A stretch of DNA of 63,942 nucleotides, the filler included, from Ionaspis alba (taxonomy: Eukaryota): assembly GCA_964255285.1 (NCBI GenBank). It is 4 parts of 4 records of this genome, joined end to end, with 100 filler letters (N's around TTAATTAATTAA, not from the genome) between each part and the next. Parts side by side here need not be neighbours in the genome. Positions count along the whole stretch, not along the records: positions 48,971 to 63,942 come from CAXUUL010000391.1; 3 more parts are not named here. One strand, written 5' to 3'. The notes under the pieces are model-generated. The model was given only the letters and a program-made list of their open reading frames with translations. It was not told the DNA's origin and ran no database searches. Numbering within the stretch: the first letter of the stretch is position 1; each line of letters begins with the position of its first letter. A program made the translations under genes and the position numbers. Positions 1 through 63,942 of this stretch are shown here, one piece after another.

Positions 1-2096
1 GGCATTTGATATGCGCCGCTTCTGGGCGTAGTGGAGTGAGAGTGAGAATGAATGAATGAGATTGAATAAATCGATGACTGTTGAATTGCAAACTGGTGCG
101 TTTGACTTGTGAATGTGCAATGTGATATGAACGCGACGACGTGACTTGGATGATTATTTGTGAGGCGCGAAAACATATGATTTGTGCAGTTGAACTATCC
201 GCGTTCTGCCCAAAACCCATACGCGCGCTTGACACGAAAAACTGATACATTATTAAACGGGAAAAATTTAGCAAGCTCACCCTCTTAGATTTTAGGTAAA
301 CGAGTCAGGAAGCCCATCCCTTAGATATTTCGACCCGGTTGCGCAATCATGGGAACACCACATTTCGGTGTGTCATTTGTTTTATTTGTATGCTGGATCA
401 TTCTAGTCACCACGTTTCACTCATCTGCCACAGTCACGGATCCAAGTCAACAGCCCAGACATTATTCCACATCACATCATATTTCCATTGCGCATGAAAC
501 CATCGCAGCGCATCCACCTCACCTTCAAAACTTTCAGCCTTATCAGGCCCTCAAGCCCATTAGATGCCGGTACCAACACAACCCGAAACACGGACCGGGA
601 ACAAAGGACCTTCGGACTTGGTACTCCGATCGGTCGATCGGATTTTGGGGATGTGAAACACCAACAATGATATCATCAAAGCTTGGAATATTTCTCGTAA
701 GAAGAGGAAGAACAAGAACGAAAAACTCGTGCAAATTGCCTCTGCATTTGCTTCTTCCTTTTTCTTCCCCAGACCATGAGCCGTGACGCGATGGACTGCT
801 GAGTTAAGAGGCTGGTATTTAGAGATTAGCCGAATTGCAGGACATTGGAGGAGAGACATTATGTCTAAGAAACCAATATTTTGCCATCGACCCTTTCGCC
901 TCACCGCTTAGCGTGGTGAGGCGAGAGTCTTAGCGCCATGGCTTCCCAGTTCTCGGTCACTCGGCAGGTTTGGCGAATTGAGGCCGGGACGTTGATCGCA
1001 TGGGGGAAAGCAGATGCCTGGATGATGGCAATGCGAGTGTCATGATGAATTTGGGAATCTGAAGTTGGCAGGGTAGAAGGGAGGGGACACGTAGGTAGCA
1101 AGCGATGATAGGTTGAGAACTGGGAAAGGAAGGGATGAAGGAGGTAAGGAATTAAGGAAGTAGGATTCGGGTAATGAGGATCGTGGTCGTCAAGTAGCGC
1201 CGAGAATACCTTGGAGGATCTATCTCGTCGCGCTGTCAGCGAATTCCTTAACGCTCAGCGGTGTTGGATGGAGTCGTGGGGCAAATAGAAGGAAGATATT
1301 CAGATCCAGGAGCCCAGTCATGAGCCATCTCATCAATGCTAACTTTGTAGCTATGCCGACCGTCGTGAGATTGTATGGAGTTTGATCATCATGTGAGGGG
1401 AAATCGACGGTTGCAGAAGAAGGAACGATAGCTGGCAAGGACGAGAGAAGTGCTTGCTCACCTGGATGTGGAACGCGGAGATGGCGAAGGATCAGGAATT
1501 GCAAGGGAGGAGAGTCGATGGAGCGATTGCTCGAAGGTGGGGGTGAGTGCGGTGGAAGAGGTCGCACTCTCAATCAGAAGAGATCGAAGCTAAAGATCGA
1601 CAGTATATGATTGAAGGAAAGATGAAGAGATCTGAAGATGAAGTCAGCTGGGTTTTCACAAACGAATAGATATAGCAGTAAATCAAGTAGTGACTAGAAT
1701 CAGCCCAGACATTCTCGTCTTCGATGGCGGTCAAGCCAGCTTGGACATATGCTTGTCATTTGGTATGTCGAATCATCATGAAATGGTGAAATGGAGGTAA
1801 AAAGGATTTGAGACGTACCCGTTGAGACACATAGTTGAATTGCAAGCACCGAATTGTATATGAAGGATTAGTGAGACCGCTTACAGGCACTAAATATACC
1901 GATAATTCATAGAAGAGGCTTATGTATTTGTTTTGTCATGTGTACACAAGTAGAAGGACACATTAAGACATATGCAGGTTGTGGGATAGGAAGTTGCTCT
2001 GTTGCAAACAAAACCGCGGTGAAGTAAATACACTGACGACGAGAAGGCGAAAGAAGTAGATACATAAGAGAATACGACAGTCATCACCGATGAAAC

Positions 2097-2781
2097 CTGC
2101 GCAGTACCTCATCAGTATCGAGCCAAAGATGTGCGGAATCAGTAAAGATCTCTCTGACCTCAAACATTTCTGGTCACTCCGATTACCCCGCATCAAGGAG
2201 AGACTTGAATCATGGCAATTGCAGTAAAAATAAAAGAGCATCAATGGGGTTCGTGACGACAACGAGTAGATCGCGGAACAAGGAGATCCTCCCCATGGGA
2301 ACCTAGACATCCGGCCGTCAGTAAGCTGCCAGGATATATAAGATGTCAAGACCGGTAACGTACCTCAAACATATCTGATTTCTTCCTAAGCTCACCTTGA
2401 GCTTGATCCAAAGCTTCAACAAGACGAGTCGACAAGAACTGATCCGAATCATTTACGATCCCGTGCATGAAAAAAAAGCCGGTCTCCTCCAGCTTGGAAC
2501 CTGTGGTGAACTGAAGTGAGCACGAGCCAGGTTCACCCACATATTAACATCCACTCACCTCAAACATATCGTGGTTCTCTGAACCACGAAAGGAGCAAAC
2601 GCCGAAAATGGACCAAAGTGTTTGGACCACAATTTGAACCAGAATAGGTGGTTCGATCGTCACCACCACTCGTCGGTAGTGGTCACGTCCCCCATACCGG
2701 CCATACCCGAACAACACCTGGGCCGGTCTCCTGTGGGCAAAGCCCAAGACCAAACGAACAACCTTATCCCACCTCGAACAA
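2097..2781 (-). repeat. Four ~200-bp periodic exon/intron-like units, each ending (A/T)TGTT(T/C)GAG|GT (degenerate tandem-exon gene?)
   Basis: The + strand motif ACCTC(A/G)AACA(T/A) occurs at 2157, 2362, 2557 and 2771. On the - strand each copy is (M/L)FE followed by a GT donor and a 55-62 nt GT..AG segment (2772-2718, 2558-2501, 2363-2303, 2158-2097). One exon has three in-frame stops. Confidence 0.55.
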
Positions 2782-2789
2782 CCTCGGAA

Positions 2790-2900
2790 TCATGCGAGGA
2801 AAGTGGAGCTGGGTCAGCAGAAGCGAGTTGACCACCGGCACAGCTCCATCTCATGCGAGGGAAGTGGAGCTGCCTTCCTCATGCGAGGAAAGTGGAGCTG
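2790..2900. repeat. Three 22-bp direct repeats TCATGCGAGG(A/G)AAGTGGAGCTG
   Basis: Copies read directly at 2790-2811, 2851-2872 and 2879-2900. Confidence 0.9.
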
Positions 2901-4600
2901 CTGCCACTTCAAGCTTGTCCTACCGGCCATTTCACCGAGCCTGCGGCTGGTTGTTGGACGGAGTGAAACAACCCGAGTGGAGGCTTCCCAACAGTATTGG
3001 GAGGAGTCGAAGGTCGCAACCCAGTGCTCATCAACCACAAGAAGACCCAGAAAGCAAAGAGAATTCTAGAATCGGGTCAGCCGCGACAGAAGCTTTGGAA
3101 GCGACAGCAATCGAGAAAGTGAAGCAAGGAGATCAGTATTGCATGAATGGTATAATATAAAAGGTTGTCTACATCGGAAACCCGAATCAGACTCGTCATC
3201 TAGGTGCTCATCATACAATGCAGTGCAGAGGGTACTTCAGAATTGACCTACCATATATACATCCAACGTCGTTGAAGACGAGAGTCAGAAGACACAGCCA
3301 GCAAGGCAGAAACGCTCTGAGCTCGAGCTCAAAGAGCACAGAGAGATGGCTATAAAAAGCAAGTCAGCATATGTTGTGAATCTTCACAGCTGACAGATAA
3401 GATGTGCGAATGTGTGATTCAGTGGGCGAGGTTTTCTAGGCCTGCCACAAAAGGGCATCTCCTGTCATAATATAGTCCCAATTTTTTGTGAGTACTGTCG
3501 GAGCCCAGTGCCATTCATCCTAATAATGCGCGTAGCTTCAAGCAAAGAAACAAGGCTCGTACCTTGTGCATCGAGTTGGTAGGATGCGTCATCGTGGGTG
3601 CCAAGGGTCATTGAATCGACAGAGTATTTATGGGGGATAGTGCTCTGTCAAGATATCGTATTTGTGTGAAGACTGGATCAGCGTAGCGAGTCAGCTAAGA
3701 TATCTCATGATAATCCAATAGAAGAAGTGCAATGTGCTTGAGCTCAGTCTAAGCCATTTGTTGTCGCCAACGACCGTGAAGGTCTCAGTCGGTAATTTCC
3801 AGCGTGTAAAACACGAAATGATCATCTTTGCTCTTTGCTGTAGGGTACATGTGGAAGATCGGAGTGCTTGGAAAGGAAGCTTCCCTACCATGAAAAGGTA
3901 GACAATGTGTCGGTACCACCTCTATTGGCACATATTCCTTCGCCTAGTGTTGACTCAAGCATTTTGTTAAGGTGGGAAGAGCAAGTGGACATCGGTATGG
4001 AATGGTAGGATCGACTGTTGGATGGCCAAGGAAGTATGGCAGGTGGTCGAAGGAGTGTTGACGGGTCACCTACACAACACCCAAGTCAGCAGGAAGCTCA
4101 GGTGGAAGTATTGGAATCGCATCAAGTATTCTAGCATATCAAAGGTGTATCAGACTGACGTATGCAATAAAAGTTTCATGCCTTGAAAGGTCAAAGACTC
4201 TAGTTTTGCGGTTTGAACAAATCATCAGGAGAAGGTAGGAAAAGCGTTGTATAAGAGCTCAAGAGCCATACGTACACTTTGGAATTGTATGCCAATCCGT
4301 CTTGGATCACAATGGGTGACGGAGGGTTTCAACAGAATATCGAGAATTTCTGTGTGATCACTGGCACTAGATGTGAAGAGCTCTAGAAATTTTGGAACAT
4401 CTTAAGTGGATGACACTAGTGGAGTGAAGCTAGATGGGACACGTGACCAAAGCCGGATTGGCCATTCCTGCATGTAGATTCAAAGCGTGCAAATAGACGT
4501 TGACTGCCTTTATCAATGGGTAACCTCCCACCAGGCGTGGTATCAAATGACGTTTCATCATTCAATCGTGATTTCTACATCCTTTAAATTCCGTACTCTA

Positions 4601-4613
4601 CGGAGGATATCGG
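4601..4613 (-). promoter_or_regulatory. Putative AcuK/AcuM (gluconeogenic Zn2Cys6 heterodimer) site, CCG-N7-CCG
   Basis: The + strand reads CGG-AGGATAT-CGG, the reverse complement of CCG-N7-CCG, upstream of the fructose-1,6-bisphosphatase gene (a known AcuK/AcuM target in Aspergillus nidulans). Confidence 0.5.
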
Positions 4614-4644
4614 CTGGGTACCTGCGCCATGAGACCGAGGCTAG

Positions 4645-5082
4645 CCCCGTGCCTAGGGACAGTAGGCAGTCACAGTAGGCACTAGATCGGAAAAGGGAAT
4701 TTACAATAAATTTCAAACGTAAAAAAGGAGGTCCAAGCGCCTCGCCCAACGCGCCGTTTTTTCCCTCCCCTACCTCGTTTTTTCCCTTCTACGCGTCTAG
4801 CGTTTTTTGTTTTTTTCGAAATTTTCCCCCAAAATTATCTCGAACCGTTCGTCGCGGGAAATTCACCTATCTCGAAAAGCAACTGTTAATCGGTTTAAAA
4901 AACGTTTCACAGCCTCAATTCGAGACCATCTGTATAAACTAACTAGACAGTTAGTAGTGGATTTAAAAAAAAAAAATTTACTTGCAAAATTCGTGGTAGA
5001 ACCTCAAGAAATATAAAAATATCGTGAAATTTACTGTAAGTTCCCTTTTCCGATCTAGTGCCTACTGTCCCTAGGCACGGGG
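4645..5082. mobile_element. Non-autonomous MITE, ~58-bp TIRs, 8-bp TSD GAGGCTAG
   Basis: The left end CCCCGTGCCTAGGGACAGTAGGC[AGTCACAGTAGGC]ACTAGATCGGAAAAGGGAATTTACAATAAATTTCA is the reverse complement of the right end TGAAATTTACTGTAAGTTCCCTTTTCCGATCTAGTGCCTACTGTCCCTAGGCACGGGG (2 mismatches plus a 13-nt insert on the left). GAGGCTAG occurs at 4637-4644 and 5083-5090. The interior is AT-rich and non-coding. Confidence 0.92.
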
Positions 5083-5089
5083 GAGGCTA

Positions 5090-5114
5090 GCGGGGTGGAC
5101 GGCTCCACGCGGGG
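5090..5114. promoter_or_regulatory. Cluster of CreA/Mig1-type SYGGRG sites
   Basis: GCGGGG at 5090-5095 and 5109-5114, and CTCCAC (reverse complement GTGGAG) at 5103-5108, about 300 bp upstream of the fbp1 ATG. Confidence 0.5.
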
Positions 5115-5414
5115 CAGTGGATGTCATGAAAGAACGCCTGTGACAAAACACTCGTCAGATGTCAAATGGGGTCGTCGACTCGGTACTTGAAGCGCGCCAT
5201 GGAACCCTCTTCTTGTTATCCTCTAGTTCCATGGTTCAATTGTCCATCTGTACTTCACTACTTGACTCCTGAAACATCCTTCCTCTATCCGCATCGGAGC
5301 ATCGGGACAACCCCACTCCTATGCTCACATCCCAAGCTTAACCAAGCGACCATTCCAACAGTCTTCTCTGGAAAATAGCTTTGAGTCCTGTAATCTGATA
5401 ATACAACCTCAACA

Positions 5415-6643
5415 ATGGCAGCCACAGACGGAGATGACATGGGCCCTGCTGGAGGTCAAACGATCAATACCAACATCGTGACCCTTACCCGCTTCCTGAC
5501 TGAAGAACAATCCAAGCACAAGGAAGCCACAGGAGATTTCACGTGCGTCAATACCTACCCATGATACCCTCTCCTCGACCCAGAACCCACTCCCCTTACT
5601 GATGTCGTGATCTACTGCCTTGACCAACTTTACTGACTTCTTCACCCAGCCTCCTCTGCCACGCCCTCCAATTCTCCTTCAAAAGCATAGCCTACTACAT
5701 CCGACGTGCCACTCTCATCAACCTTACCGGTCTCGCCGGCTCCTCCAACACAACCGGTGACGACCAGAAGAAACTCGATGTCATCGGCAACGACCTCTTC
5801 GTCGCCGCCATGCGCACCTCCGGCAAATGCCGTCTTCTCGTCTCCGAAGAAGAAGAAAATTGCATCGTATTCAACGAGAATAAGGGAGCTAGATACGCTG
5901 TCGTCTGCGACCCGATAGACGGCAGCAGCAATCTGGATGCTGGAGTCAGCGTGGGCACCATCTTCGGCGTTTTCAAGCTCCAGGAGGGGAGTGAAGGAAA
6001 GGCGGAAGAGGTTCTGCTTCCAGGCACGGAGTTAGTCGCTAGTGGGTTTACGATGTACGGTGCATCGGCACAACTTGTCATCACGATGAAGGGCGGGACG
6101 GTCAACGGCTTTACGATGGACAATGCCCTTGGCGAATTCATCCTTACGCATCCAGACATGAGGATGCCGAAGACCCGATCGATCTACAGCGTCAATGAGG
6201 GAAACAGCATGTACTGGGAGGATCCTGTCAAGGAATACTTCCATAGCTTGAAGTTTCCCAAGAGCAAAGACGGGAAACCGTATAGTTCCCGATATATTGG
6301 CAGTATGGTTGCGGATGCTTATCGGACGCTGCTCTATGGGGGAATCTTTGCCTATCCGGCAGACAAGAAGAGTCCAAAGGGGAAGTTGAGGATTTTGTAC
6401 GAGTGTGCGCCTATGGCAATGGTGTTTGAGAATGGTGGGTCTCCTTTTCCCGTCACTACTGAAGATCCCAAGCTAATTTCTCTTTCCTTCGTAGCTGGTG
6501 GTCAAGCAGTCAACAGCCGTATGGACCGCATGCTTACCATTGTTCCTGAACACATTCATGATCGATCTGGCATCTTCATGGGTAGTTATGATGAGGTGCA
6601 GAAAGTCATCGACATGCATGCTAAGCATGCTAAAAAATCATGA
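5415..6643 (+). CDS. fbp1: Fructose-1,6-bisphosphatase class I (acuG/FBP1)
   Basis: Motifs GDDQKKLDV, DPIDGSSNLD, RYIGSMVAD, GKLRILYEC. Exons 5415-5542, 5650-6434 and 6495-6643 with GT-AG introns. Confidence 0.98.
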
Positions 6644-6952
6644 AAGCTGAATAGCGGGCATGACATTCAGGAGTATTGATCATGAGTTTAGCTTAGTGTA
6701 CATACCTTCACAATAACATCAACTGAACTCGTCATCCATGGCAAGAATGTAACAGACCTGGTATGACCGGCAAGTGAGCAAGAAACCCAGAATACCACGA
6801 AGGCATGGGTGACCACTGTGGCAAAGATTCACGAAAAGTATGGAGTTAGAGGGTGATAGATTCGAGGCTAAGCCTATGAAAACGCTTGAACACCATGAAT
6901 CAGAAGAGGTCATCTGTACAGTGAAAAGAGACAACGCTGATGGAATCAAGAA

Positions 6953-8650
6953 TCACTGGCCAGGCGAGATGAGCAAGCCCTGCTTCTGCGCATCATGAGC
7001 CCAACCACCCGCTCTAGCAATACCGCCGTTCTTCTCCGCATACCCCTTCACCCTCGCCTCCATTTCCGGTCTGAAGTGGCGAATGAGACCCTGCAGCGGC
7101 CATGCAAATGCCTCTCCCAAAGCTGACGGACATTAGCACCATCCTAAATCACAAAGGATGCAAGAACATCACTCACCACAAATCGTATGCCCCTCCACCT
7201 GCTTCGTCAACTCCTGCAACATATCAATCTCCCTCTCCCTCGCCTGGCCCCTCTCAAACCTCTGCATGATCTGCTCAGTCCACTTACTTCCCTCCCGACA
7301 CGGCGTGCACTGGCCACAGCTCTCATGCTTATAGAAAGAACTCAATCTCGAGATTGCCCTGATGACATCCGTGCTCTTGTCCATTACAATGACTGCCGCC
7401 GTCCCTAGTCCCGACTGGCTGTCTTTCAGCGCATCAAAGTCCATCAGCTGTTCGTCGCAGATGTTCTTAGGCAAGATAGGTGTGGATGATCCGCCCGGAA
7501 TCACGGCTTTGAGATTGTCCCATCCACCTCGTACACCGCCACAATGCTTGTCGATGAGCTCTTTGAGCGGGATGCTCATTTCTTCTTCGACGGTGCAGGG
7601 ATTGTTGACGTGGCCAGAGATACAGAAAAGCTTGGTGCCGGAATTCCGATCACGCCCGAAGGAGTTGAACCAGCTACCGCCACGGCGGCAGATAGTTGGA
7701 GCGACAGCAACAGTCTCGACGTTCGCGACTGTGGATGGGCATCCGAAAAGTCCGACGGAGGCTGGGAAGGGAGGCTTTAGGCGAGGCTTTCCTGGCTTGC
7801 CCTCTAATGACTCGATGAGAGAGGTCTCTTCGCCGCAGACGTAGGCACCCATGCCGCGGTGGATGAAGACGTCGAAGTCGTAGCCACTGCCGCAGGCGTT
7901 CTTGCCAATGAGACCTTCTTTGTAGGCTTCCTGAATTGCGCGCTGTAGAACGGTAGCTTCGTGGTAGAATTCTCCTCTGATATAGATATAGGCTGCGGTA
8001 CAATTCATGGCTCGGCCGGCAACTAGACAGCCTTCGATGAGCTTGTGGGGGTCTTTTCGCATGATCTCCCGATCCTTGCAGGTTCCGGGTTCGCCTTCAT
8101 CGGCGTTGACGACGAGGTACCGTGGTTTGGTGTCTTTGTCCCAGTCTTTGAAGTTCATGAATGACTGTCAATGTCAGTCATGTTCTCGAGATTGGGGATG
8201 CTCTACCCTACCCATTTCATCCCAGACGGGAATCCAGCGCCACCACGACCCCGCAGTCCTGATGCCTTGATCTCGGATATGATCTGAGCCCCATCAGCAT
8301 TTGTTTAGAAGACCCGATGTTCCAGCACGAACCCAGTCATGGCCCTTCAATATAATCTCTTTTGTTTTATACCAGTCCCCATACTTTATCGCACTTTTCA
8401 GATCCGTTCCATGATGCCCGTAAAGATTCTGGAAAATCCGATCCTGATCCTTCAATCCACCGAAGTGTGTCTTCTTAGGCGGTGGTGGCGCACCATCTTG
8501 TACTGTAGCTAATCCACGACTTTGCTGCCGCGAAGATGAGGGGGTTGATGGTTGAGCGGAGAGGCGTGCTGCTGTAGCAGGTACAAGAGGAGAGACGCGG
8601 TGAGAGAGGGCATTGATAGCCTGTGTCGTGGGAGGATGCCGCGAGATCAT
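6953..8650 (-). CDS. nuo51: NADH:ubiquinone oxidoreductase 51-kDa flavoprotein subunit (NDUFV1)
   Basis: Motifs [56 protein letters not shown]-terminal presequence-like segment and three introns. Confidence 0.97.
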
Positions 8651-8994
8651 TGTGTGTTCAACGGCGATCAGAGGACGGTGGAGGAATTGGTCGTGAAGAG
8701 TAATACAGCGGCAGAAGAAGTCGAGGACATCATACTCAAGATAGGCGAGCCGGCAGATCTTCGTGGTCGCCACAAGTGAGTCCCGCTAGCTGCTTTGAGA
8801 CTAGAATGATATTCTTTTTCAATTCTTGGGACATCTCAACTGTTATTAGAAGCACAAAATGTGCTGGGTGGTTTGGATATCTCATTCTAAACTAAAGACA
8901 TAAAGACAAGCTCGCGCTTTTCACTTCCGCTAATTACAGAAATCGCACGAGCAATCCTTCTATGCATCTTGAGCAACAATCGCCATTTTAACAT

Positions 8995-11900
8995 CTACTT
9001 CCCACCAGCCATCAAAGCATGGTAGTAATTCAGACTCAGTTCCATCGTATGCTTCAAATAGGTATCCTTCGTCAACGGCAGATGCAAAATGCGACCAGGA
9101 TCATAAGTCTGGATGTAAGTTAGTAGTCGTCCCTGATGTAGGAATTCAAATGTTGGACTTACACCCTCCCTATCCTCGAGCACCACCCGCCCAACAGTCG
9201 CACTCATCTCCTGCACAGCTACCATCTCAATGAACTCCAATTTTCCTGATCTTTCTTCTATCATGTTGGGCAATGCGTGCAGCAGCCTCTTGACGACTGG
9301 ACTCCTTTCTCGTCCCTTAACGCCTTTCATCAGTCGCACGTAATCTTCGTAAACCTGGCCACCAAGAGGCCAATCCCGAACCTTATCCTTCCCGGCAAAG
9401 TTGTCAATCAAGCGTCGCAGAGTAGTGTAATCTTCTTCAATAACAGCCTGAGGCGCCACAATCTGGCAAAGAGTCTTGTGAGCCTCGTTCCAGTTCTTGG
9501 CTCGGAGCAGGTATTCGACTTCCTTCTTGTGATCCTCTTGAACGGTTCTGGCGTAGAGCGCTTTCGCTTCCCAAATCCATGTCTCAGGGATCTTGAAAGC
9601 ATTTAGTAGCAATTTTTGGAGAGGAGCGTCAGTTTCGTTGAGGTCAGCAGCATGATGTGCCAAAGTCGTCTGTAAAGCTTTCTGACGCTGTACACGATCG
9701 GAGAAATGAAGCTGGACAAAGAGCGCCCAGGTCCACTGTCCGGCTGCTTCCAGTTGGGTCGCAAAGTCCAAAGTCAACTGATCGGCTCGCTCAGGATCAG
9801 CTTCTGCCGGAAATCGAGCTGCGAAAGATTGATAAAGCTCAAATGAGAAGCGCACGTCAACTGGATTGCCCGTGGCATTTTGGGGCATCACAATATCGGC
9901 CAGTGGTGCTCTATTGTCAGGATCTGCGAAGAATTTGAGCAAACCCCAGAGTAGATCTTCACGATCAACCGCGTGGTCATCAGTCCAAGGGAGATTGACC
10001 CTTTCCTCGACGAACCACGGAACCGGGTATGTTGTCTCGCCAGTTTCCAGATCTGCGGCATATTTCTTGACAGCCTCCTCAATAGTATCGTCGGTACGTA
10101 TGGCGTACCAAAGCCTGAGACCGAAAGCGCGTTTCCAGTCAAATTTGAAATGTTCGCTAAGGGCAAATGTGCTGGCACGGTCTTCAAGAGGGCCTTTCTT
10201 ACCTTCGCAAATGCAGGTAGCACCAGCGAGAAGACTGTAGAGAGCTCGGATGGGCTCGCTCATCTCTGACAAAACATTGAGGTTCCTCCACTCGTTAATC
10301 TGGGTTGTCATGTCTTGGTGAATGATCTGATCACCACCTATCTGAGCCACTAACGTTGCAAGTCGGAAGTCTTTCCCCTCAACGAGAGCATCGCAGGCCT
10401 CGACAGTATTGTGCATTGAAAGATGAGCGATGGCGCGTTCTTCCGCAGATGGTGCAGCAGTAAGCGCGTCTAGGGCCTTGCCTTGACAGATCTGAGCCCA
10501 GAATTCTGAGAGACGTTCCTTTATAATCCGTGTCTTGAAAACTTCTCTCTGAGCGTCCGTAAGACCTTCGTTGTGATTGTCGTCATAGTTGTCGAACAGG
10601 ATGCTGGCAAGTTCCCAGACAAGATGTTCGTGGTTGAATTCGGAGACATCATCAAGGAAGACCGCGTGGAATGGTAAAGGTTGAGCTTTGGCGAAAGGAA
10701 CACCATGCTCGCTGGAGATTTCTGAGAGAGTCCGGTGTCTTGCGAAGGTCTCTGGGGTGAGCTGGGTGTGGTCAGAGCCGGATATCATAGAACGACGCGT
10801 CGCTTAGGGTAGACATACCTCAGCAGATATGGCAAACTTGGAAGTCCTAAGATCTCGTCCTTCAGAGAAGATCGTGTCACGAGTGTCATTCATGATAGGG
10901 TTTGTATGCAACGTCTTGCCATGAATTCCGTTCTGCGTGGGCATGGCGTAGAGTAGGGTAGTTCCGGGACCCCACGTGGGTTTGAAGGACTCGTGATATG
11001 TTCTTTCAACCTCGTTCATTTCGTGGTCATTTTCATTTGTGTTCGAATTTTTAGGATAAGGCCACTAAGTAAATGCACGATTCAGCTTTTGCACTATCAT
11101 TATGTACTACGTACATGGATACAGTCTGTGCTCGCTGCACTGCCCAAATACACCCTCATTTTCGGCGTCGCAGAAACATGGGAGAAAATCAAACCTCGAA
11201 TCCTATCCTTTGCCCACCCTGCTTGACACCACGTCCACTCTTTCGTGCTTCATCCTTTCCGAATAACGAATTCATGAGGTCGATACTTGTCGCAAACCCT
11301 TTCCCGGCCTTTGATTTTCCTGTAGTTGTTGGAGTAGCTTTCCTGTCACTATCTGTCTCCCTGAACAGACGAGCTTGGGATTCCCGGAGGGTTTGACGAT
11401 CTTGCTTCCGAGGGCTGATTGTCTGCTGCAAATGCTCGGCCCAAGGATCTCCGAGGTCCAAAGCCGATTTGCCGGGTGTGCCAAATCCGATCAAACTTTG
11501 TTGCTGGCTCGCTTTGAGGATCGACTTTGGCTGGAGGATAACAGTGGCAGGTATAGCATCCTGTGCCTCAACAGTAGTAGGAAAAGCGCCAGCCATTTCC
11601 ATCTCATTATCTTGTATCACCAGCGAATCGTCTCCCATTTCCTCAACTTCTTCTTGGTCTTCGCTCGGCTCCTCAGGTCCGTTCTCAGAAGGCGGAGTAA
11701 CCGAGCGCTCACCTAAAAAAGACTCCCCGTTGCGGTGAACCTCTTCCATTTCCTGGTCGTCCTCGAAAGCCGATGCATCATCATAAGCTCCGGGAAAGAG
11801 TCTCTTCTTCTTGAAATCAAAAGTGTCGTCGGGTCCTGAAGTAATCTGGGAAGTTTCGTCCGAAAGCATTGACGAATCGTGTTCTGATGAACGTGGCATG

Positions 11901-14900
11901 GGCGTACAACGATTCTTGGGTGTCCGCGACTTTGGGGTAGGAGTGTCTGGGGCTTCGCCGACGACAATGCTCTGAAGGGTATCACCTTCACTCGCAGTGT
12001 CATCGTAGTCGAGAGCATAGGTTGTGAAATGAGGAACACGGAAAACCCACTCCCCAGTCTCCTTGTTGTACTTCACAAACTCCGTACCAGTGACCTTCCT
12101 CAGACGATCCACATGCTTCAGGAATTTTGGCCCACTCTTCTCGTATGAAGGTGTCTTCCTGTCTCGCTGCCTTGGCCAAGAGTTCTCAAGCGTGATCGTA
12201 GATGGCACGTTCAAACCCTTGCCCAAGGGAGGCTTCTTGTCGGTCTGAGGGTAGACCGTAAGAGAGCGAAGGGTGATAACGGCAATTTTTCCGAAGATGT
12301 TGTCGAGATCGACCGTTGTCAGGTCTACAGGTTGATCAAAGACGACATGTCCGCAGTGCTCGCGACCAACGGTGAAACCAGATACCTTCTTCAGCTTGTC
12401 TTTGGGTAGCTTCCTCAACTCTTCCCTCGATGGTCGCATATAATATTGACCAGGTTGAGGATCAAGCTGGCTTTGGGATTGACGACCCTGCGAGGTTGGA
12501 CCACTTGATTCTTCTTGATCCTCATCTTCGTGAACAATGGCCAACTCATTTCCCTTGACCTGTTCCATTTCCGGCTGGGTTGGAGCAGAATTTGGTCTTG
12601 CACCATTTGTTCGGCCATTGGTACGAGACGATGAGCGCAGGAATCCTTGTTCTTCTGCGCTGGGAGTCGCACTGCTGTCGGAGCTGCTAGCCCCATTGAT
12701 GTTCCCATCTGGCTCGTTTTCCTTGCCGCTGCCATTTCCTCCTACCGTAGTAGCGTCGAAACTGACCTTTTTCTTGAGAATCGAAGACTGGCGAGACTGG
12801 TCATTCTTGTCTGGACTGGTTAATGCCGCTACAGGCTGAGGTCCAAACAGATCTGTTCGTAGACTTCTATCAATCGTAAGCCTCTTCATACTTCCATTTC
12901 CAGAATAGCGACTGCTTCCAGTGGAAAATGCACCAGGAGACAGAATACTATCGGCGTCATTATCGAAAGTTCGACGGAGGTTGCTCGTAGAGAAGCTCTT
13001 GCCAAGGCTTCGTCCAATGCTGCTTCCAAGCAGGCTGCTGCTGAGACCTGATGGAGTGCTTGGGTTACTCGATATGCTGGAAGGCGTACCGTATGTTGAG
13101 TAAGAGAACCCGAAACCACGTTTTTGAGGTGTCACGAGACGTGAGGCCATAGTAGGGTTGATCTTGTACTGCGGCAACGGTGCATGCTTCTTTTGTTTGT
13201 GCCCTGCAGAGATCGGAGTCGCAATCGGACCAGGGCTAGTTTGAGGTGGCGGTGGTAGGCCACTAAAGATGGACGAGCTGCCATAAGGATTACGATCCAT
13301 GATCGAAGCAGTCATGGACACAGGCGGTCGCAGAGTATTTTGCTGAGAATTCCCGAACAAGGTTGAGGAGTTGTTGCTGTTGCCAAAAAGACCACCAGAT
13401 TGTTGATTCTGGTTGTTTGGTTGCGCACCGAACAGAGATCCTGTATTGGCAGTTTGATTGTTGTTGGCGGTGTTGTTGCCGAATAGACCACCACTACTCC
13501 CAAATCCTCCAAGTGTAGGTTGTTGCTGTTGCTGGGTATTGGTGCTGAAGAGACCGCCTGTCTGATTCTGCTGGTTCTGATTGTTTGTACTTCCAAACAG
13601 TCCACCTGTAGTGTTCGAGGTTCCAATATTGCCGAAGAGTCCACCAGTACCAGTAGCAGCCGGCTTGGGAGCGAAAGGGTTGTTCGCAGTGTTTTGATTT
13701 GTGGTACCACCGAAGGGGTTGTTGGTTGATGATTGCTGGTTAGTCTGATTCGCAGCACCGAAAAGACCGCCTCCTCCTGTATTGACAGTTGTCGAGGTGC
13801 CAAAGAGACCACCAGTCTTCGGCTGGTTATTTCCGAATCCACCAAAACCGGACGGAGTCTGCGCAGGTTGACCAAACGGATTAGGAGCAGGTTGTTGCTG
13901 TTGCTGTTGACTCCCAAAAAGGGAGCCTGCCTGATTGTTGGATGATCCGAACAGGCCACCACTCCCACCAGCGGTGGTACCTCCTCCAAAACCGCCGGCT
14001 GTTCCAAATCCTGTTCCGGCAGCTGAAGTAGACGTGTTCGTTCCTCCAAAGGAGAATCCAGATTTTGGCTGCTGCTGGTTACCACCGAAGAGGCCACCAC
14101 TAGTGGTACCGCTGCCGAAACCTGTATTCTGTGTGTTTCCAAAGCCACTCGTGCCGGCCGTGCCAAAAAGACCACCTCCAGATTGAGCGGACGTAGCGGG
14201 TGTACTACCAAACAACCCACCGGTAGCGGGCTTTGAAGCGCCAAACAGACTAGTGCCGCCTCCGCCAAAGGAGCCTGTGGTTTGGGTGCCGCTACCGCCA
14301 AATGGCGAAGCGCTTGTCGTGGCTTGAGATCCAAATAGGCCAGCACCGGTTCCAGATCCAAAAGCTGAACCTGTGTTCTGTGTATTGGTCTGTCCAAATC
14401 CGCCAAATCCTGTGCTGGCTCCAAACGCTCCCGCCTGGCCACTGCCGTTTCCGTATCTACGACCTTGGTTGTAGTCAGCTAATCGAAGTTCCTGCTGGCG
14501 GTTAGTGAACACTCAAGTGCTGATCTCAAAGGACGCATACCTCAAAAGAGAACTTTTGGTAAGGGGCCATGAAACTGATACTTTGAAAGTGGTTTGTCTG
14601 ACTCGACGAAGGTCCATCTTTCTCCGTAAAAGCCTGGAAGGGCGTGCTACCAGTACCTTGACATTCACCGGTGGTCCCTCCTAGTGCCGTGCTGGCTGGG
14701 GCACCAAAAGCGCTGGTTGTGGTTCCAGGTGGCTGGCCAAAAGCATTTCCGCTTGAGCTACCTCCAAATAGACCACCTCCACCAGTTGTACCAGAGCCGA
14801 ACGCGGGCTTCGGCGTGCTCCCAAATAGGCCACCACTCCCACCACCGAAGGTCGATGTAGTATTTGACGTGTTACTGTTGTTGGAGCCGAAACCTCCGAA

Positions 14901-15555
14901 GCCTGTTCCGCCCGTAGTTGCGGTCGTGCTGCCAAAGAGACCTCCACCTGTTGTGCCACTACCAAATGCAGGCTTGTTGGTGCTACCGAAAGGTGTCGAG
15001 CTGGAGGCGCCGAATGCTGAGCCTGATGAAACCAAAGTTAGTAATGACTCAATATTTGCAATCATCGGAAGAGTTCTCTGAGTCCTCCATGTTCTGCGAA
15101 ATGGTCTACTATACCACGTCGAAATTCAAGTGCATAGGCTCCGTGGGAGACCATTTAGATATGCTTGACAGTTTCGAGCGGTTGCCGACCACGAATCTTC
15201 GAGTAAGGTCGAGTAGTCCATGACCTAGTAGGAAGAGAACGTACCTCCAGATCCGAATAGACCACCAGCGGTGTTGCCTGTCCCACTCCCGAAGCTAGTA
15301 GCGTTTGACTGTTGTCCAAAGCCTAGAAGATACCAGAAGAGGCGCATTAGAGGTTGTGGTTCGGAGATCCTTCGAACTGCCGGACAGTGGAGTTGATACC
15401 ACTGAATAGGCTGCTCTCTAGATGAAGGAAATGGTAGAGAAATGAAATCTGAACCTACCGGTATTGCTGCTAGAACCAAATCCAGAAAACGGTGTGCTTT
15501 GCTGCTGCTGCTGATTGTTCGACCCAAAACCACCAAACCCTCCGAATGTCGACAT
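8995..15555 (-). CDS. nup98: Nup98-Nup96 polyprotein nucleoporin (Nup145/Nup189/SonB)
   Basis: GLFG/FG repeats, GLEBS-like segment (GTGSTPF..SISFMAPYQKFSFEELRLADY), autoprotease domain ending W-x-F-x-V-P-H-F-T, and a Nup96 domain (DWKRAFGLRLWY). Six GT-AG introns. Confidence 0.96.
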
Positions 15556-16270
15556 CGTTGAATATATTGGCTTGACTTGTCGCAATATCAAAGTGCGGTG
15601 ATGAAAGGTGAGGATGGAGGTAAAATAGTAAAATTCGTCGAAACCCGGTCAAGACGCGCCTCACGTAGAAGCCCCAAGCAGCTCTATGAAAGCATCACAC
15701 ATTGGCGGTTGGGATATGTGATGGAATGAGGGTGTTGTGCACAGAGGGAGTAGAGTAGTGTGCGCCAAAGGAGAAGAGTCGAGCCGTCTTTGATGAAATG
15801 CTGGTGAAGCCGACGCGCTCTTCCAAATGGAATGATCGTGAAGGTGTTGCAGAGAGGAGGTAGAGGTCAGTCATTTTTAGCGAAGCGCCAAGGCTCTTAA
15901 GGCTAGCGGAAACTTCAAGGCATCAACGAGGCACTAGCATCGTATGGCCGCCTACTGATATATTTGCTTCCTGAGTCTAGATTCTACATTCCGATTTACA
16001 AAGACGACACTCTACTGGTTGATTTCTTCCTCAAGCTTCTATAAGGTCATCTGATCAATTCTAGATGAGCTATTGGATTATCAATCGATTCTTTCTCACA
16101 GAATCTACCAAAATCACGAAACAAGATACAGCCGGAATCATTCTCCAAACATTCATGACGCGTGAGATGTCCGGATATTGTGTGGTTCTTGCAGCGCAGT
16201 GGGATGTTGCCTAAAGCTACCTACCGAAGCAGTGTGTGCTTCGATCAACCAACTTGGAGACGGCCGCAGG

Positions 16271-16370
16271 NNNNNNNNNNNNNNNNNNNNNNNNNNNNNN
16301 NNNNNNNNNNNNNNTTAATTAATTAANNNNNNNNNNNNNNNNNNNNNNNNNNNNNNNNNNNNNNNNNNNN
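16271..16370. other. Assembly gap with TTAATTAATTAA linker
   Basis: N-run containing a six-frame stop linker. The same linker occurs at 32599-32698 and 48871-48970. Confidence 0.97.
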
Positions 16371-17625
16371 TTCGAAGGCGCGGTTGCTGTTCGATTCTTC
16401 TTGGGAGTGTTCGAAGCTGCCGTCACTCCTGGTTTTGCCTTGTTCACGTCTCAGGTATGCCTTATTCTGAATATGACCCCATTGCGCCTGACCTGATCCG
16501 AAATTGTACTGGTCTTCGGCTACACGTCACAAGATTCCACAAGTCTAACCACACTGTAGTGGTACACCAAACGGGAGCAAGGCTTTCGCACCGGCATCTG
16601 GTTCAGTTTCAACGGCTTTGCTCAAATCTTCGGCGGCCTGGTAGCCTATGGCATTGCACGAGGCGCGCGCGTGAACGGCTTCTCGATTGCACCGTGGAAG
16701 ATTGTGTTCCTCTTTACCGGGCTGCTGACATCAGCCGTTGGTTGCGTGTTCCTCTTTCTCATGCCCGACAACCAGCTGAACGCACGTTGGCTGAGCAAGC
16801 CCGACCGGCGACTTGCAATCGAGCGAGTCAGGATCAATCAGCAGGGAATTGGAAACAAGCATTTCAAGATGTACCAGCTGCTGGAAGCATTGAGAGATCC
16901 ACTGACATGGGCTTTTGTGTTTTACGCACTAGTTGCTGATATCCCGAATGGAGGAATCACCAATTTCTTCAGCCAGCTCATTGTTTCCTTTGGCTACACC
17001 CCCGAGGAGAGTCTTTTGTACGGGACCCCAGGTGGGGCGGTTGAGATATTTGCCCTGATCGTGTGTGGATATTTGGGAGATCGCTTTGGTCACAGGCTAC
17101 TCATTAGTACTTCGGGCTTGCTAGTAGCGATCCTGGGCATGCTGCTCATTGTGGCTCTTCCTCTTGAGAACAGCGGTGGCCGTCTGGCAGGGTACTATCT
17201 GACGCAAGCAAGTCCCACTCCATTTGTGGCATTGCTCTCCTTGATTGCCACAAATGTAGCTGGATACACCAAGAAGACGACGGTTGCTGCTATGTATCTT
17301 ATCGCGTATTGTGTTGGCAACATTATCGGTATGGTGTCTCTTGGAGCTTCTCAGCATGAGAGAGATCTGTTTGGCTAATTTGCCATCATCAGGTCCGCAA
17401 ACCTTCCGTCCTTCAGACGCACCGAGATATAAGCCGGCGGAGATTACTATCGTCGTATGTTTCGTTGCAGCACTTCTGGACATCATTTTCATCTGGTGGT
17501 ACTGCCGACATCAGAACAGGAAGAAAGCCGCGATACGTGCACAGCCATCGTATACGAGGCTGGAGAACCAGGAATGGCTGGATTTGACCGACAAGGAGAA
17601 TCCAGAATTCATATATACTTTATAA
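16371..17625 (+). CDS. MFS allantoate/dipeptide permease (Dal5/ACS family), 5' end lost in gap
   Basis: Motifs RFFLGVFEAAVTPGF, WYTKREQ, IPNGGITNF, NVAGYTKK, GNIIGPQTF, DLTDKENPEFIY. Introns near 16455-16559 and 17329-17392. Confidence 0.9.
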
Positions 17626-17923
17626 TGAAGCTTATGAAATTTTGACCTTTACCCATACATCCATATGTGCATTGGCAGACAAATCTTTCAGACCATGCAT
17701 GTATTCGTTACTATGAACATAAACGCAAAATGATCTCGATCCTGACTCTTATAGAAAAGCGTGGCCGAAACCAAAGGACCATGACATATACCCACGGATT
17801 AGAAATACATAGTCTTCGTAATAGACATGCCCATCTTATTCTGTCCAAAAAAGAAACCCACACGCTGTACAGTCGAGCCTCCCTCATCTATAATCATTAG
17901 TCGCTATACCCAATGCCCCGTCG

Positions 17924-20224
17924 TCACACAAAAGCCCCTCCTCCACCACTCCCGCCACCAGGCTTTCTGTGCTCCAACTCCTTATCCTTATACTCCCCCA
18001 CATCTAGCGGATCCAGCTCACTATCACTACTCCCCTCCCCCACTCCACCAGCCCGATCCGTATACCTCCCCTCAGCATCCTTCTCCCCAGGTCCCAGCGC
18101 AGTCCCCATCGATGACCCGGTCACATTCCTACTCGCCGAAAAATACTGATCCTCGTCCTCAGAATGGGGGTCAATCTGCGGCAGCATATGACTCGAATCG
18201 CCCTTCACAAGCCCCAACCTCTCCTCTTCCGTCGCCGTCTTGATCTTCGGAATCCCGTGCTCTCGACTCCCTTGCCTACTCCCCAGCCCCTTACGCGCCG
18301 GTGGGTGGCCATCATCGGAGGGCGTTTGCTTGTGCCTATGGAAGACGTTCTGGAAGGAAAACTGCCTTTTCGCGCCATGCGCACTGTGAGGCGGTGGTCT
18401 AGGCGCTAGCGCATCGGCTTTTGCCCGTAGGTGGTCATCCACATCAGGAGCCCACATTATCGGCTTCCCATGGGCCGTCGTTCCCGAAGTGCCGGGCGAG
18501 ATGCGACTGCTACCGCCGGACATATCGTGGGTCGGGTGTTGAAGGGCAGGAGGTAGGCCGAGGACATGCGACATTTCCATGGCGCCGGGCGGTTGGTGTG
18601 AGTATTGCGTGTTGACGTCGCTGTCGAAGCCTTTGTAGGGCGGGACAGCTATCTCGCTTATGTCTGGAGTCTGAGTGAGGTGGTGCGCATCGGGGGTGCC
18701 TGCACCAAGATTCTTGTCTTGGTTTGGAGCGAGCGTGCTCTGGGCGCGGCGACGACGGAAGCTGTTGAGGAAGGAGCCGCGGAAGCCGGCGGAGGAGTCG
18801 CCGCTATTGGCTGTGTCGGGACGGTTAGTCTCGTCGTCGTCCTCGGGGAAGTAGGTCAGGCCGAGAGGTGGATGGAGGGTTTTGCGGCGAGCGAGGCCGC
18901 CGCCCCCGAGGCCTTCTCCAAGGGTGGTCTTTCGGCGTCGAAGACCGTCCCATTGGACTTGCTCGTCTTCACCGATGGGCTCCATGTGATCTTTCATTCT
19001 GTCTTCGTGGATGCGTTTGGCTTCTGCGGCTTCGTTCTTTTGTCTCGATTTCGACATTCGGCGGATGATAGCTGCGGTACCTCGAATTGCATCGGCTTTG
19101 GGTTCTGATTCTGGCTCTTCTTGCTCGGCTACTGTCCTGACTTGGTCGAGGTCACCGGTGAAGACTTTGGTGTCTGGGACGTCTTTCGCGGATTTAGAAA
19201 GTTGCAGTAATACGACTCCTGCGCAAATCTGTAGAAATCCCATGATAATAGTAGCGATACCGATTGGAGTGCCTTTGAAGCCACGAAAAAGAATCGCAGA
19301 GGCGACAATGGTTGAGCTTGTGAAGTAGACGTAATACGTTGGCGTAACAAGTGCTGCGTTGAAAAGATTCAATGCTTTCTGTCGTACTTGTTAGCCAACT
19401 GCTGTGAGCGTCCCTGGTAGAAAGCTTACATTGAGGTAGATAATCTCTGTCAGTAGCGTTGCAATAACAAAGACAAACAAAACGTATAGAAACCACTTAT
19501 TGAACTGCTGTTCTCCTCTAGCCTGAGCAACCACTGCAGCCCCCAGTCCTTGAGTCGCGACGACACTCAATCCACCAACAAGGCTGCAAATACTTAGGTA
19601 TACCAGCATGCTCCTCTTCCCATATCTTGGACCCAGCCAGAAAGCGATGAAGGCACACCCGATGATGATGACTCCTGCATAGCTCAGAAATCCTGGTGCA
19701 ATAACGAACTGCTGCATATCCTCAATATTCTTGGCAGAACTCTGAGCAGGAGCGTTCATGACGATGACAATCGATCCAATGATGCAGATGAAGCACCCGA
19801 TCTTGCCCACGAAGCTAAGGCGTTCCTTGAGGAAAATGGCAGACAGGATCGTAGTAATGACGACCGAGAGAGCACCCAGTGGCGTGACCAAAATCGCATC
19901 AACGAACGCATATGCCACGAAGTTGCAAATCTCCCCGATAATCATAAGCGTCATGCCAGTCCACCAGTAGAAATTCTTCAGATATCCATATCCCTCGCCC
20001 GCTTCCTCATTGTATTTGACATTGGCTCTCAACAGCCCGACCTTCTTCAGAACGAAAGAAATCCCGATAAACACCCCCGAAGCAATCGCCAACGATATAC
20101 CGACCGCTTTGTATGCTGGTGGTCGCGAATCAGGCTCTGGGCAGGGACAGGTACAGGTGTCGTTCGTGGCTCGTGTGAAGAGTTCGTGACCAGTTGCGAA
20201 GAAGGAAGATGCGTGGAGGGCCAT
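17924..20224 (-). CDS. NIPA/DUF803 magnesium transporter with long disordered C-tail
   Basis: Motifs GEGYGYLKNFYWW, GEICNFVAYAF, VTPLGALSV, YLNKALNLFNAALVTPTYYV. Intron 19379-19429. Confidence 0.93.
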
Positions 20225-21475
20225 GATGCCCTTATTTTCTGCTCAAGCAAAAAGGTCTGTATCGAGCGTGATAGGCTGGCTATCGCAGTGGCCAAAAGGT
20301 TGTAGGCACAAGAAAAGTAATGGCGAAAGTTCGTCGCTCCTCGCTCACAAGTAGCGTTCCATCTAGGCGCTTGCTATGGAGGTCGAGTGTTTCATCGGGT
20401 TCGTTGTTTAGGGAGAAGTATCTCGAAAGTGGCAGAACACGCCCGTAGAAGTCAATTGCCTCGATTCTGACAAAGGGATGTGGTTTTGATTGCGGGCAAG
20501 ATGCAGCAGACGTCGTGGGAATTGACTTGTTTATTCGCGACGGCGGCGGCGCATGCGTATGCCGTGCCCTGGGCGTGGGATGATGACAGGAACGGCGAGG
20601 CAGTGCAGGAATCTAGCCAAGTCCTCCTAGGAAGCCTCTAAACTGCTTTTCCCACAAATCAATAGAAATTGCGCTGCTGCACTATTGAAGGAGGGGATTC
20701 TTTGTAGAGAAGAAATAGGTCGTTGCGGAAGGTGGAGTTGTTGAGGAAGTCGTGAGGAGTCGCCCGGTCGTTAGAGAGAGCGCCTCGTGTGTGTAGCAGA
20801 AGTTAGGAGTTCCTTACTACGACCCTTCGAGCATAAACTCGGTCCCAGCGATCAATTGCCCTTATTGGTCTGGCTACTCTACACGCATTACCAGTAATAG
20901 GTCGTCGTAACCACTTTGCATACTCCCCGATCCGAAGGATCGGATCTTCCCTTCTATTCTGGGATCTCGGTCATTTAGATAGCCGTCGCTATTAGGACAT
21001 TTCGTGTGCTGTCTTTTCAGATTCGAGATACAAGAACATTTGCCACAGCAGCTCTGCAACCACCACTACTGCATCTAAAGACATCTAGAACTTCGGCCTC
21101 TGTAGCACTGGAACATCTCAAACATAAAAATATCGGTGATGATCGCAGTCCTTTTCAGTGATTTGATTCGATATAGGTATACGCTTTTTGCCCTATTCGT
21201 GACAGTCGTCATATGTACAGGATAACCACCTCTCTCCTTGTGCTAAATCTAGCTTGACCTTTCTGCTGCACGATCAAGTATCGTCTCATACCTCTCATCA
21301 AGCATGTAGCAATAGATTTCAGTCGAAATTTCCTCCCAAGTAAAACCATCATAGCATTCACGCATTGGTATATGCCCAACCCCAACGCCATGACCTCGAA
21401 ACCCTCGGTCCAGGAATGCACCGCCATATTCAAACTCCCTGTTATTCAAAACACATAGCCCACTCCTAGACAACC

Positions 21476-23388
21476 TCATCTTCCAATAAATTCTGGCTTT
21501 CGCGCCATATTTACCACAGGAGGTGGACCATCGTTGTCCGGATACGGGAGCTTGGCATGGCCGTTCCCACGATAAGGGGGGTTGAATCTGCCGTCGTCTC
21601 TCAGATTCTGGTACTGTTGTATCGGTGTCTTGGGTGGCAGTGGAGGCGGTTCCGGTCTGCCCTCGTTGCTTCGCCTCATCTCGTTACTCCTCCTTGGGGA
21701 AGGAATAATAGAGCCTTGCGACCTTCGCGGACTATCTCCTCGAGTTGGCATCTCCCCTGATCGTCGAGGAGGCGTGTTTGTGCTTCCTGGCGGGATGTCG
21801 TCCGCTGCGATGATTGCGAATTTGTCTTGAGAAGACGAAAGTTGCGTATACCGAGGCGAGAGAACTTGATGAGGCCCTTGACCTTGACGTTGATATGCTG
21901 GACCATCATCGCCCGGTAGCTCAATGGCATTGGGTTCCTGCAAAGGCGGAAGGTCCGGCGGTGGGGGTCTCTGATATCCGTCCAATTCCCCAGCGGTCGT
22001 ATAAGCTATGTGCCGCCTCTTCGCCCTTTCTATCCTCGCCAGCTTCACTGCCACATCCTCGTTGATTCGCTTGACTTCCGATCTGGCAAGGTAGTGTCTG
22101 GTATTGGTGCTAATATCGGCAAGTCGGTTCCATTCATTCATTCCAAATTCTCCCACCCCGACCTCCACGTTCAGACGGTAATAATTATCGGGGTTCACTC
22201 CTCTCTTGGCCAAATGCTCGTTCCGCATGTATTGATGGGTATCCTCGCAGCCTTCGATCTTGGATATCAGTCTTCTTCTTGCCTCTGCAAAGTCCCCAAC
22301 ACTGCTTCCGACAAACCCCTCCCACCACTCGTGTTGCTGGCTGGCGGTTCCACCCGGTCGTTTGCCAGTACCGATGCTCACAAATACCCCCAGTTCTCTA
22401 CCAGGCCACTCATTCACAACCGCTTCGTCCAGGATTTGTGGCGCAGGATTGTATTTCCCAGCACCTTCATCAATAAACACGGATTGGCCAATCTGTATCG
22501 GTTTGAAGGCTAATCCAGTAGCAGCCGTTGCTCTACCAGCCTGCCATATCGTGCAGTTGAACTCGGGCGCTGGTTCTTTCCGCGAATCGTAAGACCTCAG
22601 TAATATTGAGCCACCGTTCTTAGGTGTGCCCTTGTATACCGCTGTAACAGCACTACAGCCACGTTAGCCTCGCCCTGAAAACGATCGGTATGATGGTACT
22701 CACGTCTTTGTTCTGTTCTCCCTCGAATCATAGAGATAAGCATTCGGGTTTCCCCATCCCTTTGAAAATGCATTACTGCGGGAAGAGACAGGACTGAACC
22801 CGCTAGTGACGGACGCCATAGACATGCGGTTGCCTGTATCGCCCATCGAGCTCCTAGGAGTCATGGGGCTCATAGGCAGTTCTCGACCTCCACTGGCCAT
22901 CCCATCATTCCCTTCGTCCTCGAAAATGGTATGTTCGCGCACACATTCTCTGATCGCTTCCTCCAATTTCGAGGCCTTGAAAAGAGTGGACCGGTAGGGT
23001 ATCCCAGCGATCGTTTTATCAGTCTCGAAGACTTTCTTCGTCATCCGCACATAGACCTCCTTGCAGGTCTCAAGGTCAAGCCGCAGTCGACCCAGCATGA
23101 TAGCGATGAGTCCTCCAGTACCCGTGCCGGCGATAAGGTCGAAATACTCGCATGGCTTGGGAATCTGTTCTCTCTTGGGTGGTTTGCCTTCCGTTTCGTT
23201 GTATGTCTTGTACATCAGTTCCTGGAGCAGGATGAGCATAGAATAACCGCGGACTCCGCCGCCATCTATATTCATAATTAGCACAAACTCCTGTCTCTCT
23301 AGTCGTTAGATGAAGCCCTACCAAGCGACAGGACGCGGAGAGGCGGTCCTTTGGTTGTGTCTTTGCGACGAAGCCCTTGAGACTCCAT
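21476..23388 (-). CDS. Patatin-like phospholipase-domain protein (degenerate catalytic motifs) with Pro-rich tail
   Basis: Motifs LSLDGGGVRG, PCEYFDLIAGTGTGG, ATAATG, FIDEG, SIGTG, NYYRLNV. Two introns. Confidence 0.9.
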
Positions 23389-24470
23389 ATTGGCCGTTGC
23401 CGGCGCAAACTGATGGTGGGGCGGTTTGGAGCCGCTGACGAGGAAAGGCTTGGTAGGTTTGCACGGTGTACTTTCAGATCAGGGAGTAAAAGGGTTCAGT
23501 CGTGAAGGATTATGTATGTAGTATGAAGAAATTGAATGAGTATTGTAGGACAGTAATGGCGAGAGTGGTTGGAGTCGTGTACGACGAATGTAAGTCAGCC
23601 TAGGAGTCAGCCCTCAGTAAAGACGCACCCAAGTGTGACGTGAATTATGGTCGACCCCCAATCTGTTCGGTGCCTCTGGAGTGCCCGCGGGAGACGCTAA
23701 GATATAGGTGCCTCCCGGGTAATTGGACAGAGAAAGCTTCGATTCTATTATTGTTTCTTCCCTCTCTCGATTCGATAGATTGATCTTCAAGGATCAACAG
23801 CATGCTGAGGATGAAGCTCTAGTTGCCGATGCGAAAGGGATCCTGTTCTTCCGGTTCGCAAAGGCTGACGTGGATCATTGGACAGCGACGCACGAAGAGT
23901 CCAGCTGCGCACATTATCCTCCCTGACTGGATGGTGGCTGTGCAGCGGTCAATCGCCTTCACCGCGAACGCCTTCTGAAGCCTTGAGCGGCTACCTGAAT
24001 TGCAGATATCGAATTGATGATCTGAAGTAGCACGACCTGTTACAGGAGCAATATAGACTGGATGGGATTACCCTCATGCAGTTCTACAGTCTTGCTGCCG
24101 GACGCCAGTGTGCATTGCGGGTTCCCCAACTTGACCGCAGTCTCTCCGTGCAGGCGGTCAAGTATGACCTTGCCCGTTACCCTTGGAGCGATAGTGCACT
24201 GGTGAAAGCAACCAGCCCACTGCAAAAGCACGACTAGTGTAGCCATACCTGTATGGTGCGTAGTGGCCCGCGAGAAAGCTTGACCAGCAGGAGTGTGCGC
24301 CCCCGCCATATTATTGATATTCCTTTTCTGCGGTAGCGGGGTAGTTCTCTCAGTCTACTTCGTCATATTCTTGATTGTGTTGATTTCCTTGTAAGAGATA
24401 TCAAGACCTCTTTGATCTTTAAAGAGATCACAAATATACTCCTCTAAACATCTTTCTGAGAACTACCAAA

Positions 24471-25714
24471 ATGCACATCTCCCAAGTGAGACTTCTAATT
24501 TGACATCCCTGGAACGTGCATCAATTAACCGTTACATAGCTGTATACATATCCCATCAAGTCCCTCCGTGAGGTTGCCCTCACCTCAACTGAAGTTACCA
24601 AGCGCGGGTTTCCCTATGACAGGCGATTCATCATCCTGAAAGTCCATCCTGAAGATGCCTCCATCGGCAAGAAGGCGTACTATCAGAACATGACCATCAC
24701 TTATTTTCCAGCCATGGCATTATTTCTACAGGAAATCCGCTCCAGCAAAGGTACAGATTCATCGGATCTTCTGGTCGTCACGTACCAACCTCCCACTGGA
24801 GATGCGAAGCAACTTGAGATACCACTGGAGCCAGCTGTCGATCAGTTGGACATGATAGAGGTCAATTTACACAACAGCCCCACCAAGGCTTTCAAGATGG
24901 AAGAACAGTACAACAAATGGTTCTCACAATGCTTTGGCTACGACGTTGTTCTCGCGTATCTAGGTCCTCATCATCGTGCTGTCCTCGGCAATCTCTCCCC
25001 GAATGTAGCAAAACAGTCAAGTGGTAATTCTAGCTCATGGATGTCTTCTATCACGAATCGTCTCCCATCCTTTGGCTCTGAAGACCCAGAGAAAGCAATC
25101 GAAGACGGCATCACGTTTGCGGACGTATCAGCGTATCTGGTTGTGACCGAGGAATCACTCAAGGACGTGTCATCTCGATTGCCGGAAGATGAGCAAATGA
25201 ACATGACGAAATTCAGACCAAACATCGTTATTTCTGGAGCGGAGAAAGCATGGGACGAGGACTACTGGGGAGGAGTTTCTATTACGAAGGACGGTGATGG
25301 GCAGAAATCGGACCCAATCATTCTGGATCTTACACAGAACTGTGCACGATGTGTCTCAATCAACGTTGACTATCACACTGGGGAGCCTGGCAAAGGGGAA
25401 TCAGGAGCTGTTCTGAAAAAGATGATGAAAGATAGACGGGTTGATCGAGGTGCCAAGTGGAGTCCCATATTTGGGAGATATGGATTCATGCAGCCTGCAA
25501 AGGCGCTTGGAAAGAGAGAGATTGCTATTGGCGATAAAGTGGAGGTCACCAAGGTCAATGCTGAGAGAACCACGTTTGGTGAGTCTAATATCCCATGTCA
25601 TTGTTTCTATTCATCATCATCACAATCGTCATCATACACTTCCAAACTATCCACTGCTATCATGCCATGCTGATCGATCCTACAGTATGGCCTGGTCTCG
25701 GAACCGCATTATAG
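24471..25714 (+). CDS. MOSC-domain protein (mARC-like)
   Basis: Motifs LYTYPIKSL, YDRRF, FRPNIVISG, CARCV. Exons 24471-24485, 24540-25578 and 25686-25714. Confidence 0.92.
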
Positions 25715-25845
25715 ATCATCAGCATCAGGAAACCTCAAATCTATGGCTGCAGCCGACCCGCGGACCCTTGAGCGGTGTCAGCCTTCTCACTCGAACATAC
25801 GGTGGCAAGGCCAGATTCAAAGCACAAGTCTCACTCTCATCGCTT

Positions 25846-26691
25846 CTACCAGCCATCTTCTCCAGACTCCGCGACAGGCTCTCCTTGCATGCCTGACTCT
25901 GGTTCTCCATCCTCTTCAAAGCCTCCTTGATCGTGCCTTTGCTCGCGCCTCGACCCTTGGCTCTCTCCGTGATCTTCCGTACTCCACAACCCTCTACTCT
26001 TCTCCAGATATCTAGACGTCAATTCCAGCTCTGTAACGAGCGCATCGGCATCGCCCGTTCTCTTGATTGCGTTCCTAGCAAGCTTGAGAATGTCCGAAGC
26101 TCCGGCCTCTAGTTTCGACATCAAACGTGTATAGGTCTCTCTGTTGGCCTGTTCCTCGTGACTAGTCTTCATGGGCTTTCGGCTGGGACTCGCGTGCAGA
26201 GCAGCGTCGAACGCGCTTTGCAGCTGATGATATGCGGTCTTGAACGTCATTGTCGGAGAGGAGTCATGCTCGTCTGGTCCGGCTCCACCGCCGGCGTTGC
26301 GGCGATTGTCGAGGGCACTGGCTTTTTGGCCCCACAGTTCGGTCAGGACGTGTGATCCCGCGTACGAGATGATGCTTTCCACATCTCTGTCGAAATCCAT
26401 CTTGAACCTCGCATAGAAGTCTGAGGTCTCTGCTAGAGCATTGAACAGGTCGTTGATCGCGTCTTCCAAGCTGATCTTTGATGCTCTATTGAGACCTTTG
26501 TGGGAACGTTGGAAAGGCTCTCGCTCATCTTCGTATTCTGACCCATCATGTCGATGATGCTGATTTGATGTTCGTCGGCTTGGCTTTGTTGCCCCATATG
26601 CGCCTTGATCGTTGTAGGAATTTCGGTGTCTGCTATCGTGACGGGATCGGTGCGGCCGAGAGCGATGGGCGAGTAAAGTTTCGAAAGCCAT
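25846..26691 (-). CDS. Hypothetical protein (281 aa, helical, disordered ends)
   Basis: Intronless ATG-initiated ORF with protein-like composition and no recognised domain. Confidence 0.65.
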   Translation of the reverse strand: MAFETLLAHRSRPHRSRHDSRHRNSYNDQGAYGATKPSRRTSNQHHRHDGSEYEDEREPFQRSHKGLNRASKISLEDAINDLFNALAETSDFYARFKMDFDRDVESIISYAGSHVLTELWGQKASALDNRRNAGGGAGPDEHDSSPTMTFKTAYHQLQSAFDAALHASPSRKPMKTSHEEQANRETYTRLMSKLEAGASDILKLARNAIKRTGDADALVTELELTSRYLEKSRGLWSTEDHGESQGSRREQRHDQGGFEEDGEPESGMQGEPVAESGEDGW

Positions 26692-28332
26692 TTCTTTGAG
26701 ATTGTGGTTTTAGCTATGAGCTGTGGGGGAGGTGCTAGCTAAGCATTCTGAAAGATTGGGAAGCAATAACAAGATTGGTCAAGATCGGACTTATAAACAG
26801 CCGTGGCGTCAGATCAGTTTTGCTGTCTGTTTCGCGAAGACATCCTGATCAAGAGATACTTGTCCGATGATCGTTGGCATTCACCTCTTCCGGAGGCCAG
26901 CTGCATGTCTATTTGTCCTTGATCACGGCTCTATTATCTATCGTGTCCGTATCCGCGATTGCTTCAATTGTTCCACGGGGTGTGGCGCGGCAACCAGGTA
27001 GTCGTGAGGACTATGCAGTCACTGCTTCTACAGCTATTGGCCGCAGCATGATGTTCGCTGCTTGCTCGAGTCCAAGCGTGATTGTCGGCTTTGTGGAAGG
27101 ACAAACACGTTTGTTTGCAGCTCCGTGGGACTTGTGTCACCTGTCTAACTCGCGATATTGCCGGGCGTGAGCTGGATGGAGTAATGTCAAATGCTTTTCA
27201 CATGTAGTTGGGAGTTGCCCTTTGCGCCTCATTGTAATAGACGACATGTTTCCAGCCTATTCTCACCGTAAGACTGCCCAAGTCATAAAATGAAGGATTG
27301 AAAATCGTTCGAGTGCACTTCTCGCTTAGCTCAACCCTCTGGTCCACGAGAGAAAAACCAAAGGGAATACGGACGACAGACAGGGAAGACAAGCAATTGC
27401 AAGCTATCTGTGAGCACTCACAAGCATGATAGTTGTGCGTTTAATATGGATTACAAGAGAGATGGGCAAGGGTGTTTACAATTTCTCCATACGCTCCAAT
27501 ATTCGACTTCATTCCTTTGAATTCATACCATTAGTCGATAAAGTAGCGCAGTCAACTGGCACAATCAAAACAAAGCTTTTAGGCTCATTCGATTGGATAC
27601 GAGTCCACTGGAGCATAACAACTCCTCTATAAGCCAAGCCCATCGCCTCGTAAGTACCCGTCAGGACATTTTCAACTCCCTACAGCAGGCAATCCTCCAT
27701 GCTCCAAAGCCAGTCAGCTCCGACACTCGCTTTCGAGTCCGGCAAGATCATGCAAACACTCATAACGATCAAAGGAGTAAACCACCCGCCCCTAACTATG
27801 CCCGTCAAATCATCGCCATCGCCGTCAAGAACTTTTCCCCCTTCATAAGTAATAAGTATCCTAGCAGCCTGAAGAGACTGAAGAGTTTTGCAACTCTGAT
27901 TGTTGAAGATAGTGTAATATAGAGCACCCACGAACGCCGCCTGATCGGATCGCCGTCTGCCAAGATAATAATTTGTTCTGTTGAAACTTTTCGTTGATTT
28001 CATCATGCATTTGTCGCCGTGATTGCGTGTGGTAGGTATTGGTTGTTGTCTATAAAGTAATGGGTGTGGAGAAGAGAAGTAGAGGAGCACAGAGAGCTTT
28101 TGTGATGATATATTTGGCCGGTATAGATGTCCTCGTAATTGAGCGATATGTTTGGTCCCTAGAGTTGGTGGTCAGGATCTCCGTAGGCAGCCTTTGTCGA
28201 CGGAGTTGGAGACTCCCGAGGAAGGTATTAGAGCTAGAGGAGTGCCAGGAGGGGCCTCAATCCAAGTGTCCTGGGACCATCGCCACGTGATATGGCAAGC
28301 TCGTAGCTAATCGTGCTGAAATATCGTCAAGC

Positions 28333-29111
28333 TCATAATATGACGCATTGCTTGTGCTCCTTTCCGTTCTTCTTTGTCCGACCGGATCGATGTCCTCGAG
28401 AGTCCATGTTGCCCAGTCCACCAGTCGGGCCTGTATTGGGACCGCCTCGTCGATCAGCACGCGTGAAATCTTGTCTCTGTTTTCGCAGATTTCTCACGAC
28501 ATCATAGAAGGCTCGCTCGACGTTGATGCAATTCTTGGCGGAGGCTTCCACGAAGTCGCACCCCAGGTCTTTTGCTAATGCATTGCCTTCTTGTGTCGAT
28601 ACTTCCCGCTCTGTGACCCGATCACTCTTGTTACCAACGAGCATGACAGGCGGGGGTCCGGTGAAGGTACTCATTGATGGTGAGATGGGGGATGCGAGGT
28701 AGCCAACGCCTGTCGGAGAGCCAGCGTTCGAAGAGTCTTTTACTCTTTGTATCTGGTTGTAAAACCGTTGTATTCGTGAGAAGGATGATCTGGAGGTGAT
28801 GCTGTAGACCAAGACGAAGCCTTCTCCGTCTCGTATCCACTGGTCCCTCAGAGCTGTGTATTCTTCCTGCCCGGCGGTGTCTAGAACTTCCAGCATGCAG
28901 GACTGTGTGTCAATGACTACTTGCTTTCGGTACGAGTCTTCAATCGTAGGGTCGTAAGTTTCAACGAAGTGGTTCAGGCACAGCTGCGTGATGTGAGCCA
29001 AAGGTCGAACGTTAGGAGCAAAGAGGCGCTGACCTGTATGGTAAGAGCGGTCTTACCCACACCTCCGTCTCCAAGCACGACCAGCTTGTACAGAGTCATT
29101 TTCCCTGCCAT
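28333..29111 (-). CDS. ras2: Ras GTPase, fungal Ras2/RasB type
   Basis: Motifs LVVLGDGGVGKTALT, YDPTIEDSY, DTAGQEEY, NKSD, EASAK and CaaX CVIL. Intron 28984-29033. Confidence 0.97.
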
Positions 29112-32100
29112 GGCTGGAGACCGAGCTCGAACGAGCTACTTCCTAGTGGCTGACAGATGAACAGAGAAGGTATTTCAGATGACTCGTTTTCTGGTGGGGG
29201 AAATATGCGTAGGTGGTTGAGCTAGGCGCGCCAGCTATCAAACTTATAGCCCGTAATAGTCGGCCGACAATCGAGGATGAAGGTGATGGTAGTAGAAAGA
29301 GAAAATCACATAGGATCTGATCGGCGGAGAAAATTATTCTCTAGACTGACAGCGTCGATAGAAAGGACTCGCAGGGCCGGATATTCTCCGCACAATTTTT
29401 GCTTATGCCAAACCCAGTCGGTGAATGCTTTTTGTAGTAAGCATACAGCTGCCAGACCAAGCTAGGCTTTGCGTAATCCAGGTCACAAGAATTCGCCTAG
29501 TGACGTTACTCAACAGGAAGCAAGAAAGTATGTGGGCTGTCTATGTCACGATTGGGCGGAGGGCAGAACCAGGCTGCAGGTACGAGAACGGGGCGGACAG
29601 CTGGATTTGGGAGTCGAGAAATTCAAGGTATAGGCGTTTATAGAATATCTTTTGTCCTTTCTGAAGGCGATAAAAACGAAAGGCGATGAAGAGAAGATGA
29701 GAGAAAAATTAATGTGTGAAGTAGTGAGCGAGTATAACGTTGACCACGTCTGTGTGCTTCGTTCGGTGCTGCCCGAGGAGCGTTCTGGACGTGCAGAGCT
29801 CGTTCTATCTTCCAACCCCCCACACGGAATTTTTCTTTTGGAGGAAACTTGGGCACGCGGTCAACACGTGGTAGGCTGTTGGATCAAGCTCTGCTGTTGG
29901 ACATAATTGGTAGAAGGGAACGAGGATGTCGTGGGGGTCCAAGTCTTGGGGATAAGAAGGGATTGGAGATCAATCGGAAGGATTTTCGACACCGTTCTTG
30001 TTATGTAGGGGAAGGAGGCATGTTGTGGTTGATTTTTTATTTGACTGTCGAGAGGAAGGGGAAAGAGACCGGCGAGGTACTAAAAAATGCGCGGGGTGGG
30101 TAAAAGGGACCGAGGAGGACAATCGTGGATCCCCCCATCAGGTCCTCAAGGCATATCCAAAGTGTATTTGTGAGCACCGGCCACGAGCAAATGTCGGTTC
30201 AGTTCATCAATCCCTACAGAAGATCACCAGGATGTGGTCCCTCAACCACATGCAAAGACTGGCCGATGAGTGGCCCTGTCCCAGTATGCGGCTTGGGGAG
30301 AGCTTTTAGGGCCGGAACCAGGAGTGTACAGAGTGACACTCTGGGATATTCAGGCGCTGTTGCTGATTGCCAGCATAGCATGGCATAGGGGAGTAGGTAA
30401 GTTTCGAGGGTCAAGATCGGGGTCCACCCGGCAGGAGCAACAGTGCTCTTTAGAAGCAGCCATTCAAGCCAGCCAAAGACAGCCCAAGCAGAGCAGCAAC
30501 CCCTTCATCATCCCGAACTGCTTGTCAGGGTCTAGAGCTAAGTTGCACGCCGGACTCGGTCGTAGTAGCGCCCACGGCTTGAAGGTACATCGATGCCCCC
30601 TTCAACGACTGGGTCCCCTCTGCTCGAAGGGTTCGAGTGCAAGCGAAGCAGGACGAGTCAGGAGAGATGTTCCCGATATCACTCAATTGGCTGCTACTCT
30701 ACTTTCTCGCCTTCCTCCCCTCCCCTTTAGTCAGTCCTACATACATGCCTTCAATCCCGCATGAATTGCTTATCCATGGTTCGCTTCTCCAAACATGATA
30801 CCACCGTCCTGGGACATTGGCTTGGAAGAGTATAGGACTTGGGTTCTCCGCATCCGTTCCACTCTTTTTCCTCCTCATAGTTACGGTGTACCAATGGAGG
30901 CTTGAAGGATTCCGTTGCCTGTAAGCTACGACTCTCGCCATCGATTGGTCCTGCTTGGACAGCCAAGTTGTCATCAGTGCATCTGCTTTCGACCATCCGA
31001 GATCCCATTCTGGTAGCCCTTGGCTTGGAGTTCGTCGCAGGATGTTATGCTGATTGGGGATTATTCAACGATCCACGAGCCAACGATCCTCAAGCCCATA
31101 CTCCAGGATTGACCTCTAGCCACCTCAAGCCCACGGATTAGAGAAAGAACTTTACCGAAGGCAAGTCCCTGGAGTCTACATCCTGCGTTGTGTGCGATGC
31201 ATGCAGTATCCGCATTGTGCTCTGGCTGCACATGGAGAGGTTGGTCAGCTTCCTTTTTCAACATCGACGGCTTGAAAGCGCTCTATAGCCGCTCGTCAAG
31301 CAGATCCCTCCACCTTGTGAAAATTCCGCCCAAGTCAACTCGACGAAATCTTGACAGTCGCTTTCAACGGAGGCCCTGCATGCTTGTGAGTTTGATGAAG
31401 TGGCACTATTCCGGGGCAAGAGACATAGCTGCCGGATAGAAATGCATCAGGCAGTCTGCTTGGCCATTTAGTGCATCGACCAAGGTATGTCTCTAGGTAC
31501 CGAGCAGAAAGTAAGTACCAACATGACCTAATCGTCTTGAGCAACCAAGTGCTTAGGCTTATGATTGTGGATATTGAGTTGCCACATAGGCCATGTCGAG
31601 TCCAACTCATTCGTGGTTCAGATGTTGAATTTCGGCCAACTGATTGCGCCCATACCATGCCGGAGAACTGCAAAGTCCATGCCTTACCAGAAATATTGCA
31701 CTCCAGCGCAGGTATAACGGTAGACATGCCAAGTTTGGCAGAGTCTTACGGACTACACCATAGGCGTAGATACAATTTAGTCCGATAGCTTGCTGCGCAA
31801 AAAAACTGTTTCTCATTGGAAGAAGTCGTGGCGTATCGTTACGCGCAACTCACGGTATTTTCCTTAACCACTCAGGAGATAACCTCAATCACGCAATATT
31901 AAAGCAGGCTGTTCTAAGATGGAGAGCACCAGGTGGATTACTTCACGTGCCAAGCACCAGTAGAAGTATGTAGAGATTGGTTGGGCAAACACATGTTATC
32001 GGTCTGCAGTCCGGAGTTCATTCAGCCAATCGCATGCTAAGGGATCAAGCTGCGCAAACGGCCACTCCCGGCATCCTTCCGCCGCGGGATCATGTATTTA

Positions 32101-32598
32101 CAGGCATATCTTCTAGGGGAACTACTGATAGCATCGGCCGATCTGAAGAAACTATTTGCATTTCCTCCTCCGTGGAATCCAAAGCAAGCCGAACATCTTC
32201 AGACAGACAAGAGAACAAGTTCTGCAATGTGAAATTGTGTCATGAGGGAATTTCGATTCCCTCTGTGTTATTATCAGATCTGAAGTCACGTACTACCATC
32301 TACGATAATGCACACTTGACACTTGATCTGCATGAGACTTGCACCTGTCAAGCGGCGTGGCCATCGACGACACCAATGACGCTTCCACGCATGCTGTGAT
32401 GATCATGTGATTCTCTCCAGATTTCTTTTGAACCGCAGATGATATCCATCAATTCACAGAAGAATTGATCTCAGATCTCTCCGTCAATCTTCCCAGATTT
32501 ACTCAATGAGTGAAAAGAGTGTATGAAACCTTCGTACCGCACTGTCTACGCTGCTCTGCTTCCCAGTTGCGCCGTCTCGACCAGAGCTATAGGTCAAC

Positions 32599-32698
32599 NN
32601 NNNNNNNNNNNNNNNNNNNNNNNNNNNNNNNNNNNNNNNNNNTTAATTAATTAANNNNNNNNNNNNNNNNNNNNNNNNNNNNNNNNNNNNNNNNNNNN
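32599..32698. other. Assembly gap with linker; truncates a P450 gene
   Basis: N-run plus TTAATTAATTAA. Confidence 0.97.
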
Positions 32699-33368
32699 AG
32701 AAGGCGGCGCCAAGATGAGTCATGTTCTTGTGGGATGGGTTTGGTTCGAGTATTTTTGATTCGAGGCATGATGGAGTCGGTTCTTCGAAAAGGATTTTGA
32801 GACCCGCCGCTGTCACACCAAACCGAGACATAAAATCAACAGTAGAAATATCGTGTGTAAAATCATCGACGGCTTTCTGTGCGGAGTAAATATCCTGAAC
32901 AGAGATCAAAACGTAAATCTTTTGCCTTGCGACAGTAACAATAAACGGCTCTCGGGAGTTGTTGAAATATTGTCTGTGACTTAGTCAACACAGCGAAGCT
33001 TGGGATAATTAGTTGCTACAAAAATTCAAATACCGTGCATGATCAATAGTTCCTTCGATGTCATTGAAGAATGAACAGGTATGGCCTTAGATAATTATGC
33101 TGTTAGCTGGCATGTCGAAGATTCTGACAACCGGAGCCTCGCTCACCCAGAACTATTAATTTGTTATCAGCCGGACAATACATAAGCAAGGCATGCAGTA
33201 AAGTATACATGGAATCAAGTACGGTAGTTCCTTTACATCGTCCGGCCTCAGGGCAGGCAGAATCGTAAATCTCCAAATGCGCCAGCATAACCAAGTACCG
33301 GAAAGAAACAGGAGAGCTGATATGGATGAATGCTGCTGGAGCGATTGAAAAAACTGAATGGTGGCCAT
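32699..33368 (-). CDS. Cytochrome P450, CYP7/CYP8-like clan, N-terminal part (3' end in gap)
   Basis: TM anchor, KELPYLIP-FLGH (6-nt micro-exon 33147-33152), QYFNNSREPF. Same intron positions as the 34261-36105 paralogue. Confidence 0.82.
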
Positions 33369-34260
33369 ATGGGCATAAAAGATCTGTGAGCGATAAAGCT
33401 ATGAGGGGAAGAATAAGAACGTGTTCGGAAAATTCGAACACCTCTGTAGAATATCATTCGGCTGTTATCTCTTCTCTTACGTCAAGACACTTCTAGACGC
33501 CATGTGGCACGTTGTCATAGTGTAATGTCAGCTGAAAAGCCATGCCACAATCTACAAACAATTCTTGGGTGTGGGGCCAGGGCACGAAGAGGTATGCAGG
33601 AGTCATGCCACAGCTTCAAGAAATTTAATACTTCTCTGACTGGTGCAGGAGAGCTTGCCTTACGGCAACTTGTATAGCGGAGGTGTTGGAACATGCCAAC
33701 AAGTTCTGTGCCACATTCACGAGCAATAGTCGGGTCAGGCCAACGTAAAGGTGTGGAATCCAGCCGAGTGAGATCTGCTTCCATACAGCCGTTGGATTTC
33801 TGAGTTGAGACAGCTGAACACTTTGCCTTAGAGCTGCAGGTCGTGGCGGCACATTGATCGCATGCAATCATAAATGCAAAATGACAGTATCAGCGGCCTA
33901 GCATAATGAGTGCAAGGAATCAACTCGGGTCTGAGAACTGCACGTCTCAATCAAAACGCTCGTGGCACTATAATGCCGGAAACATGATTGTAGGTTGGAT
34001 GCTCACTTACGGCGTGTGTATTATAAGGCGTAGCCGAGCGCCACTTCTTGGAAATTTGGGGTCCAGCGCATGTGCGGCATGTCAGAGCTAGCTATACGTT
34101 TTCCGCCTATCCTCGAGTCCTGATCTATATTTCGAAATTGTAAGTCTAGAGATTGATTAGGCAACCACAATTGCCTGACATGCATCGTGATTACTCTAGT
34201 GGAGTGCCTTCCGTTATCCCCAATGCAAGCTGCAAGCTAGCAATCCTACTGCCAAAATAG

Positions 34261-36105
34261 CTAACCGCTGCTTTCTTGTGTGTGCTTGCGAGCTCCAGCC
34301 CTCTCAATGATCACTTGGACATCTTCCCCTGCTCGAGGCATCATGATTCCCAAGCTCGGCTTCTTGGTATCAAGCTTCGGAAATGCTAATCCCTCCATTC
34401 CAGCCAATTTGATATCAAAGCGATACATTGCCAGCGCTATGAAAACAAGGACCTCTCTCCGAGCGACGTAGCGGCCAGGGCAATAAGTAGATCCGCCACC
34501 GAATGGCCGGAAGCTCGGGCTTTTGCTAAGATTCTTGTCCCGCAGGAATCGTTCAGGGTCGAAATTATGGACGTTGGCGCCAAAGACCTCGCTGTTGAAG
34601 TGCAGTTGGCGGAATGGCAAAAGTACCTTGCCGCCTGCGCGGAGGGTCACATTCCCTAAGGGAGTGGCGCTTTCTACTGTCCGAATGGATGCCGAGGCAG
34701 TCGTCAGGCGCAGGACCTCGTTGTAGAGCGCTACCAGCTGGGGACATTCTTCCAATCGAGTCTCCAGACCAGGAGATCCGTCACGAACAGCCATTCTGAT
34801 CTCTAATTTGATGGCTGCGTAGAGCTTGGGATCGAAAACAAGATATGCCATTATCCAAAAGCATAGTTTGTAAGCGTTGCTAAGGATCCTAAGAGGCACC
34901 TTTCAGCTCCATTGTCTTCTTAATGCGGCAATGGGAGGAGCAGACGCCGAGACTTACACCCAAACAAGTGAAGTAACCATGGCAGCAAGATCGTGAACTG
35001 TAATGCCAGCTTCATTTGTTTCGGCCTCTAGCTTTTGGATCAGCCAAGCGCCTTCAGGTCGTTTATTCTTCGGCAGTCTGAGCCATGCCTCGATGCCTGC
35101 GAGCATCTTGTCCTTCGCAATATACATTTTCTTTGACATACTGCGCGGGTACTTGTATGTGAGCTTCCAGCTTTCGTCGTCAAAAGCTGCAAAGTATTTC
35201 AGCAGTTGAGGTTCCAATTCAAGTAGACGGTCACCAAAGAACGCTGTCGTTACAGCCTTAAGCAGCACGTCACGGGTCCATTCGAGAAGGGAGAGTGCAT
35301 AGCTTTCACTTGTCCTATCAATGATAGCGCTTTGGGGCAGCTTGTCCCACTGCATTGATGAATCGATGTATTGGAAAATCCTCTTCCATAAAACGTCCAG
35401 ATGATCACCGGGGAGTAGCTGATCTCGGTAGAAGTCTTCTCCCGCATGGGCCAATGGTTTATGTAGCTGGGTTGAGCTGTTTGTATCTTTTGGGCATCTC
35501 CACAGCTTAACAATCCCATCTTCGCTGACTCCAATTGACTTCATGACATCCTGGACATACTCAAGGAATGTGAGCGTCTTAGTGTTCTTGTAGATTTCAG
35601 TCACGTGCTGCGGAGACGTGACAATATAGAGCCGCTGTCCAGCGATCGTAAGTCCAAATGGCTCGCGAGAATCACCAAAATACTCCCTGGCGCCTGTTCA
35701 ATACTGACTAGGGCGAGTCCACGAGATATTTGGTATGTAACTTACCTGGCCTTGGTAAAAGTGCCTTCTGTGTCTCTGAAGAAGCTTATAGCATGGCCTG
35801 GTTTAGGGGTAAGTTGAAATTTTTGGCTGGGAGGTCTTATCCAACACCATACCTATCACTGTAGATAGGACAAATTAGACTGTGCAAGAAGCGTAGAAGG
35901 AGGAGCGTGACATACAAGGGATCCAATACGGCATTTCTCGAGGCTCTTTTGGTTCGAAAGCAGGCTTGATGGTGAATGCCCACAAGCGCCATGACAGCCA
36001 CGTTACAGCAAAAGTGTAGAAGCTTATCAGCGAGTATGAAATAGTGCCATCACTATTGGAGTAGCTAGTAGAAATTTGCTGCAGAAACCGCTCAAACAAA
36101 GTCAT
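34261..36105 (-). CDS. Cytochrome P450, CYP7/CYP8-like clan
   Basis: PYWIP-LIGH (6-nt micro-exon 35853-35858), I-helix LVWVILSNAYKLCFW, EVLR, FDPERF, heme motif FGGGSTYCPGR. Four introns. Confidence 0.93.
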
Positions 36106-36615
36106 GCTGTCCAGAAATTGCGCTGAAAGCAGCGCGGCGAGTAGGTGGTAATGGAATTTAATAGTTGCTAGGCATGACGACTTTGATGTCGTCGAAAGTG
36201 AAGCTTTTGCAAGCCAGGCTCTGATTTAGCCGCACAAGGCAGAAGGGTGAATGAGGAGGAGGAGAAGCTGGGGGAGAGGAGAAGCAAGCAGAATTGGGGA
36301 AGTGTGTGGATAGGCGGAAAACGCCGCAACCGTACAGTATGCAACTTATTCTCGTCCTCAACGACATGCAAAATGCAGCCATTCAGAAGGGTCGTACTAA
36401 TACATGTCCTGCAGGTGCTGATCCGTGCCGCCCTTCGGAGGCCGATACGAGGGTTAGGATGTTGATTTCAACTCTCAGCCTCGTGTAGGATATCCGGTTT
36501 AAAGGATTCGACGGACACAAATTTCACATCCAAGCAAAACTACTATTCCTATTCTACTTCGAGCACAGAACCAAAAGCCCCAGAATTCCAAGCGCGTAGT
36601 TAGATTCTGTTTGCT

Positions 36616-38734
36616 TTAGTCTGATCGTCTGCGTACAAGTAGCTCGACATTATTGTGCGGTACGACGGTTGCACGCCAGGCAAAACTCCGTGCCGCGTTC
36701 TTCTTTGCGAGCTGGATATCAAAATGTGTAAGAATGTATCCGAGTGTGATTTTCAGAGCATGAGAGGCATAGAACCTGCCAGGACTGTTGCCAGATCCAA
36801 ATAAATCAGTTATTTTCCAATATCATTAACACGCTACGGTTACGGCACTGGGAGCTAATTACCATGCTCGTTTACCATGGCTCCAAAACAGGAATTTTGG
36901 TTCCGTGTCCGTAAATCTCGAGGCATCGGCTCCAAGTTTAGTGGTCTCTTCCGTGGAAGTTTTTCCCATGAATCGATAGCCATCGAACTCGGTTGGATTA
37001 GTGTAATGAGCCGGGTCCTGCATGATCGCCCTTGACGGTGCGCACACCCAATTGCCGCTTGGTATGTGCATGCCGTCGTTGAAAGTGTATGGTGAAAGAG
37101 CTTTGCGGCGCATCGAAACTATTTGAAGAAGGTCAGATTGCTGGGAAAAAAAAGGAATTCGGAGCTTAAATAGTAGACGCACCAGTATCCGCCGGATGTA
37201 GACGTGCTGACTCCTTCAAGAAACTGTCCATCAGTGGGAGGTCGTCGGTGCCAGATTTGATTTGCCCATGTGCAAATTCATCACGCAATTTCTCGATGTA
37301 TTCAGGGTGGTCGCAAATATCGTACAAAACATATGTTAGTGTCTGTTGAATTGTTGGCATCATTAAATAAATTAGTAAAGATAATGATTGTTACAGTACC
37401 ATGGCCAGCTGATGGATCGAGGCCCACCACAAGCCAAGGGTGATTTGAATTAGTTTTGATACTGGCCATGGACTTTTGCGAGGAGAAGCATCTATAATCC
37501 ATTGGAGACAATTAATCTGCCTTTCTTAGTCTCTACCAGCAAATAAACAGCATGAATGAGGGGGTCCCTGACCGGCTTGTTGATTGAAGGATCGCAAAGA
37601 GCTCGAAGTCTCAAGCTCTCCTCAATCACAGGCGTGAGATAGTCGTTCAGAACATTGGAAGCACGATTACTGTTCGTTATCCAAGAGACGACAGTCCTGT
37701 GACTAGTCAGGATTCGGTTAATATCTTGCCAAAGAGGTATATACGGTGCAAGAAACTCAGGAACATAGCGCAGTGCTTCTGCAGCCATAAAAATACCTTC
37801 CGGGTATTGTAGAGCAGCATCGAGAAACACAGGATCATTTGCTAGTGTGAAAGTTAAAGAAGAGCTTAAGGAGAAGGGTAAAGAAATTTTCTTGCTGACA
37901 TAGATGTCTGCCAAAAAACACATAGCTTGTGGCCGTCCGCATAACGTTCTTAGCCATTGGAAAAGTGCGGATTCTAGCCCAGCCTGCACGAAACAAATGT
38001 TATTCCAGCTAGACATTGGAAGCCGAAAACAAAATTACCGTCTGTGGTAGTTGGGCTGGCAAAGACATCAGCATCAAAGGCTCTGCTGATTGTTTGTTGT
38101 AGTTCCAGATGGAGTTTTGGAAGATTGGCCGTGAGCATAGTCCGAAGAACACGATACTGCAAACTTGTGCCCGTAACACTATCTTCTAATACCTCAAAGC
38201 CGTTCATGGTGTACCTCGGTTGTAGTAGCTATTAGTGCTTTTGTTAGGTGGGGTTGTCAGAGAAAGCTGAAATGGGACTTCTTACATCTTCAGCCAGTGC
38301 AACTAATGATAGTCTGCCTTCCGGCACTTCGGCGAGCTCTTCCACATGCGAAGAAGACGAGACATGGACAAAGGTTGTGGTATAAGTCGATAGACTGTAT
38401 GGAACACCAGATATCTATACATGTAAGCCTGACATGTAAGCCTTGATCTGTATTACAAGTCTGAGAGAAGTACATATTTTTCTTGTAATATGTCTGCGTA
38501 GTGCAACAGGTATCTAATGCTGGTAATGCAACAATAGAGCTTGTTGAAGGATATGGTGATTGATTCCTATAGTTACCGTCAGACATCTTGTGAGAGCATA
38601 TTTCACAAACCCAAAATGGCAACAACCGTTGCTAAAATACTCAAATTCCACAACAACCAGAGCACAAAGGATGAGCCACTCAAGACAAAGAGATTGCGAG
38701 AGAGGGTCTGTGAATCAAAATCTATAGCAATCAT
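36616..38734 (-). CDS. Cytochrome P450, CYP503/ent-kaurene-oxidase-like (secondary metabolism), ~10 introns
   Basis: Motifs [15 protein letters not shown] (I-helix), [31 protein letters not shown] (Cys codon split by an intron). The 5' exon boundaries are less certain. Confidence 0.88.
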
Positions 38735-39750
38735 CGTGATGAACGCCGATCCCTAGAAAGCGCTGTAGCTGGCTCTAGAATATAAAATATCCCAAAAGAT
38801 GCGGATAACAGTTGCAGGAGAAGCTCAAAACAAATAGGGTCCAGCCAAATCTAGTCAAGCACAAGAGACAAAAACGAGCTTAGTAGAACAAAGGTGCAAC
38901 AAGACATCGGTGGAGGGCCTTACACGGCGCAGCATTCCATCCATGGCACTCGCTCATAATCAAGCAGGCAGATCTCAACTCTGACAGATAGTTAAAAGCT
39001 TTAGGCATTGAAGTCCTTGCCGCACAAAAGATGCATCGCCATGTGCTCGAGGCAACGTGGAAAATATATAGCCTCGAATGGATTCCATCTCCACCATTGT
39101 ACACTACCTCCCTACCCCAAATCATCAAACACAATTTACTCCATCTCAAACCTACTACTCTTGTCCATACAAGCTATGTTCCCTTCAGTCTCTATTCTAG
39201 ATGATGGCTCTTTCGCGGGAGTCCGATGTCACAAGCTCATCCTCGGCGTCGCCATCCTCGCTTTCCTCCCCTTTCGTGTCTGGGAGGGGTTCCAAAAATG
39301 TGTGTCTGCTATTGGACTAGCAGTGCAAGTGAGGACGATGAATATTGCTAGTACGTTTAAAGTGCGGACCGAGCCGCAGCAGTCAGCTAACAGAGCCGCG
39401 GTTGAAGGGATTTCCCGGCACTAGTATAGCCGAAGCAGCGAGGCAAGGCGATAGGTGAAATCCATGAGGAGGAAGAGTTGAGAGAAGGCAGCTTAGAGTA
39501 TGCGATTGGAGTAGGCACTCTATACAGGGATAGGCATTGATGGCTCAACTCCGTGGCTCAAGTAGGAATTATCTCTCGCACCGATGTATCAACTGTTTCG
39601 TTTCATCTCGTGGTACGCTCGGTGCTGCGCAAGCCTTCCCAAGTATCCACGGGCCAATACCGTTTCTCGAATACTACGCGCCGCGCCAATATTGATCTTA
39701 TGCCTTCAACATGCATGATAGTAAAGAGTGCAAATCAATCTTTCATATAG

Positions 39751-39810
39751 AGAGAAATGACTCAGCACACTAGCATTGAACTCAATGCTAGTGTGCTGAG
39801 TCGTTTCTCT
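39751..39810. repeat. 60-bp near-perfect palindrome (29-bp arms, 2-nt loop)
   Basis: AGAGAAATGACTCAGCACACTAGCATTGA-AC-TCAATGCTAGTGTGCTGAGTCGTTTCTCT, with one T/G mismatch. Confidence 0.95.
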
Positions 39811-40386
39811 GGGGCGTGCTTCATGCTGTCTTGTGGCTCAATCGCATTCGTTTGCAATTTCTGCTTTCAGTTCTTTCTCCGCATCAATAACCAATGGTTT
39901 TCTAGTCAATACCTGTTGCTCGACGACCTGTGGATGCAATCCATGTGCTGTCGAGACGCCGCGGCCAGTGATCCGTTCACAGCACTTGCATTTGCACCGC
40001 CGCAGATAGGCATGTGCCAAGCGAGGCACAACGTGCTATCAGTGTCTAGAATCTACGCCGCAGAGGCTGACAACATGATTTATTGCCTGCTGGATGGAAT
40101 CGCATTTGCCTCAGTTCGCGCCGCGATTGCCTGATAATGTGATGGTGGATTGATTGGAAGATGCCGTGTTGGTGTCTTGAGTCTTGTTATTTGACATCGA
40201 TCAGTCAACACAAAAGCTGGGGGGAATAGAGGCTGCTAGTTATCGTCATCACCATCCTGCGCTTGACAATCGACTTATGGTCTCAATTCCCTGAATAGTA
40301 TTCGAACGGACTGTATGCTGCATCCTAAAATTTGACAAGTGGCAACATTTCCATCAAGCAATTCTTCTATTTCACTTATTACCATC

Positions 40387-41935
40387 ATGTCGTTGCTGGA
40401 AAAAATTCCGTTCTTGCCTCCTCCTCCTGGGACTGTATCTAATTTTGAAAATCCCATGAGTCGAGGACCTGCAATTATTGTGGTTTGCGCTATATGTCTC
40501 GCCTTTGTGTGGCCTGTTTTTCTTTTGAGACTCTATTCAAAGATATGGGTCACTCGTGCTTTTGGATGGGACGATTGTAAGGCATCTTTTCTTGAAGGAT
40601 GACCTTTACTAATTTAAAATGGCAGTCTTTACTATTCTCGCTTTCGTAAATGCTGGATTCTTCCAACCTTTGAAGGCTATCCAAGCTAACTTCTGGAAGA
40701 TAGGTGCAACCTCTTATACAGGTGTTACGATATGGGGTATACCTTGCTCCTCTCATGCTGAGGTGGATAGCTCTAAACATGCCTAGGAATGAATACGCTT
40801 GGCCCACATGGCTGGGACGTGCGGATCACTGCTTTCACAGAGCATTTCTTAGAGGTAACGCCAAGCATTTGTGTGAGTATCAGTATCCGGAATTGACATG
40901 TTGCTCAGGTGGAAATAGCAGTCTGGGAGCTCCTCTACGGTCCAACCATTTGTTTTGCTAAGCTAGCTCTCTTCCTTCTCTACCTCCGCATTTTCTCGTG
41001 CAAGCGATCGACAAAAATTGCCATCTACCTCGGAATTCTCGTCAACAGTCTCTTTTACGCCGCGACGACAATGGTTTTTGGTGTCCAATGCGTTCGCAGG
41101 CCGGCAGAGACCTGGCTAGGAGCAACAATATCTCCGCGTTGCGGATCAACGTTGAGCATGAATTACATCCAGGGTGGTTTTGGTGTGGCCTCTGATCTCT
41201 ACATTTTCATTCTGCCTCTCCCAGTTCTCTGGGGGTTGCAGATGCCGCTGCAAAGAAAACTTGCGGTCTGCGCTATCTTTCTGACAGGTCTGATGTTAGT
41301 ATTTGCCCTATCTTTTCCGTCCACCACCCTGCCAATTCCGATAAACTGATAAATACCGCAGTGCAATTATTGCAAGTATACTGGGTCTCTATTACCGTAT
41401 CATGGCTTCTTCGAACTCTGATCTGACCTGGAATGAACCTCCAACCCTTGGTCTAGCGTAAGTCTTTCCAGCGCCTCACTTGAGGAGGCTTTTGTGTCCT
41501 ACGCTAACTTACACTTCATCAGGGTTGTAGAAATAAATATCGGGGTTATTTGCGGTTCTGTGCCGCATCTTGCATCTTTATTTCGGCGGCACAAGCTTAA
41601 TCTGGGAGCGGCCTCCTCTTTACGCCGACTGCTATTCCGTAAGTCCAGAAAGAGCTCTAGGAAGAGCTCCGACTTTGTACTCGACAACTACAATCGCGTC
41701 AACTCGAATGTGTCAGCGCCACAAAATGTTCGCATTGAGACGAAAGTATTAGGTTCAATGCAAGGGTATGCGTCAACCTGCCTCACTCGTTGTCCCTCTT
41801 TGATCTCCAGCGAATGGAAAAAGCAGGACGTACCACTGACTTGCACGTAGGGATGGGAGGTTTATCAAATCGGGGTTCTCTATGCCTATTGACAGGGCTC
41901 GGTCTTCGGCTGAGCGTTTAAAGAGCAACCCTTGA
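40387..41935 (+). CDS. PTH11-like (rhodopsin-domain) integral membrane protein without CFEM
   Basis: Motifs PPPPGTVSNFENP, LRLYSK..FGWDD, GPHGWDV, AKLALFLLYLRIF, SDLYIFILPLP, VEINIGVICGSVP. Multiple short introns restore the frame. Confidence 0.9.
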
Positions 41936-42082
41936 GATAGTGGATTCTTGAGACTGTGAATGCCTGAGATAGCCTTGCCGATGGTACGACGAATTAAATA
42001 AAGCCCTCCAATGATCTGCTAACCGATACTCAATGTGAATGCCATCAAGGTGAATATTTACAGTGCTTATAGATTTCTAAAT

Positions 42083-42883
42083 TTACATTGTTTTATCAGC
42101 GTTGAGCCCCAGCACCCGTTTGACCATTCCAACGCTATCTTTCACGAAATTTCCTTCCGCGTGTTTTCTTCGCCTCCCGGCCAAGGGTTCCAGGGCCTTG
42201 AGCCGTGGAGGCCATTCTCCCGTGGCCTTCCAGCCCTCCACAAGCGCAGCTGTCATAGTGGCCAGGTTGATAGGAATGTTTGGCGTAATGCTTTGAACGA
42301 TGACCTTGTTGTAGATGGTAGGATAAGTGGAAGGTCCAATGGAAGCTCGAGCGGCGTTTGTAGGTGGTATCAGAGGCTCCGGGAGAGGACAGAGCTCCAC
42401 CATGGTGATGTTAGATTCCTCACTTAGTCCCTCAATGCAGTTCATCGCCTCGGGTTCATCTGGCGAGGGCACAAGCTTCCCCCCCGTCCAGCCATTTCGC
42501 CGTTCAACAAACGTCCTCAGTCCCTTGTTCCAACTCATTTCGTCCACAAGGAGACGCCTTCTTTTCCTTTTGCGGGATACCATCTCCTCGACAAATGAAT
42601 CCGGGTTTTCGAATCTGTAAGGATCGGCAGCAACTGTAGGAGACGGCGAGGGTGAATTTGCATCTCGCTCTCGCCATTGTGTTTGGTGACTGATGCGCGT
42701 AATATGGGGCTCGGATGATGTCAACATCGGCCATTCCCAATCTCCACGGACATGTGCATAAAGATCACGCTTCACAGCCTTGACTTCGACTTGATGAATT
42801 TCTCCAATCGCGCGGACTGTCGCCTGTTTGGCCTCAGCTGTGGAACGTTGGCCAGCCCGAGTAGATGCCTGCACATTGGTCAT
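42083..42883 (-). CDS. DUF4050 (Gag1-like clamp) protein
   Basis: Motifs WNKGL..RRNGWTG and YPTIYNKVIVQSITPNIPINL..LVEGWKATGEWP. Confidence 0.8.
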   Translation of the reverse strand: MTNVQASTRAGQRSTAEAKQATVRAIGEIHQVEVKAVKRDLYAHVRGDWEWPMLTSSEPHITRISHQTQWRERDANSPSPSPTVAADPYRFENPDSFVEEMVSRKRKRRRLLVDEMSWNKGLRTFVERRNGWTGGKLVPSPDEPEAMNCIEGLSEESNITMVELCPLPEPLIPPTNAARASIGPSTYPTIYNKVIVQSITPNIPINLATMTAALVEGWKATGEWPPRLKALEPLAGRRRKHAEGNFVKDSVGMVKRVLGLNADKTM

Positions 42884-43314
42884 GCTTCTTTGAGAATGGT
42901 TCTTCGCGGATGTAGGAGGGTCTGAAGAAGTGACTGTTTGGTGTAAACACTGATGTCGAATTTTAATTATACAAGGTTCGCGACCACGAGACCCAGCTCA
43001 CTATTTTGACAAATGAAATTATAGACAATCAGTCACTAAGATTACTGAGTCCAAGAATACGAGGCTTCTGATAATATGTAAAGCAGTGTACTTTCGTTTT
43101 TATTTTGGTGATCTCATGACCTCAGAGCTTGAGTTTACTCTGTCGCAGTTTCCCCCACAAAGCCGACTCCCGGACTATTCAGCGGACAATTCCGGATCAG
43201 CAAAATAACAGATCTAGCTACAAACGTATATTCATCAAGTACAATAGGTCTAGTCGAAATATACAAAGTCATCGAGTCATAATCAATTTTCGATATTTTT
43301 AAATAAGGACTCAA

Positions 43315-46300
43315 TTATATTGGAGCTCTCACCCTCACACTATCTGAATGAGTCTTCTCTAAGTCCGACAAGGTTCCGAATCCATAACCACTAGACCTCT
43401 TCCTCCTCCCTTTACGATCCCCGTATTTCTCGTCAAATTTTCGAATGGCACTTAGGGAGCTCATATCCTCGCTGATGCTTGCACTAATCTCCTCCATCGC
43501 CTTGTCAAAATGCTTCGGAGTAAGACGTCGCTTCTCTGGATATTTGTAGGGCTCCGATCCATGATAAGCAAGAGCAAACTCATTTTCTTCGCGGATACAT
43601 GCCAAAGCTGCAGCCACAGACAGATTCTTGAGGTCTGAGCCTGAGTAGAATGGAGTCTGTGAGGCCAGAGCTGAAAGTGAGACAGAAGAGTCCAAGATCT
43701 CATCCTTCAAATGAATCTTGAGAATTGCTTCTCGATCCTTCTCTGTGGGTAGGTCGACAAGTAATCTTCTAGGGAGTCTTCGGAGCACAGCATCATCTAG
43801 ATCAAATGGTCGGTTTGTGGCGACCATAATGAAAGCGGACAGATCGTTCATCCCGTCCCACTCACGTAGAAATTGATTGATCAATTCTCGATGACTTGAC
43901 CTATTGTTCGAAGTGCCACGGGATCCAAAGATCGCATCGGCCTCGTCAATGAAGACAATGCACGGGGTAAGCTTCTTGGCCAACGTGAAAATAGCTTTGA
44001 CGTTCTTCTCTCCTTCGCCCACATACATATCATACACATCGGAGCCACTGACTTCCAGTACGGTAGCCCCACTCTCTTTGGCTACAGCTTTGGCAAGCAT
44101 AGTCTTTCCTGTTCCAGGAGGTCCATAAAGCAGAAGACCAGGTATCTTGTCCGTTGCCAGAACACCATAAGTGAAGGCTTCCGGACGAACAAGGGACAAC
44201 GAGGTCAAGGTCTTAAGAGCCTCAATCGTTTCATCTGCGGCTTGAACATCTGCAAAGGTGGTCTGAATGTTAGATGCATCCACTACTCCGTTGAGCAGCT
44301 TCTTCTCATGAGTGTTACACGTCTTGCGCAACTTGTTGAGTCGGTTCTCCCTGCTCTTTTGCACGTCCGAGGGCAATGTTGCTGTAACAGACCCTTGGAA
44401 CTTTCTTTTATCGGATTTCTCCTGAGCAAGCCAGTCGAACTTTGCATTGTCACTTGAGTCGATAAGGTCTAAAGCTTGGCCGATATGGCAAGAGGTCACC
44501 TCCTCTTCGCCACCAAGCAGGCCAATAGCTATCGAAGCTGTGCGATGAACACGATCAAGGGACCAAACATGTTGGTCCAAGCCGGAGGCAAAAGCCTTTG
44601 CCGAATCTACTTTCATCTCCGACAATGATATCAGGGCTTTGATTTGAGATACTTTTGGGGACACTCTCTTCAACATATCCTGCAAATGGCGCAAATTTAT
44701 GCTTTTCACCCTAGTCTTCTCATCCAAAGCAAAGATACTCGCAGCAGAAGGAGATGTGCACGGTGTAATGATCGTTCGGTATGGGCCTTGAGCCGCCTCG
44801 GTCTGCAGTTCATTAAAACCTGACTTGGACATTGAAGGTATCAAGTCTTCTGAAGACGATGTTCCAATTATCAAAATTCCTTGGCCATTCGTCCTCCGTA
44901 ATCGCACGATCTCATGTAGCTTGTGTAGCAGTGCCCCTCCACTCCGATTTGCATTCATCTCGGCGTAGTCCCTAATCAATATGATCAGAGCGTTTGAAGT
45001 GGACTCCACGGTATTGGCTGAGCTTGGTGAGAATAGCCCTGTTGTCGCACTGTTCACCTCTTCCAGACTGGAGGCATTCCTGGCAGAAGAGAGATATTGC
45101 ACGCTGTCTTGCGAGAATCCTGACTGAGACCTCTGCCGCCGTTTTGTCTGAGAAGCGTCCAGGAAAGCCTCAAGCACCATATGTGGCTTAATATCTTGAT
45201 TCTCGTTTGTATCAGAAGCGTGGGCGCTAGACGAGGTTCCTGACACCGAAGAAGCAGAATCGGGCGTGGAAGGCTTTCTAATCACTTTGGCAGATTTGAA
45301 AAGGCTCGCAAGATCTGTAGCGCCAACGAACAGAATGGTAGGAGGTGCGGCAACTTTGACATTAGAGACAAAGCTGGACCGTTTAGGTGATTGGGTTGGA
45401 AAGTCTTGCTCCTCGTCGACTTCGTCATAAATATCGCTTTCATCGACCTCATCCTCTTCCTTCGGCTCTTGAGGGGCCGTTAGGAGATGAGTGTCATATC
45501 CGAGTAATCTAAGTGAATTGGTCGGTATATCCGGCGACTCCTCGCCATATTCACCAGCAATCTCTGCAATGTCTTGCGAATCCACAACAATAAGATCCAC
45601 GCGATGCTCATTGGCTACATGATTGACCACTGAATCCAGGAAACCTATGCCTCCGTCTTTCGGACAATGTAAGAGGAGGTGCGGTTTTGAGGCTGGGTAC
45701 CCAGCTGCGAACCGAGTGGATGAAGGACGAAGACCGGCAGCTACCATAGTACTAATCTCTTTAAAAACGTTGGCGTCAATCTCATACCCTTCTTCCGAGG
45801 ATTCAGCTTTCGGTGAACTGTCGTGCGATCTGATTCCGCCATTGTTAACAAGATCCTTGGCTATAGGCTTCAAAGACATTTGGAAGTGTAATCTTGATGG
45901 TATGTGATCCACCAGAGGTGGGTGCTGTTTGCTCGAATCCCCGGCTCTCTCTTCCCAGAGTGTCACATTTCGTTCGAGAAACCAGTCCGGAACTTTCACT
46001 CGAGGACCTTCCCTCCCCCTGCGGATATTTCTGGAAGCTCGCCGTGTAGCTGAGCCATATATACTCTTGTCTTTCGCCCTGGTGGAGCGATCACCAAGAG
46101 CGTGTAACCTCCCTGAATCATGCTCGCGATTTATTGGGTTGATATCCCCGAGTTCCGTAACTTCCTCCGGCTTATATACATCGTCGACCACTTGCGCAGC
46201 TCCTGTCGAGTCCTGCGAGTGATTCCTTGTTGGGTCTCCCTGTTCAACAGACTCATCTTTGGGGTCCTCTTCAGTCGCAGATCTCAGACAGGATGTATTT

Positions 46301-46410
46301 TGGAAGCTTCGAGCAGATGGAAATCGCCGGCCCCCAATAAAGCGGCAAGTAACAGACTGGGTACTTCGAGGAAAAGACCGTAGCGCCTGACATGTTATAG
46401 CATGCATCAA
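43315..46410 (-). CDS. Large Msp1/ATAD1-like AAA+ ATPase, probably mitochondrial
   Basis: Walker A GPPGTGKT, Walker B IVFIDEAD, SRH ATNRPFDLDDAVLRRLPRR. Arg/Ser-rich presequence-like N-terminus. Intronless 1031 aa. Confidence 0.93.
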   Translation of the reverse strand: MMHAITCQALRSFPRSTQSVTCRFIGGRRFPSARSFQNTSCLRSATEEDPKDESVEQGDPTRNHSQDSTGAAQVVDDVYKPEEVTELGDINPINREHDSGRLHALGDRSTRAKDKSIYGSATRRASRNIRRGREGPRVKVPDWFLERNVTLWEERAGDSSKQHPPLVDHIPSRLHFQMSLKPIAKDLVNNGGIRSHDSSPKAESSEEGYEIDANVFKEISTMVAAGLRPSSTRFAAGYPASKPHLLLHCPKDGGIGFLDSVVNHVANEHRVDLIVVDSQDIAEIAGEYGEESPDIPTNSLRLLGYDTHLLTAPQEPKEEDEVDESDIYDEVDEEQDFPTQSPKRSSFVSNVKVAAPPTILFVGATDLASLFKSAKVIRKPSTPDSASSVSGTSSSAHASDTNENQDIKPHMVLEAFLDASQTKRRQRSQSGFSQDSVQYLSSARNASSLEEVNSATTGLFSPSSANTVESTSNALIILIRDYAEMNANRSGGALLHKLHEIVRLRRTNGQGILIIGTSSSEDLIPSMSKSGFNELQTEAAQGPYRTIITPCTSPSAASIFALDEKTRVKSINLRHLQDMLKRVSPKVSQIKALISLSEMKVDSAKAFASGLDQHVWSLDRVHRTASIAIGLLGGEEEVTSCHIGQALDLIDSSDNAKFDWLAQEKSDKRKFQGSVTATLPSDVQKSRENRLNKLRKTCNTHEKKLLNGVVDASNIQTTFADVQAADETIEALKTLTSLSLVRPEAFTYGVLATDKIPGLLLYGPPGTGKTMLAKAVAKESGATVLEVSGSDVYDMYVGEGEKNVKAIFTLAKKLTPCIVFIDEADAIFGSRGTSNNRSSHRELINQFLREWDGMNDLSAFIMVATNRPFDLDDAVLRRLPRRLLVDLPTEKDREAILKIHLKDEILDSSVSLSALASQTPFYSGSDLKNLSVAAALACIREENEFALAYHGSEPYKYPEKRRLTPKHFDKAMEEISASISEDMSSLSAIRKFDEKYGDRKGRRKRSSGYGFGTLSDLEKTHSDSVRVRAPI

Positions 46411-47032
46411 GGCGTAGGAGTCAAGGTATTTGTGCGCGTGATGGAGAAATATCGTTCAAGGTAGACGCCGACTTTTGACTTGGAAGTCCACTCAGGCTAA
46501 CGTCTTTCGACCTGCTGGATACGGCCTCTCTAATGCCAAGAATTGACCCTTCATTCTCTGGTCTCAACCCGCAATTATCCTGTACCTATCATTCTATTGA
46601 GTTTGACACCGCCAATGTACTGATATGAAGATACTGCCTGGAGATGAAATAGGTCATACCTTCTTCGCGTTGTGACGAAGTATATTGTCCGAGAATGCAG
46701 TTTGTTTGTGAGAAGGCGGAAAGTATTTACGACCTATTCTGCGGATTACTACAGCTACGCTCTCAACAATCTACAGTATTAGTTGAGTAGGGCTGGCAAC
46801 GTGTTGGATGCTGGTCAGTAACGGATTAAGATGGATTCCTCTGTGCCGGTGTCTATCAAGTCTCAATACCCGTTAGGTGCATGCAATGAATCGAGGCCTT
46901 TTGAAGGGCATAAAGTTGTCTCAAATTCCAGAACCTGCCCCTGCTACATGATCAGTGCTGTTTGAGGCTCATTATAGAACCCCCATAATTAGTAAGCGTG
47001 CGTTCCCAAGCGCGACAGCACAGCTAGGTGGC

Positions 47033-47945
47033 TCAGAGATCTTGGTCATTGAGTTTCTCCAGAATCAACCACCCCGCCTGTGCACTCACGGTATCAAGCC
47101 CTTCGAGTTTCAATTCATGTCCCTGAAGATCTATTGTGCAGTTGATCGCTAATGACCTAGTAATCATGATTGCTTCGATTTTCTGACCTTTGTCATCAAT
47201 CTTGACAGGCACCTTGCTCCATCCGGGAAGAACTCCGTCAGTGTTTATCTTATGATAACACACACCGTCCAAGCGTAAGTCTGACATGAAGTATTGAAGA
47301 TCGAGTCGGTACATACAGCGACCCTCCTGGTCCCAAAAGCAGAAGGGAGTGATCCAGCCAGTGTACACAAAACTGCCGCTTCCTTGGTACTGGACACTGA
47401 CGACTTAGAGAAGTACTGCCAGAGAGAGGCCATCATGATGATCGAAGCGACCACTTTGTCGTCTTTGGTTGTGATGGAAAACGAGGGTATCAGCCAGTTC
47501 CGCAGGTCCGCATCGACTACATTTTCCTGTAGTAGCTGTCCCATGCCTTTAGCAATGTCCCCACAATCTAGGGTGAATCGTGTTTCAGAATAGGTTATGC
47601 ACAACTCCTTCCTCTCATGTGCCGCGGAGTTGCCTCGAAGTTGCTCCGCGTTCCTGTTAACATACGTGCTAAGCTGGGTCAAGAGGGCAGGCCAGCCATC
47701 GTCCGGCTGGACTCTGAGGTGATGTTGTTTATTGTAACATTCGATGATGGACTTCACAAAGCCGTTCTTCGAGGAGATTGTGGATTGGGGAAGCTCGGAG
47801 TCGAAGGAGGATTGGAGTGGTAGAAGCCTCCCTCCTTATTTGTTCTTCATGTCTGCCAGGTTCCTGACATTCTTGTCCGGACGTTGGTGGTCGAGTGAGA
47901 TAGGATTGGAACCATGGCTAGAGGGCTTCAGTGTAACTGGCACAT
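47033..47945 (-). pseudogene. DUF4419 pseudogene
   Basis: Start region ATG-TG-CCA-GTT-ACA (MPVTL-like, disrupted) and in-frame TAA at 47836-47838. Motifs NGFV..YNKQHHLRVQPDDGW..LTQLS.YVN.NAEQLR and, in another frame, GSG..YTGWITPFCFW. The central CG-x-P-x-VTLLG segment is missing. Confidence 0.8.
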
Positions 47946-48870
47946 TCACAACTCGAAATTTTGACTTCAAATTGTAGGTTTTGGAGTAGAAAGACCATCT
48001 CACTCTCTGAGGTCGAGGTCTAGATGTTGTTCAGATCTGAAATATGGAGATAGCTTTGATTGTGTTGACCGAGCGGATGGGTAATCCAAGATCACGAAAA
48101 AACGAAAAAAAAAAACGCGCCTTAAATGGTCAATACACTACTTCCCGCTCAGCAATTCGCTTTACATATCAACGAAGAAAGCAGCACATCATTTCCCACA
48201 CCAATCAGATTGAATGATAAAACTTTCTTCATCTAGCCTTCGACGTCGGATGACGAAATTCTTTTCTGTATAGAGATATAGATTGTTGTAGACTATCAAA
48301 TGTGACATTCACGACCGCTTTTCTCAAACTAGAGAGGGATTAGGTAGATAGAACTTTTCGCAGGCTCTCAGTCTTGGATTCTCTCACAATTATGGAAGAT
48401 TGATTCCTTCATTTAAATGATTTGAAAGGCAATGCACACTAGGGACCGTTAAGCCGGAGCAGCTATAGAGGAAATTTAGCACTTTGGAGGCTTGACTGCA
48501 TGATCTTGGCTAATGCAGCAAGCCAGGGGGGGTCACCTACACGCGCGCTAAAAGCGGACAAAACCCCCTGAACCCCCGAGCTCGCTGATTGAAAATTGGG
48601 TGGTATGGATAGGATGTTTATTGGGTTCCTCGGCCTTCAAACGTGCGTCTGGGTTCCGTAGGTAACAGTCTATCTAATCTTCTCGCAAACTTAGCCAGGG
48701 TGAATTATATTACGGTATGATGCTATTGGTCCGCTTGAGCTTATAATTGGTACAGCACGCAGATTGCAAATGAATGGGTATTCTTATGGAGCATAATCAT
48801 CGCTTGTGGCTGACATGAGATGCATCGCTACAGCCTCTACCAGCAACATTCAACGTCATGTCTTCATTGA

Positions 48871-48970
48871 NNNNNNNNNNNNNNNNNNNNNNNNNNNNNN
48901 NNNNNNNNNNNNNNTTAATTAATTAANNNNNNNNNNNNNNNNNNNNNNNNNNNNNNNNNNNNNNNNNNNN
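48871..48970. other. Assembly gap with linker
   Basis: N-run plus TTAATTAATTAA. Confidence 0.97.
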
Positions 48971-49229
48971 GCGTCAACGTCCATTTCGAATCATTGAACT
49001 CTTCACCCGCTAATACGGTAAGGAACCAGGAGATAAAAAGATTACGGTCAAGAGACAGAAGAATATCCTTGCAGGAACAAGTTTTGGCTCATACATCAGA
49101 GACCACTGTGATCTTACCACGACAACCACAAATTCCCGTCCCAACCAACCGTTGCCATTCCCCCTCCGCTCCTAAATTACGCTCCAAGATCGCATCGCCC
49201 ATGACCCCTTCCTCTCAGCATATTCCCGA

Positions 49230-56539
<7,310 letters not shown>

Positions 56540-56907
56540 AAGTCTTAGAATACAGTAAACGAGGTGGAAATAGCTTCCCAGCACTGGGATCAATATCGCT
56601 TGACCACGCGGCGTGATCACGGATCGTTAGCGTATCGATATGGAATGGTGTCAGGGTTCAGCAAACGTACTGGATAACCTGGATATACCAAAACAAAAGA
56701 TATGAATTTTGTCGTCATCTAGAGACATCCCCAAGTAAACGCCTCGAAGTGCAGATGTGCAAGTCGTGAATTCGTAGCATGTCTCTCAACAACACCCCCA
56801 CCACGAATCTTTCCACCCTTTCCTATTGACAGCCTCCAGTTGACCTCCCCTTACACATTCAAATCCTGATCGCATCCAACGCAGCGAACCCCCTTGTCGC
56901 AAACCCC

Positions 56908-57618
56908 TCAAATCTCATCAACATCAATCTCCCTATCGTCACTACTCTCATCCCGATCCTCATCGAACTCCACGTTGTCATCCACACCTTCGTGTCCATA
57001 TCTGCGACCCACCTGTCAGTCGTCATCCACCCCAAGCCAAGTCAAGGGCAAACATACGTATCAGTTTCATTAATCTTCGCACTCTCGGGCAGTTCCCCAT
57101 ATGCCTTTAAACTTCTCGCCTCGTCTGCGCTGTATTTGAGAATGACATCTCCCTTCTCGTCTTGATAATCCCGCAACGATAGCAAGATTATGTCACCCTG
57201 GTTGATCCAGACTTTCTTGCGGAGTTTGCCCCGGATGTGGGCGAGGCGCTTTTCACCGTCGAAGCAAAGGGCTTCGAGACGGCCATTACCGAGCATTTTG
57301 ATCACTTGAGCGTATTCTGTTGGTAGATAAGAAAGCGTCAGCGGTGGTGGAACGTTAGGGGAAAGGGGAGGGAATGGGAGCAAAGGAGACCTGCCTTGGC
57401 CTTCTTCTTTGAATGTCAGTTCTCGTTTCTCGTTGTCGTTCTCGTTCTTCCCTCGACGCCTGTTTTTACCTCCCTGTGGAGTGAGAAATGTCAGCTTATG
57501 TCCTGATCTAGGAATGACTAGTGGTGGACCGCGAGTTTTGCGGCGAATGCCTGTGCTCGAGCAGTTGTGGCGTGGAGGGGCGCGATGGAGTTCTTACTTT
57601 CCCCTTATTCTTAGGCAT
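56908..57618 (-). CDS. TIF11: Eukaryotic translation initiation factor 1A
   Basis: [39 protein letters not shown], acidic tail. Intron 2 (57317-57394) is GC-AG. Confidence 0.96.
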
Positions 57619-57633
57619 ATTGAATTAGATCCG

Positions 57634-57733
57634 NNNNNNNNNNNNNNNNNNNNNNNNNNNNNNNNNNNNNNNNNNNNNNNNNNNNNNNNNNNNNNNNNNN
57701 NNNNNNNNNNNNNNNNNNNNNNNNNNNNNNNNN
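57634..57733. other. Assembly gap flanked by a duplicated contig end
   Basis: GGCGCGATGG...TAGATCCG is present on both sides of the N-run. Confidence 0.9.
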
Positions 57734-58142
57734 GGCGCGATGGAGTTCTTACTTTCCCCTTATTCTTAGGCATATTGAATTAGATCCGACCTGAACAGTA
57801 TTGGGAAACCGAGTGATTCGAAGTAGACCTTTGTTGCGAGCTCAAGATCATATGGGTTGTCGTTATGTAGTTGGGTTACTGTTGGTAGTAGTTTTAGTCA
57901 GAAATGTGAAAGGATGGTGGGGTGAAGTTCGGCTCAAGCGACTAACCTCAAGCGGCTAAAGTGAGCTTTCACTAGCGAAAGGTTGTCGATGGTAGAGGCT
58001 TCAAATATTCTTTCCCAGTTTTGCTTGCCTACAATCTTTTACTCATACGAACCTAATGCGCATTCAACCATAAAACAAGCGTGTCAAACTTCACGGTACG
58101 GACGACACTTGATTGCCTAAGGATGGCGATCTCCTCGACGAC

Positions 58143-58661
58143 ATGGTTTTCAAATCAAACGGCGACGTATGGCTCAAAGTCAGCGGTCTGACCATATGTC
58201 GATGTCAGTATTCCCGATACAACCATCCATTACATCTCAGCGAGGCGATCCTTAGAGATCCTGATCACAACTTGTATCTACCCACGAAGCGAAGATACGA
58301 TGAGCGACCCAAAGACACGCTGTGGTGGAGCATCACCTCCAATACCATCAAGGAAAAGAGTGTGGTTAGGTCTTGGGTTGCCAGGCGGATGAGAAGAGCT
58401 TTCACCGAAGCTTTGGAACGGAACGGAATGGACAGCGACGGCCGGCGCAAAGTAGACCATGATATTCACGTTAAGGCTGAGTTCACAGGGCTCATAGGAA
58501 CTTTGCAAATCCTCGCTCTACCACCGGTCGTGACAGCGGACGTTGCGAACGTTCGCAGTCAGATGGACTCTGTTGTACAGCTTCTTGTACGCCAAAACCC
58601 GAAGAGGACGATTGAAGCAGCGGAGCGGAAAGGGTCAACGGACAATTCTCGTGCGAAGTAG
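58143..58661 (+). CDS. Small basic hypothetical protein with RnpA-like (RNase P protein) motif order
   Basis: LWWSITSNTIKEKSVVRSWVARRMRRAFTEAL...GTLQILALPPVVTADVANVRSQMDSVVQLL. The start codon is uncertain (58113 TTG or 58143 ATG). Confidence 0.6.
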   Translation: MVFKSNGDVWLKVSGLTICRCQYSRYNHPLHLSEAILRDPDHNLYLPTKRRYDERPKDTLWWSITSNTIKEKSVVRSWVARRMRRAFTEALERNGMDSDGRRKVDHDIHVKAEFTGLIGTLQILALPPVVTADVANVRSQMDSVVQLLVRQNPKRTIEAAERKGSTDNSRAK

Positions 58662-59862
58662 ACAGTGCCAGGTCAAAGTAGTGATCTCAACTTATTCTGC
58701 CACTGTGGATAGTGTTCAGTCATGACCACTAGTCCGTCAGCGAGGTAGCCGATCGTCGAATATGCCAAGAGAGTGTTCACATCCATACACCCGCTGGCGA
58801 GGAGACAGAAACCTGCAGCGGTCGTACCCGCAAATCGGCAAAGGATGACACCAACAACGTCGTATTCCATCGCAAAGGTTGTTTCCATGCTCTTCAGGAC
58901 CGTTGTACAGCTCTACGTGGACGGCGGCTGGGGCAGAGATTATGATAAGGAGAAACTCTGTATTGGTATGGTTAGATCCATTGGGCTACCATCAGGTTTA
59001 ACACAAATAGCACAGGCAACGGCAAGATATAATAGAGTCTCACTTATCCATAGCAGACTCATTGTGGATAGCTGATTTCATTCTCTCGGCCAGTGTCAAG
59101 CAAATACAATGGTATTGAACTCTTCAGCTAAACGAACATTGTTGCCAACGTTTGGGTGTCGAGATATGTAAACTCAACTAATTCCTGCTGCCTTCCAGAT
59201 GCTGAAACAGCCGTTCAAATGACTCGACTTTAAAGCCGTTCCTGCAGCTTTGTTTTCGTCCGCCGTATGCAATTCAGCTTGCGCTGTTACCTACTCCCTA
59301 CCAGAACTCTTCAGTAGTTGTGTTTCCTTCCTTCTAACTGTTGCTTTTCGTACACTTGCTTCGATGTCTATGATCGGGCCTCCGCTCGTGTTCAGCTTGC
59401 TTCTCCTCACCCTCGTGTCTCAATACCACAAAATACCCGACACTCTTGACAAAGATCTGCCAGAAGAGGTCCTAGGCCTGTCTAAGGTCCATGTGCAGCA
59501 GCTCTTCGACCTTCCAGCTGCATCATCAGATTCCCTTCCACCTCCTGGCATTAGCTCGATACGCCAATCCGTCAGATTTTGCCATTCACGACAAACAGAC
59601 GCGTGTTTCCCCCATCGAGCTAGACAAGGGTATCTACTATATCAAAGCTATAGAGCGTATGTTCGATAGTCCAGAAAGCTGCGATGCTGGTGGGTAGGAA
59701 CGTAGCGCGTTTAAACGTCAACGAATAGGTCTCAGGAAGGGGTAGTGAAATATGCTATGTTCCAGGCCCAGAACCAGTCCCGAGACTTTTAAAGAAAATA
59801 GTCTTCCTGTCATACCAAAGTAATTGTTTGGGCTATTGACTCAGCGAATGGATACTGTCCCA

Positions 59863-59962
59863 NNNNNNNNNNNNNNNNNNNNNNNNNNNNNNNNNNNNNN
59901 NNNNNNNNNNNNNNNNNNNNNNNNNNNNNNNNNNNNNNNNNNNNNNNNNNNNNNNNNNNNNN
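59863..59962. other. Assembly gap flanked by a duplicated contig end
   Basis: 59808-59862 is identical to 59963-60017. Confidence 0.9.
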
Positions 59963-59964
59963 TG

Positions 59965-62025
59965 TCATACCAAAGTAATTGTTTGGGCTATTGACTCAGC
60001 GAATGGATACTGTCCCAAGGAGTCTATCCCAGGGCCTATCCCAGCTCGACGACGCCAATTCCCCATTCCAATCCGCGAGAATCGATCTTTAGGCTCTCCA
60101 TCTGCCTTGCAAAGGACAATAAAACGTACGGCCGACTCGACCGATGAAGTAGAAGTTACGGCCCACTCGACCGACGACACCTTCAACAGGTAGACGCCAT
60201 CGAAGGTAGACAACCGTTTGTCCCAGTAGATATCCACCTCGAACTCTACGCTCGGTTGATCGCCCAAAGCAATCTTGTAGCCTATCTCATTGACTGGAAC
60301 CTCCTCGAACGGCGTAACTATAATGCTGACCACGGCCCCTGGCTCCCATGGTGTCAGATTCTTGAGCGGTTCTATCATGCCCCGGAGGATTATTTCGCAA
60401 GATCCGACATCTCCAGTGGGGTCTAGACTAAGCAGGTCGCATTTGGCTTCTAGAATCTCGAGAGCGACCTTGTCGGTATGATCTATGCAGTAGTACCCGA
60501 TCTCTTCGTTCAACGAAGCCCACGACCAACTTGGCAGGCTGTTTCTAGGCATTGCATTCCGTGCCTTGGGCATGACAAACCACAGTAGATCTAGCGCCAG
60601 ATTATCCCTCCAGAGTCCAGCCATGTACTCCGCGCCTTTCTTCAGCTGTTGGAATTTTTTGGCCAGCCCAGATAAAGCAGGCAATTTGTCTTTCTTATAG
60701 GTCAGACTCTTTGAAGAATAGCCTTGAACGATCACGTGCCAGAACCTGTTGATGTCTGCTGTGATGAGATTGCTGGTTATCAGCGCCTTAGACAAATCCG
60801 CTTTCACAAGACCTTCGCCGTGTCTCGATGTACCACATTCACACTTTGAACACTGCATGCACTCCCAGACGAGCTCATCGCGAGTAAAGTGGAGAACCCT
60901 TGGAGACAACAAGCGCTCCTGGAATACCCATCCCCGGGATAGAAGAGGCAATCTTGGGTCCTCCTCTGGGTCCTGGATTAAGAATGATTCCGCTTGCCAG
61001 AAAAGATCATGCGAAAGGGGCTTCCTCAAGTACAAGTCGAAGCTCTCACTGTCACCATAAGGACAAGGCACCTTAGCGACTGTGAGATCTCGCTCGACGA
61101 ATTGACCAGCCTCGTTGTTCTCTGCGCCTGTTGCAGCAATAGTTATGTATGAGCCCGAGTACACCGAGGCCATCATTGCAGATTCCTTGAGCCAGTCCTC
61201 GGTATCGTTCTGAACGATGCACAATGAGTCGATCCAGAGGTACCTTATCCCTAGCCAGCGCAAGAATGTGATTGCATCCTTGTATGTAGCAGGAAGCTTA
61301 GACCAGGGAATAAGCTTATTATGCCCTCGGATATTCCAAGTCATAGTCTTCACAGCGCATCCGATTGTGCCCCAGCAGTGACTCAAACAAGCATAGCGGA
61401 AGTTTTGTGTCCATGCAGCTAGTAATCGTCAGGTCCACAGGGAAGTAATAAAGAATTACTGAGAGGAAAAAACAATGAGCATACTCCCGGTCATCTTGAT
61501 GTCAGAGGTATTGAATAGTCTAATGTCACGACTACCAATGACGTTTAGGTCCAGCAGTCTGGTCGGCAGTGTTTCCGTTTGAGGCAGACATTTATCATGT
61601 TCATTGTAGCAAGTTTCAAGCCACTGTTGTGCCTGCAGCCAGGACTGAAGCGATCTCGTAGTCGGAGACAAGTTGTTCTTGCGGTCAATGTCATCCCATG
61701 GACATGTGGCTGAAGGTAAACAAAACATATCGAGGGGCATGCGTGTCTTATTTGGGGGGAGGTAAAGACACAGTATGCCACTCAGAGAGACGAGGCATGA
61801 CTCCCGCTGCTCTGAATCAATGACAAAGGTCTCAACAGCAGCTCTGACGACTTTGCATATGATACAGCCTTTCTTCGCTGTATATTCGAACTTTGAAGCC
61901 TTGAAACGACGTTCTCCGTAGTAAGTCATGAGTTGGCGGCACAGTACGCACTGGGACTGTTCGACAAAGTCCGAGTCTGGTAGAAATGTATCTTGAGTTG
62001 ACTTCGTGATCTGAATGCTTGCCAT
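59965..62025 (-). CDS. HET-domain (heterokaryon incompatibility, TOL-like) protein
   Basis: Motifs WLETCYNEH, LPTRLLD, YACLSHCWG, YLWIDSLCIVQ, RGWVFQERLLSPR, DKLPALSGLA, YMAGLW, PSWSWAS. Intron 61419-61484. Confidence 0.94.
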
Positions 62026-62352
62026 GTTCTAAAGCTCTTGGAGGTGCTAGGTCATCCAAACGTGATATTGTCAGTTCTTCTGTCGTCGTGGTAGCGTGCT
62101 CGCGGCCAAAGGCCGTTTGCTGTGCCACGCAGTGCCAAAAATAGTTGGGACACATCTGCTATGAGATTGGCTACGAGATGTGTCCCGCGTGCATGCCTCC
62201 ATCACCTAGTGCCAAGCAATATATTTCCTCGCGTAATAATGTCGAACTCGACCTAAAGCGACGTATCAACAAAAGGACGAAGCGCACAGCAGCACTTTCC
62301 TCCAAAGCATTGTTCTAAGTCATATGCCTGGAATTCTTAATGCAGTGACAAA

Positions 62353-63721
62353 ATGCTGATCTCCCTTACTGTCGGCAAAGTCGACGCCGGTGTTGCCGTC
62401 CTCCTCACAGAGGACAAACGCTTAGTACGCCTGTCCAATTTCTCGATTGAGCCCCATATCTAATACACTCTCCCAGATCGAATTTCCCTCCATCCTTCTC
62501 CCCTCTTCCATCTCCTCCGGCAGCATAGTCGACATCACCGTCTCCCGCAACCTCTCTTCCGAAGCCTCCGCCCAAAAAGCCTTCTCCATCCTGCAAACCT
62601 CCATCTACAACACCTACGGCCTACACTCCCCCAGCACGCCCCTCCTCCGCTGCCGCAACGCGACCCAAACCTCCGTCGTCCTAGAATGGGATCCCATTTC
62701 CCTCGCCACCGCCTCCATCCGCTCCCTGGCTCTCTACCGTAACGGCTCAAAAGCAGGCAACATCCCCCGTCCTCTCGAACTCACTTCCACCAAGATCTCT
62801 GGCCTTGCTATCGACACCGAGTATGTTTTCCACCTCGTCCTCCGTACCAGCGCCGGTGTCTACACGTCTGAGAAACTGGCTGTCCGCACCCACAAGATGA
62901 CCGACCTCTCCGGCATCACCGTCACGCCGGGCGTGCTACCTCCGCCCTTACGCTACTCCCTCGCTGGTGCTGTTGAGCGAATTGGTGCAAAGATGGTTGA
63001 GAACGTCCGAATTGATACTACGCATTTCGTGTGTACGGAAGGTCGCGGTCCTCAGTGGGAGCGCGCAGTCGAGATGAACATCCCTGTTGTAAGGCCGGAA
63101 TGGGTCGAGGGCTGCGAGCGGGAAGGTCGGATCGTCGGCGTTCGGGGATATTATCTCAATGCCGACCCGAGACTACGGCAGGTGGGTCAAGGAGTTGGAA
63201 TGCAAGGGCAGGCAGGCAGTAGGCGGACAGAGAGCCAGACCAGCATTAAGCGCGTTGCGCCAGCGGTACAAAGTGGAGAGAGCAGCAGACAAGACCTTGG
63301 GCCACCTACAGCGGGGACTGATGCCAGTGGTATAAGCCCCAAGACTGGTGTAGATGGACAGAGCGCAAAGATGGAGACCATGACGGAGCCGCCGACGCCG
63401 CCGGCGAAAGATAGGAAACCGGAGCTAGAAGATGCCAGCAGGGAGAGATTATCGCCGTCAGCAGCAACGGAGCCCTTTCCGTCGGTGGAAGCTACAGCAA
63501 CATCGGTGTCTGTCTCTGAGGACGAGGAAGAGGAAGATAGAAACCAACATAGGGTGGCGCCTCAGGCGAGGAAGCTCGTGCAGTCGCCGTTTGACTCAGC
63601 GCAGACGGAGAACACGGCTCAGGGCTTACCGCTTAGGACGGAGCGAGTGAGGGAGGAGGCTAAGGAGAAGTTGCAGAGGCAGGGAAGTGATGCGGGGAGT
63701 TTTAGTGAGGTCCAGCTTTGA
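62353..63721 (+). CDS. chs5: Chs5 exomer subunit (FN3 + BRCT)
   Basis: MLISLTVGKVDAGVAVLLTEDKRL|IEFPSILLP, TQTSVVLEWDP, HKMTDLSGI, DTTHFVCT, IPVVRPEWV. Intron 62425-62476. Confidence 0.96.
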
Positions 63722-63942
63722 TTGGGAGATAGATGAAGAGGCGAGGTAGAGGGAGTCAGAGCGCGCATGTTAGAGCAGAGAATGCAGGCTCAAAACAAAC
63801 TTTGGTTGAGGGCAGCCGATCTTTACTATGTTTGTGCCGGCCATAGCAGCATATAAATTAGCTTTATACCATACTTTTATTGGACGGGCGGCAATACAAG
63901 ATCAGACTTCTTGAGGGTCTTTGACTAGAGAGAATCAGCTTG

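Follow-up and report, generated by a model that had tools for sequence, protein, structure and literature searches.

An open reading frame (ORF) at 58143..58661 on the plus strand of the window (63,942 nucleotides of Ionaspis alba DNA, filler included; assembly GCA_964255285.1) lies in the nuclear DNA of a filamentous ascomycete and is a real gene without introns. All tests taken together, the protein family to which its product belongs is very probably homologous to RnpA, the protein of bacterial RNase P. Reasoning from this kinship, we consider it moderately likely that the product is a protein cofactor of fungal mitochondrial RNase P, for which it is a candidate.

The ORF encodes 172 amino acids followed by a stop codon (ORF list and translation) and starts at the first in-frame ATG past a TGA at 58110. 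It is located between a gene for the translation factor eIF1A and a HET-domain gene. The genes in this part of the window were as follows:

55721-56536, plus strand: ERCC4/Rad1-type nuclease gene (Pfam)
57045-57296, minus strand: eIF-1A gene (Pfam)
58143..58661, plus strand: intron-less coding sequence of a Pezizomycotina RnpA-like protein (homologues in 391 cluster representatives, E<=0.001; the three haplotype differences within it synonymous)
59968-61344, minus strand: HET-domain gene (Pfam)
62426-63718, plus strand: CHS5-type gene (Pfam)

Three C/D snoRNAs of the Aspergillus type were located at 3131-3832 of the window. Longer forms of the protein were considered and rejected. The in-frame stretch upstream of the ORF was acidic (PKDGDLLDD) and interrupted by the stop at 58110, which argued against an upstream exon or a longer N-terminus. 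A 182-aa form (P0151) came from a TTG-start call, and the extension of a 255-aa model from A. nidulans var. acristatus was not presequence-like.

Two haplotypes were present in the X1 contigs. They differed by 18 substitutions and one indel in 57979-58138, directly upstream of the ATG, and at three sites within the ORF (58230, 58259 and 58286), all three of which were synonymous. Since the haplotypes were also identical over the 600 bases downstream of the ORF, this pattern is only modest evidence for constraint. A spurious ORF in the intergenic DNA between the eIF1A and HET-domain genes would fit with gene callers reporting a 'hypothetical protein' only, but such an origin is extremely improbable: it was refuted by the 391 homologues with conserved motifs and by the confident fold prediction, and the sole polymorphisms within the ORF were synonymous.

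The homologues were collected with an exhaustive phmmer search against 1.84 billion cluster representatives, which returned 391 proteins at E<=0.001, including 73 at E<=1e-10. A word-indexed search with the query alone found the query itself as its sole match, and with the family alignment it found just eight proteins. This search was not sensitive enough for a family that evolves so fast, and the exhaustive phmmer search was therefore taken instead. In an alignment of 109 homologues (A1), G119 was invariant and L60, W61, R76, R82, L91, G95 and G100 were conserved in at least 90% of the sequences, with the consensus ..LWW.V....K.VVRSW..RRLR.AF.EAL..RG.D..G....L.GSL... The family core of approximately 140 amino acids was strongly basic (median pI 10.1, range 8.7-11.3 in 105 members; query 9.8).

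Nine of the 30 family clusters looked up carried an organism name, and all were annotated as 'hypothetical' or 'uncharacterized'. The named members all belonged to the Pezizomycotina (Lecanoromycetes, Eurotiomycetes, Dothideomycetes, Leotiomycetes and Sarea). They included Xylographa opegraphella, Patellaria atrata, Lophium mytilinum, Corynespora cassiicola, Cryomyces (with Oleoguttula), Aspergillus nidulans (XP_681980.1) and other Aspergillus, Thermoascus, Pseudogymnoascus and Sarea resinae. The closest relative among the nine named clusters was the lichen fungus X. opegraphella, with 47% identity. None of the nine was from the Sordariomycetes, in a sample that is small (30 clusters looked up) and biased to relatives of the query.

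An AlphaFold2 model of the ORF product, built with 109 homologues, was confident (pLDDT 88.1, pTM 0.80); a second one, made separately for the orthologue from A. nidulans, had a pLDDT of 84.7. The following elements were distinguished, all on the plus strand:

58167..58214 (residues 9-24), plus strand: two N-terminal beta strands (9-11 and 19-24) equivalent to RnpA beta1-beta2, with no helix before them (DSSP of the model, pLDDT ~94)
58233..58304 (residues 31-54), plus strand: two inserted helices (31-38 and 45-54) between beta2 and beta3 (model; outside the hhalign match)
58320..58337 (residues 60-65), plus strand: beta3, LWWSIT, aligned to the RnpA strand ending ..TVSKK (model and hhalign; L60 and W61 nearly invariant)
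58359..58421 (residues 73-93), plus strand: basic helix SVVRSWVARRMRRAFTEALER, counterpart of the RnpA helix with the RNR motif (model helix 73-93 and hhalign; R76 and R82 nearly invariant)
58422..58496 (residues 94-118), plus strand: variable loop after a conserved G-x-D-x-x-G turn (pLDDT 72-80; length varies in the family; gap in hhalign)
58497..58517 (residues 119-125), plus strand: beta4, GTLQILA, aligned to the RnpA strand D-x-V-V-I-A-R (model strand 119-125 and hhalign; G119 invariant)
58542..58595 (residues 134-151), plus strand: C-terminal helix VANVRSQMDSVVQLLVR, aligned to the last RnpA helix (model helix 134-151; hhalign query 132-152 against RnpA 96-116)
58596..58658 (residues 152-172), plus strand: low-confidence basic tail (pLDDT 60-66; length variable across the family)

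The predicted elements are not due to chance, since the nearly invariant columns of the 109 homologues fall within them. The initial annotation had proposed, by eye, an RnpA-like succession of a strand (LWWSITS), a basic helix, an insertion, a second strand (GTLQILAL) and a final helix. All of these elements were found in the model, and the bacterial order it had quoted (strand ..TVSKK, helix AV.RNRIKR..RE.FR, strand D.VVIAR, C-terminal helix) was visible in 31 bacterial RnpA sequences. The two N-terminal strands (9-11, 19-24) and the two helices at 31-38 and 45-54 had not been part of its list. The inserted-helix segment (residues 31-54) was family-specific and held a conserved D-P-x-H-x-L motif (consensus LxDPxHPL in A1).

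In comparisons with known structures the predicted fold was RnpA-like, so the refuting condition of the initial annotation, a predicted fold unlike RnpA, did not arise. When the model was compared with the PDB using Foldseek, there were no matches at E<=0.001. The top match was 6d1r, the RNase P protein of S. aureus (E 0.017, probability 0.99, TM 0.54 on the target), and five more RnpA entries were listed, including those of B. subtilis, T. maritima and S. aureus. Domains of GyrB, RNase PH, Lon and EF-G, which share this general fold, appeared with lower probability. VIA-align, which is independent of Foldseek, was run against 48,161 representative chains and placed RnpA of T. maritima at the top (Z 8.4, rmsd 2.8 Å, 93 aligned residues). 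RnpA of S. aureus came second at Z 8.1 and that of E. coli third at Z 6.5, a value shared by the RNase E 5'-sensor domain. With the A. nidulans model, RnpA chains took ranks 1, 2 and 4 (Z 8.2, 8.0 and 6.8), and the RNase E 5'-sensor reached Z 7.3, less than one Z unit from RnpA. Identity to RnpA in the structural alignments was about 9-14%. Since a Z of ~8 is middling or borderline by VIA-align's own scale, structure alone places the protein within the S5-domain-2-like fold as an RnpA-like member and is no proof of homology.

The resemblance might have arisen by convergence on the alpha/beta fold of ribosomal protein S5 domain 2, combined with a shared basic composition, in a family with no ancestry in common with RnpA. 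The RNase E 5' sensor, RNase W, Lon, EF-G domain IV, RNase PH and GHMP kinases scored Z 4-7, and the best RnpA Z was just ~8. The RNase E 5' sensor (4OXP; Z 6.5-7.3) and RNase W (Z 6.0-6.1) have a similar alpha/beta arrangement. Both were reported below RnpA in the two structure searches, yet RNase E by less than one Z unit with the A. nidulans model; they are domains within large nucleases and gave no sequence-profile signal to the fungal family. That RnpA chains came first in both structure searches speaks against convergence, as do the sequence comparisons that follow.

Searched alone against Pfam, NCBIfam and PDB sequences, the query had no match at E<=10, which would be compatible with convergence. 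It thus failed the curated gathering threshold of the RnpA family PF00825 (22.3 bits), without a match to it even at E<=10. PF00825 was nevertheless the Pfam family that members matched most often (7 of 109 at E<=1). Among 149 members scanned, one, P0028 from Patellaria, was just above the cut-off (22.9 against 22.3 bits, E 9.2e-5), and P0149 was narrowly below it (22.0 bits). The family profile gave only chance-level rows against PDB sequences (E 0.18-0.81); since it matches no PDB chain, no solved mitochondrial complex holds a recognisable member.

For comparison of profiles, bacterial RnpA sequences were gathered with a PF00825 search of 61 Pseudomonadota genomes, all of which were matched; 30 loci were kept and E. 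coli K-12 was added. The 30 distinct RnpA domains from these Pseudomonadota loci served as the bacterial alignment. A set from a contig scan was dropped for profile building, as it consisted of Enterobacterales only, with 92-98% identity. In hhalign, A1 aligned with the 30 RnpA domains over 68 columns with a score of 31.0 (P 2.5e-4), at a probability of only 43%. The match spanned residues 64-152 of the query and 49-116 of RnpA, i.e. beta3, the RNR helix, beta4 and the C-terminal helix. None of 200 column-shuffled RnpA alignments reached this score (mean 12.2, sd 2.8, maximum 27.2), and the reversed RnpA alignment scored 14.7. Against the single E. coli RnpA the probability was 0.5%, yet the same RNR region was aligned.

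Searches in both directions agreed. The fungal family HMM was run against the 698 six-frame ORFs of 31 bacterial loci, 31 of these ORFs being RnpA, and its eight highest-ranking matches were all RnpA (best E 7.3e-4). Conversely, the bacterial RnpA HMM found P0028 (E 6.9e-5) and P0149 (E 2.1e-4) among 150 fungal proteins. Neighbours of the ORF product in a protein language model are treated as leads only. Of the 30 atlas clusters nearest to it, 16 belonged to the PF00825 set, as did 29 among the 30 nearest clusters with a name. The passing of the PF00825 gathering score by P0028, the hhalign significance with 0/200 shuffles as high, the exclusive recovery of RnpA in the top eight HMM matches and the atlas neighbours all oppose convergence, which we regard as distinctly improbable. 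The structural and evolutionary half of the RnpA reading in the initial annotation was upheld: the predicted fold is RnpA-like and the profile tests point specifically to RnpA. Its functional half, comprising a mitochondrial location, service to the mtDNA-encoded rnpB and an endosymbiont origin, is putative.

The fungal protein was compared with the bacterial RnpA structures of T. maritima (1NZ0), S. aureus (6OV1, 6D1R and 1D6T), B. subtilis (1A6F and 4JG4) and E. coli (2LJP). It shares with them a small size, a very basic composition, a four-stranded sheet and the order beta3, arginine-rich helix, beta4 and C-terminal helix. The model contained a counterpart of the RNR helix, which is rich in arginine and conserved more strongly than any other part of the family. 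As aligned by hhalign, R76, R81/R82, R84 and F87 of the query corresponded to R62, R67, R70 and F73 of E. coli RnpA. The RNR motif itself was altered and reads R-S-W in the query, with S77 and W78 in place of E. coli N63 and R64. Unlike RnpA, the query has two extra helices (31-54) after beta2, and neither its model nor that of A. nidulans has an N-terminal helix before beta1, for which the inserted pair may stand in. Over both models, the structural alignments started at RnpA residues 11-25; those of the query began at its residues 3-6 and chain residues 11-18. In B. subtilis structures, the N-terminal helix (alpha1) packs on the sheet and helps to form the cleft for the 5' leader. The loop past the RNR helix (~25 residues) is longer than in bacterial RnpA, and the protein further differs in its disordered basic tail and in being eukaryotic and nuclear-encoded.

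In bacteria, RnpA binds close to the catalytic core of the P RNA and also touches the leader of the pre-tRNA. In the role proposed here, the fungal protein would be imported into mitochondria, where its arginine-rich helix may bind the RNase P RNA encoded in mtDNA (rnpB). It would help this ribozyme to bind the 5' leaders of pre-tRNAs and so act as the mitochondrial RNase P cofactor in fungi without the budding-yeast protein Rpm2. We infer the localisation, the RNA partner and the activity from the action of RnpA in bacteria and in two eukaryotic lineages with a nuclear RnpA. These lineages are the prasinophyte Ostreococcus tauri and the jakobid Andalucia godoyi, whose nuclear RnpA orthologues accompany an organelle-encoded bacterial-like P RNA according to excerpts of two published accounts (PMC4919922, PMC7050145). 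The same excerpts describe the Andalucia RnpA as highly diverged (PMC7050145, PMC4919922) and report that O. tauri RnpA works with P RNA and complements E. coli (PMC4919922). As described there, the prasinophyte and Andalucia proteins show a COG0594 domain in standard searches, in contrast to the fungal family, which is below standard thresholds; this comparison is by description only.

In S. cerevisiae the same proposed role, that of a nuclear-encoded partner of the mtDNA-encoded P RNA, is filled by Rpm2p, which is unrelated in sequence and size to the 172-aa protein. Rpm2 is given as confined to budding yeasts (Saccharomycetales) in the excerpted text of PMC3790967. The same text states that purified mitochondrial RNase P of A. 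nidulans contained seven polypeptides of 16-55 kDa that were never identified, describes the A. nidulans mitochondrial P RNA as close to the universal consensus, and gives the composition of the enzyme in other fungi, Neurospora included, as unknown (PMC3790967). The protein enzyme PRORP is absent from fungi according to an excerpt of PMC10941002. Mitochondrial rnpB has been reported in Aspergillus (PMC3790967, in the part drawn on here), in Bipolaris, Sclerotinia, Chrysoporthe and Cryphonectria, and in the basidiomycete yeast Hannaella; one review called its distribution 'scattered'. Family members occurred in fungal classes with a reported mitochondrial rnpB (Aspergillus, Bipolaris, Sclerotinia), a match made at class level from papers. 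From the role of RnpA, the gaps in fungi, the rnpB reports and the basic nature of the family, a cofactor of mitochondrial RNase P would be the most economical reading.

The N-termini were inspected for signs of mitochondrial targeting. Neither the ORF nor the gene model of A. nidulans showed an obvious cleavable presequence. The extension before the first conserved strand was 10 residues here (D8 included), with a family median of 15 and ~0 in the A. nidulans model. The first 25 residues were basic and acid-poor (D+E<=1, K+R>=3) in 84 of 105 members; because the entire protein is basic, this does not discriminate for targeting.

A protein derived from RnpA could also have left RNase P altogether. 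It would then be a small, basic protein repurposed to bind RNA elsewhere, be it in a different step of mitochondrial RNA processing or ribosome assembly, or in a role outside mitochondria. The R-S-W motif, the apparent loss of the N-terminal helix and the inserted helices suggest changed contacts, and a clear presequence is lacking. Related clusters labelled PF00825 also exist in Basidiomycota, where mitochondrial rnpB is only scattered. On the other hand, the conserved positions of the family are found in the RNR-like helix and the strands next to it, which in RnpA form the side facing the P RNA, and the named members come from classes with a reported mitochondrial rnpB. Outside budding yeasts, moreover, no other candidate for a mitochondrial RNase P protein is known according to the excerpt of PMC3790967. 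On these grounds we consider repurposing rather unlikely, and the cofactor role remains the reading that we prefer.

The literature check called for in the initial annotation, which covered openly accessible full texts, found no description of a fungal RnpA homologue. Reviews, in the parts drawn on here, name prasinophytes and Andalucia as the only eukaryotes with RnpA. Which proteins make up fungal mitochondrial RNase P outside budding yeasts is a question that has stood for decades (PMC3790967, PMC10941002). With a conserved descendant of RnpA in Pezizomycotina, and XP_681980.1 as its orthologue in the experimentally tractable A. nidulans, this old question becomes directly testable. If the cofactor role is true, the ancestral bacterial two-subunit RNase P would have survived in fungal mitochondria and Rpm2 would be a late replacement. 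RnpA would then also be able to do without its N-terminal helix and a canonical RNR motif.

Automatic annotation has not left fungal RnpA-like proteins wholly unnoticed, since PF00825 labels are attached to proteins of Zoopagomycota and of some Basidiomycota, whereas the Pezizomycotina family lies below the labelling thresholds. In the ESM Atlas, fungal clusters with PF00825 were found in Zoopagomycota (score 0.84, 82% of members labelled) and Basidiomycota (score 0.91, 18% labelled). Unlike the query, their proteins are 254-286 aa long and recognisable with Pfam, and they were likened to it by language-model scores, not by alignment. These clusters and the Pezizomycotina family probably belong to the same pan-fungal lineage of RnpA descendants. 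It is conceivable, if improbable, that an RnpA descendant occurs throughout the fungi and that some lineages kept it after losing the mitochondrial gene for P RNA; where mitochondrial rnpB is missing, its partner would be a nucleus-encoded or unrecognised RNA, or it would be part of a protein-only activity. Such an arrangement would be a new RNase P architecture and would settle what serves as mitochondrial RNase P in Neurospora and fungi like it.

The contigs of sequencing run X1 that were compared with the window represented two haplotypes, at depths of approximately 48 and 70. Over the 160 bases directly upstream of the start codon of the RnpA-like ORF (57979–58138), the haplotypes differed by 18 substitutions and one indel. 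Within the ORF itself (58143..58661) three differences were present, all of them synonymous, and the 600 bases downstream contained no differences between the X1 haplotypes. Positions 57979–58138, the promoter/5'-UTR region of the ORF, are a local divergence hot spot. Downstream of the ORF, at 58852, the run departed slightly from the assembly: the X1 contig, at full depth, lacked three bases that are present in the window.

Protein-coding genes were identified on both sides of the ORF, and a group of non-coding RNA genes elsewhere in the window.

Features identified in the window:
3131–3832, minus strand: three C/D-box snoRNA genes (snR75, Afu_513 and Afu_300), above the Rfam gathering scores
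57042–57593, minus strand: eIF-1A gene, Pfam match
59965–61428, minus strand: HET (heterokaryon incompatibility) domain gene, downstream neighbour of the ORF (PF06985, E 7e-24)

The Pfam match of the eIF-1A gene in its 3' exon was limited to profile positions 10–63, and farther upstream the frame encoded an N-terminus rich in G, R and K; one or more introns seem to interrupt this gene. Since the stop-to-stop frame of the HET gene runs on past its first ATG in the upstream direction, this gene may have a further exon upstream. A run of 100 Ns (59863–59962) lies immediately 3' of the end of this gene.

A 100-N scaffold gap (57634–57733) is intergenic and lies upstream of the ORF. The same stretch of approximately 43 bases (TTCTTACTTTCCCC...AGATCCG) occurs on both of its flanks (57591–57633 and 57749–57791), which probably reflects an overlap left unclosed in the assembly rather than a true duplication. 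Further N runs at 16271–16370, 32599–32698 and 48871–48970, the filler joints between records, each consisted of a pair of 44 Ns with 12 bases between them. Their regular spacing of approximately 16.3 kb suggests masking or scaffolding rather than biology.

The three-gene snoRNA cluster at 3131–3832 has an arrangement typical of Pezizomycotina. Among the proteins clustering with the Aspergillus nidulans orthologue of the ORF product (XP_681980.1), one JGI/IMG copy (P0280) was labelled 'methionine aminopeptidase'. This name was supported by no result of our analysis and looks like an annotation transfer error.
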